Notes: a model not told the origin generated them from the sequence alone. A DNA stretch of 64,000 bases from Histomonas meleagridis 2922-C6/04-290x (GCA_020184695.1 JAANOX010000218.1:186001-250000), one strand, 5' to 3'. Counted from the first letter of the stretch, positions 1-64,000 are shown. Numbers and translations are program-made.

Positions 1-753
1 GGGTTCTTCGATTGATACTGATGAGCGTTTTCGAGATTTCTTGTCTTTCTTCTTGTCCTTCTTCTTGTCTTCTTTGGTAGGAGCTTGAGGCGCTGGTTGT
101 GGTTCTTCTTCTGGTGGCGGTTCAACTAAATCTGTTTCGGCAGCATTAAAGCCATAGCATTCACTAAATGAGGTGTTGAAGTTGCTGTTGGCTGCTGGCC
201 CTGAAGTTGGAGCAAAGAAGTCATTGGTACATGACCAGAACGTGGGAAGTGGAGTTGATTCTGATAATTTGATGATTAAGGGTGAATCATTGGAGTTCTC
301 TGGCTCTTCAATCCGACGACCGACATTGCTGATGGCATTTAAGTTAATGCGGAATGGATTTTCGGGGAAGCCAACATCATATTGTTGGGAACGTGGTAAA
401 AATTGATCATCCATAGCCTTTAGAGATTGAGATGGTTGAGGAGATGGAACAAGACGTCGACCAGCATTGGCACGAATAGCTTTCAAAGTTCCTTCGATAT
501 GTTCTAAATTAACTTCCATTTTTGCAAGCTGTTCATTGCTTGTAACCATTTTAAGGAGACACATTTTTGATAGTACTAGAACTGATTGTTCTATTTGACG
601 TAAATCTTCTTCTAATTCATTTTTAACGATAGTATATTGAAATTGCGAAGAGTCCATTAACCCGTCTTGCGTTTCAGCATGCCTCTTGATCCCACTTAAG
701 CGTTCATCAAGTTCTTTGATCTTGTCTGCTATTTTTCCGGGGTTCTCTGACAT
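1..753 (-). CDS. Hypothetical protein, N-terminal coiled coil; runs off the left edge of the window (partial)
   Basis: Hand translation from ATG at 753 (MSENPGKIADKIKELDERL...) is open to position 1; Inr TCATT lies just upstream. Not in the ORF track because its stop is outside the window. Confidence 0.75.
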   Translation of the reverse strand, partial: MSENPGKIADKIKELDERLSGIKRHAETQDGLMDSSQFQYTIVKNELEEDLRQIEQSVLVLSKMCLLKMVTSNEQLAKMEVNLEHIEGTLKAIRANAGRRLVPSPQPSQSLKAMDDQFLPRSQQYDVGFPENPFRINLNAISNVGRRIEEPENSNDSPLIIKLSESTPLPTFWSCTNDFFAPTSGPAANSNFNTSFSECYGFNAAETDLVEPPPEEEPQPAPQAPTKEDKKKDKKKDKKSRKRSSVSIEEP

Positions 754-756
754 TTT

Positions 757-761
757 AATGA
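757..761 (-). promoter_or_regulatory. Trichomonad initiator (Inr) TCATT
   Basis: Minus strand reads TCATTAAAATG, matching the parabasalid Inr consensus TCA(T/C)(T/A) a few nt before the ATG. Confidence 0.55.
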
Positions 762-1055
762 AAAGATTTTTGAAATATTTATACATTTGTAAACCATTGA
801 AAAATGAAAGTTTTGAAATTTTTAATGATAATCGAGAAATTTGATAGGTTATTGATCGTCTTTATGTTTTTTTATTTTGTGTTTTTTCATTTGTTTAAAA
901 TATCGATACATAATTTTAATTCATAATTCAATCAAACATTTTACAATTGTAAATAATTATATTTTCTTTTCCAAAAAAATTAACGAGAAAATTCAAACTG
1001 ACAAAGATGACAAAATACGATAGAAAAAGTAATCATCTTTTTATTTACATACAAA

Positions 1056-2486
1056 TTATGCATAATATATCTCCGGATAGAATTCTTGCAATATTGCACT
1101 TGCTACATCGGCAATTTCTTTATTTTCATTATCAGCATTATATTTTAGTACATCTGCAAACTCATCTTCGAACTGATCAAAGTTCTGAAACGAATCTGTA
1201 CCAAATCTTATCATTCTCTGTAATGCATTCCTTAATGTTATAAGAACAGTCTTTAAACGCTTTCCCTCAAGACATTCAACTGCGTCCAAACATGCAGAAA
1301 TTAAATCAGTCTGGAAAATTTGTTGTAATACTTCGATTGATGAACAATAACATATCGAAGATATACATTCAACAATCAGTGCTTTAGATTCAAAACATGC
1401 TGCGTCAATTCCATCACGTAACTTCTTAATGATTTTAGGATCAGTTATCCATTTTTCATGTTGTTTTGCAACAACAAAATCTTTTATGATAGAAATTGAA
1501 CATTGAAATTCTTTCGAATCATGTGGAAAGCCAAGAAGAAAAGCTTTGACTGTGTTAATATCAATTTTCGTTATGATAGAGCTATCGGATGAAATACAGC
1601 AATCAGCAATTTGAACAAAAAGTTGAAGAATTTGTAAATGTAATGGGAAATCGGGTCGTAAAAGTAGATTATATTGGTTAAAAAGGTGACTTATAACAAG
1701 TTGATTAAGACCTTTTTCTTTGGTATAACGAAGAAGACCCTCAGAAAATTCAATTGACAATTGACAAGGAAACGGTTTGTCAACACGTTTCATGGCATCA
1801 AAGAAAAGGCCAAGAATCAGAAGTGGTACGTTGTCGGGAAACATTGAAATAAAGCGGCACATGTTGCAGAATGTGCAACAAATACAGAATAAAATTTGTT
1901 GCTGAAAAACATCATCCGAATTCTGCACTGATGCCTCAAAACATTCAATAAGAAAAGTAAGAGTGTTCGTGCGAAGAAACTCTTTGGTTCCAAGAGATGT
2001 TTGTGGAATATAACGTAATATTTCAAATCCAAGAAGCTTGATCTGTTCATTTTGGAAAAGCGGGAGCTGATTAATGAAGTGATATCCACCAAACGAGAGA
2101 AATATATCAATGGATTCAACTGACTTCGAAATAATAACATGAATTAATTTAATGGAAATAAGTTGAAGTTTAAGATCATCATGTTGTGGAGCAATTACAA
2201 GAAGAAATCTGCATATATCTGATTGTTCTAAAAATTCTTTTGTTATTGAATGATGAAGACAAAGCGCTTTATATATTTGTTCAAGGTCATTGATAAGATC
2301 TTCTCTTGATCCCTTGCTTTGACATTCTTTTGCAGAAAGGACCCATTCACAAATAATAAATAGTGATGGAGGAGGAACATAATCAACAGGAGGATCTTCA
2401 CATTGACCAGAAGTAGATTGTGTTAACTCACTCCTAATTTTGTTTCCATGAGCTTTTGATTGTTTGGCTTTATACCCAATGTTCAT
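1056..2486 (-). CDS. Hypothetical alpha-helical (ARM/HEAT-like) protein
   Basis: Long ORF. The track start at 2531 is TTG; the first ATG is 2486 (MNIGYKAKQ). Leu/Ile-rich helical pattern; fold is inferred. Confidence 0.7.
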   Translation of the reverse strand: MNIGYKAKQSKAHGNKIRSELTQSTSGQCEDPPVDYVPPPSLFIICEWVLSAKECQSKGSREDLINDLEQIYKALCLHHSITKEFLEQSDICRFLLVIAPQHDDLKLQLISIKLIHVIISKSVESIDIFLSFGGYHFINQLPLFQNEQIKLLGFEILRYIPQTSLGTKEFLRTNTLTFLIECFEASVQNSDDVFQQQILFCICCTFCNMCRFISMFPDNVPLLILGLFFDAMKRVDKPFPCQLSIEFSEGLLRYTKEKGLNQLVISHLFNQYNLLLRPDFPLHLQILQLFVQIADCCISSDSSIITKIDINTVKAFLLGFPHDSKEFQCSISIIKDFVVAKQHEKWITDPKIIKKLRDGIDAACFESKALIVECISSICYCSSIEVLQQIFQTDLISACLDAVECLEGKRLKTVLITLRNALQRMIRFGTDSFQNFDQFEDEFADVLKYNADNENKEIADVASAILQEFYPEIYYA

Positions 2487-2628
2487 ATTTGAAAGAACGT
2501 TAAACAAAGCCTCAAAACGGTTCTCAATCAATGAGGCCCATTACCATAAAACCGTTGTACAGAATATAAAAAGTTGGTATCGTCCTTAAGAAAAAGCATC
2601 GAAAAATATCAGTAAAATTTTTTAATAA

Positions 2629-4731
2629 ATGAGCACCTCTTCAGATTCAGAAAGCATCGAAAATAGCTCTTCGACTGACTCTGAGTCATCCGAGTCAAAG
2701 GAAGAGCCAAAGCCTACAACTAAAAATAAGAAAAATAATGTATCTCAATCTAAGAAAACACCTAAGAAAGCGGTAAAAGCAAAGGGTGGGAAAGCGCCAA
2801 AAAAGTCTCCTAAGCCAAAGCAACCTCAAAATCAAGAAATAACAAAGAAAGATGATAAACCTAAAAAAGATAAAACAGAACAAAAAGAAGCTAAAAAGCC
2901 AAAAGACCAGCCAAAGAAGGAAGAAAAGAAGCCTAAAGAAGAGCCAAAGAAAGAAAAAGAAGAAAAGAAGCCAAAGGAAGATAAAAAGAAAGATGACAAA
3001 AAGTCAAAAGAAGAACCAAAGAAAAAGGATAAGAAACCAAAAGAAGAACCTCTGAAAGAAAAAGAGGAAAAATCAAAGAAAGAAGATAAGATGCCAAAAG
3101 AAGATAAAAAGAAAGAAAAAGAAGAAAAGCCTAAAAAGGAAGTAAAGAAACCAAAGGAAGAGCCTAAGAAAGAAAAAGAAGAAAAACCAAAGAAAGAAGA
3201 TAAGAAGCCAAAGGAAGAGCCTAAGAAAGAAAAAGAGGAAAAACCTAAAAAGGAAGTAAAGAAACCAAAAGAGGAGCCCAATAAGGAAGACAAGAAGCAA
3301 AAAGATGACAAGAAGCCGAAAGAAGAAGTAAAGAAACCTAAGGAAGATAAAAAGAAAGAAGAGCCTAAGAAGGAAGACAAGAAGCCCAAAGAGGACAAAA
3401 AGCAAAAAGAAGAACCTAAGAAAGAAAAAGAAGTAAAGAAGCCAAAGGAAGAGCCCAAGAAGGAAGATAAGAAGCCCAAAGACGAAAAGAAGCCAAAAGA
3501 AGAAGTAAAGAAAGAGAAAGATGAAAAGAAACCAAAGGAAGAACATAAGAAGGAAAAAGAAGACAAAAAGAAGGATAAAGATGAAAAGAAACCAAAAGAA
3601 GAAGTAAAGAAAGAAAAAGAAGACAAAAAGAAGGATAAAGATGAAAAGAAACAGAAAGAAGAAGTAAAGAAAGAAGACAAAAAGAAGGATAAAGATGAAA
3701 AGAAACCAAAAGAAGAAGTAAAGAAAGAAGACAAAAAGAAGGATAAAGATGAAAAGAAACAGAAAGAAGAACCTATGAAAGAAAAAGAAGATAAAAAGAA
3801 AGACGAAAAGAAGCAAAAAGAAGAAGTAAAGAAAGAAGAGAAGAAGGAGAAAGAGGACAAAAAGAAGGAAGACAAGAAGCAAAAGGACGAAAAACTCGCC
3901 AAAATCAAAGAGATGAAAGAGAAGAAGGAGCAAGAGAAGAAGGAAAAGAAGGAGAAGAAAGAGCAAGAAAAGAAGGAGAAGAAAGAGAAGAAGCAGAAGC
4001 AAAAAGAAGTGAAGAAGCAAAAGAAGCAAAAGTCGTCAGATGACGACGACAATTCGCACAAGAAGATCGACAAGAAACTCGAGAAGAAGAACAAGAAGTT
4101 ATACAAACATAAAGTTGATATTGAAGAAGAACCACGTGAACAAACTGATGATGATGAGAACAGTGATCAAAAGATCATTCACGAAGCAGCTAATGCATTG
4201 TTCTTACATCATAAACGACGACGCGCATCGAGTGCCGACAAGATCTTCATTGGCGATCACATTGGAGTCACCGAAATCCCCGAAATCAATGAAGAGTACG
4301 GCCACGAAGGAATACTATTTGCTGCGCGTGCTAATCGATTATATGCGTATAGTCACATGACTGAAAGTGTGATTTTGGTTACAAATGTTAAAATTTATAT
4401 ATTAAATAGTCGAATGGAAATGTTCGAAAATATGCAGCCGATTAACATCGAAGACATCGAAAAGGTTTCATTGTCAAATGAAAGAGATAACGCAATTGTG
4501 GTCCACTTGCCGGATTATAAGTCGGAATTGTTGTTGACTCCGTTCAAGGCTGAATTGGTTTGCATATTGAACACAAGGTTTAAGGAATTGACGGGTAAAA
4601 AGCTGGAAATCAAATTCGGTGAATCAATAGAATTCCCAGTCAGCCAGGAAACAATGTTCGAAATTAAATTTACACCAACGGCTGAAGGTGTAAGAACAAC
4701 ATTGTTCTGTAAGGCTAATACACAAGAATAA
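2629..4731 (+). CDS. Lys/Glu-rich low-complexity protein with C-terminal myosin-I tail (TH1)-like domain, no motor domain
   Basis: About 450 aa of KKE/KPKEE repeats, then KRRRASSADKIFIGDHIG...VILVT..KIYIL...IEKVSLS..RDNAIVVH, resembling the class-I myosin TH1 signature (RRR.S..R.F.GDY). Confidence 0.75.
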   Translation: MSTSSDSESIENSSSTDSESSESKEEPKPTTKNKKNNVSQSKKTPKKAVKAKGGKAPKKSPKPKQPQNQEITKKDDKPKKDKTEQKEAKKPKDQPKKEEKKPKEEPKKEKEEKKPKEDKKKDDKKSKEEPKKKDKKPKEEPLKEKEEKSKKEDKMPKEDKKKEKEEKPKKEVKKPKEEPKKEKEEKPKKEDKKPKEEPKKEKEEKPKKEVKKPKEEPNKEDKKQKDDKKPKEEVKKPKEDKKKEEPKKEDKKPKEDKKQKEEPKKEKEVKKPKEEPKKEDKKPKDEKKPKEEVKKEKDEKKPKEEHKKEKEDKKKDKDEKKPKEEVKKEKEDKKKDKDEKKQKEEVKKEDKKKDKDEKKPKEEVKKEDKKKDKDEKKQKEEPMKEKEDKKKDEKKQKEEVKKEEKKEKEDKKKEDKKQKDEKLAKIKEMKEKKEQEKKEKKEKKEQEKKEKKEKKQKQKEVKKQKKQKSSDDDDNSHKKIDKKLEKKNKKLYKHKVDIEEEPREQTDDDENSDQKIIHEAANALFLHHKRRRASSADKIFIGDHIGVTEIPEINEEYGHEGILFAARANRLYAYSHMTESVILVTNVKIYILNSRMEMFENMQPINIEDIEKVSLSNERDNAIVVHLPDYKSELLLTPFKAELVCILNTRFKELTGKKLEIKFGESIEFPVSQETMFEIKFTPTAEGVRTTLFCKANTQE

Positions 4732-5214
4732 AATGAATCGAGAAAAAAATTTTATTTTTTTTTTTACGTTTTCGCATTTGATGTTGTTTTGTGATGTGAA
4801 ATGTTTATGCAATTGAATCAAAACGATTATTTTTGTTTCAAATTTCAAAATGAACATCTCACTAAGTCTAAATTGAAAAAACATTTTTTTTAATGAATGG
4901 AAAGAAGAATACATTCATTATTTTCAGATTTCGTTGCGCAAACATTATAATTAAAAAAATTTTCACATTTCAAGATAACAAAATCAATTGAAATTTGATT
5001 CAAAATATGACATGATAATCATTCAAAGACCGTGAAACAAAGAAGATTTTATTTTTGCTAAAATAAAATTAGAACCTGCTGCAACAGAGGTGATCACAGC
5101 GTGCGGCAGGTCATGTTGGACACGCCGCTCAATTTGTCTGAAAAAGTACTTTTCAGTCTGAAAGCAAAAAACGGTTTTATTCAATCCAACCTCCCAAGAA
5201 AACCATTTTTTTGG

Positions 5215-7239
5215 ATGCAATTAATTGTAGACAACCCATGGCTTGAAAAATATAGAGGCCACATCGAATGGCGTCATAGGAACTATGAGGAAGCCAAAGA
5301 ACGCATTAACAAAGTTGCTGGTTCAATGGACAAGTTTACTCAATCTTACAAAGAGTTTGGACTTCATCATAATGGCAATTGTATCACCTACAAAGAGTGG
5401 GCTCCTAATGCACGTGAGATCTATCTTGTTGGTGATTTCAATAATTGGAATACTAAAGATCCAAACACCAAATGTAAACGTGATGAGTTTGGCATGTTTA
5501 CTCTTACTCTTCCTGATGGTAAGGATGGACCTGTTATACCTCACAATTCTAAAGTTCGTGCACATTTAGTTCTTTCAAGTGGTGAAGAAGTTTCTCGTAT
5601 TCCAGCTTGGATCAACTTTACATACCAAAACCCACAGAACTTCAACTTTGATGGTGTTTTCTGGAATCCACCAAATCCATATCAATTCAAACATCCAACA
5701 CCAGAACCACCACGTGATTCTAGTCTCTTAATTTATGAAACTCATGTTGGTATGGCCGGTGTTGAACCACGTCTTCATACCTACAAAGAATTTACTCGCG
5801 ATGTTCTTCCTATGGTTAAGAAAGATGGTTACAATGCCATCCAAATCATGGCCATTATGGAGCATGCCTACTATGCCTCTTTTGGCTATCAAGTCACATC
5901 ATTCTTTGCAGCATCATCTCGATTTGGCACACCTGAAGATCTTAAAGAACTCATTGATACAGCACATGGAATGGGCTTGTCTGTCTTTTTAGATCTTATT
6001 CATTCCCATGCAGCCAAGAATGTTCTTGAAGGCATTAATCATTTTGATGGAACCGATCATCAATATTTCCATGAAGGCGGCCGAGGATATCATCCATTAT
6101 GGGACTCACGTTTGTTTAACTACAACCACATCGAAGTACAGCGCTTTTTATTGTCGAATTTGCGATATTATTTGGACGAATACAAATTCGACGGTTTTCG
6201 GTTTGATGGGGTTACCTCAATCATCTATAAGCACCATGGCAACATGTATAATTTCACGTCCTTAGATGACTACTTTAATGATTTAGTTGATGAAGAAGCA
6301 GTTACATACTTATATTTAGCTAACGATGTTATTCATAGTGTTCGACCAGATGCGATCTCGATTGCAGAAGAAGTCAGTGGAATGATTGGACTTGCGCGCT
6401 CACTCAAGGACGGCGGCTTCGGCTTTGATTACAGGTTAGGAATGGCCGTTCCAGACATGTGGATCAAGATCTTGAAAGAGCAAAAGGACGAAGATTGGAA
6501 TGTCGGCAACATCACATTCACTTTGTCCAATCGTCCGTACAAAGAGAAGACAGTTGCGTATTGCGAGTCGCATGACCAAGCGCTCGTCGGCGACAAGACA
6601 TTAGCGTTCTGGCTCATGGACAAAGAGATGTACACTCACATGTCGACATTATCGCCGCAATCACTAATCATTGACCGCGGCATCGCATTGCACAAGATGA
6701 TCCGCTTGATAACATTCGGCTTAGGCGGCGAGGCATACTTAACATTCATGGGGAACGAGTTCGGGCATCCGGAATGGATCGACTTCCCGCGCGAAGGCAA
6801 CGGCAACTCGTACCACCATTGCAGAAGGCGATTCGACTTGCCGAAGGACGACTTGCTTAAGTATAAGTACTTGCTGAACTTCGATAATGATATGTTACAA
6901 CTGGAACATAAATATAAGTTCATGAGCTCCGGTGATAATGGATATGTAACATTGAAACACGAAGGTGATAAAGTCGTCGCTTTCGAAAGAGGAAATTTGT
7001 TGTTCGTCTTCAACTTCCACCCAACGAAAAGCTTCGAGGGCTATTGGATAGGAGTCGAGTGGCACGCGAAGTTCGAGTACGTGCTGTGCACCGACGACGA
7101 GAGATACGGAGGCTTCAGGAGAGTAGACACAAGCACCGTGCCAGAGTCGTACCCGGAGCCGTACCAGAATAGAAAGTGTAAGATACAGCTGTACCTGCCG
7201 TCGAGATGCGCATTCGTATTGAAGAGAAAAGATAACTAA
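5215..7239 (+). CDS. GBE1: 1,4-alpha-glucan (glycogen) branching enzyme, GH13
   Basis: GH13 catalytic motifs GFRFDGVT, AEEVSG and YCESHDQ; eukaryotic GBE motifs WAPNA and FMGNEFGHPEWIDFPR. First ATG at 5215 (the track start is GTG). Confidence 0.95.
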   Translation: MQLIVDNPWLEKYRGHIEWRHRNYEEAKERINKVAGSMDKFTQSYKEFGLHHNGNCITYKEWAPNAREIYLVGDFNNWNTKDPNTKCKRDEFGMFTLTLPDGKDGPVIPHNSKVRAHLVLSSGEEVSRIPAWINFTYQNPQNFNFDGVFWNPPNPYQFKHPTPEPPRDSSLLIYETHVGMAGVEPRLHTYKEFTRDVLPMVKKDGYNAIQIMAIMEHAYYASFGYQVTSFFAASSRFGTPEDLKELIDTAHGMGLSVFLDLIHSHAAKNVLEGINHFDGTDHQYFHEGGRGYHPLWDSRLFNYNHIEVQRFLLSNLRYYLDEYKFDGFRFDGVTSIIYKHHGNMYNFTSLDDYFNDLVDEEAVTYLYLANDVIHSVRPDAISIAEEVSGMIGLARSLKDGGFGFDYRLGMAVPDMWIKILKEQKDEDWNVGNITFTLSNRPYKEKTVAYCESHDQALVGDKTLAFWLMDKEMYTHMSTLSPQSLIIDRGIALHKMIRLITFGLGGEAYLTFMGNEFGHPEWIDFPREGNGNSYHHCRRRFDLPKDDLLKYKYLLNFDNDMLQLEHKYKFMSSGDNGYVTLKHEGDKVVAFERGNLLFVFNFHPTKSFEGYWIGVEWHAKFEYVLCTDDERYGGFRRVDTSTVPESYPEPYQNRKCKIQLYLPSRCAFVLKRKDN

Positions 7240-7310
7240 AAAGTAAAAATTGAAATGAATTAATTGGATTGCAAAGGCGCAAATTTGATTCGGAAAACAA
7301 TTTTATGAAA

Positions 7311-10113
7311 TTTATGTTTACATTAATACATTTGTTTGTGATTTGTTTATGTTCACATTAATACATTTGTTTGTGAATTGTTTATGTTCACATTAATACA
7401 TTTGTTTGTGATTTGTTTATGTTTACATTAATACATTTGTTTGTGATTTGTTTATGTTTACATTAATACATTTGTTTGTGATTTGTTTATGTTCACATTA
7501 ATACATTTGTTTGTGATTTGTTTATGTTTACATTAATACATTTGTTTGTGATTTGTTTATGTTCACATTAATACATTTGTTTGTGATTTGTTTATGTTCA
7601 CATTAATACATTTGTTTGTGATTTGTTTATGTTCACATTAATACATTTGTTTGTGATTTGTTTATGTTCACATTAATACATTTGTTTGTGATTTGTTTAT
7701 GTTCACATTAATACATTTGTTTGTGATTTGTTTATGTTCACATTAATACATTTGTTTGTGATTTGTTTATGTTCACATTAATACATTTGTTTGTGATTTG
7801 TTTATGTTTACATTAATACATTTGTTTGTGAATTGTTTATGTTTACATTAATACATTTGTTTGTGAATTGTTTATGTTCACATTAATACATTTGTTTGTG
7901 ATTTGTTTATGTTCACATTAATACATTTGTTTGTGATTTGTTTATGTTCACATTAATACATTTGTTTGTGATTTGTTTATGTTCACATTAATACATTTGT
8001 TTGTGATTTGTTTTTGTTTACATTAATACTTTTGTTTGTGAATTGTTTCTGTTTACATTAATACATTTGTTTGTGATTTGTTTATGTTCACATTAATACA
8101 TTTGTTTGTGATTTGTTTATGTTTACATTAATACATTTGTTTGTGATTTGTTTATGTTCACATTAATACATTTGTTTGTGATTTGTTTATGTTTACATTA
8201 ATACATTTGTTTGTGAATTGTTTATGTTCACATTAATACATTTGTTTGTGAATTGTTTATGTTCACATTAATACATTTGTTTGTGATTTGTTTATGTTTA
8301 CATTAATACATTTGTTTGTGATTTGTTTATGTTTACATTAATACATTTGTTTGTGATTTGTTTATGTTCACATTAATACATTTGTTTGTGATTTGTTTAT
8401 GTTTACATTAATACATTTGTTTGTGATTTGTTTATGTTCACATTATTACATTTGTTTGTGAATTGTTTATGTTCACATTAAGTACATTTGTTTGTGAATT
8501 GTTTATGTTCACATTAATACATTTGTTTGTGATTTGTTTATGTTCACATTAATACATTTGTTTGTGATTTGTTTTATGTTCACATTAATACATTTTGTTT
8601 GTGATTTGTTTATGTTCACATTAATACATTTGTTTGTGATTTGTTTATGTTCACATTAATACATTTGTTTGTGATTTGTTTATGTTCACATTAATACATT
8701 TGTTTGTGATTTGTTTATGTTTACATTAATACATTTGTTTGTGATTTGTTTATGTTCACATTAATACATTTGTTTGTGATTTGTTTATGTTCACATTAAT
8801 ACATTTGTTTGTGATTTGTTTATGTTCACATTAATACATTTGTTTGTGATTTGTTTATGTTTACATTAATACATTTGTTTGTGATTTGTTTATGTTCACA
8901 TTAATACATTTGTTTGTGATTTGTTTATGTTCACATTAATACATTTGTTTGTGATTTGTTTATGTTCACATTAATACATTTGTTTGTGATTTGTTTATGT
9001 TTACATTAATACATTTGTTTGTGATTTGTTTATGTTCACATTAATACATTTGTTTTGTGATTTGTTTATGTTCACATTAATACATTTGTTTGTGATTTGT
9101 TTATGTTCACATTAATACATTTGTTTGTGAATTGTTTATGTTTACATTAATACATTTGTTTGTGATTTGTTTATGTTCACATTAATACATTTGTTTGTGA
9201 ATTGTTTATGTTTACATTAATACATTTGTTTGTGATTTGTTTATGTTTACATTAATACATTTGTTTGTGATTTGTTTATGTTCACATTAATACATTTGTT
9301 TGTGAATTGTTTATGTTCACATTAATACATTTGTTTGTGATTTGTTTATGTTCACATTAATACATTTGTTTGTGATTTGTTTATGTTCACATTAATACAT
9401 TTGTTTGTGATTTGTTTATGTTTACATTAATACATTTGTTTGTGATTTGTTTTTGTTTACATTAATACATTTGTTTGTGAATTGTTTATGTTCACATTAA
9501 TACATTTGTTTGTGATTTGTTTATGTTTACATTAATACATTTGTTTGTGATTTGTTTATGTTCACATTAATACATTTGTTTGTGATTTGTTTATGTTCAC
9601 ATTAATACATTTGTTTGTGAATTGTTTATGTTTACATTAATACATTTGTTTGTGAATTGTTTTTGTTTACATTAATACATTTGTTTGTGAATTGTTTTTG
9701 TTTACATTAATACATTTGTTTGTGAATTGTTTTTGTTTACATTAATACATTTGTTTGTGAATTGTTTATGTTTACATTAATACATTTGTTTGTGAATTGT
9801 TTTTGTTTACATTAATACATTTGTTTGTGAATTGTTTATGTTTACATTAATACATTTGTTTGTGATTTGTTTATGTTCACATTAATACATTTGTTTGTGA
9901 TTTGTTTATGTTCACATTAATACATTTGTTTGTGATTTGTTTATGTTTACATTAATACATTTGTTTGTGATTTGTTTATGTTTGTGAATTGTTTTTGTTT
10001 ACATTAATACATTTGTTTGTGAATTGTTTATGTTCACATTAATACATTTGTTTGTGAATTGTTTATGTTCACATTAATACATTTGTTTGTGAATTGTTTA
10101 TGTTTACATTAAT
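7311..10113. repeat. 35-bp tandem satellite, about 80 copies
   Basis: Unit ATTTGTTTATGTT(C/T)ACATTAATACATTTGTTTGTG (period checked: CATTAATACA at 7321 and 7356); 2803 bp / 35 is about 80; stops on both strands; no unique spacers. Confidence 0.98.
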
Positions 10114-10156
10114 GCGTGATAACCGTCAGTTCATTTGAAGCCGTTAAGTCCGGTGA

Positions 10157-11014
10157 TTAATTCAAATTGCTTTAATAATTCCGAATGAATTTAAACAAGC
10201 TGTTTGTGATCAGATATTGGCACCGCTTCAAAAAGGGGAAGAATTTGATTCACAAAGTTTTTTATTTTATGGCGCACCAGGAACAGGGAAAACTATTCTA
10301 GTTCAAGCACTTGCTGGTCAAATACCCAATGTCACATTTATTTATGTGCATTGCGACAAGTTTTTAATGACTGATTTTGATCCAAATTCCAACGAAACTA
10401 TAAAGGCAATCTTTGCATTTTCAAGGACACAAAAACCTTGTCTTTTGTGCTTTGAAGAAATTGACAATTTGTTAAACGAAAATGAAAATGTTCAAAAAAT
10501 GAAACAAGAACTTATCGAACAACTCTGTGTAGACAACAAAAACATGATTATTATTGGAACCACCAATGTACCATGGAAATTAGATGTGAATCTAATCAAG
10601 CTATTTTCCAAAAAAATATTCTTTTCTTTGCCAAAAGAAAATATTCGTCTCCAAATTGTTCAAAAAGACCTTAGCAAGGAGAACATAATACTTTCGAATC
10701 ACGAACTTGAAGAAATCTCGAAAAATACTGAATTATTTTCATTTTCAGATTTATTAGTTTTAATCAAATCTATTCAAATGCAACCTATTTTTCGTGTCCA
10801 AGAAGCGAAGTATTTCAAAAAAGTTACCGGAGATAAGTGGGAAATTTGCAATCAAGATGAAGAAGGATCAGTCGAAATGACGTTTGACAAGTTAAGTCTT
10901 GAGTCCATCGTAATGCCCAAAGTCGGAATTTCTGATGTGAAGAGCGCTCTAGAGAAAGTCCGCGCCTCTTTGAATGAAGATGAGGCAAAAAGATTCGAAC
11001 AGTGGCTCAAATGA
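10157..11014 (+). pseudogene. 5'-truncated, degenerate Vps4-like AAA ATPase
   Basis: Walker A GAPGTGKT, altered Walker B LLCFEEID, sensor-1 GTTNVPW, Vps4 beta/C-terminal domain (QPIFRVQEAKYFKK...). No MIT domain; in-frame TGA at 10154 and no ATG before the P-loop. Confidence 0.7.
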
Positions 11015-11389
11015 AACAAATAAAATTTTACTTAAAAATTCTTTTTGTATTGCAGCAGCAGCACAAACAGATTTATTGAGTTAAACACAACATAAAATGC
11101 AATCGACTTCGCGAAAAATTGGATCGAAAAGGCTCTTATCAAAAACAAGTATCGCCGAAGTAGAACAGTACTTAAAGCCTAGTAAAATGGATTAGTTTCA
11201 TTCTAAAATATTAATATGATTTTTATACAATTTGTTTATTCTTTAGTTATGGTTTGAAATTTCAAAGTGCACTTCTTTCATTGAAGATATCATACGCTAT
11301 TTGATAGTTTCCTCAAAATGGTTTTTAAAATGTTGTATAAAAACTTTACAACATTCATTAAGTTCTTCTGCTTGTTTAAAGTCCCGTTT

Positions 11390-12949
11390 CTATGTATCAG
11401 AAAAAATGTATTCACTAACACTTATTTCTGAATCAAATCTATCACTTTTATTATTATATTGCCCTATAAGAATATATTTCCTACTGTTAAGCTTTTGTGT
11501 ATATAATATAAATACAAAAACAAACAATGAAATAACGCCAACAATGACTACGAAGAAACCAAAAAATATGTTTGTAATAGAAGAATGAGTAGTAATATGG
11601 AAAACATGAGTTCCATCATTAATAATTTTTCTTTTTATTGGTGTTTTCCATTTAACATTATTGTTAATTGGTAATATATTAATGGTAAAAGAAGTATTTA
11701 AGGAAGAATTGAATAAATTATTATATATTACATTTTTGTAAATATCAAAACCATTTCTTTCATCTTCTTTAATTGTTATTAAATCTAATACACTTGAAAA
11801 CATACAATTACTAAAGTTGAGATAATATTTTGATTTTAATTGAGTTTTATCTCCATTACTTAAGTCATATATTGCAAAAACTTTAATGGTTTTATCACAT
11901 AGAAACAAGCAGTTATCAATTTTAAACTTTATATTTAATTCATCGTTTTCACCTGGTAAAAATCCACTTATATAACTTGGATATTTCCCTATGAGAAAAC
12001 TTTTAGGGTTATGGATGCCAACATTTTTTCTAAATATTACACAAGATATTGATATACCATTAATGTCATTTTGGTAACCAGAAAATTTATCATATTGAAT
12101 TAATGAACTATAATAATATTTCATATTCTCAAATAGAGAATATCTTACATTTGGTGCATTTATTCCATTTGATGTAAATCGAAATCCTAAAGCTAATGAT
12201 TCATTTTGTTGTTTTTTATTATCAATATTTGAAATATTTACATTTTTAATAATTGATGAAAATAAACTAAAATCAAATGCAGAAAAAACTCCATTTCCTA
12301 AATTTTCATGTCGAATATTTTTCATCAATATTTCACTAAATGAAAGTTTCATGTTTATTTTTAAAGATTCTTTATATAAATCAAAATGAATAGGATTAAA
12401 TTTCATGATAATTCCGAAAAAATATTTCCCGCCTTTTAAATTGCAATTACTTATCTTAATGTTATCAATAAAGAGTTGGGAAATATTAATATTTCCACTA
12501 AAGTTTCCCAATTTACAAGAAGATTCAATCAATATACAATTTTCAATATGCCCAATAACAAGATGATAAAGCTTATTATTTTTAAAGATAACATTAATAG
12601 CATTGATATACATAAAACAATTCATTTCTCCACATGTAGTATAAACATAATGAATTAAGTTATCTTTAAACACAATATTGGTATCCTCTAATGAACTAAA
12701 TGATTTTTTATCATTTGAAGTTAATGAAAGAAATGCATGTTTTAAAATCAACATTTCAAATTTGGAATTCCATATTTTTGCCTGATTTAATGAATTTGCA
12801 TTAATAAGAGGATTAATTAAATGAGAAACATGAATATTTAACATAGAAAATTGATATGTTTTTGATATTTTTGGTAACTGGAAAAAAGGAGATTCACCAA
12901 AATTATTTGCTAAAGCAACATATAATAGAGTAAAGTTAGATAGAAACAT
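11390..12949 (-). CDS. Putative surface/membrane protein (N-terminal signal-like segment, C-terminal TM helix, short tail)
   Basis: 519 aa ORF with true ATG; hydrophobic N-terminus; IFFGFFVVIVGVISLFVFVFILY near the C-terminus; Asn/Ile-rich. Confidence 0.65.
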   Translation of the reverse strand: MFLSNFTLLYVALANNFGESPFFQLPKISKTYQFSMLNIHVSHLINPLINANSLNQAKIWNSKFEMLILKHAFLSLTSNDKKSFSSLEDTNIVFKDNLIHYVYTTCGEMNCFMYINAINVIFKNNKLYHLVIGHIENCILIESSCKLGNFSGNINISQLFIDNIKISNCNLKGGKYFFGIIMKFNPIHFDLYKESLKINMKLSFSEILMKNIRHENLGNGVFSAFDFSLFSSIIKNVNISNIDNKKQQNESLALGFRFTSNGINAPNVRYSLFENMKYYYSSLIQYDKFSGYQNDINGISISCVIFRKNVGIHNPKSFLIGKYPSYISGFLPGENDELNIKFKIDNCLFLCDKTIKVFAIYDLSNGDKTQLKSKYYLNFSNCMFSSVLDLITIKEDERNGFDIYKNVIYNNLFNSSLNTSFTINILPINNNVKWKTPIKRKIINDGTHVFHITTHSSITNIFFGFFVVIVGVISLFVFVFILYTQKLNSRKYILIGQYNNKSDRFDSEISVSEYIFSDT

Positions 12950-13650
12950 GATAATTCCCTTGAATTGTTTTTTTCGTTCAATACTTAAAATCTTTTATAA
13001 AAGGCTGTAAAAAATAATTTATATAAATAAAAAAATGATATAAAAAAGACTTAAATTATATAAATATAAAAATGTTTTATTTATTCTGTGAAACATATAA
13101 AATAAGGTACAAAACAAGGGCACAATGACGACACTTTTTTCATCAAGAAAACAAAGTGTAATTCAATGAATTTATCCAAAAAGTAGAAAAATAATTTATG
13201 ATATCTTTTACGAAATGTGGTGATTTTCATTTGTTATTGGTTACCAAAATTGTAAGAATTAGAATTTATATTATTACCTTTTTCACTAAGCAATTGGGCT
13301 ATTTCTGTTTAACCCGATCTTTTTGCAACATACCTTGATGTTTGAAATTACCAAAATAAATATTTTAGTGTTTGCTGAACCAATAAATGCACGTTTTCTT
13401 TATTTAAACTGATAAAAATTTCTCAAGTTTGTAAAATAAGGAATGTTTTATCGGCACATTGACCCACCCTGTTCATGGTTGGAATAAGGAAAAGGAGAAA
13501 TAGCGTTTATATGAACTCTCCTGTTATCAGGACCGTGTTTTCCATTTTTAGGGAGCAGTTTAGTATTAAAAATAGTGAAAAATCAAAAGCAAAGAAAAGA
13601 TCGAATATTCGATCTACTAAATTATTAAAATAGAATAGAATCAATTGGAT

Positions 13651-14097
13651 TTACTGTTGTGAGCGGATTTCTTTGGCAATAAGGTCGAGTTGCTTTTGAC
13701 CCTTTGGTGTGATAACACGGCCACCTTTTTCATCCTTCTTAACATAACCAATTTCTTCTAATTGTTTAAGCATAGTGCGAACAACTTTACCACTTGCTTG
13801 AGCAAAGTGTCTTGGAGCAGAACCATAATTCTTGTTTCCACCGAATTTGTTACGGAGATATTGAACACTTGTGCCTGGGTGAAGGTATACAGTGCGAGCA
13901 ACAGCAGCTGTACGTGTGTACCACCAGTTGATTAAGCATGGTGGCATTTGCTTAAGATGACCAGTTTTGACTAAATCGGCCCATTTTGGTGCTTCTACAA
14001 GGTGATTTGTTTCAAGGTATTTAGAAAGTGCTTCGATGAAGGTGTTAGCTGCGACGTCACGAACATTAACTGCTTTGATATTGCCAGCGCCAATCAT
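13651..14097 (-). CDS. RPS19: 40S ribosomal protein S19 (eS19)
   Basis: Motifs VRDV, PKWADLVKTG, WWYTRTAAVAR, HFAQASGKVVR and GRVITPKGQKQLD. Confidence 0.95.
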   Translation of the reverse strand: MIGAGNIKAVNVRDVAANTFIEALSKYLETNHLVEAPKWADLVKTGHLKQMPPCLINWWYTRTAAVARTVYLHPGTSVQYLRNKFGGNKNYGSAPRHFAQASGKVVRTMLKQLEEIGYVKKDEKGGRVITPKGQKQLDLIAKEIRSQQ

Positions 14098-14103
14098 TTG
14101 ATA

Positions 14104-14108
14104 AAAGG
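14104..14108 (-). promoter_or_regulatory. M5 core-promoter motif CCTTT
   Basis: CCTTTTATCAAATG precedes RPS19; M5 is typical of trichomonad ribosomal-protein genes. Confidence 0.6.
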
Positions 14109-14445
14109 GGAGGCCAAACAGAGTCTGTGAATTCCGATGTGAGAGGAAAATGCTTTAATTTTCAAGTTGAAATCTAGTTTTGTTAAAATTATTAGAATGT
14201 TTAGAAATAAGACTTCGATCTGACAACAATATTATCACTCAACATGATATTTATTAAATTATTGTAATTCATTTAAATTTATTTCTTTTTTGTTATATAT
14301 TCTGAATATTATTTTGCAGTTGATAAAAAAATGTTTGACATTAAACTATATGAAGTTAGAAAGAAACAGACAAGTAAAAAAAACATGTTTTTTCTGAGGC
14401 ATAACGATAGAAACCGCAAATTTATCGTACTGGAATATTTATCAA

Positions 14446-14450
14446 TCATT
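14446..14450 (+). promoter_or_regulatory. Inr TCATT
   Basis: TCATTGAATG immediately precedes the ATG at 14453. Confidence 0.55.
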
Positions 14451-14452
14451 GA

Positions 14453-17400
14453 ATGGAAGAATTAATTACGACTCTGGTAGGATACACAAAAATAGAGTAC
14501 TTACACCCCACCGAACAAATATTAATGACTTCATTAGTTTATTTTGAAGAACTACTACCAGATAAATATGATGATTCATTATTTGAAAAATATGAAAAAG
14601 TTCTTCTACAACTCTTTATGATAAATAAGGGTAATTTAAGTTGCTCATGTTCCACACGAATAGGAAGTTGTTTATTAGCACTTTATCAAAAAACAGATCC
14701 ACCAAAAATCTGGAATTTAATTACTATGGTTGTTTCACATCCAAACCCGTCAATCATTTATGCCACTGGTTATATTGTTGATAAAATTGGCGTACATGTC
14801 AAATCAATGATTCCAGGTTTAGTCCAAAAACTTCTTGGCATGACAAAAGATTTAATGTATCCATCCACGTATGCACTTTGCCAATGTTTTAAGCGGGATC
14901 ATAAAGGCCTTCAAAGTTATCTAAAGAAATCTCTCTCATATGCCAAGAAAGGATTTCACACACAAAAGAATGAATCCCTTAAACTCATTTCACTCAAACT
15001 TTATCGTACACTTCGTAAATGTGACAATTATCCGAGCAAGCAAATCTTAACAATTATTTTTGACCAAATGAAAAATCCGGAAACTGTACTTATATATGAC
15101 CAATGTAGTTACACCGCCTCCAAAATCATCGCCACACCAATAATTAATCTTCCAACAGATGATTCCGCAGAGTCAGACTTCGGCATCCACAAAAACACTA
15201 AAGCGGAGAGCGCAGTGGACAAAGCGCTGCGATCTTCGTTTGCGATATTCAGAGAACATTCGGAATATTTCCCGTCACTTTTGTACCATTTCCTCAATTT
15301 ACTGAACCCACAGATCATATGCAAAAAGTTGCCGCTTCTATTCAAACTTGTCAGAACCGTTTCGCAAGAGGAAGTCTATCAACTGATGTCACTTTTCGGG
15401 CCTGATGTGAAAAAAGAACTTTTCAGCGTCGTTTCGAAGGAGAATCCGCCGAGTGGCGCTCAGTTAAGTTTGTTGATGGACTTAAACTATGACTTTTCAG
15501 CTGTCCGTGAATTGGCGGCTTTAGCATTACAATTATCATCTGCATCACATTTAGCTTCACGAAAAGCGGCATCGAACTTCTTTAAGAAACTCGCAGAAAA
15601 ATACCCAGAACATGCATCGCTATATTTGGAAACATCAATGTTATATTTGGCGACACCACCAGAAGATAATCCAACAATTGAACAAGACTTACGTGGATTT
15701 TCATTGATTGCTTCAAGTATATTAGCCGGGTCGCGATCTCCGAACTTTATGGCGAACAAAGTTGCGAAGAATATTTCAATATTTTTGGATAAGGCATTAG
15801 GCATCAAAAATGTCTTTAACACATACACTGCGTCTGCGTTTAAGGTGATGACATATTTGCCGAGTTATATGATCAAAAAGGATTTAGTGGCAAATGTGAT
15901 ATCCCAATTTACCAAATCCATACAAGGGATGGATCTGAACGCGCTTATTGACGGCAAATCGAAGCAAATCATCAAAAGGTTGTCCACGTCGATCTGTACC
16001 TTTTTATCAGTTCATAATAATAATTCGGAATATTCGAAGTTTTCGCAAATGTTTGTGAAACTTTCGTATTCTCCATTTATCCGTTCGAAGAAGTTGATCA
16101 TTGCCATCATTAAGGCGACTCCGAAGATCATTTCGAAGAAGGAAATTAAGTATTTAATTAGTGAGCAATTAATTAATAACTTCAATTCCATTCGTCCGCG
16201 TAAAGACTTCATACGGAATTACATTAAATATCCGATGAGTGAAGTCCATCAATTAATTAAAATCAATGCTTTTCGATTCGAACGATTTGGTCGTAGTACG
16301 CAATTTGCGGAGAAATTAATTTCTATATTTCCAGATTTTGTTGAAACTTTTCCTAATGACACATTAAATTTATTCATTAATAATCAATTACGTAACTTCC
16401 ATAATTTGATATTATTATTTTCATTAATAGTATCAATGTCATATAAAACATATGAAAAAGTATCATATGAAAACATTGAATATATCTTTCGGCAAATGAA
16501 AGAAGACAATGGGTTATTTGTTAATCAATTAATTGCAGAATGTATTGGTAAATGGAGTAAAGTTCATACAGATAAAATCGACAATATATTAATGTTAGCT
16601 AATTCTATTGATCTTAAGTCGAAATGTTTAATATATTCTTCATTATTTTCATTATTAAAAATAGCAAATAATTCATTGATCGATATGATGCATGAATTAA
16701 ATAACATCGCAATAAATTCACCATATTGTAGACCTTATGTATTTCATGCATTATCTTCGTTATATAGTTCTTATCCAGTTGATTTAGGCGCAATGAAAGT
16801 GACTGATATCCAATGTCAAATTATATTTAATATGATAAATTCAAATGATCATTTCCCAAATGCACTTGAATTATTATCATTATCAAATGCATTTGTTAAA
16901 TTATTACCTATTTTAACACCTCAAATCCAAGATATTCATTCAAGTATTATAGTTTTAATGAAATTAATATTCCAATGTTTTAAGTTAATTACTATGCCTT
17001 TTTCAAAACATATTATGTATAAAACAATGAAATATATTTTCGCATTTGCTAAAGATTTAATTGATGAAAAAGAATTAAATGTAATCGAATTCCCTTCAAG
17101 TAATTGTTCACCAATATTACAAACATTTGCTTGTGGTGCATTTTCTTATATGTTACATGTGAATAAATCGAAAAAAGATTATTTCGATTTAATTCCTCGA
17201 TTATTTATCTTGTTACAAAAAACTAATGAAAAAGATGTAAATGATTTTATAATATCAATTTCTAAACAATTCTTAAATAATTTTAATAATGATAATGATC
17301 GTAATAAACTTATCGAATGGATACAAATAATTAAAACAATTTTGTCAGTAAATAAATTACCATTAATAGGTCAACAAATTATAGAATCAAGTGATAAAGT

Positions 17401-19168
17401 AAAACTTTGTATTCTTCAAGTAACAAATTTAATTATTCCAGTTTTGGCTGGTGCTAAACCTTTGTTAAATGAATCATTGGATGATATAATGACTTCAATT
17501 ACAAGAACAACTGAAACTAAAGTCAATATATTAATGGAAAGTGTATTCCAATCATTTTCTTTAATCATTGATAACTTTAAAGATTTTACTACTGATTGTG
17601 GTACTAAACTTTTGGAACTTTATGAACCACAATTCTCTATAGCAACAAGAATTGCATTTCAAATCGATTTAACTTATAGTTGTCATTTCATTATAAAATA
17701 TTTGAACTTCCAAATGGATAATAATAATTTCGAGAATATTTATAAGGGATTCATCGAAGAATTATCGAAATGTAATCAATTAAATCCTTCATATTTCGAA
17801 GTGGTTTCTTATATGTGCGTTTTAGCACGTGAAAATGTGAATTTGATTAAATATGTAAAAGAATTCGGTAAAGATTTCATTCCACAAATTTGTGAAATTG
17901 TTTCAATATCTATGGCTTTATGGAAAGGTGATCCAGATTATAATGAAACTGCAGAATATCGATTGAATTATTCCGATTTTTATGCGAATATGATTGTCTC
18001 TTTAATATGGTTACAATATATCTTTGATGTTAATATATTGGATAAGGATTTGATTTTGGAATTCTATTTGGATGAAATGAAAAACTCGAAGGAATATTGG
18101 AGAGTTTCTGCTGCTTTTGATGCTATTTCTACTCTTTTCACTTGTTATAAAGATGATGTTCCTAAGGAGAAAATTAATGAGGCTATAAATATTGCGCAAA
18201 AAGCTAAAGATATTTCTCCAAAATTATCACAAGTGATTCTTCCTAGGTTTTTGCAATCTTGTACTTTGGTTTTAGAAGGTGATAAGCCTTCAGAATCAAA
18301 TTGGAATCAATTGTTCTCATTCGCGATTTCTTCAAAATTTAATTTGAAATCATTCGCGTCACTTTTGTTTGATGGGAGTATAGAAAATTTGAAAGAAAAT
18401 TTACACAAAATATTTGAAATGATTACAAACGCTTTTGAAAACAATACGATCAACAAAAATGAATGCATCGCTTTCTTCACAATTCTATTTGAAAAATCAA
18501 ACGAAATTACGGTTGAATTATTGAGACTAATCACGGGGCACTCCAGCAAACCGATGACTCCTCTCAAATTTGACTTATATAGAAAAGCATTGAAAAGATG
18601 TAATCTAAAAAATGATAAAGATATTTTAGAATTAATATCATTGTTCCTTTGGATTAATTTCAAGAAAGGAGGTATGAATGTAATAGCACAAACTTTAATC
18701 GATAACAAAGAAATTGGAATTGATATATTTACATACAAAAATTTTGCTTATATTTTAGAACTTTGTATGAATGATAGTATTAACTGTGCTGTTTATTTGC
18801 AATTTTCAACTTTCGGGTTCCAAATCTATAAACAATCAGATTCTAAAAATGATCTTTTTGAATCAGCTGTTTCAAACGTCGCATTAAAATCTTTGGTGCA
18901 ATGGGGAAATGACGTCCAAAAAGGACCTGAGATTGTTTCCAACTCTATAAATTTGATTTTGTTAATCGATAAGGAAATCGTTCGCAAAAACTTTTCGGAG
19001 TTTTCGGCAAATGAACAAAAATCATTTGTCGAAGTTGTAAAGAAACAAATCACAAAAATGGAAACAAGGAACAAAGTAAGGTCACTAAAGACATTCTCAC
19101 AGAACACAAGGAGAAACAGAGAAGATGATTTGGAATGGCAGTCATTGGATGATGATTTCGATGATTAA
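14453..19168 (+). CDS. Large HEAT/ARM-repeat protein (possibly HEATR5/Laa1-like)
   Basis: 1571 aa all-helical ORF with acidic WQSLDDDFDD C-terminus. The HEATR5 resemblance is weak and from memory only. Confidence 0.7.
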   Translation: MEELITTLVGYTKIEYLHPTEQILMTSLVYFEELLPDKYDDSLFEKYEKVLLQLFMINKGNLSCSCSTRIGSCLLALYQKTDPPKIWNLITMVVSHPNPSIIYATGYIVDKIGVHVKSMIPGLVQKLLGMTKDLMYPSTYALCQCFKRDHKGLQSYLKKSLSYAKKGFHTQKNESLKLISLKLYRTLRKCDNYPSKQILTIIFDQMKNPETVLIYDQCSYTASKIIATPIINLPTDDSAESDFGIHKNTKAESAVDKALRSSFAIFREHSEYFPSLLYHFLNLLNPQIICKKLPLLFKLVRTVSQEEVYQLMSLFGPDVKKELFSVVSKENPPSGAQLSLLMDLNYDFSAVRELAALALQLSSASHLASRKAASNFFKKLAEKYPEHASLYLETSMLYLATPPEDNPTIEQDLRGFSLIASSILAGSRSPNFMANKVAKNISIFLDKALGIKNVFNTYTASAFKVMTYLPSYMIKKDLVANVISQFTKSIQGMDLNALIDGKSKQIIKRLSTSICTFLSVHNNNSEYSKFSQMFVKLSYSPFIRSKKLIIAIIKATPKIISKKEIKYLISEQLINNFNSIRPRKDFIRNYIKYPMSEVHQLIKINAFRFERFGRSTQFAEKLISIFPDFVETFPNDTLNLFINNQLRNFHNLILLFSLIVSMSYKTYEKVSYENIEYIFRQMKEDNGLFVNQLIAECIGKWSKVHTDKIDNILMLANSIDLKSKCLIYSSLFSLLKIANNSLIDMMHELNNIAINSPYCRPYVFHALSSLYSSYPVDLGAMKVTDIQCQIIFNMINSNDHFPNALELLSLSNAFVKLLPILTPQIQDIHSSIIVLMKLIFQCFKLITMPFSKHIMYKTMKYIFAFAKDLIDEKELNVIEFPSSNCSPILQTFACGAFSYMLHVNKSKKDYFDLIPRLFILLQKTNEKDVNDFIISISKQFLNNFNNDNDRNKLIEWIQIIKTILSVNKLPLIGQQIIESSDKVKLCILQVTNLIIPVLAGAKPLLNESLDDIMTSITRTTETKVNILMESVFQSFSLIIDNFKDFTTDCGTKLLELYEPQFSIATRIAFQIDLTYSCHFIIKYLNFQMDNNNFENIYKGFIEELSKCNQLNPSYFEVVSYMCVLARENVNLIKYVKEFGKDFIPQICEIVSISMALWKGDPDYNETAEYRLNYSDFYANMIVSLIWLQYIFDVNILDKDLILEFYLDEMKNSKEYWRVSAAFDAISTLFTCYKDDVPKEKINEAINIAQKAKDISPKLSQVILPRFLQSCTLVLEGDKPSESNWNQLFSFAISSKFNLKSFASLLFDGSIENLKENLHKIFEMITNAFENNTINKNECIAFFTILFEKSNEITVELLRLITGHSSKPMTPLKFDLYRKALKRCNLKNDKDILELISLFLWINFKKGGMNVIAQTLIDNKEIGIDIFTYKNFAYILELCMNDSINCAVYLQFSTFGFQIYKQSDSKNDLFESAVSNVALKSLVQWGNDVQKGPEIVSNSINLILLIDKEIVRKNFSEFSANEQKSFVEVVKKQITKMETRNKVRSLKTFSQNTRRNREDDLEWQSLDDDFDD

Positions 19169-19390
19169 GTATTAAATAAACGCTTTTTTTCTTTTGTTAT
19201 TTCTTTGAAATTACTAACGAAAATGTTCGAATGATTGTAAACAATTATTTTTGGAGAAAATGGGACAAAAAATTCGAGTTGATCATTTAAAATTATAATT
19301 CCATCCAAATTGAAACACAGTTATTGTTGTATAATTATCTTCAAAAATAGAAAATAATAAAAGTGAACTAAAAAAAAATATTTTATTTAT

Positions 19391-20029
19391 TTATGCGTTG
19401 ACAGAATTAAGGTAATCGCGAAGTTCATTTGCACATGCTTTTGTAATATACCGTCCTTCAATAATAACTTCTGGTCCAAGAGTAAGCTGCGGAATATGTT
19501 TTTGAAGAATTCGTAGAACTGACTGCAATTCTTCTGGTGTGCGCAAATGTTCAATTCTTTGTTGAAGTGTTTCAATTCGTTTTTGCCCTGTTTGTGGTGG
19601 AATCTTTGACGATGCCAGTGACAAATCATTTGACGATAGAGGATCTAAATTTGGATCGGGTAATGTTTCAAATTTAATAATCATTGCCTTGAATATATAA
19701 TTAATTTTACTAATCAGTTTTTTAACTTTCATGTAATTCTCTTCCTCTGGTGATCTTGGGATGTTATATATCTTGTTGGTAAACCATTGACTTAATTCTT
19801 CAAGAATCAATTTTTTAACATTTGTTTGATCTGGCTTAGGTTCAAGAAGTAATCTAACATCAAGATAAAAGTCAAATAATGATGCATAATTGTTGGATTG
19901 AAGTTTTTGTTGAATAATAGAAGGTGATATCTCTTGATCATTATCATCATCACTTAGAAATTTCGCCATTGGTCGATCAATGAGCTTTTGGAATAATTTT
20001 ATTGATTGATTTTGTAAGTATGTATTCAT
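19391..20029 (-). CDS. Divergent bromodomain plus ET-like domain protein
   Basis: KLIDRPMAKF...IIQQKLQSNNYASLFDFYLDVRLLL (bromodomain-like, lacking the usual PMDL); C-terminal helical ET-like segment. Confidence 0.6.
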   Translation of the reverse strand: MNTYLQNQSIKLFQKLIDRPMAKFLSDDDNDQEISPSIIQQKLQSNNYASLFDFYLDVRLLLEPKPDQTNVKKLILEELSQWFTNKIYNIPRSPEEENYMKVKKLISKINYIFKAMIIKFETLPDPNLDPLSSNDLSLASSKIPPQTGQKRIETLQQRIEHLRTPEELQSVLRILQKHIPQLTLGPEVIIEGRYITKACANELRDYLNSVNA

Positions 20030-20237
20030 TTTTTTTTTTTTTGATTTCAGTTTAATAATCTTGTTGGGTTGGATTTATATATATAAATATATTTTGAACT
20101 TTTTTCTACCTATATTTTTTGTGACTCAGTTGCTTAGAGCATCGAAAGAAACATCCGTGGTTCAGATCTCTGCAGAGTGATTTTTTTATTTTCCTTCAAA
20201 TTAAAGGAGAAAAGTGATATAAAATATACTTTAACCA

Positions 20238-21158
20238 ATGCCAAAGGATTCTGAACTTCTAGATTATGAATGTTTACGAGGAACTACTATCGAAAGCTGT
20301 GACAAAAACTTTTATCTTATAGTATTACTTGTTGTTCAAATAATTGTTTCAGCTATTTTAATTTATTTTTTAACAACATATGCAAGAAATTTCTTTCTTA
20401 ATTCAACAAAAGCAAACAAAAAGCTGGTGTTTTTGGTTTTACCAGGATTATTTTATTCTATTGCCAGCGGCCTTCTTTGTTTTTTTCCATATTATGATCC
20501 TGGAGTTCTCTATTTGTTTTCAGCTAGTTCTATTCTAAAATGTTATGCATATCTTGTTGCCACTGATCAAGTTATTTTTCTCATACGTCTAGCACATTCA
20601 CGATTCTCAGAAATTTTACGATTTCTCATGTTCTTTCTTGTTGTTATTAACATTGCTTACTTCTTTCTCATTATCTTTCAAATCTTCGGCCTGCTTGGTA
20701 AACTTCACAGAGTTTTTTTCCAATTTGCCTCTATTGTAATAGAGAATACTTCAATCACATTATATACCTTTACATGCATCTATGGATTTGTTCTTTCGGA
20801 ACAAATCGAATGGATACTTTCTCCAAAATATTTTCGGGTGATGAAATATGTGATTTTTACCAATACAATTTTATGTTTTTTCGGAATTGTTTTAAATGTT
20901 TTAGATGATTTTGGTCAAACCGAAACAATATTTAATGTTTTCTTTGTGCTAAACGACTTAAGTATTAAGTTTCGTCGACACGTAACACTCGGTGTGACTT
21001 TGCTCAAAACGTTTTTGTTTGGTAATGTTCCGGTGTTAATAACTGTTCTGTCAATGCTTTTCATGAAGCCAGGTGATGAAAATACTGAAGACCTAAAGAA
21101 TTCTTCGAACTCAGATCCTGATGTGGAACAAACCATTTTGCATGAAAAAATAATTTAA
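20238..21158 (+). CDS. Multi-pass membrane protein (about 7 TM)
   Basis: 306 aa with repeated long hydrophobic segments and a polar C-terminal tail. Confidence 0.7.
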   Translation: MPKDSELLDYECLRGTTIESCDKNFYLIVLLVVQIIVSAILIYFLTTYARNFFLNSTKANKKLVFLVLPGLFYSIASGLLCFFPYYDPGVLYLFSASSILKCYAYLVATDQVIFLIRLAHSRFSEILRFLMFFLVVINIAYFFLIIFQIFGLLGKLHRVFFQFASIVIENTSITLYTFTCIYGFVLSEQIEWILSPKYFRVMKYVIFTNTILCFFGIVLNVLDDFGQTETIFNVFFVLNDLSIKFRRHVTLGVTLLKTFLFGNVPVLITVLSMLFMKPGDENTEDLKNSSNSDPDVEQTILHEKII

Positions 21159-21518
21159 GAATGTTTTGGTATAGCTACGGTAAGAAAAATCAAATTTGTA
21201 ATATGTTACTAGACATATTACACAACGACTATATAAATATTTATCATTTTTTATTATTTTCGTTTAGGGTGCCCTAAAAGTGCAAAGAACGTTAATGCAT
21301 CGAAAGTTAAAATAAATGCAAAAATATTATCGTTGTATTGAAAGTTCTATCGTGTTCAGTCGTCGGACTCTCGTTCGGAAGCATTCTATGGAATTAAAAG
21401 TGATGATAAAAATTCAAAATGAGTGGGAAATAATTATTTTTATCAAACAGAAAATTTTTTGTTTAAACATAGGTTTAGATTTTCAAAATTTGGGTGGGGC
21501 ATTAACTATTACCTTTAA

Positions 21519-22154
21519 ATCAAGTATTTCGCGTCCAATATTAAAGGCGGATTTAGTGCAATTAATTTCATCACATCGAATGCAAATCATTTGAATAATG
21601 CACAAATCAATGCAACAAATAGAATATACACATCAACTTCTAATAACATCACTTTTAATGGAAATAATTCCATTACTGTACATGAAACTAAAGGAGATGA
21701 CTTCTTATTACCAAACGATGTACAACTTATGTTTAATCCATACGTATATTCACCAACTAAAATTGTGATGAATCCTCAAGATGGTGTAACACAGCCAAGG
21801 TCATTGATATTGTATATAGAAGAATATGGATTTTTGTTCACTCATCAAATATATCCAAAATACTTTGATTTTCGATTCTTTGATCAAAATCATTACCAAG
21901 GAAATGCAACACTTGGATTTGATTTTGTCTGTAATTGGGAAAATGTACAAAACTTTAAATTGGATATTCGCATTACAGATGAAAACAAGGAATATCTCGA
22001 CTTGAGTGGAATTCCAAAAAACATTAATTATACAATAGGAAATGATAAATTATTTGAATTGAATCCTGGCTCAAGTAGATATGGAATCAAAATTGGTATG
22101 AAATCTTATACTATCATCGCATTCATCATGGCAGTTATGACTTTCCTAATTTAG
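21519..22154 (+). pseudogene. 3' fragment of a surface protein with C-terminal hydrophobic anchor
   Basis: Frame is open from 21519 (after TAA at 21516) but has no ATG near its start; an upstream ORF in another frame suggests a frameshift; ends YTIIAFIMAVMTFLI. Confidence 0.5.
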
Positions 22155-22481
22155 TAAATTCTGGAATTAATTTATTTCTTTTGAGGTGAAGTCATCTTGG
22201 TACGATAGGATGACAAATGTAATTCAAAAAGTTTAAGCAATTCAGAGGAAGAAACTGTTTCTTCTTGAATTCCAGTGTTCGAGTACAAGAAGAACGTGAG
22301 AAGCGCCTCGGACAACATTTCACTGATTATAAAAATCGTAAACATCCAGGCAACGCAAATCTATAGATTGTGGCCATTTAAGAAAATAAAAAATCTACCG
22401 GTAATTTGACTTAGTTTGTTTCACTAATTTTTTTTTTTTTTGAAAAATCTGTCTTGGGGTAAGAATGAAAATTTCGTGGGC

Positions 22482-22564
22482 TTAAGGAGAAGCTGTAGAA
22501 GAAAGATAAGTATCACATTTTTTGTTTGCATACATAAGTGCCGTTTGAAATGTTATTTTGAAAC
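22482..22564 (-). pseudogene. Terminal ankyrin cassette remnant with one intact 17-nt element
   Basis: GTTTCAAAATAACATTT (17 nt, 22548-22564) directly followed by Q-T-A-L-M-Y-A...stop. Confidence 0.55.
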
Positions 22565-22715
22565 TTCATATTGTTTCTTGTAGCATACAATTCATTGCAA
22601 TGTTTAACGTTAAACTCAAAGATGTTTATATAAAATATAATTTTAAAAGAACTGTTCTTTAACTCAATTATATCAGAAGTGAAAGTATTTATAATATTTA
22701 AAATATAATTGTTTA

Positions 22716-23966
22716 TTAAATTGATTTCAAAACACTTCGAATCGATGCAAGATATACACGGTTTGGAATTCTTATTTTGTTTTGCTTTATTGGCTCGAAT
22801 AATCCCCAATTGTTATAATATTTAACCACGTCAATATTTGATTGGTCAATCTTTATTTTTCCTTTAGATGAAATTTTCTTCAAAAAGGCAACTCTATCGT
22901 TCACTTCACTCTTTTGACCGTTAATTGTCGCTTTTAGTATTTTTGTTGTCAGTTTTTGCTGAATCCTTTCAACGGCGTTTTCGTTCGAAAATCCATCTCG
23001 AACTAAGTCATGGAATTGTGCATAGAATTTACCATATCCTTCAAAGTTATCCCAAAGGAAATTGAAGACTTTTTGAGGCCAAACTCTTTCAAGCTTGACA
23101 AGAATTTGTTTTGCAGTTTCTTGATCAAATCCGTTGATATACACAACACGATAAAGATTTGACTTGGATAGTATTGGTTGGTTTGAAAGAATGTTTGGTA
23201 TTTCAGCAATGATTCCCATATTTTGTAAATTTAATGAATATCCATCACAAAATGTCATAAATGGTTGGAATATAGTTGGATTAATAGCAAGAATAACAAT
23301 GTTGAGGAAGTTTGAGTAACGATTAAGAGTGGTAAAGAAGAGATCGAAATTTGCATTATTTGGAATGGTAACTGTTGAGTTGAGATATGCAAACATTTTG
23401 TTTAAGAGAGGATCATTGAACAACTCTAAAGGAGAGTTGATGTATTTAATATAAGGACATTGCGTTAATAACTCAGTTTGATTTATTGGCTGTCCATCAA
23501 AAAGTTGAAAACCTTTGAAAACAGCACTAAGAAGGAAGTTTGCTATTTCACGTTGAGAATTATATGATGATATTTCCTGGAAATCAAACAAAATTGGAAC
23601 ATGTCCAGATTGATTGATTATGTTTGCAAAGTCGTAAAGACTACGTGTTTTTCCATATCCATTATCGCCAGTAACTACAAGTATTTGATCGTGTGTTGTT
23701 AAACCAACGAAAGTTTCTAATGTTTTTTTGTAAATCCGATTATATATATAAGGAATTGGTAAATATTTTGACCTTGGAGGAAGCCTTGGCCTAAATATGA
23801 TTCCAATGATAATTGCCAGTGTAATAACACCTAATATGATCAATACCATTTTTTTAAAAGAAAACTCTTTTTTCTTTTCTTGGGCCTGAGTTGGCGCTTC
23901 TCCTTTGCCAACCGATTCTTGAGCTTTTAGCTCTTCTGGTTGATTCTCTTCTTTTGTGCTTGTCAT
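22716..23966 (-). CDS. Single-pass membrane P-loop NTPase (archaeal-ATPase/AAA-like)
   Basis: TM MVLIILGVITLAIIIGIIF, then Walker A VVTGDNGYGKT. ATG at 23966 (alternative 23984). Confidence 0.7.
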   Translation of the reverse strand: MTSTKEENQPEELKAQESVGKGEAPTQAQEKKKEFSFKKMVLIILGVITLAIIIGIIFRPRLPPRSKYLPIPYIYNRIYKKTLETFVGLTTHDQILVVTGDNGYGKTRSLYDFANIINQSGHVPILFDFQEISSYNSQREIANFLLSAVFKGFQLFDGQPINQTELLTQCPYIKYINSPLELFNDPLLNKMFAYLNSTVTIPNNANFDLFFTTLNRYSNFLNIVILAINPTIFQPFMTFCDGYSLNLQNMGIIAEIPNILSNQPILSKSNLYRVVYINGFDQETAKQILVKLERVWPQKVFNFLWDNFEGYGKFYAQFHDLVRDGFSNENAVERIQQKLTTKILKATINGQKSEVNDRVAFLKKISSKGKIKIDQSNIDVVKYYNNWGLFEPIKQNKIRIPNRVYLASIRSVLKSI

Positions 23967-24026
23967 GAATGTCACTTTTCTCATTACGATCAAAAAAAAT
24001 TGAATTTTGAATACATTTTTTTTTTA

Positions 24027-24622
24027 TTAGCAACAACCTCCTGAAGTTGTGTTATCGACTGTATCTGGATCTATCATTGGCGTATCATCATGTGGCTTTT
24101 TCTTGTAGAATTCAATTGCACAAATTTCAAGAGCACGAAATGCATTTTCGACTCCAGACCCTGTTTTTGCACTTGCAGAATAGTACTGTCCTCCAACAGA
24201 GTAGCTATAGTTTGTGGCTTCTTCTTCAGTAATTTCAGCTGTTAAATCTTCTTTATTTCCGACAATTATAAAAGGGATATCTCCTTGTTGGTGAAGGAAA
24301 TCAACCCATTCGTCTAACGCAGCAAACGATTCTCGTTTAGTTAAGTCAAAAACGATAAGTGCCGCAGATGAATCTCTTGCATAGAGTGGAGTTAAGGAGC
24401 GATACTGGAGTTAAAGAAAAAAGATACTTTTTCGGCGCCTGCTGTATCCCAAATTTGGAAACAATATGTTGTTCCATCATAGTTTTCTCTTTTTGTTTGT
24501 GCAACTCCACCAATTGTAGGAGCTGCATCAGGTTCAAAAGTATTTGATAACCAATAGTTTAGAAGGCTTGTTTTCCCAACAGATTGATCACCAAGAAGGA
24601 CAACTTTGATTTGAGGAACCAT
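24027..24622 (-). CDS. Rab GTPase, two exons: complement(join(24027..24404,24428..24622)), 190 aa
   Basis: GDQSVGKT; WDTAGAEK|YRSLTPLYARD restored by removing 23 nt; GNKED, SAK and C-terminal GGCC. Confidence 0.92.
24405..24427 (-). other. 23-nt GT-AG spliceosomal intron
   Basis: GTATCTTTTTTCTTTAACTCCAG; its removal fuses two Rab halves in frame; branch-like TTTAAC abuts the 3' CAG. Confidence 0.88.
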
Positions 24623-24892
24623 CCTTTGATTGACACTTTTCGAGAACGATGCCCATTGAAAAAAAATTTTTGACAAAAATTTTTGTCAACTTTTCATCCG
24701 TAGAACTCCAACAAAACCGAATTGAAAACATAACATTTAAAGAAATTTTCATACAAAAACAATTTCCCATCTTGCTTAGCTAAATTTTCAGTTCAAAAAA
24801 TGTAAATAGAGCAAGAAAAAAAATATAAAATCTTTGACAATAAACGGGCGTTTAACCGATAACGATAGACAGTTAAACGTACGGAAAAACAA

Positions 24893-25741
24893 ATGGATAA
24901 TAACTTGCCTGCTTTTGCTAGAGCACTTCAAAGGAGAAGGATGAATCAAACATATAATACTTCTCAAAGAAGGAAGCCAGTAGAAAATGATTCATTTTCA
25001 TCTGATAATTTAACCAATTCACCTCCAAGAAATTCAGCACAAACTATTGATCCTCAATACATAAAATATAAGCAAACAAAAGATGATGAGGTTCAAGCAC
25101 TTAAAGATAAAATTGCTGATCTTGAACAAGAAATTTCAATTTTATCAACAGAAAAACTTAAAATCCAAAAAGATCTTGATACTGAAAGACAAGTATCTGA
25201 AAGTCTTTCTAAACAAATTGATGAAATTAGGGAAGAACTTGAAAGTGAAAAGACCAAAAATGAAATATTAAAAGAGCAAGTTTCACAATTGGAATCATTT
25301 ATGGACAACAAACAACAGCTTTCGGATGCCAAGGAAACAGTAATACAAAGAATACAACTTGAATACCAAGAAGTTATGAAAGATTATCAAAACTTACTTG
25401 CAACAAATTCAACACAAGCAAGTCAACTTCGCCAAGCCAGGCAATACATAAACGAGCTTGAACAAGAAATTGAGTATTTAAACAAATCTAATAGAAGATC
25501 TCAATCCAATAACAATGTAAATCTTCCACAAGACGATTTCGATTATTGGTCTAAACCAGACAAAGAATTTAATACAAGCAAACAGGAACTCTCTTTTGAA
25601 ACGTCGCAGAAAAATAATGCATTTTATGAAACACCAAAAAAGAGAGATAATTTTGATACTAACTATCGAGATGAATTACAGCAAAGTCGGCGACCACGTG
25701 TTGTTAAATCAGCTCTTGTTGATAATATTGTTTTTGGTTAA
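24893..25741 (+). CDS. Hypothetical coiled-coil protein
   Basis: 282 aa; central heptad-rich E/K/Q/L segment. Confidence 0.75.
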   Translation: MDNNLPAFARALQRRRMNQTYNTSQRRKPVENDSFSSDNLTNSPPRNSAQTIDPQYIKYKQTKDDEVQALKDKIADLEQEISILSTEKLKIQKDLDTERQVSESLSKQIDEIREELESEKTKNEILKEQVSQLESFMDNKQQLSDAKETVIQRIQLEYQEVMKDYQNLLATNSTQASQLRQARQYINELEQEIEYLNKSNRRSQSNNNVNLPQDDFDYWSKPDKEFNTSKQELSFETSQKNNAFYETPKKRDNFDTNYRDELQQSRRPRVVKSALVDNIVFG

Positions 25742-25876
25742 CCAAAAATGTAAAATTTAATAAATGTGTTTCTATTTGTGTTTTCATTGTTAAATTTTTG
25801 GTTAAAAAATTATAATTAAAGCGAGTAATTTTTATTTCTTTTGATTTTATGATTTTTATTTTCATTAACTTTCATG

Positions 25877-26934
25877 CTATTGAAGTAGCTTAACAATTTC
25901 ATGATTACCTTTGGAAGAAGCAATCATAAGAGCTGTTTGGAAATTCATAAATAAATTCCAAATTAATAAAGAAAACATCAAACATATATTAACATTCCAC
26001 AAAATAAAAAAAATATTTTTTATATTTGAATCAACTCCATAATTAAATAATAATTGAACAATATTAATTTTATTATTTTGAGAAGCAAACATTAAAGCTG
26101 TCCAAAAATTATCAAATATATTCCAAATATATCAATTATACCAAAAATTATTTAAATAAATATTACGAAAATTATTAAAACATTTTGTAAGTTAACATCA
26201 ATTTTTTCATTTTCAAGAAGACATTCAACAATATCAGTTAATCCTTTTTTTGAAGAAATCATAAGTGGTGTTCTAACAATTTTATTAAAATATCAAATAA
26301 TGAATTCAAACTTTAATAAATTTTAGGAAATTTTAAGATAAAATAATATATATTTTTGATGTTTACGTTAACATTAGGATTTTTAAGAAACAATTTTACA
26401 ACATTTGAACATGATATTGTAAGTGGTGTTTCAAGTTAAATGAAGAAATTCCAAACATTATAATGAAAATTGATGTAAATGAAAAAAATTTTAAAACAAT
26501 CAATGAAACATTTTTTACGTTTACATCGATATCTTCCTTTTTAAGGAGTATTTCATATATCTTAATTAGTGTATATGAGCAAGCTATTGTAAGAGCTGTT
26601 TCAAATTTCTTAATTAAATTCCAAATGATTTTTGAATACATCAAATTATTTAAAATAATTTTGAAATTAGAAATTAAATATTTGAAGTATTGACATCAAT
26701 GTTATTTTGGTCAAGAAGTAATTTAACAATGTCAAAATGAAATAGTTTACATCCTTTTATTAAAGCTGTTTCAAATTTTTAATGTAAATCCTATAATATA
26801 TTATCGAAATTTTATAATGAATAATAAAACTTTAAAATTAACAAATAAATATATTTAACATTTATGTCAATATCTTTATGTTCAAGAAGTAATTGAACTA
26901 TTTCTATGTAACTGATCCATTTTTCCTTTCTATA
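25877..26934 (-). other. Interrupted ankyrin-repeat locus: seven coding cassettes separated by six 75-78 nt spacers (5' end degenerate, no clear ATG)
   Basis: Cassettes: 26851-26934, 26680-26772 (31 aa), 26510-26602 (31), 26352-26432 (27), 26182-26274 (31), 26015-26104 (30), 25877-25939. Each after the first starts x-T-[AP]-L, and cassettes 2-6 end x-x-N (...N-x-x-N); all are stop-free apart from the final TAG. Confidence 0.85.
25940..26850 (-). other. Six structured spacers with 17+3+17+3+17+3+17 architecture
   Basis: 26773-26850 (78 nt), 26603-26679 (77), 26433-26509 (77), 26275-26351 (77), 26105-26181 (77), 25940-26014 (75); RTWT recurs at spacer positions 1/21/41/61 in most units. Confidence 0.8.
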
Positions 26935-27051
26935 TTATATTCTTTCAAGAAGTGCCTCTTTGAATTTATTATAATTTGAAAAGTTGATATACGCTAAAAA
27001 AAAAAAAAATAAGATTTTTCCACTCTAATTTTTTATTATAAATACTTACAA

Positions 27052-29451
27052 TTAATCATTTATTTTGACCTTTCCTCTTGAAATCAAAGATCTTAAATTT
27101 CTTTTTGCGTTTTCATTTCCTTTAGCTGCAGCCATTTTGAAGCATTTCACAGCAGTTTCTTCATCTTTTGGCACAGCAGTCCCCTTTAAGAACATCATTC
27201 CAATATTTACCATTGCTTTTGTATTTCCTAATGCAGCAGCATCTCCCAAAAACTTTGCTGCCTTTACGTAATTTCTTTTAACTCCATTTTTACCTTTTAA
27301 TAACATCATTCCCAACATTACCATTGCATCCAATTCGCCATTACTTGCTGCCAATTTCAAGTATTTTATTGCCTCATTAACATCTTTAGCTATCCCTTGA
27401 CCTTTTAACAACATTATCCCGATGTTTAATTGCGCATTAGGTAAACCACAATCAGCGGCGACTTTAAAATAATGTGAACTTTTTCCAATATTCTTTTTCA
27501 TTCCATTCCCTTCTAATAAAGATATTCCCATACTAAACATAGCCTTAACGAGTCCTTTATCAGCAGCTCTTTTTAAATAACGATTAGCCTCATTAATATT
27601 ACGTAAGGAATTTCTTCCTTTAGATAATAATATAGCTAAGTTATATTGAGCTTGTGGGTCATCTTGTAACGCAGCCATTTTATAATAATGGATTGCAGTA
27701 ACTTCGTTCTTTCGTACACCTCTTCCGAAATGAAACATTAAGCCTAAGTTTAATTGTGCTTTAGGATTACCTTTATTAGCGGAATAATCAAATAGCTTAA
27801 TTGCTTCGCGATCATTTTTAGGGATATATTTCCCTTCCGCTAACATTAAGCCTAAATTTAAAGCGGCCTTTTCATGGCCTTTATTTTTCGCATATAAAAA
27901 ATATTCGATAGATTTATATTTATTTTTAGCGATTTCAATTCCTTCGAACAACATTATACCATAATTATATTCACTATCAACTATACCTTGATCAGCAGAT
28001 AATTTAAAATAATTCGATACATTAATGTTTTCTTTCTTCATTAATAACCCATAAATATATTGCGAATAACCATTCCCTTTTAATGCGGATGTTTTAATCC
28101 TTTGGATAATCGAATTATTATTGTTTTTAACTATACGTTGTGAAATTCGATCACAAAATGATTCATATTCTAAACGATCAGTTCCAGGGAATATAAATAA
28201 TTTTCGATTTTTAACTAATTCATTAAGTTTAGGCCTTTGTTTAGGGTCAAATGAAATACAAGAATTTATTAATTCCTTTAAATGTTTTGGCGTGTTAATT
28301 GGTAAAATTGGTTTAATTCCATGCATAATATTAAATATTAATTCAGGCGCTGTAATTCCTTCATAAGGAAAATGTGATGTATACAAATGATATATTATCA
28401 TCCCAAATGAATAAACATCAGTTGAATAATCATATGATTTATGGAATAATATTTCAGGAGATTTAAAGACTAAATCATTCACATTTAAATCATTTTCATC
28501 ATCATGACGTATTAATCCAATGTCGCCAATTTTAGGCTCGAAATTTTCATCAAGTAATATGCTCGATGTACGTAAATCATTATGCATTAAGCCATTAGTA
28601 TGTAAAAGTTGTAAACCATATGCAATACCATATATTATGATGGATTTCTTGGTGGAATTCCACCCTAATGGTGACGTAGTGCTTTGGATTAATGAGATTA
28701 ATGATCCGTTTGGTATGTAATCCATTATTATTGCACTTTGCTCGCGTCTTAAAAAGTTTCGATTGATAAACCCAACAATATGAAGTATAGAAGGATGATT
28801 AAATGTGACTAATGCATCACTTTCATGGTCTTGGCCATTATTTAATGATTTTAACTTATCATTTAAAAGTGTCTTTTTGGCAAAAATCTCACCTGTCTTG
28901 ATGGATTTGACAAGCTCAAAGGTAGAGGATCGGCCAGAACTAATGTTTTGTAATGAAATAAAATCACTTGATGAAAAGATTTTCATTGTCGCACGTCGAC
29001 GATTGTTACGATCAAATGTTAGATCCCATGAACATTCGATTGTGGCAATGGATTTCTTACGTAGAATGGTTGAAAATGAGGCTACTTGAAGCATAACATT
29101 TTTTTTGAATATTAATGGAATAAGACTAAATTTGAAAACAGTGACTTTCTTAAGGGTAGGCGTGTTGGAAAATTTCATAAATAGTGTAATGACAAGAGGT
29201 TCTTCAAATAAAATTTCTAAATCATTTCGCATATATTCATCTGGAATAAAATGTGCTCTGAAGTTAAATTGCATGTTGTCAGTAGAGTTGACAAAAGGTG
29301 TAGTATATTCTTCAGTTTCATGTGGAAAATGTATCTTGGCACAAAATGTTTGTGGCTCTTGAAATAAGAAGCCTGTTATGTTGCGTAGCGTAATTCTAAG
29401 AGATCTGCATTCGTTGATTCTTCGTGATGAAAAATTTTCTCCATGGTACAT
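27052..29451 (-). CDS. Protein kinase (TKL-like, degenerate) with Sel1-like repeats and possible N-terminal C2-like domain
   Basis: FAKK, HPSILHIVG, HNDLRTSSILLD, KIGDIG, DVYSFG; about 9 repeats of the A..NLG.M...G.G...D...A..Y.K.AA..G pattern. Confidence 0.85.
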   Translation of the reverse strand: MYHGENFSSRRINECRSLRITLRNITGFLFQEPQTFCAKIHFPHETEEYTTPFVNSTDNMQFNFRAHFIPDEYMRNDLEILFEEPLVITLFMKFSNTPTLKKVTVFKFSLIPLIFKKNVMLQVASFSTILRKKSIATIECSWDLTFDRNNRRRATMKIFSSSDFISLQNISSGRSSTFELVKSIKTGEIFAKKTLLNDKLKSLNNGQDHESDALVTFNHPSILHIVGFINRNFLRREQSAIIMDYIPNGSLISLIQSTTSPLGWNSTKKSIIIYGIAYGLQLLHTNGLMHNDLRTSSILLDENFEPKIGDIGLIRHDDENDLNVNDLVFKSPEILFHKSYDYSTDVYSFGMIIYHLYTSHFPYEGITAPELIFNIMHGIKPILPINTPKHLKELINSCISFDPKQRPKLNELVKNRKLFIFPGTDRLEYESFCDRISQRIVKNNNNSIIQRIKTSALKGNGYSQYIYGLLMKKENINVSNYFKLSADQGIVDSEYNYGIMLFEGIEIAKNKYKSIEYFLYAKNKGHEKAALNLGLMLAEGKYIPKNDREAIKLFDYSANKGNPKAQLNLGLMFHFGRGVRKNEVTAIHYYKMAALQDDPQAQYNLAILLSKGRNSLRNINEANRYLKRAADKGLVKAMFSMGISLLEGNGMKKNIGKSSHYFKVAADCGLPNAQLNIGIMLLKGQGIAKDVNEAIKYLKLAASNGELDAMVMLGMMLLKGKNGVKRNYVKAAKFLGDAAALGNTKAMVNIGMMFLKGTAVPKDEETAVKCFKMAAAKGNENAKRNLRSLISRGKVKIND

Positions 29452-29558
29452 TTATCTATCGTGCCAAACTGGGGCACCTTGTTTCAAATTCAAAAAGAAA
29501 AAAAAAAAGAATATAAGTTAAATCATGATAAAAAAAATTAAGTGGACTCCAATAATTA

Positions 29559-29800
29559 TTATTCAAATAACTCCTTAGTTTTTTCAAAACCAATTGTAAT
29601 ACACAGTCAAGTGCCGTATAACATATTCAAAGCAATTTCCAAATATAATCTTTAAACATTCTATTATTGAAAAATATATTAAACATAAGATATAAATATC
29701 AATTCCTTTTTGATCAAGAAGTAATTTGGCAATTTCTATTCAGATGCATGAATAAGTGCTGTATAAAATAATTTCCAAATAAAGTTATAAATGAAATTCC
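29559..29800 (-). pseudogene. Second interrupted ankyrin locus (frameshifted) with one complete 77-nt spacer at 29621-29697
   Basis: YTALIHASE..EIAKLLLDQKGID | spacer | YTALDC...; frameshifts in both cassettes. Confidence 0.7.
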
Positions 29801-29949
29801 TGTCTTCTTTAATGTGTCCTCGCTTCAAAGTAAAATGAAATGACATTATTTTGCACTTTCAAAAATTGAATGAATTACTTAAATTGTAAAATATCAAAAA
29901 AGTGTTGAATCGTTCAAAAAGTTGTTTTAGGACAAGAATTTTTGTTTAC

Positions 29950-31251
29950 TTACCGCCACTTTTGTCCATGGAACTCGTTTTCGTGCGGGTTCATAATAAC
30001 TCCGTGTTCTGAATATCTTCCCGCTTGCTTTGCATACTCTGCTTGTTTCATAGCCTCGTCCTGATAAGTTCCGATGTAGGCACGTGGCTTATTGTATGAA
30101 CTTGGGGGATTTGGTACTGTGCGTCCACCGAGGTTTTCTGTCTTGTTGTTGTTATTTGTTGTACCGCGGTTGTACATGTTCTTGAGATTATTTACACCAC
30201 CCGCAGTTGATCTGCATTCCTGTTGCGGTGAAGGCTTGGATTGATATGAAGGAGTTGGCTTCGATTGATATGAAGGAGCTGGTTTGGATTGATATGATGG
30301 TGCTGGCTTCGATTGGTAAGAAGGTGCTGGTTTGGATTGGTAAGATGGCGCTGGCTTGGATTGATATGATGGAGCTGGCTTAGATTGATATGAAGGAGCT
30401 GGTTTGGATTGTTGATAGCTTGGAGTTGATGATGGTGGGGTATATTGTTGTGGCTTTAATCCTCCTCCTGATGGCTTTGATTGATATGAAGGAGCTGGTT
30501 TGGATTGTTGGTAGCTTGGGGTTGATGATGGTGGGGTATATTGTTGTGGTTTGAGACCGCCGGAACGTGGGGCATTTGATGGTGGTGGAGCTTTAACGCT
30601 GGAATAAGCACCGCCTGTTGGTCCATAGAAAGAAGAATCTTCTTTGAATTTTTGTCCATGATATTCATGCTCTTGTGGGTTCATTAAAACACCATGGCTG
30701 GTGTATCGACCTGCATCTTTGGCCTTTTGTGCTTGCATGTTTGCTTCATCAAGTTTTGTTGGCATGCATGCAGTTCTATCGATTTGTTCCTTTGTGAAAT
30801 GTGATCTATTAGCTTCACTTTGGTGTGCTGCATCTGGAAGGATTGGACCACGATAGCCTGGCTTGTATTGAACATTACGTGCAAGAGCAACCATATTGGT
30901 TAAGAACAAGCCCATATTGCGATTATCATAAACATCTTCGAAAACGCATGTTTCGTTATCTTTGCATCCAAGTTTAACACAAGCGTTTTGGAAAGCACCA
31001 AAGTTTTCTCTTCTGAACATAACAATTGGTGATTGATGAATACGAGGAATCATTCCTGGAGATAGCCTATTGATTAATTCGCAAAGAATAGTACCATCCA
31101 TTAAAGCTTCTCTAAGATTTCCTGGTATTTTTCTTCCGATGATTCCTTCCATCCAGGCACGTACTCTTCCTTCAAGAGCTACATCATAGCTTGCAGCACG
31201 TTTTTGAGCAAGGTCGGCATAAATGCCCATTTCCTTTGGCCTTGTCGACAT
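29950..31251 (-). CDS. Calponin-homology (transgelin/calponin-like) protein with PAPSYQSK repeats
   Basis: CH motif LMDGTILCELIN...ENFGAFQNAC...FEDVYDNRNM; 24-nt tandem repeats encoding PAPSYQSK. First ATG at 31251. Confidence 0.85.
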   Translation of the reverse strand: MSTRPKEMGIYADLAQKRAASYDVALEGRVRAWMEGIIGRKIPGNLREALMDGTILCELINRLSPGMIPRIHQSPIVMFRRENFGAFQNACVKLGCKDNETCVFEDVYDNRNMGLFLTNMVALARNVQYKPGYRGPILPDAAHQSEANRSHFTKEQIDRTACMPTKLDEANMQAQKAKDAGRYTSHGVLMNPQEHEYHGQKFKEDSSFYGPTGGAYSSVKAPPPSNAPRSGGLKPQQYTPPSSTPSYQQSKPAPSYQSKPSGGGLKPQQYTPPSSTPSYQQSKPAPSYQSKPAPSYQSKPAPSYQSKPAPSYQSKPAPSYQSKPAPSYQSKPTPSYQSKPSPQQECRSTAGGVNNLKNMYNRGTTNNNNKTENLGGRTVPNPPSSYNKPRAYIGTYQDEAMKQAEYAKQAGRYSEHGVIMNPHENEFHGQKWR

Positions 31252-33008
31252 TTGGAAAATGGACAACCCAAATTATTTTCACTTTTTGAAACGATTAGCC
31301 TCAAATATTTCAATGGCCAACAATTTTTGGGTATCTTTTAAATCCGTTTTTAAATAATGAATATCGTTGGTTGTCAAAATCAAAATTTCTTGAAAAAAAC
31401 CAATGAAATAATAAAATTTATAATTTTATTGTTATATATAATATGTGAATAAAAATAATTAAGCTTGAAAATAAATCAAATTTCACTAAAACAGAAAATA
31501 AATGTGTTCGAAAAAAAAATTCAATTTTTGAAATAAATCTGAACAAAAGGGGTTAAATCTGGTTAATGTTAAATCTGGTTGTAAACAATTTTCAATGAAA
31601 AAAAGGGTTCGAGGAAATTCAATTTACAGTCCGAAATCCCTTATTTAACGTACATTGAATCATGCCGCTGAACAAAAAACTCTATATTCCTTATTAAAAA
31701 TGAATAAAATGATAAAAATATGGTCATCACCATAACTTGCTTTCTTGTATCTAATTTAAGAAATTTTTTATACTCAAATCAATTTTTGGATCATTAAATT
31801 TTCAAAACAATTTTTTCCCCAATAATTATTGTTAATCTGGCAATTTCTTATATGAAAAACTTACATATCTGATTTATAAAAATGTGTTTTTCAACTTTTC
31901 TCAAAAACAAAATTCATTTAAAGGTCAATGGACAAAAGTTAATATACTATTTAGCATTATGTCTTTCGAAATTTTTAGATATAATGGAAATATGAGGTTT
32001 CGGTTCAAGTTGTTTAATCTCAATTCAACCAACTCTTTATCACAAACTTCGACTCAAAATAAACAATCCAAATAAACATCAATTGTTTCATTATATCTTG
32101 ATTGATAAAATGAGATATCTCAAGAAAAATATTTTTGGTACAAATATGAGTTACAAACCTAACCAATTTTGAGTATGATGAATAAGCTTTTACAGAGCAA
32201 AAGTAGCATCTTTAACTACAACAAATGTTGCAGGGAACTACATCATGTTATTTTACAAAAGTATATAAAAATGGATCATACAATGTAATTTCGATTGTAA
32301 TAAAATCATTTTTAATTATATCAGAATCAAATGGAAAAATTCTTATTTTGTTTGGCGAACAAAGAGAATTCATCATCTCAAAAACGTCGTTGTAAAATTG
32401 CAAATTCAATCAGGAAATGTTTCAAGGCATTGAAATTTGGATAACGTCATCCAAATTTATGAATTTTGATAGTATACCTCAAAATTGTATTAATACTTAG
32501 ATAAGAAATTTTTATATGGTTTACAAAATCGTAAAATGACACAAAAGTGTCTTCATTTTTTAACATAATCATACAAACACATGTAACAATATCGATTTCT
32601 CATTACGCCACAAGATCATTTCTTTATTTTTCATTCTTTTTGCTGAGGGAACGAAAACAATGCTTCCGCCATGATTTGAAAGGGACAGTATTTTTTGAAC
32701 GTTGACATTTTTTCAACCTCTCAAAACATTTGTCAATCATAAAATCTTTTTTATTTTTCCACAAACGAGCAATCCTAGATCCGAAGAAACATAATAGGAG
32801 TATTACATACCCTTCCACTCACGCTTACAACAAATGTTTTATTTAATAAATCAATTTAAAACAGATCTTTTTTCGGAATTTGTTTCGAAGTTTGACCAGC
32901 GTTTCACAAAATAATTGAGCCGAAAACGATTATGTAAACCATTTTTCTGAGAAATTTCGCTAGTCATAAACCGTTTCCCTCAATTCAAACAAGCGTTCAG
33001 AAGTTGAT

Positions 33009-34463
33009 ATGCAAAGATCCCCTACAGAATCAGCCTTCTTTGACCATGATCACCCTTTAAACTTTCGTACAAAACGTGGTACTATAAATTTTAATAACAA
33101 GACAGGTATTCCCATTAATCCTTTAAAGACCAAAGATATCGAACGCGAAACCTTTCTTAAGCAGCTTTACGAAGAACTAGGGCTTACACCCGACGAACTT
33201 AACCTGGTCAAAGAGGTTAATTTTGCAGTCCCCAAAGATCCAAAAGAATATGTTATTAATCCTGAAACAGGTAAGATCTCTGCAGCTTCAATTGTTCAAC
33301 TCTTTCTTGTTCTTACAGATCCAGATACAGGTCTAGATTTCCAGCGTCAATTTCTTCAAACCTTTGTTTGTTACATGCGTCCTCAACTATTATTATCCAT
33401 GCTTATTACCCGATACACAGTTCCCCTCAACGTTCCTGACATCAATATTACGTCAGCTAATTCACTCAATCAAATTCAAATCAGAATTATTCGAGTTCTA
33501 AGCTCATGGCTCAACATGTCCACCCTCCACTTCAAGGACGACAACATGGTCACAGGACTTCTCAAGTTCTCAGCCTTTATTCGTGATGAGACTCTTGATG
33601 AAGCCCATCAATCCAACCAATATAAGATCGTCACCAGTGAAATTAATCGTTTTACGGGGTCAGGCAGCAAGCCTGTTGTCACGAAACGTGAAATGCCCGA
33701 TCCGATCTTACCTCGAATTAAAGAGGACAAATGGACCTCAATCCAGATCTTCAATCCCGAAGAAGTCTCACGACAGTTCACGTTGCTACATTCAGACTTA
33801 TTCCGACGCATTGAACCGAATGAATTATTGGAAGCGATTTGGTTCGATAACAAACAAGGCACTCACAAACTCAACGAACTTATCCGTATGTTCGATATCT
33901 TCTCTGGATATGTATCATTAACTGTATTAAATGGTGCAAATTCACGAGAGAGGGCACATGTGTATAAGTATTGGGTCGACGTAGCGACCGAATTCGAAAA
34001 GATACACAACTACCACGGGCTGTTTAGTGTTTGTTGCGGGCTTAACCACGCGTCTGTGAAGCGATTGTACAAAACGATGAAAGTGATCGGCAAAACAAAG
34101 CCACAGAAGAAGGCACTGATGGACAAACTGTTCCAAATCTGCGACTTCTCTGACGACTACGGCGCGTATAGAGCGATTATCGCGAAGGCTGTTGAGCCAT
34201 GCGTGCCATTCATCGGATGCTTCCAAAAGGACTTGAAGTATGTCCAAGAAACATACCCAAACAGAATCGAAGGGCTGATTAACTTTAAGAAGTGCGTCGA
34301 GTGCTATGCATTGCTGAAGACGATACAGAGATTCCAGAATATCGGTTACTATTATATACCTGTGCCCAAGTTACAGAAGCTGATTTTGGATTTGCAGGAA
34401 CCTCCGTCAACAACAGAGTTAATGAAGATTTCGTTGTCAAAAGAAAAAAAGAAAAACGGTTAA
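33009..34463 (+). CDS. RasGEF (REM plus CDC25 catalytic domain)
   Basis: FLQTFVCYMRPQLLLSMLITRY (REM); EVSRQFTL, NYHGLFSVCCGL and PCVPFIGCFQKDL...INFKK (CDC25). Confidence 0.92.
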   Translation: MQRSPTESAFFDHDHPLNFRTKRGTINFNNKTGIPINPLKTKDIERETFLKQLYEELGLTPDELNLVKEVNFAVPKDPKEYVINPETGKISAASIVQLFLVLTDPDTGLDFQRQFLQTFVCYMRPQLLLSMLITRYTVPLNVPDINITSANSLNQIQIRIIRVLSSWLNMSTLHFKDDNMVTGLLKFSAFIRDETLDEAHQSNQYKIVTSEINRFTGSGSKPVVTKREMPDPILPRIKEDKWTSIQIFNPEEVSRQFTLLHSDLFRRIEPNELLEAIWFDNKQGTHKLNELIRMFDIFSGYVSLTVLNGANSRERAHVYKYWVDVATEFEKIHNYHGLFSVCCGLNHASVKRLYKTMKVIGKTKPQKKALMDKLFQICDFSDDYGAYRAIIAKAVEPCVPFIGCFQKDLKYVQETYPNRIEGLINFKKCVECYALLKTIQRFQNIGYYYIPVPKLQKLILDLQEPPSTTELMKISLSKEKKKNG

Positions 34464-35094
34464 ATGAAATACAAATAAAAAAATAGTAAACACCGGACTG
34501 TGAAATTTAAATGTGGAATAATCGTTTTGACTTGAAAAACTTCGGCCATTGAATGGAACGATGAGAAAATTAAATGAAGAAACGATCGCTTCGACTTGTG
34601 TAACACAGACCAAATAATCACAGAAAATCGTTTCAATCAATAATGATCGTAAACTTCTAAAATAAATCAGTATTAGTGTATGATGATTCGACTGATTCGA
34701 TAGTTTAAAGGAAAACTCAAAAATTCATTTGTATTATTTTTTGGACTTTTTTTAAAGATTCATTTGAGGTACTATTGGCATTGTCAGGAAAAACGGCATC
34801 TTGGATCAAAGATTCAACACTTAGAAATCGAATGATAATGAAGTTCAACAAAGCGATTTTAAAATTAATTGAATCATTGTGAGCAAATTAAAAAATTTAT
34901 AAAAAAGAGATTAGATCTTCGATGAATAATATTCATGGAACCTATATTATAGATATTATTAATGAAATAGTAAGAATTGGAAACATAATCTTTATTAATT
35001 ATTTTTTTATAGGAAGGAAATGACCTGAAAATTTCTTTTTTTATCTTAAATTCAAGAAAAAAAGAATTCATACAATATTTAGTATTGTAATTAT

Positions 35095-35420
35095 TGCACC
35101 TCTTATGTTTAGCTGAAAAAATATTTATATCGGTTTAGTTGTGTTCTAGATCAAAAAGATATTGACATCAAAGCCAACAATTTTTTTTTATGTTTTATTT
35201 AAAATTTATCTATATATTTTCATATTTCATAATAATATTTAAAGTTTTAATTTATGCTGCAAAAAATCTTAAAATTATGAAGTTAATTCTTAGACAAAAA
35301 GGAATCGATATTAATACAGTAAATACTTTTTAATTTTACTACATGTAATGATCAAACTTTCTTTGATAATATACTAGTTGCAGCCAGCAGGATTTTCAAC
35401 CAAATTCGGGAACCATTTTA
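35095..35420 (+). pseudogene. Third, decayed interrupted ankyrin locus
   Basis: DQKDIDIKANN, then 19nt-AAA-17nt(35204-35220)-CAT-17nt(35224-35240)-AAA-GTTT, then LIYAAKNLKIMKLILRQKGIDINTVN (35247-35324). Confidence 0.6.
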
Positions 35421-36542
35421 ATAATTTATTTCAAATGCTTGTATTGATATTGCATTAATAATATTTGCTTTTAAATAAAATGGATACAACATTTTTTATG
35501 AATGTAACAAAAAACGTTTCATAAACAAGAATGGAATTTAATTAAATAATTTCCATGTTCAATTGAAAATATGTTATGTTTAAAATTATTCAAATACTTC
35601 ATAAACATAAAAAAAAAATACTTAATTTACATGTATTTTGTTTGATTAATATGTGTTTTTGGAAATTCAAATTTGTACATGGCATTTAAACATATGGATG
35701 CTTATAATATATAAATCATTAAAACCAATAAAATAAATAATTTTTTTATTTAATCAGTTTTTATTGCAGCGTTTTGATTTAAAGTACTTTAAATATAATA
35801 TTATGTCTGACTTAATGAAGAAAAATTTTTATCATTATAAAATTATAAAATCATTAATAAAAATACGATAATATTTATCAAATCATTACATGTTATTAAA
35901 AAATACAATAAGAAAAGATTATTGTTAATAAATCTTTCAGATATATCTGGAATTATTCCGAAAAGACTCAACACACTAAAAAAGATTAAACAATAAAATC
36001 TTGTATTTTAAATTTATGGATCATGTGATTATGTAAATTAATAAAAATAATTTTATAAAAATCTTTCAATTTATTGTAACATAATTACAAAAATAATTAT
36101 TATAGAAATATTGATAATCATTTAAGTGAAAGAAAAATTATGTTATTAAAACAAAGGAATGAAGTAATTTGATAAAAAATGATTGATATCATAAATATCA
36201 GATGTTAGATTTATATAAAATATTTTAATCAATTTTAAATATGAATTTAGGATTTTCTTTTTAATCTGTAAATATATTAATATATCGTATTTTTAATGAA
36301 TATCAATATACATATCAACACACAAAAACATCAAATAAAACAGACAAAATCAAACAAATAATATTTTTATTCAAACAATATAAATAATATAATATATAAA
36401 CAATATATAATAATAATAATAATATATAATATTATATGATAACCTTTTTTACCAGGCTAATAAATCAAACAAAATATTTGTTGTTTTTTTAAATATTTTA
36501 TTCTTAATCATCATACTTTACTTTTATACAATCTCTTACAGA

Positions 36543-39500
36543 CTAATTTCTATCTCTAGAATATCCTCTTCTATCTCCATAATACGGATGCGAATCTTTT
36601 TGTATATGATCACTTCTTTTACCTCTGTAATCATTTCTTGGATTGTAATTATCTCTCTGGGGATAATCATTTCGTTTGTAACTATCCCTTTGAGGATAAT
36701 CATCTCTTTGTTTGTAATTATCTCTCTGAGGATAATTATCATTTCGTTGATCAAAACTATCTCTCGGAGGATAATCATCTCTTTGTTTGTAATTATCTCT
36801 CTGAGGATAATCATTTCGTTGTTTGTAACTATCCCTTTGAGGATAATTATCATTTCGTTGATCAAAACTATCTCTCTGAGGATAACTATCATTTCGTTGT
36901 TTGTAACTATCTCTCGGAGGATAACTATCAATTCTTCGGTATTCATCAATTCTTTGATTGTGGTTATCTCGCGGAGGATAATCGTCTCTTTGACTATAAC
37001 TATCATTTCTCTGATTATAACTATCATTTCTTTTACTGTAACTATCATTTCTTTGACTAAAATTATCATTTCTTTGACTATAACTATCATTTCTTTGATT
37101 AAAACTATCATTTCTTTGGTTATAACTATCATTTCTTTGTATACTATCATTTCTTTGTATACTATCATTTCTTTGATTATAACTATCATTTCTTTGGTTA
37201 TAACTATCATTTCTTTGATTAAAACTATCATTTCTTTGGTTATAACTATCATTTCTTTGATTAAAACTATCACTTCTTTGTATGCTATCATTTCTTTGGT
37301 TGTAATCATCTCGTTGATAGTCATCGCTTCTATGATAATTATCGCCTCTTTGATTGTATCCTACGTCATGAGTATTTCGTGGCTTAAATTCATTACGTTG
37401 CATTTGATTATCTCTGTAATCATTTCGATAATTTCGATTTTCGTTTTCATTTTTATCTTCAATATGAGGATTATTTCCATAATAATTATAATTATTTATG
37501 CGGTATGCATGTTGTGGAGTTTCATTATCATTTCGTTTTACATTATACATTTGAGTTCCATTTCCTTCTTGACGAAATCGATTAAAAAATTGTTGTGGAA
37601 TTTCATGATTGTTATTATTATATTCATTTCGATTAGTATTTTGTTGTATATTTTCATCCGGAGTTTTGTTTTGCAGATTTCCAAAATGTTTTGACGTTTC
37701 CCTATTAATTGGAGTTGATGGAGGACGTCGACGAATAATTCGTGGCACAATAAGATCTTCAAAATCTTCATCTTCAACATCTTCATTTTGATTTGATGTG
37801 TTTTCTTCATTTGAAACAGTTGTTTTTGTTTCATTTTCTTCATGTTTATCATTATCATCTTCTGCATATATATCAATTTCTTCATCATCATCTTCTTTAA
37901 TTGCTTCTGTTTTTATTTCTTTTTTGACTGTAACATTTGGTTTTATTTCTTCTTCTTTTATAGTTATTTCTTCATTTATATGAGTTATTTGCTTCCTTCC
38001 TCTTTTATTTGGTACATTTTCTTCTTCTGTTTTAATAGGTTCTTCCTTCACAACATTATTTTGTGGTATTTCTTCTGTTTTCTCGCTTTCTTCTTTAATA
38101 ACATTCTGTGGTTTCCGTCCTCTTCTCTTTGGTGTCTCTTCTTTTACAACGTTCTTTGGTGGAATATCTTCTGATTTATCTGTTTCCTCTTTAATGGCAT
38201 TCTTTGGCTTCCTTCCTCTTCTCTTTGGTACTATTTCTTCTTCTGTTTTAATAGGTTCTTCTTTTACAACATTTTTTAGTGGTATTTCTTCAGTTTTCTC
38301 GCTTTCTTCTTTAATAACATTCTGCGGTTTCCTTCCTCTTCTCTTTGGTGTTTCTTCTTCAGTTTTCTCGCTTTCTTCTTTAATAACATTCTGTGGTTTT
38401 CTTCCTCTTCTCTTTGGTGTTTCTTCTTTTACAACGTTCTTTGTTGGAATATCTTCTGATTTATCTGTTTCCTCTTTGATAGCATTCTTTGGTTTTCTTC
38501 CTCTTCTCTTTGGTGTCTCTTCTTCTGTTTTATCGGATTTCTCGCTTTCTTCTTTAATAACATTCTGCGGTTTTCTTCCTCTTCTCTTTGGTGTCTCTTC
38601 TTCAGTTTTATCGGATTTCTCGCTTTCTTCTTTAATAACATTCTGCGGTTTTCTTCCTCTTCTCTTTGGTGTTTCTTCTTTCACAAAGTTCTTTGGTAGA
38701 ATATCTTCTGATTTATCTGTTTCCTCTTTCGGCGCATTCCTTGGTTTCCGTCCTCTTCTCTTTGGTGTCTCTTCTTCTGTTTTCTCGCTTTCTTCTTTAA
38801 TAACACTCTGCGGTTTTCTTCCTCTTCTCTTTGGTGTCTCTTCTTTCACAACGTTCTTTGGTGGAATATCTTCTGATTTATCTGTTTCTTCTTTCGGCGC
38901 ATTCCTTGGCTTCCTTCCTTTCCTCTTTGGCGCTTCTTCTTCTGTTTTGTCTGTTTTCTCACTCTCCTCTTTAGCATTCCTTGGCTTTCTTCCTCTCTTC
39001 TTTGGTGTTTCTTCTTCAGTTTTCTCACTTTCCTCTTTAGCATTCCTTGGTTTTCTTCCTCTTTTCTTTGGCGTTTCTTCTTCAGTTTTCTCACTTTCCT
39101 CTTTAGCACTTTTTGGCTTTCTTCCTCTCTTCTTTGGCGTTTCTTCTGTTTTATCTGTTTCTTCTTTAGCAGAATTCTTTGTCTTTCTTTCTCTTCTTTT
39201 GTTTTTAGTTTCTTCAGCTTTATCAGTTTCTTCTTTAGGTGTATACTTTGACTTTTTACCTTTTTGCTTTTCTTCAACATTTTTACTCTTCTTTTGCACT
39301 ACTTTGTTCTTACTTTCTTTTGTTACTTCTGATTTTTCTTCAACCTTCACTTCTATTTCTTTAACTTCATATTGTTCTTCTTCCCTCTCTTCAGTTTCTT
39401 CGACTATTTCTTCTATTGGTTCACTCATTAATTTTTCATAAAGATTTGATTTCGAATTTTCATCTAAATTAAAATGAGTGATAATATTTTCTCCTTTAAG

Positions 39501-40643
39501 TTCACCAACCGTTTCTATTCTCAATTTTTCAAAGAATTTTCTTCTATCGGTTGCCACTTTCTTTGTAGATGATACAATTTCAGTTGGATCACCGATTTGA
39601 TTAATTTCATCGTTTTCGTATATCTCATATAATAAATCCGTTTCTGGTGGTGGAATATCAGGTACATGTTCATTCCAAAGGTCTTCAAAAGTTTCATCAA
39701 AATTTATCAATGAATCAAGTAATGAAATTGGTGGAGGTGGACAATTTGGTGGTTCTTCAGAGTTTTGTATTTCAAGAGGAATGAAACGCCATTTCTGTAA
39801 TGATGCATTCGAAATTGTTGCTTGATATTTTTCCCTTTTGAAATATTTGTCACATTTTTCATCAACCTCTCGAAAAGTGTTTTGGATAAAATTCCGTTGA
39901 TAATGGGGAAGTAGAAATTCAAACCATTTGTGCTTAGAACTGGGTGATTCAATGGGTATCTCTTTAAGATCAAAAGCTTTGTTAACAACAGCAAGTGCAA
40001 TAACTTCGGATGGAACAATGTAAAATACTTCAAATTTCATAATGAATTTAAGAAGATCAGCCGCAAGACGGGTAATCTCTTTGTCAAAGCTTTGGATAGT
40101 TGCGTTTCCAACTATGCCGATAATATGCCAATGTAAAAAAGTATAAATAAATCGTTGAACATGGTCATGAGGAAGTGGCGCCGAAAAATTAAAATCTATC
40201 TCATAGAGAATATCCATTTCGGTTTGGTTAAGAGCTTTTGAGTAATATTGATTGAATTTTTGTATGTCAAAATTATACGTAAAATCAATGTGAAGAAGAC
40301 GCATAAAAGGATATTCATTTATCGACTGGGGATCTTGACGTATTTTGTTAATGATTTTATGGAAACTATCTGTCGAATCTTGGAGAAAGAAATTATAAGA
40401 AAATCGTTGATTAAAAACTTTTGAAGCAATATGATACGCTGCTGTTGCTGAAAAAAATATTATTTCATCAGATGATGCCTCTGGATGATATGATTTTTGG
40501 AAGTAATATAAAGTTGATACCATTATGTTTGGATTAAAATATGTATTTTTAATAAAAAATTTTATCAATCCGAGCGCATAATGAATAACATCATTTGGGA
40601 GATAAGGTAGAGTCGAAAATGATTGTGCTTTTTGTGCTTGCAT
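36543..40643 (-). CDS. Cyclin-box protein with 14 AT-hook-like repeats and an R/D/N/Q/Y heptad tail
   Basis: N-terminal cyclin-fold pattern (SATAAYHIASKV ... QTEMDILYEIDFNFSAPLPH); 14 GRK[PQ] motifs; RNDS[YF]NQ repeats. Confidence 0.75.
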   Translation of the reverse strand: MQAQKAQSFSTLPYLPNDVIHYALGLIKFFIKNTYFNPNIMVSTLYYFQKSYHPEASSDEIIFFSATAAYHIASKVFNQRFSYNFFLQDSTDSFHKIINKIRQDPQSINEYPFMRLLHIDFTYNFDIQKFNQYYSKALNQTEMDILYEIDFNFSAPLPHDHVQRFIYTFLHWHIIGIVGNATIQSFDKEITRLAADLLKFIMKFEVFYIVPSEVIALAVVNKAFDLKEIPIESPSSKHKWFEFLLPHYQRNFIQNTFREVDEKCDKYFKREKYQATISNASLQKWRFIPLEIQNSEEPPNCPPPPISLLDSLINFDETFEDLWNEHVPDIPPPETDLLYEIYENDEINQIGDPTEIVSSTKKVATDRRKFFEKLRIETVGELKGENIITHFNLDENSKSNLYEKLMSEPIEEIVEETEEREEEQYEVKEIEVKVEEKSEVTKESKNKVVQKKSKNVEEKQKGKKSKYTPKEETDKAEETKNKRRERKTKNSAKEETDKTEETPKKRGRKPKSAKEESEKTEEETPKKRGRKPRNAKEESEKTEEETPKKRGRKPRNAKEESEKTDKTEEEAPKRKGRKPRNAPKEETDKSEDIPPKNVVKEETPKRRGRKPQSVIKEESEKTEEETPKRRGRKPRNAPKEETDKSEDILPKNFVKEETPKRRGRKPQNVIKEESEKSDKTEEETPKRRGRKPQNVIKEESEKSDKTEEETPKRRGRKPKNAIKEETDKSEDIPTKNVVKEETPKRRGRKPQNVIKEESEKTEEETPKRRGRKPQNVIKEESEKTEEIPLKNVVKEEPIKTEEEIVPKRRGRKPKNAIKEETDKSEDIPPKNVVKEETPKRRGRKPQNVIKEESEKTEEIPQNNVVKEEPIKTEEENVPNKRGRKQITHINEEITIKEEEIKPNVTVKKEIKTEAIKEDDDEEIDIYAEDDNDKHEENETKTTVSNEENTSNQNEDVEDEDFEDLIVPRIIRRRPPSTPINRETSKHFGNLQNKTPDENIQQNTNRNEYNNNNHEIPQQFFNRFRQEGNGTQMYNVKRNDNETPQHAYRINNYNYYGNNPHIEDKNENENRNYRNDYRDNQMQRNEFKPRNTHDVGYNQRGDNYHRSDDYQRDDYNQRNDSIQRSDSFNQRNDSYNQRNDSFNQRNDSYNQRNDSYNQRNDSIQRNDSIQRNDSYNQRNDSFNQRNDSYSQRNDNFSQRNDSYSKRNDSYNQRNDSYSQRDDYPPRDNHNQRIDEYRRIDSYPPRDSYKQRNDSYPQRDSFDQRNDNYPQRDSYKQRNDYPQRDNYKQRDDYPPRDSFDQRNDNYPQRDNYKQRDDYPQRDSYKRNDYPQRDNYNPRNDYRGKRSDHIQKDSHPYYGDRRGYSRDRN

Positions 40644-40995
40644 GCCTCTACCAAAATTGGAAAATCAGTCAATTTTTTCACATGAACACTGAAAAAAAAC
40701 ATACTGGCCCAAAAAGCCCGCCAATTATTTTTTTGTGATTTTTCTGGGATATTTGATATTATTCTGATTTTTAACTAATTTTTTAATCTTGGTTACCTTT
40801 TTTGGAGTTAATTTTAATATGTTCTTTTTCAATAATGCATTTTATGATTGTAATCAAATTTCCAATTTAAGGAAAATCTTCAATATTTCCAAATTTGGTT
40901 TGTTATTTATTATGTTTAATGCATTGTTCATATTGTTTTTATATTTTTTCGTTGAACAAAAAATTAAACTGAAAATTACTTATTAGTTAAATCAT

Positions 40996-41700
40996 TTATT
41001 TTTTGTTAATTGATTCAATCAAAGCATTTAATTCATTTTCGCCCATTAATGACATTGATTCTCCGCGCTTCATAATTGCTACTTCCAAATTCTTTGCGCC
41101 ATTTTCAACAACTTCAAGAAGGGATCCAACTGCAAGCTTAATTGCGTCTTCGTCGCTCATGTCTTCTTTGTAATGCTTTTCGAGATATTCCATGACTGTT
41201 TGATCATGTCTTCCGATTGTTCTAGCTTTCCATTCTGTGTACCCACCAGAAGGAAGAGTTTCGTATATGTGTGGTTGGTTAGTAGAATCGAATCCGCAAA
41301 CTAAAGTTGCAACACCAAATGGTCTTACACCACCAGATTGTGTATAACGAAGTTGAATAGTTGCAATGTAACGAGCTGCTCTTTCAACAGTAATTGGGTC
41401 TTCGTATGTAAGGCGATGGCTTTGACATTCAACTTGCGCTTTTCCAACAAGAACTCTTGCATCAGCATGTAAGCCTGCAAATGCACACATGATGTGGTCA
41501 TCAAGAGCAATGACTTTTCGGAATGTACCTGGATCTTGTAATTTAGCAACAGTAGATTTTTCAACAGCAATTACAATTAAATCCTTAGATTGTGCAGCAA
41601 CAACAGTTGTTCCTCTCTTAACTGCTGCGTGCGCATGCTCTATTTGAAAAAGACGGCCATCTGGACTGAATCTTGTAATTGAACGTGAATATGACGACAT
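40996..41700 (-). CDS. PSMA7: 20S proteasome subunit alpha type-7 (alpha4)
   Basis: YSRSITRFSPDGRLFQIE, AKLQD, AFAGLHADARVL, TQSGGVRPFG. ATG at 41700. Confidence 0.92.
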   Translation of the reverse strand: MSSYSRSITRFSPDGRLFQIEHAHAAVKRGTTVVAAQSKDLIVIAVEKSTVAKLQDPGTFRKVIALDDHIMCAFAGLHADARVLVGKAQVECQSHRLTYEDPITVERAARYIATIQLRYTQSGGVRPFGVATLVCGFDSTNQPHIYETLPSGGYTEWKARTIGRHDQTVMEYLEKHYKEDMSDEDAIKLAVGSLLEVVENGAKNLEVAIMKRGESMSLMGENELNALIESINKK

Positions 41701-41934
41701 TGTTGGAAATTGTGTCACTTTTCTTCTTTAGTTGGCCGAATCAACTTCTGGTTTAGAAGTCAAGAAAATGAAGAAACAAATGAGCTTTAAATAGCTTATG
41801 TTTTATAATTTCATTATGAAAATAATAAAAATCTATCAATCAATAAATATTTATTTTTTTGAAAAAATAAAATAATGAGAACGTTTAAACAAACGGTTCC
41901 TTGTAAATGCACTTTTTCGGTTTGTTGACTTTGG

Positions 41935-41939
41935 CCTTT
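41935..41939 (+). promoter_or_regulatory. M5 core-promoter motif CCTTT
   Basis: GGCCTTTCTTCAATG precedes RPL17. Confidence 0.6.
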
Positions 41940-41944
41940 CTTCA

Positions 41945-42433
41945 ATGGGAACTAAATACACATATCAATCAAAAGGCACACCTGTCCTAAAAGCTTGCAC
42001 TCCATCTGAACGCGTTCACTTCAAGCCAATGTTTGAAACAGGTAGGGCCATCAAAGGTATGAAAGTTAGCAAAGCACTTTCATATCTCGAAGCAGTTATC
42101 GAACATAAACGTGCTGTTCCATTCTTCCGCTACAACGAAGGTATTCCACACCATGCACAAGGTAAGGAGTGGGGATGCCCATCCTCTCGCTGGCCAGAAA
42201 AATCTGCCAAACTCTTTATCAAATTGATTAAGAATGCTTTAGCAAGCGCTTCACAAAAACCAGAAATCAATGTTGATAACTTGGTTATTGCTCATGTTCA
42301 ATGTAACTATGCAAGAATGTACCGCTATCGTCGTATCCATCAAGCACATGGTCGTGTTAAGTGCTATGCATCTCCACCAACAAATGTTCAAATAGTTCTT
42401 GCTGAAGAAAAGAAGCCAGTCAAGGCTGCTTAA
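41945..42433 (+). CDS. RPL17: 60S ribosomal protein L17 (uL22)
   Basis: RVHFKPMFETGRAIKGM, AVPFFRYN, RWPEKSA, AHGRVKCYASPP. Confidence 0.93.
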   Translation: MGTKYTYQSKGTPVLKACTPSERVHFKPMFETGRAIKGMKVSKALSYLEAVIEHKRAVPFFRYNEGIPHHAQGKEWGCPSSRWPEKSAKLFIKLIKNALASASQKPEINVDNLVIAHVQCNYARMYRYRRIHQAHGRVKCYASPPTNVQIVLAEEKKPVKAA

Positions 42434-42642
42434 ATAATAATTATTACTATTTATGACGTTATTATATGTTTTGTTCATTTTGAATTGTTGATTGAGATTC
42501 TTCAGCAAACATTGTATACTGTGAATTAATACTTGTTTTGTTTCTGTTGCTTGTTATTTTGTTATTTTGCTTTCTTTATTGGACGTTTAGATTCAAGGGC
42601 ACCCCGTTCAAACGCCCGCCGTTTATTTTCTACCGTTAAAAA

Positions 42643-43623
42643 ATGGAAGAAAATAAAAGTGAAGTTTCAGAGGAAGAAATCCAATTCCCTGGCTTCACAG
42701 AGTGGAAGAGAACAAGGTGTTGTTGTTTTAAAAATGCTATTGATATAGGTGTTGATGGAGTAACTTATTTAGGTCATTGGCAAGTCCAGCTTGGAATGCC
42801 AATTACTGTAAATATCATAATAATTACTTCATATATTATTGCTATCTCATTAATTATTCCTTCATTTCATAGTTTTTTTACCTCATCAATCAACACAATA
42901 CTATTATCAATTTTATATTTTTTATTTACATATTCATATTTCCGGGTTATAATTGATGGGCCAGGTTATTTACCATTTTATTGGCCTGACAAAGAAATTG
43001 TTGAACCTGTTCCAAATGAGTCAGAAACTACTTCTCTTTTACATATCTCAGATGATTTATCACCAGCTGGGATTATATCTAACGATGAACAAGCCAAATG
43101 GACCAAAACACGGCCTCGTCCAAATCGGTGTATTTTATCATCATTTGCACGTCGTTATGTCATTCGTCCTGACCATGTCTGTGGATGGACCACTTCATGG
43201 ATAGGCAAACGCAACCATAAATTCTTTCTTTTGTTTAATTTTTGGGGGTTTATATATATTTCATATTTCCTAACATTAGACTTAATTGGGATCATAAAAG
43301 AGTTTAAGACAGAAGATCCGTCATTATTTATTGTTTTGTATTTGATTTACACATTTCTCGCATTACTGTTTATGGTATTGACTGGTTCGTTTGTGTTTTC
43401 GCACTTCTATGGCGCGTTCATCAACCAAACAAGTTGGGAGGAGTGGCAAAAGTTCAAAGAGAACCAATATGACAAAGGTTGCGTGAGGAATATTGAAGAT
43501 GTCTTCGGGCCGATTAAGTATTGGTATTTGTTCTTTTGCCCTGTTTCGCCTTGGAAAGATATGAGCAATGATGAACTCATTCGAAATTATGAGTCTGGCT
43601 ATGGGAATATTGAAAGAATTTAG
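42643..43623 (+). CDS. DHHC-family palmitoyl acyltransferase with variant DHVC motif
   Basis: DGPGY, RP.R, PDHVCGWTTSWIGKRNHKFF, NQTSWE (TTxE-like), YDKG..RNIEDVFG; 4 TM. Confidence 0.85.
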   Translation: MEENKSEVSEEEIQFPGFTEWKRTRCCCFKNAIDIGVDGVTYLGHWQVQLGMPITVNIIIITSYIIAISLIIPSFHSFFTSSINTILLSILYFLFTYSYFRVIIDGPGYLPFYWPDKEIVEPVPNESETTSLLHISDDLSPAGIISNDEQAKWTKTRPRPNRCILSSFARRYVIRPDHVCGWTTSWIGKRNHKFFLLFNFWGFIYISYFLTLDLIGIIKEFKTEDPSLFIVLYLIYTFLALLFMVLTGSFVFSHFYGAFINQTSWEEWQKFKENQYDKGCVRNIEDVFGPIKYWYLFFCPVSPWKDMSNDELIRNYESGYGNIERI

Positions 43624-44050
43624 AGAAAAGTTAAATAGAAATTATTGTTTGAATGTAAAACATAAAATTAAATATTTTTTAATTGTTTAATAAAAAATGA
43701 AACAAATGTAAAGTGAATTATGTGATGAAAATTGTTTATTTTTTAAATAATAAACCAAAAGGAACACCAAAGTTAAGAATCATTTGCTGTTAAAAACATA
43801 TTCTATTTTTAATGACTATACTTACATATTAAGAGATGACGTTTAAGAGAAACAAATTTTCCCCCACATTATGACCGTTATGGACGCCGATAATCGGACG
43901 TTATTGTATGGATGTCGACCGTTAAAAATAAATTCAAAAAAAAAAATGATCAAATTGTAAATTCTATTGACAAAAAAACAGTGGTACATTTCAATATGTA
44001 ACCGCCATTGTAAGGTCGCATATTCCCAGAATCAGAATCTTCGATCAACA

Positions 44051-46150
44051 ATGAGTAAGAATGTTGTCGGAGCTGATGTTCCGAGATATCACGCAAACCC
44101 TATTGAACAACAAATTTTGATTCGTGGGTTGAAACTGTATTTTTTTTTCCCTGAAAGATCACAAAACAGAATCAAAATTGCAAAAGAATTTTCTCAATTA
44201 CTCAGAAATTACTCTCCCCATTGGACTCACAGAGCAGTAAGACTTTGGTTTAACAATAACAGACATACTTATTACAATGCAAATGCTGGTGATATACCAT
44301 CAATGCCAATAGGGATGAATATGTTTCAACCTCCTAATGGCCAATTTCAGCCCATGATCCCAAATCAAAAAACGCTAAATGAACCCATACCAAACGGTAT
44401 GCCAAAACCACCACAACCTCCCCCACTCGCACAAACCCAAAGACCCATTCCCAAACTTCCAGTAATTGTTTCGCAACCTCAACCAATATCTCAAAACATT
44501 CCAAAACCACAACCAATATCTCAAAACATTCCACAACCTCCTCAAAAGGCCCAATTTCCATTCCCCACACAGCCACCCAAAGCTCCTACACCTATTTCCC
44601 CGCAAGTAGTCGAAAATGAAGTCAAAACCATTTTACCACAATCAATACCAGTTAAAGCCTATCAAATGCCTATCAAGAAGTCGCCTCTCTCTCCCTCTAG
44701 TGGAAATCCCATCTCAATGACGCCTATCCAACTTTCACCTGTTCATACAGAGAAATCACCAATTCAATTTTTACCATTTTCAGACAACACTACATCATAT
44801 GGAGGCATCAAGTCGATGAAACCCATCTCTTTCCGTAATAATTCACATACTAGTGAGCCATCCATTGATCAAACATACACATCAGTATCAGCATTATGGA
44901 ATGAAATCCAACACATGCAACCTAACGACCCACGTATCTCACAATCGATTGCTGATTTTGATGATCTTTGTAATTCATTCATTGCTAAATTCGGACCAAT
45001 TCAACCCGAGAAAGTACATCCTATGCTTCCAGCCATAAAGTTTCCATTTACAGATGAGAAATCCCTCGATTTATCAAGCTTAGATTTATCATATGATTTC
45101 TCTGCAACCGATCTGATAAGGACCGACTCATTTGGCAGGGCACCCTCACTCACCAGTCAAATTTTTTCGGCTAAGGACAATTTTGCCTCACAAAACATAT
45201 GGAACAACCGACCGTTTACTGATGAGAACGTTATGCATTTTGAGAACACAGCGCTCAACAATGAGTTTGCAGCGATAATTATGGTCCCTTTTGGATCAAC
45301 GCAAAAAGGACTATCAGTGAATAAGTATCATGAAAAAAACTCTCAATGGTTATTATATAATATAGAACTTAAGAATAAAGTTGAATCAATGGCTTTAGGA
45401 TCTTTATCTGCTTGGCTATTAACATCAAATAGTGTCGCAAACGTGCCTTTCTCAAAGACAATGGATACAAAAATGGCACCTATGCCTGAAACTCCGGGAG
45501 TTCGATGTATTACATCATTTAATAATGGATCTGTTGTTCATTTTTCGAATTCATCTGACTTAATTTTCTTGGACAACGAGATGCATCAAACCATAACACC
45601 GACAAAATATAAAGGTATTACAGCAATTGCTCCTACAAATGATAAATTAATGTGTTGTATCACTGGAAGTTGTGCCTTAAGGATGATAAGTGCAACAGGA
45701 GATGAAATAAGAACATTTGCGGGCCACTGTGCTCCAGTAACGGGGGTTGTTCACATGGGAAACGAAGTTTTTGCTTCTTTCTCAAGTGATTCGACCGTTA
45801 GGATTTGGGACTCGCGACAGTTTTTACCGGTCACCACCATATCGGCGCCCGATAGCTCAGTGTGCTGTCTTTCGGGCACCCCGGAGTACGTTATATGCGG
45901 TTTTCACAACAAAAAGATAGGAGTTGTTGACCTAAGAAAACCTTCAGGTAAGGCAATATTAGGTGTTAATACACAAGATTATGAACCAATTAATATGTGT
46001 TATGATCAAAACTATGATACTTTGGCAATGTTTGGTATTACACAAAGAGGAACTAATGATGATTCAATGCGATTTTTCGATATAGATGGAAGCAAAAGCC
46101 AAAGAGTATTTAGAACTTATCAAAGTTTTATTGGTATCAACTCAAAATAA
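44051..46150 (+). CDS. Homeodomain-like N-terminus, Pro-rich linker, C-terminal WD40 repeats
   Basis: AVRLWFNNNR (WFxNxR helix-3 motif); FAGHCAPV...SSDSTVRIWD. First ATG at 44051. Confidence 0.75.
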   Translation: MSKNVVGADVPRYHANPIEQQILIRGLKLYFFFPERSQNRIKIAKEFSQLLRNYSPHWTHRAVRLWFNNNRHTYYNANAGDIPSMPIGMNMFQPPNGQFQPMIPNQKTLNEPIPNGMPKPPQPPPLAQTQRPIPKLPVIVSQPQPISQNIPKPQPISQNIPQPPQKAQFPFPTQPPKAPTPISPQVVENEVKTILPQSIPVKAYQMPIKKSPLSPSSGNPISMTPIQLSPVHTEKSPIQFLPFSDNTTSYGGIKSMKPISFRNNSHTSEPSIDQTYTSVSALWNEIQHMQPNDPRISQSIADFDDLCNSFIAKFGPIQPEKVHPMLPAIKFPFTDEKSLDLSSLDLSYDFSATDLIRTDSFGRAPSLTSQIFSAKDNFASQNIWNNRPFTDENVMHFENTALNNEFAAIIMVPFGSTQKGLSVNKYHEKNSQWLLYNIELKNKVESMALGSLSAWLLTSNSVANVPFSKTMDTKMAPMPETPGVRCITSFNNGSVVHFSNSSDLIFLDNEMHQTITPTKYKGITAIAPTNDKLMCCITGSCALRMISATGDEIRTFAGHCAPVTGVVHMGNEVFASFSSDSTVRIWDSRQFLPVTTISAPDSSVCCLSGTPEYVICGFHNKKIGVVDLRKPSGKAILGVNTQDYEPINMCYDQNYDTLAMFGITQRGTNDDSMRFFDIDGSKSQRVFRTYQSFIGINSK

Positions 46151-46654
46151 TTGGTATTGTTCATTATGTGTGTTAAAAAAAATTCCACAAATGTTATTAA
46201 ATAACAATTGTCGATTTAATTCTTATTTTATGTGTGTAATAAATGAATAAGAATAAGCAATTTAATCAAAAGTTATAATTCCATTTTACAAATCGAAAAA
46301 AAAAATTATCATATTTTTGAAGGTTATACGAATTTAATATCAAAAGATATAACATTATTTTTTCGTTAAAGTTATGATTTTTACATTTATTAACCCAAAA
46401 AATCCAAAATTGGGAAGCTGAAAAACTTTAAAAAAAAACGTTCGAACGAGCAAAAAGTAAATCAGTCAACATTGTGTGGTATACATAACTGATTTTTGAG
46501 TGGAAGCTTTTTGAGCGAAAACTTAAGTTTTGAAATATTGTCAATTCTTTATTGATGCAATCTTCCCACAATCTCAATTTTAAACCGATGACAGCACTCA
46601 AATTCTGGTTGTAACGTATAGAAATTTTTGGGAAGTCTGGCCTTTTATCCTTCC

Positions 46655-47230
46655 ATGGAACAATTTAAACACTTTTATTGCCATTGCAATAATGTAGATG
46701 TTCGTGGAAGGGAGGTTGACCTTCACCATAAAACTGCTCTAAACTATGCTTCACTTCGTGGAGTTTTAGCAAGGTGCAAACAATATCCACTTATCCAAGT
46801 TGCTACTTCATCAATCACAATTAAGAGGTGGAATAAAATCTCTATAACCAAAATCAGTAAGGTAAAATATCAATTGACATGTCATGTTTGCTCACAAAAT
46901 ATGGACATACTGCCAAGTCGTAATAATTACTACGTTCAGTTTGACCAGAATTGTACCTCCCTTACTCCATTCGATAATTCTGTTCCAAATGAAATTCGTG
47001 ATTTATTTGATTTAACGGCTTCGTCGAATGAAAACTCACCTTTCAATAACCCTATTTCTTTAATGAATACAGAGCACTTGTTCACACTTGAACCTGAAAT
47101 CTTAATTTCGGATGATGATAATGATGATTATGCTATTATGTTTGGAAACCAACATGAAAGATTTGTTGGTTCTTTCCAAAGTAGCGTTGTTTACTCTCCA
47201 TTCTCTATGAATGAAGATAATATTTTTTAA
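46655..47230 (+). CDS. Hypothetical protein with CxC...CxxC (possible zinc-binding beta fold)
   Basis: FYCHC and LTCHVC; first ATG at 46655. Confidence 0.6.
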   Translation: MEQFKHFYCHCNNVDVRGREVDLHHKTALNYASLRGVLARCKQYPLIQVATSSITIKRWNKISITKISKVKYQLTCHVCSQNMDILPSRNNYYVQFDQNCTSLTPFDNSVPNEIRDLFDLTASSNENSPFNNPISLMNTEHLFTLEPEILISDDDNDDYAIMFGNQHERFVGSFQSSVVYSPFSMNEDNIF

Positions 47231-47891
47231 TTATATCTAATAGTAAAAATAAATCACGATTTAAAATCTGCTGTATAAAATGAAAATAACCGCTGGCGCA
47301 TCGTTTCGATTCAAACTGTATTCAATTTTTTGAATCAGATTGTGGCGGTTTCACTCAACTTTAAAGAAAAACTTGTATAGAAATCAATATAAAATGTTTT
47401 GCATAATAAACGAATATCGAAGTCGAAATACATGAAAATAATGAAACAATATTGTTTTTCTTTTTGGAACATATATTTTTTTCTCGTTATGTTGAAACGT
47501 AATCTTTTTATATTATGATCATATCGTTATTTTTCTTGAGTTATTTTATTTATAAAATTGATTATAGATTTATAATATAGCACATATACATATTAATTAT
47601 GTGCTATTAATTTTTTGATATATTTATTATAAAAAAATTGAAAATATGATCAATATCACATGATAATCATATTTTTTTTCAATGAATGATGTATAAAGTT
47701 TAAGCATAGAATCAATTGTTATTGTATAAAATAAATTTATTATTGATTTAAAATTAAAGAATTCATTGGAAATTATTAAAATATTTATTAATATGATATC
47801 ATATTTCAAGTGTTACAAGTGTGAAACATTGTACATATAAATGTGTATAGTAAGCATTTTTGTTTCTAAGTACTTGATTTTAGGATGCATC

Positions 47892-48902
47892 TTAAAAATC
47901 GATTTTTATTTGTGCATACATTCTATCGAAATATTTCTCTTTTTGCATATCTTCTTTGATATGTTGACTTAGTGCTAACATTCCTTTTACTAAACCACGA
48001 TCATTATAACTACGATTCATTGGTACGATTGCCCATTCATTATTATTATATCTAAACATTGTAAATACCCAAATAGAAGTATATAAACCTTTTCTCCTTC
48101 CATCGAATGACATTAATTCGAAATCATCTTTTGCATCATAAACCCTAAAGAAACAGCCCATAGAACCATTAAGTTTTTTATTGAAGACTTCGGATATTCC
48201 GAATGTTAAACAAAATACTTCTGGAGGTATTTGATTAAGTTTTACAATGGAATAAGCCTCTTTATTAAATCTTCCAGTCTCATCATTAGCGAGTTTTACT
48301 GCACCATTTGACTTCGATAGTTTTTGTGTATCAATTATTTCAATACACTTAAAATTGGCGTCATATGCAATATACCCTAATTCAAAGCTAAGCCCATTTT
48401 TTGAATCTAACATTTGTTGTGCAAAAATATGTATTTTTTCGGGTACAGGTCTCATGAAAAATTTAACCGCAGTTTGAAGTGGAAATGGTTCATCAACATT
48501 CAAATTAACACGAGGAAATGTTTTTTGGTCGGTTTTATTTTTGATAACTAAAGGCTTAACTGCTAATGTAAAGAATAATATACTCTTAATGAACAAAGAA
48601 TTTAATGAAACACATTTTTCAAGGTAGAAATGGTTAATACAATTTTTTTGGTTGAAGTTCTCAATCTCATTATCTACGTAGTTAGAATAATGAATAAGAT
48701 TTTCAACACTTAGCATGTCACTTCCACTGAATGAATATAAGCTTTGGAAATGAAGAACTGGTGGCACTTTATTTTCTTTGTTAAGTCCAATACATGTCAA
48801 TTTAACATTTCCAGTATAATTGGTATTCAATGTGATGACTGGAACATACATTAATTGTTCGGAGTTCGGATAATGTATTTGCAGTTTGAAATTGGTGTCC
48901 AT
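47892..48902 (-). CDS. TerD-like stress-domain protein
   Basis: YIAYDANFKCIEIID...SNGAV....DETG...EAYSIVKLNQIPPEVFCLTFGIS...FRVYD...FRYNNNEW follows the TerD pattern. Confidence 0.6.
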   Translation of the reverse strand: MDTNFKLQIHYPNSEQLMYVPVITLNTNYTGNVKLTCIGLNKENKVPPVLHFQSLYSFSGSDMLSVENLIHYSNYVDNEIENFNQKNCINHFYLEKCVSLNSLFIKSILFFTLAVKPLVIKNKTDQKTFPRVNLNVDEPFPLQTAVKFFMRPVPEKIHIFAQQMLDSKNGLSFELGYIAYDANFKCIEIIDTQKLSKSNGAVKLANDETGRFNKEAYSIVKLNQIPPEVFCLTFGISEVFNKKLNGSMGCFFRVYDAKDDFELMSFDGRRKGLYTSIWVFTMFRYNNNEWAIVPMNRSYNDRGLVKGMLALSQHIKEDMQKEKYFDRMYAQIKIDF

Positions 48903-49095
48903 CCACGGTCATCACCATTTTGATCATTTGGAACCATTCGACAACATCTACGATCATATACATCAAATACAATTGCTGCTAATTTGGAAACATTTTTTTG
49001 CTCTGGTGGAATTGGTGGATCATATTCAAGATACAAAAATATTTTTAAAATTCCGATTTTAAAAAAATAATAAAATTAAATATTTACAAAGAAAA

Positions 49096-50742
49096 TTATT
49101 TCGCAAAAGGATTTCTTAGCTTCACACTTTCCGCATTATTTGTTTTTTCTTTTTGCTTCGACGAGCTATATTCCATTTTTTCTTCTTTATTTTTTGTTTC
49201 TTTCCTTTTTGGCATGAATTTTGCTTTTGCATTTATAGGTTCTTCTTCTTCAAATGGATTAGTGAATTCTTTTTTATGATTATTTTTTCTTTTTTCTTCT
49301 GAATACAAATAATTATTTAACTCGATTTTCAGTTTTTTCTCTGTGATGATAGGCTTTATCTTTTTGCCATATTTATCCCAGAATTCTGGATATAAGTCAA
49401 TTGTTTCTTTTTGCTTTTTCTTCTTCTTTTCGCTTCTTTCTGAAATTGTGAGCGGCTCAATTGAAATCCTTTGAATTTCTTTGATGCTGTAAGAGCTTTC
49501 ACTTTTTCTGTGCTTTTGAATGACTTCTGAAATCGAGTTCAAAAGAAGTTTGCGAAGTTGCATTTCAATTTGTGCGCCATTTAAGCCTTCTGTTTGTTCA
49601 ACAACATCATTTATTTGCGACACATCGTCAAATGGTATTTTGCGATGGAAAAGTCGTATGATCTCAAAACGATCTTGTTCATTTGGAAGATTGATTTCGA
49701 TTTTGAAATCAAAATATGGTTTAAGAGAATTCCCAAGTCGCTTCTCATCACGCGATGTAGCAATGATTACAACGCCTGCTTCATATCGTAAGCGTTTGAT
49801 GGCTGAGATAATTGATCCTGAAAGTCTTGGATCAGATTCTCCATTTTTTGAAATATCAATAGATGAAATGATATCAATGTCATCAAAAAATATAACAGAT
49901 GGTTGGTTTCGAATACAATTTCGAATAGATCTTAATAAATGTGAAATAGCTTTTTCAGTTGTCATCGTATATAGTGTAAAGCATTCAATTCTTGTGAACG
50001 ATAGAGGAAGCTCATTTTCGATTGCTGAGCCGAGTAATGTCTTCCCAATACCTGATGGGCCTGTAACCAAAACGCTTTTAATCTGAGGAATGTCCATTGT
50101 AGAAAAGAGGTTTGGATGAAGAAGTGGGATTTCAATGACTTGCCGAAGTTGAAGAATTTGTTGACTTAGTCCTCCAATATCATCATAACTAATGCCACTG
50201 AAACTTGGTGAATCTTTACGATTAACAGGGGTATTTCTACATGCAATTATTTCTTGTTGATCAATTATTGATATATCTGCTGGTTGAACAATAACAGCTT
50301 TAAACTCTATAACTCTGTTTGCCATTTGAACAGGAATTACTTGATTCTTCTTGATTGGAATATTCAATAAATTAATTGATGAATTAAATAATATGTTTGC
50401 ATATGTACCACTTATGTTTTGAATTGTGTCTTCAATTGGTGAAAAAACAACACAGTTTGCAATGGGACAATGACGGTGTGCTTTTATTTTAACAATATTG
50501 CCAAGTTTACATTTAAGATTAACTCTTAATACTCTGCTCATTTGAATAAAACCATATGGACACTGTTCCTCAGAAGCAAAGCATGGTGCATAAATTGTTT
50601 CTCCGTCTTCTGATTTGATTTCAATAATGGTTCCGTTTTTAATTTGAAGTTCACCCATTTTGTAACAATTGACATAAACTTGATAAGCGTCAGGAAATGG
50701 AAGTCGATCTATGATTAATGTATTTGTTTCTTCAAAAGACAT
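49096..50742 (-). CDS. Truncated, divergent CDC48/p97 paralog (N domain plus one AAA module)
   Basis: IQMSRVLRVNLKCKLGNIV (N domain), SYDDIGGL..Q..QLRQVIEIPLLHP, GPSGIGKT, VIFFDDID; no D2, K/E-rich tail. Confidence 0.8.
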   Translation of the reverse strand: MSFEETNTLIIDRLPFPDAYQVYVNCYKMGELQIKNGTIIEIKSEDGETIYAPCFASEEQCPYGFIQMSRVLRVNLKCKLGNIVKIKAHRHCPIANCVVFSPIEDTIQNISGTYANILFNSSINLLNIPIKKNQVIPVQMANRVIEFKAVIVQPADISIIDQQEIIACRNTPVNRKDSPSFSGISYDDIGGLSQQILQLRQVIEIPLLHPNLFSTMDIPQIKSVLVTGPSGIGKTLLGSAIENELPLSFTRIECFTLYTMTTEKAISHLLRSIRNCIRNQPSVIFFDDIDIISSIDISKNGESDPRLSGSIISAIKRLRYEAGVVIIATSRDEKRLGNSLKPYFDFKIEINLPNEQDRFEIIRLFHRKIPFDDVSQINDVVEQTEGLNGAQIEMQLRKLLLNSISEVIQKHRKSESSYSIKEIQRISIEPLTISERSEKKKKKQKETIDLYPEFWDKYGKKIKPIITEKKLKIELNNYLYSEEKRKNNHKKEFTNPFEEEEPINAKAKFMPKRKETKNKEEKMEYSSSKQKEKTNNAESVKLRNPFAK

Positions 50743-50999
50743 TGGGTTTTATGCAGCGCATTTGACAAACTTTGTTCGCAAGATATTTTTGTATCAAGTA
50801 AAAAGAAACTACAAACACCAAGTTATCCTTCATTTAAAAATGTTTTTATAAATTTAAAAGTTTTTAAAAAAGATTTGCATTTCGCAAATGTATTATTACA
50901 AAAATTTTCTCAAAAAATCAATAATTAAATAATTGTGTTTTTGTTTAGATAAAGCACTTCTATGATTCTTTTTATCTGTTTTTACTAATGTAAAATATT

Positions 51000-53447
51000 T
51001 TAGTTTGATTCATGTTCAAAAGGAAAAATGAAATTTTCGTTTTCACATTCAATCTTTATGTCAAATGGTAAAGATTTTTCTTCTCCTTCGGAAGGGATAT
51101 ATTTTAAATCTACAACAATCACCGAAATATTGTCTCCACTCAATAAATAATATGCAGTATTTCTCATATCGTATGCAAATTCCTTCGGATTATTTGATTT
51201 TATAGCAATGCCTTTAATAACTTCTTCTGTTGCTACATCGAAAACTCCATCACAACCTAATAAAAGCCATTTATCATTTTCATCAATAATTATTTCATTA
51301 ATACTTGGTTCTGATGATATTCCTTTTACCTTAAAATCACCTATTGATCTTGATACACCTAAAATTCCTTGTGTTCTTCCAGATATTACATAACTTCCAC
51401 AATCACGAATTCTTGTAAATTCATCTCTGTTATTTGGTTTATGGTCAATTGTTCTAAAACTAATTGAGCCATCCTCTTTTATAATGACAATACGTGCATC
51501 ACCAAGGTGTGCTGTGATTATTTTGTTTTCTTTTTTGAGAGCAATTGCAACCGTTGAACCGTCGTTTATATTGAATTTTGGAAGATTTTCATTGATTTTT
51601 TCAATGCATTTTACCAGAAAATCCGTTGAAAAAGTTCCATATTGAGTTGCAAGTTTTACAAAACGAAATGCACCAAATGTTGAAGCTTTAGCTCCTCCAT
51701 GCCCATCAAAAATAGCAAAAGCCGAAATCCCATCTTTAATATTTTCACGAACTACTATTGCATCTTCCATTCTATCTCTAATACCACACATTTCAGAAAA
51801 TCCACTTCCATTTGTTGAAGATATTAATTTAACATTTGGGCTTATAAATATATCATTTTGATTTGTCATTAATTCATGAACCATAGGAACATCATCAATC
51901 GGATATATAACATTTGTTGAATCAAGATCAAGAATTATTAACTTTGGAAATTGAGCTTTTGTTATGCATTTACTAAAATTAATATTATGTGAAATTTTTA
52001 AGCTTTTTAATGATTTGCTTGCAAATGATTTTGGAATCTTTTGTATGTGATTATATGAAAGATCAAGATCTATAAGATCATTCAATATTAAATTTTTTGG
52101 TATTGATTTAATTTGATTCATAGATACATCAATGATTTGGATCGAAAAAGGAACTATCGGAAAATCTAATAATTTATTCTTCGATAAGTATAATTTTTTA
52201 AGGTTAGGAATTAATGGAATTGTTTGTAAATTGTTCCCAAAAGCAACTAATTCTGTTAATTTATTACAATCTGTAATATTATATGGAAGTTCTGATATAT
52301 CACAATATGATATTAAAAGTCTCTGAATAGAATGAGGAAGATCAAAGATTAAACTAGATAAAGGATTTCCTGATATATTAAATACTTCTATATTAGAATA
52401 ACAAAGATTATCTGAAATTTTGGATATTTTATTTTCATGTATTAAAATTGTTTTTAGCTTTGTAAGTGTTATTAATTGATCTGGAATTTTTTCAATTTGA
52501 TTAAAAGATATATCAAGAAATTTAATATGTGAATAAAGTTCAATATTTCCTAATGAAGTAATTTTATTATGTGCAAATGAAACTTCTTCTATTTTATTTT
52601 CTTCTAAGATTGGTATTGCCTCTAAAAAATTATTAAAAAAGAAACATCTTTTTAGTTTAGGAATTTTGCATTTTTTTATTTGGATTAATTTGTTTGAATG
52701 TAATGAAAGCATTGTAATTGATAATGGAAGCGTAGGGAGTATTTCAATCAAGTTTTCTGATAGTTCAAGAATTTTTAATTCTTCATAATTTTTTAACTCT
52801 TCTGGAATCCTTATAATTTGATTATGTTTCATTGAGATCTCACTAATTGTTTTTGGAAAATGTGGAAAATCAATTAAAAAATTATAAGAAGCTTCAAGTA
52901 TCCTTAATTTGGGTGTACATTTTGCTAAATCTGGAAGTTTTGTAAGTTTGTTTCTTCCGATATCTAAAAACGTTAAATTGGGTAAAGATATATTTGGTGA
53001 TATTTCTTCAATATCATTTAAATTTAAAGATAGCTTTGAAAGGTTAAAAAAACTCGATTCGAATTTTTTTAATTTATTCCAGTTTAAGTTAATGTTGATA
53101 ACATTTTCAGGAACACGTGGGAAATTTTGAAAAAGATTCTGACTTAAATTTATTAATTTTAATGATTTCATTGTTAAATTTAACTCAGAAAATTTATTCC
53201 CATTCAATAAAAGTTGCTTTAGTTTAGTACATTTGTTTATATATGGACTTAATGAATTAATGCCATTATTTGCTAGATTAATAGAAATTATTTTTGGAAA
53301 AAAATTTCCTGATTTAAGTATCTTAATGCTCTCATCATGTATTTCACCATGATTTGTGCATTCTATAATAATCCCATTCTTAGTTACTTCAATAAATTCT
53401 TGTATAGGATCAAGTGCTTTATTATTAATTGATGGTATTGAACCCAT
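51000..53447 (-). CDS. LRR plus PP2C protein phosphatase
   Basis: About 20 LxxLxLxxNxI repeats; RDRMEDA, DGHGG, AHLGDAR, DHKP, SRSIGD, GCDGVFD, DNISV; MG start (possible myristoylation). Confidence 0.92.
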   Translation of the reverse strand: MGSIPSINNKALDPIQEFIEVTKNGIIIECTNHGEIHDESIKILKSGNFFPKIISINLANNGINSLSPYINKCTKLKQLLLNGNKFSELNLTMKSLKLINLSQNLFQNFPRVPENVININLNWNKLKKFESSFFNLSKLSLNLNDIEEISPNISLPNLTFLDIGRNKLTKLPDLAKCTPKLRILEASYNFLIDFPHFPKTISEISMKHNQIIRIPEELKNYEELKILELSENLIEILPTLPLSITMLSLHSNKLIQIKKCKIPKLKRCFFFNNFLEAIPILEENKIEEVSFAHNKITSLGNIELYSHIKFLDISFNQIEKIPDQLITLTKLKTILIHENKISKISDNLCYSNIEVFNISGNPLSSLIFDLPHSIQRLLISYCDISELPYNITDCNKLTELVAFGNNLQTIPLIPNLKKLYLSKNKLLDFPIVPFSIQIIDVSMNQIKSIPKNLILNDLIDLDLSYNHIQKIPKSFASKSLKSLKISHNINFSKCITKAQFPKLIILDLDSTNVIYPIDDVPMVHELMTNQNDIFISPNVKLISSTNGSGFSEMCGIRDRMEDAIVVRENIKDGISAFAIFDGHGGAKASTFGAFRFVKLATQYGTFSTDFLVKCIEKINENLPKFNINDGSTVAIALKKENKIITAHLGDARIVIIKEDGSISFRTIDHKPNNRDEFTRIRDCGSYVISGRTQGILGVSRSIGDFKVKGISSEPSINEIIIDENDKWLLLGCDGVFDVATEEVIKGIAIKSNNPKEFAYDMRNTAYYLLSGDNISVIVVDLKYIPSEGEEKSLPFDIKIECENENFIFPFEHESN

Positions 53448-54018
53448 TGCAAAATTTACATAAGTTTTTCCAAAAAATTTAATTTCTTGAAAGACTTTTC
53501 AATACACCATAAAAATTTTATACAAAAAAAGAAAATAGCTCCTAGTAAATGTCTTTTAATTTATTTGTAAAAAATAAAATCTGTTATTCATATTTAAATA
53601 CATTTATAAATAAAAGACCTAACTTAAACCTGATCATTCTGAATTATAAAATAAAATATGTCTTTTACTTACACCAAATTATTTTAAGGTGCTTAACAAT
53701 CAAACTTTAACTTATCAAATATTAATTAATTTATGAACCATGGTATTAATATCAATAATAAAAACACCACCAATTATTGCATTTTAAAGATTTCTTTCCA
53801 GAAGATCGAAAAATTAATTAGATATAAAAATAAGTGTATACTGAGGGCATTTAACATAAAAGTGGAGCTAAGCTTAAAAATCATTAAATAATCATATGTA
53901 ATGGGATCATTTTTATTGTAAAGTCAGAATTTCGCAAATGGAACGAATAACTGTTTTCTGACAGCAGTTATTTGAACTTTGCGTAGAAATTTAATAACTT
54001 TACATCTTCAGAAAAACA

Positions 54019-55203
54019 ATGGGAAATGGAGAAAGTGCTGAATTTGGAGAAAATCCAAAGGAGCAAAAGGAAGTTCCCGATGACGCAAAAATATCACGAG
54101 GTTACTTCAAAATGGATGATGCAGAAATTGATTTATTTAATGAAGACGATGAACTTGATTTCGATAATGGACGCTCAATCATTCAAAATGACATATTAAA
54201 GATGCCATTTATCGGAATTTGGTCTATGAGATCTAGTTCAGGTAAAGTCCCGCCTCCTAGAACAGGTCATTTTACTGCATATTCACAAGAAATGCATATG
54301 TGTTTTATTGGCTATGGAAAAATAGGAAAAGGTGAATACACTAATGACGTATGGGCCCTTAACGTAGATACATTTAAATGGTCTAAACTCAAGCTCAGTG
54401 GTGATGTAATATCACCTCGAAAAGGATCATTTGCAACAATGATGGGACAATACATAGTTGTTTACGGAGGCGTAACAATTGATGGTAAAAGAGGTGATTT
54501 ACATACAATTGATGTCACAACAGGAGAAATAATTATTGCCCAGACATCAGGTGAGAAACCTGCAGTTCGACGTGATGGTTGTATTGCAATATACAAGCGA
54601 AAATTATTTGTATGGGGTGAAAACAAATATAATTGTTTAAGCATTTTAGATTTTGATACAATGAAATGGAAATCTTCTTCTTCAAAAATTCGATATAACA
54701 AAGGATGTTCATATGCAGTCGGTCATAATTCCATATTTCTTTATGGAGGTAGTACTAGCACTGACCTCATAATTGTTGACTTAAAAAACGAGTCAATAGT
54801 AAAGTCGCCAACATCAAAACCGCGACCCGCCCCAACCATCGTTAAAGCAGGAGCCGTTTATGCGAACGGTTATATATTTTACATCGGCGGATTATCCGAA
54901 ACTCGGGTTACAATGATGTTTGGTTGTTCCATTGCAACTTGCAAATGGTTTGTTTTTTATATAGCGCCAGATGGTGAAACAACATCAACATCTGATGGAA
55001 GAATAACTGGCGATGGTCTTTTTTTACTTCCTTCAATTTATGGATTTTCAGCAATTTATGTCGAGCATAAGAGAGAAATTCATGCATTCTTAGGACATCC
55101 TTTAATGAAACGACCAATAATACATACACTAACACTGGATGGTGCTTTTTGTTATTTGAACATGAAAGATGATATGATATCAATGCTAAATTTCAAGAAA
55201 TAA
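54019..55203 (+). CDS. Kelch-repeat protein
   Basis: PPPRTGH, DVWALN...KW, YGG, FLYGG, YIGG; MGNGES start. Confidence 0.8.
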   Translation: MGNGESAEFGENPKEQKEVPDDAKISRGYFKMDDAEIDLFNEDDELDFDNGRSIIQNDILKMPFIGIWSMRSSSGKVPPPRTGHFTAYSQEMHMCFIGYGKIGKGEYTNDVWALNVDTFKWSKLKLSGDVISPRKGSFATMMGQYIVVYGGVTIDGKRGDLHTIDVTTGEIIIAQTSGEKPAVRRDGCIAIYKRKLFVWGENKYNCLSILDFDTMKWKSSSSKIRYNKGCSYAVGHNSIFLYGGSTSTDLIIVDLKNESIVKSPTSKPRPAPTIVKAGAVYANGYIFYIGGLSETRVTMMFGCSIATCKWFVFYIAPDGETTSTSDGRITGDGLFLLPSIYGFSAIYVEHKREIHAFLGHPLMKRPIIHTLTLDGAFCYLNMKDDMISMLNFKK

Positions 55204-55616
55204 TTTGTTATAATTAAAAATTAATTGTTTAAATTTTAAAATCAAATTTTCACAAGCGAAGGAAATAATGAAATTGTTGAAAAACTTAAGTTGGAAATTA
55301 AGAATGAGAAAGAGGGAAATAAGAGAATGGAAACGATCATTGACGAGTTGCGCAATGAAAATGAGAAATTAAAAACAACGAATACAGAATGGAAAGGAAT
55401 AGAAGCATTTTTTGAAATGCAAACTCCTTTTTAACAGAATGTAAGTAAATATATTTGTTTTATTGATATTATTTTATTTAGTTTGGTCATCAAAGTTCCA
55501 TGCAGAAAAATAATGGAGATCAATGACTAAGAGGAAGTTAAAAACGTAACTTTTATGATAAAAATTTGTTTTTTATGAAGATTGTTGATTAATTTTATCA
55601 AAGAATCGCAGAATTT

Positions 55617-56195
55617 TCATTGGACATTGCATACTTCTTTGCGTTTTGCGAGTTTAGGAACTTTAGGTTCATCTTCAATTCCGTTATATTTGAGATATTC
55701 TTTTACAGCTGTTTCGAAAAGTTCAATGACTCCCTGTCCTGTCTTAGCAGATGCCTCAACATATTGAACTCCCAATTGTTCTGCAAGTGCTTTTCCTTCT
55801 TCACTTTTAATAATACGTTCATTTTCTAAGTCAATTTTATTTGCACACATAACACATGGAAAATGATCACTGTCTTTGTATCTACAAATTTCATTATAAA
55901 TATCATTGATTAATTCAAAAGAACCATGATCATTAACTGAATAAACGAGAACAAAACAATCACAACTTCTAACAAATTGAGGACGTAGGTAATTACATTC
56001 CATTCCAGGTATATTTAAAAGATTTAATGTGTACTGTTTGTTATTAAATGTAATGTTTTTCTTGTAACAATTGCCAGCTTTTGATTCATATTCATCACTA
56101 AACTTGTCTTGAACCATACGCAATATCAAATAGAATTTTCCAACACAATCCCCACCAAAAAATGCTATTTTGATTGTTTCCGTTGGTTCGTTCAT
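55617..56195 (-). CDS. Atypical Ras/Rap-family GTPase
   Basis: Ras-like overall with NKID, EASAKT and CaaX CNVQ; G1-G3 altered. Confidence 0.85.
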   Translation of the reverse strand: MNEPTETIKIAFFGGDCVGKFYLILRMVQDKFSDEYESKAGNCYKKNITFNNKQYTLNLLNIPGMECNYLRPQFVRSCDCFVLVYSVNDHGSFELINDIYNEICRYKDSDHFPCVMCANKIDLENERIIKSEEGKALAEQLGVQYVEASAKTGQGVIELFETAVKEYLKYNGIEDEPKVPKLAKRKEVCNVQ

Positions 56196-56589
56196 GAAAT
56201 TTGTAAAATTTTCAAATTTAGCATTGAATTTTAAACAGGAGGATCAACTCTTTTTTAAATGAAAATATCTCCTTTTATTATGATTTATTTTACTTTTATA
56301 TAGCTTGCTTAGAATGAAGTTACCAAGTATAATATTATATTAATATCAAAAGTCTTTTTATTTTCACTTTTTTGAGAAAAAATTTTGAAATGCTTTTCCA
56401 TTCAGACATGGGCAACGTTAATTTTTTTGATTGGTATTTCCACTTTTCAACGTTGGGCGTGCGAAAAACGTAACGAAGGCCCGTTACGTTTTTTTTAACG
56501 TTGAGAAAAGTGACGTTTTTTTCGTTTACGTTTTTTTTAACGTTAAATAGCTGCGTTAACGTTGCAATTAACGTTAAATTCCTTCGTTA

Positions 56590-56746
56590 CGTTTTTTGTA
56601 ACTTAAAAAACCGTCGTGCGATAGACGTCACTTTCCTCAACGTTGAGAAAAGTGACGTATCGGCAAGATGATCGTCTGACAGTCAAACGAAGGGAACGAT
56701 CAATAACCGTACGTTGATGAAAAAAAACGAAACATTCAAAAAGTTA
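56590..56746. repeat. Left long subterminal inverted repeat (partner 60329-60487)
   Basis: About 160 bp near-perfect reverse complement of 60329-60487; contains a 35-bp near-palindrome. Confidence 0.9.
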
Positions 56747-56858
56747 TACATATCAATATTGATGTTTAAGATCAGTATTATTTGCTCAAAGTACATTTAT
56801 TTTGAATCACATTTCGTTTTAAATAAAAATATTTAATAAAGATTGTTTATTATTCTTC

Positions 56859-57611
56859 TTACATTGAAATATATGCTATTATGATTGATATTGAATCGAT
56901 CATAATAGGATCATCGCATTCCCACAAGATCTCTATTATCTCATTCATCTTATTTTTATACCCTAATAAATTAATTTTTGAATATATGCAAAAAACCAAA
57001 AATTTGATTAAATGACAATTCCACTTATAATGTCTATATGCGAAATCTTGATAAATCAAATAATCTAATAAAATATCCAAACTTCTATGATTTAATTCAA
57101 GCTTCGGAGGATCAATAAAATATTCCATAAGAATTAAATCACAATCTTTTGAAACATATAAAAATATATAATATTTTGAGTTGTTGAAAAATCGTCATTG
57201 TTAACAAAAAATTGAAGAATTATTAATATTTGATGTTGATTAAAATTCATTTCTTTGGAATTTATATTGCGAAAATATAAGAAAACCCAATCGATCAGTT
57301 CATAATCTTTTTTTTTAATGTTTCAATGATATATATAAATTCAATAATTTTTTTTCTTCGAGAAAACATTTTGAAATTAATAAATTTAATGTATCTTGGA
57401 TAATTGTAGAAATTGATATTAATGTATTGATATCCAAATTCTTAAATATATTTTTGATAATTGTTGAAGATATACATGTTTCACTTTCATGAATTTTTTG
57501 TAAATATGTAATTGCATTATTTAATTCTGGATAAATTATTTCGTCTGTTTCTACTTCTTCATCTTCTTCCTTTTCTTTAACATCTAACTTAAATTTTCGA
57601 GCCTTATTCAT
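56859..57611 (-). pseudogene. Disrupted second ORF inside the hAT element, divergent from the transposase
   Basis: ORF pieces 57315-57611 (ATG start) and 56859-57128 separated by stops; unknown family. Confidence 0.5.
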
Positions 57612-57794
57612 ACAAAAACCTTTATATTGACATGGTCATTAAAATGAAATAATTTAGCGGCAAAACTTGGTCTATAAAAATTAGCGGTAAAATTAAGCGC
57701 CAATAACCGATAATCAAGATAAAAAAATCAATTATAATATTATTTTGGTTGTATAATTATCAAAATTTGCTTGAATTTGAGAAACGCTTCCCTA

Positions 57795-59622
57795 ATGTTT
57801 GGAGCAAATTATAAAAAAGATCGCAAAAAATCAATGGATGAATACTTTTCTGATATATCTCTTGATCATTTTGTTGATCCCCCAAGGCCAAAACTTTCAA
57901 ATAATTATAGAATAATCAAATTCATGCAATTGACTAATAATTCTTCTATTTTAGTTCCAATGATAGCCGATAATGAAGGTAATATTAAATTTATATTATT
58001 TTATTGCGTAAAATGCGATAAATGGTATAAAATAACAACAACAATTGCGAACATATTTACCCATTTAGAAAAAAAACATAAGATAATTAATGATGATAAA
58101 TCAAATTCAAATAACCAAATTGTTGAAAATAATAAAAAGAATAATATGGAAAATACTATCAAAGATATTATATTTCATCTTAAATCTTTTCTAATACTGA
58201 ATGGATATTCTTTTTCGGACATCGAAGATGAGAACTTGAATTCAATTTGTAATTCAAGATCAAGATCTTCACTAGTAAGGACAGTAGAAAAATTATCTAA
58301 TTTAACACGGCAAAAAATAAAATCAATCCTGGAAAATGCTTCAATCATATCATTGGCTGTTGACGAATGGAGGGACAGAATGAAAAGGAGATATCTTGGC
58401 GTCACTGCAACAGCTATAATAGATAGACAATATCGCATTTTCAGTTTAGCACACAGGCCAATGATGCAAGCGCATTGTTCAGCAGAAATAATCAAAAAAC
58501 ATTTAATGGAAATACTAGTTGAATATAACATAAATAATTGTATAAAATGTGCAGTTACTGATAATGGTGGTGCAGTTCCTGCAGCAATTAATGATGAGCC
58601 GAACGATATTAATAATTTGAAGATCAATAGATTTCCTTGCATTTGTCATTTAATTAATTTATATGCAAAAACATTTCATATTTTAATGAAAAATGATTTG
58701 GATGAATTTTTGCGTGTAAAAAATTTATTTGACACGCTATGTTTTATTGCATATTTGGAGAATGTATACAGTCGAATTAAAAAAATCGCGAGCTATACTG
58801 AAATTCGATGGTCATCATTATTCAATATGTTAAATGATTTATTAATGTTGAACAAACATATAATTAAATATAATGAATTAAACCAAATCACTAAAATCAA
58901 AGAAGTATTCTGGGAAAATTTGATTCATTGGCATAAAATTTATGAAGTTTTTATAAAATGTTTTAGACTGGTAGAGACAAATGAATTTGGAGCAATTTCG
59001 AAAACATTAACATGTCTAAGAAGAATTCAGCAATCTTTGAGAAGTTTACCGAAAAGATTTTCAGGGGTTAGAAATATATAATAAAATTCAAAGTAATTGG
59101 TAAACTTATGCTGAACAATGGACCCCAATTCTCCACATTTGTTGCAGATTGAATCCATCCATTAAACATTCAATAATTTTAACGCAAAACGAAATTGAAC
59201 TTGCAGACAGCCAAATAAAAAAAATGCTTTTTTGGAAATTAAAAGCAATGAAGAAGGAAACAAACGAAATTGTTAGAATTGAAAATGATGATTTTGATTT
59301 CATGGTAGATAACAATGAAACAATTGATGATATATTTCAAGAATATTTGATTTCTCTAAGTTCTATTAAAAAAGAAGAAAATTTCTACGATTACTGGACA
59401 AGATAAATAGAAACGAACTGGAATCCACTCGCAAAAATAGCTTTTGATTATCTTTCAATTCCATCGTCTTCTGCTACAGCAGAAAGACAATTTTCGATAA
59501 CAGGAAAAAGCCTTGGTCTTAATAGACTTAAAACTAGTAAAGATCACATAGAAGATTCAGTAATAATTTTAATGAATTCTTCGATTGCACGTCCAATACT
59601 TGAAAGTATGACTAAACAATAA
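57795..59622 (+). pseudogene. hAT transposase (BED finger, DDE, dimerisation domain), inactivated
   Basis: CVKC...HLEKKH, SLAVDEW, AVTDNG, CICH, TEIRW, IPSSSATAERQFS; frameshift near 59075 and two in-frame TAA (one at 59404-59406). Confidence 0.9.
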
Positions 59623-60328
59623 TTGAAAAAATTATTTTATTTCAATATTTAATTAATTTCATAACCACTGAAATCTATATTAATAATAAAAAATAATGAT
59701 AACTTTGTTAAGATGATGCAAGAAACGAGTTTGAGTTGTATTTGATTAATTCATTTTTCCATCATATTGAACCCCCACTTTTTTTGCGTGTAATCAGCCG
59801 GAAAAATATTTCATGTATTGCAATACTATTATTTTAAACTGAAAAAACGACTTTTTTATAGAAATGTGAAGATAGGGTTTTCCCGCTGATAAATTTATCA
59901 GAAAATCATTAAACTTTTAATTTATACTTATTTCAGAGTAATGTTTAAGTTTTGCAATATTTCAAATGTACTTTTTTGATTCACTTTAAGTTTCGTGAAA
60001 TAATGTCATGACATTCCGAAATATGTTTCTTCGACTGGTAATTTTTGCTTTGTTACATAAAAATATTCGCATAATGTTAATTGATGTGTGTTGTTGATTT
60101 CAATTGTATGCAATATCCCATGAAGTAACGGGAACCCAACCAAAAAAGGCCGAAATTTGAATTGATCGGATATGATCGTTATATTCAAAGATACCATGGA
60201 ATCAACATGTTGATTGCATTCCACCAATTATAAATGAAGTCAATAAATTTCCATCGCGTGTTATTATAATTTATTTTAAATGTATTATATATTTTATGAC
60301 ACTTTTTGAACGAATTATTTATTTCATC

Positions 60329-60487
60329 TAACTTTTTGAATGTTTCGTTTTTTTTTCATTAACGTACGGTTATTGATCGTTCCCTTCGTTTAACTGTCAG
60401 ACGATCATCTTGCCGATACGTCACTTTTCTCAACGTTGAGGAAAGTGACGTCTATCGCACGACGGTTTTTTATAGTTACAAAAAACG
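60329..60487. repeat. Right long subterminal inverted repeat (partner 56590-56746)
   Basis: Reverse complement of the left repeat with only a few differences. Confidence 0.9.
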
Positions 60488-61146
60488 TAAACGAAAAAAA
60501 CGTCACTTTTTTCAACGTTAAAAAAAACGTAATGAGCCTTCGTTACGTTTTTTGCACGACCAAGGTTATTTTCGTTACGTTTTTTTAACGTTGCCCAAGT
60601 CTGTTTTTATTTTTCAAATATTATCAGTAGTGTGCTCAAGTACGTAATGTGTGCAATTATTACAAATATTAAAAAATAGAAATAATATTTCTACTCTTGC
60701 GGTAGCATAAAGAGCTTTCAGAAATCAAAAAAACATTAATTTTCATTACATTTTGAATAGAGAATGCAAAAACGTCACTTTTATATGACAACAACTTTTT
60801 GTGATAATAACCGCTCCGATGGAGTTTTGTGGTCACTTTTTTAAAAAATGTGTTTCCATTTTTTCGCATACGTTCTTGCCATATTCTTAGAATTTCAGGT
60901 GGCAATCGAAGAGTTTAAATTTTTATTAACATTTTATTTTATTATTCAACCATTAACATAAAATATTCTTTTTGGTTTTTGGCCAAAATTAAAATTAAGT
61001 TTGTTACGATTTCTTCACGATAAAATTTCAAATAAAGTTAAGAAATTCAGATCGGAGTTTCATAAAAAGTGGATTTTCTTAGTTATCGTTTTCAGAGGAA
61101 AAATTAATGCTTTTTAATATTCATTTTATGAAAAGTACTATTATAT

Positions 61147-61725
61147 TTAGCAGCAACCTCCTCGGTTTTCTTCATTCTGCGCTTGTGGTTGCTTTTGTAT
61201 CATAACAGGATCTTCTTTTCTTGTTTGAACTAAATGTGAAATAACTGAGTTAAATAACTCATTTATATTCTTCCCTGTTTTTGCGGATGTTATAAAGAAA
61301 TCAAATCCATTAGATTTTGCATATTTTTCCATTGTTTCATTTGAAACGACTTTATTATCCAAATCATCTTTGTTAGCAACAATAGCAACATATGCTGGTG
61401 ATGGAACAGTTGCATGGAAAGATTCATACCAATTGGATACAGCATTAGCTGAATCTTGGTCAGTTTGATCATAAACAATAATTGCAGCAACAGCATCACG
61501 ATAGTAAATTGGACCCAAGCTTTTGTATCTTTCCATTCCCGCAGTATCCCAAATCTGAAGCTCTACTTCTTGACCTTCAAACGTTGTACGATATGGCACA
61601 TATCCAGCTCCAATTGTTGCCTGATATTCTTCCTCAAAATGAGAGTATTGAATCTGGTTTGTGATAGCTGTTTTTCCAACGGCAACTGATCCAATTATTA
61701 CAATTTTGAACTCAAGAAAAGGCAT
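61147..61725 (-). CDS. Rab GTPase
   Basis: GSVAVGKT, WDTAGMERYKSLGPIYYRDA, ANKDD, TSAKT, GGCC. Confidence 0.93.
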   Translation of the reverse strand: MPFLEFKIVIIGSVAVGKTAITNQIQYSHFEEEYQATIGAGYVPYRTTFEGQEVELQIWDTAGMERYKSLGPIYYRDAVAAIIVYDQTDQDSANAVSNWYESFHATVPSPAYVAIVANKDDLDNKVVSNETMEKYAKSNGFDFFITSAKTGKNINELFNSVISHLVQTRKEDPVMIQKQPQAQNEENRGGCC

Positions 61726-62165
61726 TATTAAAACTATCGATAATGCTGTATGACTATCGACTTTTTGTAAACCTCACAGAAAAAACAGTTTTTTAAAAAT
61801 CTCTTTCGTTCAATAATTGAATGAAATTCAGATAGGAATGTGGGTTTTCTAGCTGTCGGCAATGTGGTGTTTCCCACAATTTTTCTTCCTACATGAGTTT
61901 GCAAATATTTTGTTAAAGAATAGCCAACACCTCATGAAGCCAATGATGCAATACCGTTAAGTATATGAATAATACTGTAAGGACTCCATAAGATTTTTTT
62001 GAATGAATATTCCTTTTCGTCTAAAAAAATAATAAAAAGTTTTCTAGAATCATTTCTTATAATGAAAAAAGCCTATCACTGTTTTTATAATTAGCTTTGA
62101 CGCTATTCTGTCCTCGTGGAAATTTGTCACTTTTCTTTCAAGGGTAGATTTGATAAAATCTACTC

Positions 62166-63566
62166 ATGTCAAACTACAAAAAACAAAACAAAGAACGTGT
62201 TTCAATCAAAGAAATAAAGAGCCCCTCCGACACAGGTGTTGGTTTTTCTTTATATCAAAACATCAAAGAATTATTTACTCAATTTCACAAAGAAAAGCTT
62301 TGTTTCCATTTAGGCTCATTAATATCTATATGCAATAAAATTTCGGAACATATTAATCAGGTATCTAAACAAGAATTAAATACTGATTTTTTACCTGCTT
62401 TAATTGCAGAATTCCAAATTAGAGATGACATGATGGAAATCTTCACTGCCTTTACGAATGGTGAAATTCAAGATATTATGCCTTTTCTTTCTTTAACAAA
62501 TCAACTTACGCTTGTCACAGCTTCATTTTCCGAACCGCCTTACATCAGTTTCCTTCTTTCTTTTGCAATACAGAACTTTGGGAACTATCCTCTTTTAATT
62601 CATATTTCATTTAATCTAATTGTTGATTGTGACATTCCACAACTCGAAGAATTTATTCAACATGGATGCCATAAGTTCTTTGTTGACCTTCTTATTAATC
62701 ACGAATCCCCTCAAATCATTTCCAAATCATATAAAATCCTCCAATGCATCTTAACAAAATTTTTAGGTTCCCCAGATTTTTATATGGAATTATTAACATC
62801 ATTATTAACACCACATTTTTCTAATTCAGATCAATATGTTCTTAAGCTTTGTTATAAGATTTTATTTATAATTTCCAAACTTGAATATAATGAACAAGAA
62901 TTTGCTTATGTTATTGTCCAAAGTCCTTTTTATCCAAAAATATTCGCATTTTTAAATCTCGATTCACCATGTCCTTCATCAGCATTTAGGTTACTTACAA
63001 AAATCGTAAACATATTGCCTGAACAAGAAGTTCCAAATCTTTTGGGAAATTATTTAAATTGGAATGATATATGTCACTTTTTGCACGTTACCGATAGAAC
63101 TTTAACGGTCTTGCCTGATGTAATGAGATTTCTAACAGCTTTATCACTTTTAGGAACTTCTTCAATACATCAGATGATTATAAATGGGGTTTTTAATGAT
63201 ATTTTCCCATTATATTATGAAAGTAACTATAATACAAAATTGATAATTATTTATTTTGTTTTTAGCGCAATTAATAATGGTGCATATGCACAAGTATTGG
63301 AACTGTTTAGAATGGGTACATTACCAATTTTGATCGATATGTTGGAAAATGAAATGGATGAGTTTAATACACATCAAATTTTAAAGGCTATTCATAAGAT
63401 GTGGGAAGTATGCGGGAGTTTGAATAACAACGAGTTTGCAAGGTTTTTTGCAGAATGTGATGGGTATAATGTGCTTTTTGAGCTCTCTGTTTGTCAGGAA
63501 GAAGCTCAAAGTCTATCTGATTTAATTAAGGAGCCTATAGATCAAAGCATGGAATTTGGTTCTTAA
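62166..63566 (+). CDS. Hypothetical ARM-like helical protein
   Basis: 466 aa helical ORF; same general plan (basic N-terminus, ARM-like body) as 1056-2486. Confidence 0.7.
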   Translation: MSNYKKQNKERVSIKEIKSPSDTGVGFSLYQNIKELFTQFHKEKLCFHLGSLISICNKISEHINQVSKQELNTDFLPALIAEFQIRDDMMEIFTAFTNGEIQDIMPFLSLTNQLTLVTASFSEPPYISFLLSFAIQNFGNYPLLIHISFNLIVDCDIPQLEEFIQHGCHKFFVDLLINHESPQIISKSYKILQCILTKFLGSPDFYMELLTSLLTPHFSNSDQYVLKLCYKILFIISKLEYNEQEFAYVIVQSPFYPKIFAFLNLDSPCPSSAFRLLTKIVNILPEQEVPNLLGNYLNWNDICHFLHVTDRTLTVLPDVMRFLTALSLLGTSSIHQMIINGVFNDIFPLYYESNYNTKLIIIYFVFSAINNGAYAQVLELFRMGTLPILIDMLENEMDEFNTHQILKAIHKMWEVCGSLNNNEFARFFAECDGYNVLFELSVCQEEAQSLSDLIKEPIDQSMEFGS

Positions 63567-64000
63567 AATATAATGAAAATTGTATTTATGTGTAAAAAAT
63601 ATTTTTTATTATTTATTATGTTTATGTTTCCTGTGTTGTGTTTTGATACTGTATTTTGATCAGTTACACGTACATTGTTGTTAATACTTTTTTTTATAAA
63701 CCATAGTTTTACATTATTACGTACAAATTTCCATTTATTACAATTCTTATTGTTTATTCCTCCAAATTTTATCTCTCAATCACAAATAATTAAACCTTTG
63801 GAAAAAATCATTGGTGATTCAGCTTTACTTAAAAAGCATCAAAAAAATAACGAATTGTTTATTGAGTTTTTGTATTAATACCGTTTATTAGCGGTTATTT
63901 TGTGAGGCTTTCGATCGAATTGTAAAATGACACCAACTTCAAAGCGTAAACCCAATTTCTGATCTCGTCATCATCATTTGCATAGAATGTGTAGCTATTA

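Follow-up and report, generated by a model that had tools for sequence, protein, structure and literature searches.

Candidate 17-nucleotide introns around single-codon exons in an ankyrin-repeat gene copy of Histomonas meleagridis

An ankyrin-repeat gene copy of Histomonas meleagridis is interrupted by spacers of about 77 nt, and assembled RNA sequences indicate that most of such a spacer can be removed in four short pieces, with three single codons left behind. The gene copy lies in a 64-kb window (the whole stretch of DNA that was analyzed). In two of its six spacers (S1 to S6), the RNA form could be followed to the letter: the 17-nt elements are missing, and the codons between them complete an ankyrin hairpin that the DNA does not encode continuously. 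Genomic DNA retains the elements, and excision very probably takes place at the RNA level. Our working interpretation, for which we judge the balance to be about even, is that each 77-nt spacer consists of four 17-nt micro-introns around three one-codon exons and that these are removed by a strongly relaxed spliceosome.

Should the RNA evidence prove sound, splicing would exceed several of its presumed limits at the same time, with 17-nt introns that are neither GT-AG nor AT-AC, stand four in a row, flank single-codon exons, and recur systematically in a gene family. Either the spliceosome would need far less sequence information than assumed, with length replacing the 3′ signal, or a further eukaryotic RNA excision system would exist. 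In either case, the annotation of H. meleagridis, and perhaps of its relatives, would miss or break such genes.

Ankyrin cassettes and spacers of fixed length

Seven cassettes and six spacers make up the gene copy. Its parts, from 5′ to 3′ on the coding strand and followed by a second, isolated spacer, are listed here with the evidence for each.

25877..26922, minus strand: ankyrin-repeat gene copy (translation and Pfam Ank matches on the cassettes; RNA contigs of runs X3 to X5)
26851..26922, minus strand: first half-repeat, 24 codons, helix 2 and loop (translation; weak Ank match at profile positions 14-31)
26773..26850, minus strand: spacer S1, 78 nt, read as 17-3-17-3-18-3-17 with codons AAA, AAA, and AGG and one off-length element (parse of the sequence)
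26680..26772, minus strand: cassette C1, 31 codons (Pfam Ank; pairwise comparison with the other cassettes)
26603..26679, minus strand: spacer S2, 77 nt (parse; RNA contig X5 record 26; at least four deletions needed)
26663-26679, 26643-26659, 26623-26639, and 26603-26619, minus strand: 17-nt elements of S2 (parse)
26660-26662, 26640-26642, and 26620-26622, minus strand: one-codon exons AAA, GAT, and GGA of S2 (parse and RNA contig)
26510..26602, minus strand: cassette C2, 31 codons (Pfam; 0 mismatches in RNA contig X5 record 26)
26433..26509, minus strand: spacer S3, 77 nt, predicted codons AAA CAA GGA (parse; length as the evidence of removal)
26352..26432, minus strand: cassette C3, short, 27 codons (translation; alone it gives no Pfam match)
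26275..26351, minus strand: spacer S4, 77 nt, codons AAA AAA GAT (parse; mismatch pattern in X5 record 26)
26182..26274, minus strand: cassette C4, 31 codons (Pfam; RNA contig)
26105..26181, minus strand: spacer S5, 77 nt (parse; RNA contig X5 record 26; at least four deletions needed)
26165-26181, 26145-26161, 26125-26141, and 26105-26121, minus strand: 17-nt elements of S5 (parse)
26162-26164, 26142-26144, and 26122-26124, minus strand: one-codon exons AAT, TTG, and GGA of S5 (parse and RNA contig)
26015..26104, minus strand: cassette C5, 30 codons (Pfam; RNA contig)
25940..26014, minus strand: spacer S6, 75 nt, read as 16-3-16-3-17-3-17 with codons GGA, GAT, and GGA, stop-free and in frame (parse; retained in RNA)
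25877..25939, minus strand: last cassette piece, 20 codons and the TAG stop (translation; Pfam)
25877-25879, minus strand: TAG stop of the ankyrin copy (translation)
29621..29697, minus strand: second, isolated spacer, 77 nt, read as 17-3-17-3-17-3-17 with codons AAT AAT GGA (parse), in a decayed ankyrin fragment at ∼29560-29790

Cassettes C1 to C5 measure 93, 93, 81, 93, and 90 nt. Pfam Ank (PF00023, clan Ank, a 33-residue repeat profile) places them among the ankyrin repeats, with E values of 9e-6 to 0.01 for single cassettes and 1.4e-11, above the cut-off, for a 75-amino-acid piece. The matches begin at profile position 3 or 4 and end at 31 or 32, and about three profile positions (33, 1, and 2, the x-D-G hairpin tip) are absent between neighboring cassettes. 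An earlier, sequence-only reading of this DNA had claimed just such a loss of three hairpin residues, and the profile coverage, which stops at 3 to 32 of 33, agrees with it. Three micro-exon codons per spacer would fill positions 33, 1, and 2.

The same reading had given the spacer lengths as 78, 77, 77, 77, 77, and 75 nt and had split S2 to S5 into 17-3-17-3-17-3-17; on the minus strand the lengths are as claimed, and the split is exact in all four. Triplets at spacer positions 18-20, 38-40, and 58-60 encode KDG in S2, KQG in S3, KKD in S4, NLG in S5, and NNG in the isolated spacer at 29621-29697, which is flanked by frame-broken cassette pieces. These triplets had been expected to fit the hairpin better than shifted ones, and they reached 15 on a crude hairpin score of our own, on which all 16 shifted registers stayed at 4 or below. 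The five 77-mers (S2 to S5 and 29621-29697) align in register without an indel at 52 to 62% identity, where composition alone would give 40%; the coding cassettes are 55 to 62% identical, and the spacers have diverged about equally. Because the alignment is free of indels at such identities, length is conserved while sequence drifts, and the plain reading is that the exact spacer length is under selection.

Within the 64-kb window, the elements are limited to one gene family, and the other long open reading frames are uninterrupted. A search of the other genes in the window for 17-nt interruptions gave no convincing case, and the candidate pairs of reading frames examined with Pfam were separate genes.

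At the 5′ end, the cassette frame upstream of the first half-repeat contains an in-frame TAA and, as had been noted from the sequence, no ATG; the ATG at 26918-26920 lies out of the cassette frame. Because it has no usable start, the copy is probably a decaying member of the family, still transcribed and processed. The earlier suspicion that it might be silent is therefore half right, in that the degenerate 5′ end and imperfect S1 are real and the silence is not. We also considered a 17-nt element upstream of the first half-repeat and ruled it out, both parts being in the same frame with 18 nt, including the TAA, between them.

The surrounding window is gene-dense at ∼30% GC, with long open reading frames in the standard code, and contains no tRNA or Rfam match in its 64 kb. 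Its genes are eukaryotic and include a Sel1-repeat protein kinase, an LRR-PP2C phosphatase, and WD40 and CH-domain proteins. The best named relatives of the Sel1-repeat kinase are from Tritrichomonas foetus (55%) and T. musculus. In a comparison of synteny, orthologues of this kinase in a metagenomic relative (64%) and in T. foetus (55%) had no adjoining ankyrin gene.

Spacers in RNA and DNA contigs

We compared three RNA runs (X3, X4, and X5) and one DNA run (X1) with positions 25000-30900. The sequence occurs in two DNA samples, both of one study from 2021, and in RNA dating from 2023. The run type RNA is a guess; the runs were taken as RNA because depth differs ∼100-fold between neighboring genes and because a poly(A)-like T-run is present at 29925, a loose end that fits the tail of the minus-strand CH-domain gene. 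The RNA evidence consists of assembled contigs, from which rare forms are dropped.

One contig (X5 record 26; 468 nt) contains, in order, 25990-26104, 9 letters, 26182-26282, 91 unplaced letters, 26510-26602, 8 letters, and 51 nt ending at 26729, and these pieces sum to 468 nt. Its exon matches have 0 mismatches over 115 nt and 93 nt. At S5, the nine letters TCCCAAATT between 26104 and 26182 correspond to AATTTGGGA on the minus strand (AAT TTG GGA). At S2, 26602 and 26679 are separated on the plus strand by the eight letters TCCATCTT, which together with the matching T at 26679 correspond to AAAGATGGA on the minus strand (AAA GAT GGA). Both joined junctions, AAA-GAT-GGA and AAT-TTG-GGA, had been predicted from the genomic sequence, and both were recovered letter for letter. 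The contig enters S4 for 8 nt with 3 mismatches, as expected from AAAAAGAT against the genomic AAATTGTT (AAA-AAA-GAT), and its 91 unplaced letters equal 1 + 81 + 9, so a 9-nt replacement of S3 fits by length only. A second contig (X4 record 18; 518 nt) runs gap-free over 25795-26104 and continues with 192 letters, or 9 + 93 + 9 + 81. For S2 and S5, run X5 gives proof to the letter, and run X4 agrees by arithmetic only.

By enumeration, the RNA forms of S2 and S5 cannot be derived from the DNA by one, two, or three deletions; at least four are needed, and a 17/17/17/17 solution exists for each. This precision bears on the concern that the joined forms are artifacts of template switching, of a misassembled RNA contig, or of paralogue chimeras. 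Such a concern is reasonable for assembled contigs of AT-rich, repetitive sequence from a large family, but an artifact would have to make four precise deletions per spacer, restore the in-frame ankyrin hairpin each time, keep the long exon matches free of mismatches, and produce a pattern common to two runs. Moreover, six elements lack the border microhomology that template switching needs. We consider an artifact highly improbable.

The DNA data differ in kind. A contig of run X1 (record 2) spans 25795-26905 unspliced at a depth of 460, and its flanks have depths of 466 to 473. Among 31-mers sampled from 26105-26679, the share present was 1.00 in the DNA runs and 0.47, 0.34 (X5), 0.19, and 0.06 in RNA runs; exon-internal words alone would give 0.32, close to the value for X5. 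Programmed DNA elimination, which the sequence-only reading had listed among three possible mechanisms, would leave the elements absent from bulk somatic DNA, and it is not supported, because the spacers are at full depth there.

The RNA might still derive from DNA that already lacked the 17-mers, either a processed or rearranged copy or the product of somatic excision in a subpopulation, which would make the present locus an archive copy that is not expressed. Many paralogues are indeed present and cross-map, but their loose ends separate by source: those in DNA pass from N-A-K-N directly into an ATTT-type 17-mer, and those in RNA give intact hairpins, such as N-A-K-N-K-D-G-F-T. The DNA contig is unbroken over all six spacers, and an equal-copy processed paralogue with identical 81- to 93-nt exons would branch the k=31 graph. 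The joined junctions were also absent as DNA from the 64-kb window, with up to 3 mismatches allowed. Finally, the RNA contigs place the locus-specific S6 beside spliced S5, and because S6 is kept in the same contigs, we tie them to the 25877-26922 locus. Taken with the full complement of 31-mers in DNA, these observations make a preexcised template unlikely.

S6 is retained in RNA. Contigs X4 record 18 and X3 record 10 cross it gap-free, and in X5 record 26 its first 25 nt are continuous with the spliced S5. Its triplets would specify a perfect hairpin tip, G-D-G, and at 75 nt without a stop it leaves the frame intact, for which a random stretch of such composition has a ∼9% chance. The locus offers a natural experiment in which spacers of exact 17-mers are processed and a spacer with two 16-mers is kept whole. 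Two intact-looking 17-mers of S6 stay in the RNA together with its two 16-mers, which suggests that removal inside a spacer is cooperative or ordered, in this single natural case and in contigs that hide minor forms.

Retention of S6 is also the one observation that favors serial translational bypass, in which the 17-mers would remain in the mRNA and the ribosome would hop over them. S6 is simply in frame, however, and S2 to S5 are absent from the RNA contigs, so bypass is needless there and can be dismissed with near certainty as the explanation of the gene. Of the three mechanisms raised from the sequence, noncanonical RNA splicing is the one supported.

Element ends and candidate machinery

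The 17-nt elements share a simple pattern. Of 23 elements, 22 begin with a purine (15 with A and 7 with G), 22 have T at position 2, and 22 have T at position 4; position 3 is occupied by T or A. T is frequent at positions 15 to 17, A is absent from position 17, and 19 elements end with T. The borders thus read R-T-W-T... T-T, neither GT-AG nor AT-AC, much as had been described from the sequence (most elements starting RTWT and ending TT). GT starts 7 of the 23, and AG ends one; the further claim that none ends in AG is true of the 25877-26922 gene, the exception being at the second locus. Borders are unique in 6 of 16 elements (AT..TT in four, AT..AT, and TT..TT), and sliding ambiguity elsewhere is at most 1 base. 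Because these six borders are unambiguous, the elements are not GT-AG, GC-AG, or AT-AC. Elements that share a rank in different spacers resemble each other a little more closely (0.57) than do elements whose ranks differ (0.52). Recognition, as the sequence shows, relies on a short 5′ motif (purine-T-A/T-T), a T-rich 3′ end, and the exact 17-nt length.

Known intron classes describe these ends poorly. Like U2-type introns, the elements are removed from RNA and the exons are joined, as the RNA contigs and the 31-mer comparison indicate, but the 23 elements do not carry U2-type ends (5′ GT or GC with 3′ AG). U12-type (AT-AC) introns have a 5′ ATATCC consensus, a terminal AC, and a TCCTTAAC branch site. 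An initial A occurs in 15 of the 23 elements, but ATATCC and a final AC occur in 0 of 23 each. The extended parabasalid motifs (5′ GYAYGY/GTWYWD; 3′ (A/T)CTAAC...AG) are likewise missing, and only positions 1 to 4 (R-T-W-T) resemble the 5′ motif. A search for the parabasalid 3′ motif found a single ACTAACACACAG-like site in the window, outside the gene and at chance level, and no CTAAC...AG in the elements. A is commoner at position 10 (equivalent to −8) than at any other interior position. It stands there in 14 of 23 elements, a count that is reached by 5834 of 20000 interior shuffles (29%), and A at this position as a branch point is a hint that is not significant in 23 elements.

As the RNA and DNA contigs show, the gene is transcribed together with its spacers, four 17-nt pieces are cut exactly from the RNA of a processed spacer, and the ends are joined with the single codons left in place, so that each ankyrin repeat regains the x-D/N-G of its hairpin, three residues missing from the DNA. 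Under the relaxed-spliceosome interpretation, constant spacing from the branch A (at −8) would determine the 3′ cut, as in parabasalid spliceosomes, and 17 would be the sum of a 10-nt lariat loop and a 7-nt tail, explaining the fixed length. We speculate that the usual A-G could be replaced by a U-U 3′ end whose bases pair with the branch A and the +1 purine. Removal may be cooperative or ordered within a spacer.

A machinery derived from the spliceosome, to which we give roughly even weight, is favored because positions +1/+2 of the elements are purine-T and because their start resembles the G-T-W-Y of Trichomonas type B introns. It is also favored because parabasalids fix the spacing from branch A to the 3′ end, the branch motif lying at −12 to −8 (PMC6679479, PMC12316389), and because Stentor lariats branch at 10; the 15-nt Stentor introns, with branch A at position 10, form the smallest known lariats (PMC9505925). 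Against it stand the noncanonical ends, mostly A at the start and T at the close, with six unambiguous borders; the lack of GT-AG, of the parabasalid 3′ motif, and of CTAAC; and the nonsignificant count of A at position 10. In addition, 17 nt is below the shortest reported parabasalid intron (23 nt), and independent introns predict the loss of the two 17-mers of S6, which was not observed.

Several of these same points would fit a non-spliceosomal machinery acting on RNA, such as an endonuclease and ligase, or a complex that is RNA guided or uses a protein ruler. It would read the ∼77-nt spacer with its 20-nt period and remove the four 17-mers in one concerted step. The noncanonical ends, unambiguous in six elements, are in its favor, as are the strict length and period, the all-or-none behavior of S6 (17-mers stay when 16-mers cannot leave), and the confinement of the elements to one gene family in the window. 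The spacers nevertheless give no support for a bulge-helix-bulge or IRE1-type mechanism. RNAalifold predicted 0 conserved pairs in 5 spacers, a small, AT-rich sample in which weak structure could escape, and the spacers folded no better than shuffles (z-scores of −1.35 to +0.92); the conserved stem-loop at both cut sites that defines such mechanisms was not seen in the 5 spacers. The purine-T at +1/+2 is moreover what spliceosomal chemistry uses, and no candidate enzyme or guide has been identified. We entertain only tentatively the view that the 17-mers form a new intron class cut by a length-measuring RNA excision-ligation system (17 out, 3 in) with the whole spacer as its unit, although we judge such a system nearly as likely as a relaxed spliceosome. 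It would be categorically new, and through regulated skipping single codons might be left out, varying the ankyrin hairpins that contact ligands.

Comparison with known systems

In the full-text literature searched, we found no description of fixed 17-nt noncanonical introns combined with serial one-codon exons. The 2021 H. meleagridis genome paper (43 Mb, 28.7% GC, two strains) reports that introns are scarce, at most one per gene, and leaves ankyrin unmentioned. An 84-amino-acid stop-free piece of the spliced protein had no match in large protein collections, and a HMMER scan with the 75-amino-acid piece returned generic ankyrin proteins only, at no more than 61% identity. A degenerate spacer pattern gave 5 matches in JGI metagenome contigs, all of them to ordinary bacterial genes.

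Several systems outside conventional splicing share some features with the spacers. Euglenid nonconventional, tRNA-type (bulge-helix-bulge), and IRE1-type splicing are known to need RNA structure at the borders and to act on variable lengths. They resemble the present case in removing RNA without GT-AG, but the length here is fixed and no conserved structure was found in the spacers. Bypass elements, such as those of phage T4 gene 60 and the mitochondrial byps of yeasts, are also short noncoding inserts in coding sequence; they are known to remain in the mRNA, whereas the spacer inserts are absent from the RNA. Ciliate internal eliminated sequences, which are removed from somatic DNA, are likewise short AT-rich inserts in coding DNA with a length periodicity. 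Here, by contrast, the elements are present in DNA at full depth and missing from RNA alone.

Among spliceosomal precedents, 3-nt micro-exons of animals and plants (PMC7392893, PMC8632122, PMC8831610) are one-codon exons that are spliced in, but they are flanked by long canonical introns, occur singly, and are often alternative, neither serial nor family-wide. The introns of Stentor (15 to 16 nt, GU-AG; PMC9505925) and Mikrocytos (16 to 17 nt, with conserved sequence; PMC10245619) match the elements in extreme and narrow length range and in AU-richness, and the branch A at 10 in Stentor is a further likeness. Unlike the elements, these introns have canonical sequences and are scattered singly in ordinary genes, with no single-codon separation.

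A further comparison is with the type B introns of Trichomonas, which are 23 to 28 nt long, always begin with GT and end with AG, carry a (T/A)CTAAC branch motif, and number at most two per gene (PMC12316389). The Trichomonas intron pipeline drops junctions without canonical motifs (PMC12316389), and because of this filter it would miss such elements by design; if the junctions are real, other intron-finding pipelines built on canonical motifs would discard them in the same way. The 17-mers differ from type B introns in mostly starting with A, ending in T-T, lacking CTAAC, and standing four in a row with 3-nt exons. They are alike in belonging to the same phylum, in being very short, uniform in length, and T-rich, in the 5′ G-T-W-Y, and in a 3′ cut whose position would depend on constant spacing from a branch A at −8.

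Spacers and RNA of the main ankyrin gene

The RNA run X4 holds 0.47 of the sampled 31-mers from 26105-26679, the part of the main ankyrin gene running from spacer S5 to spacer S2, vs 0.32 expected for exon-only RNA. Based on this higher share, some partly unspliced, spacer-containing molecules of this region seem to be present in X4. The retained spacer S6 (25940-26014) would, if translated, place a 25-residue, very hydrophobic insert in the last ankyrin hairpin.

The 5' and 3' border regions of S2 (within 26591-26691) and S3 (within 26421-26521) are complementary over 6-7 nt (e.g., TTCAAAT with ATTTGAA), and pairing would span the whole spacer. No such complementarity was seen in S4 or S5, which makes chance the probable explanation of these matching borders in S2 and S3.

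The listed contigs of X1 (DNA), X3, and X4 (both RNA) that reach 25795-25799 break there, with 13-18 unmatched letters past the break. Such breaks point to a repeated k-mer or to a place where assembly and reads differ, e.g., in the length of a homopolymer, and they do not mark a clean poly(A) site.

Other genes of the window

5101-7239, glycogen branching enzyme gene, with bacterial nearest Atlas feature and structure clusters

These clusters are mostly Bacteroidota, and the gene could have a bacterial origin, although by the Atlas's own warning such cluster rows are not a sign of gene transfer. Extreme AT skew was found at 2001-4000 (+0.57), inside a long open reading frame (ORF; 2629-4731), and at 38001-40000 (-0.51), inside another (36543-40643) for which there was no Pfam match. 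Both ORFs look like low-complexity coding sequence.

A decayed ankyrin fragment and synteny

29560-29790, minus strand, decayed ankyrin fragment between the CH-domain gene and the Sel1-repeat protein kinase gene

This fragment contains a perfect 17-3-17-3-17-3-17 spacer (29621-29697; codons AAT, AAT, and GGA), flanked by cassette pieces that are truncated and frame-broken. Depth across the fragment exceeds 40,000 in RNA and DNA alike because contigs of many paralogues cross-map there.

The kinase has orthologues in Tritrichomonas foetus and in a metagenomic relative (loci compared: L001, 4000-5500, and L005), and neither orthologue has an ankyrin gene downstream. The ankyrin copy of the window is not syntenic.
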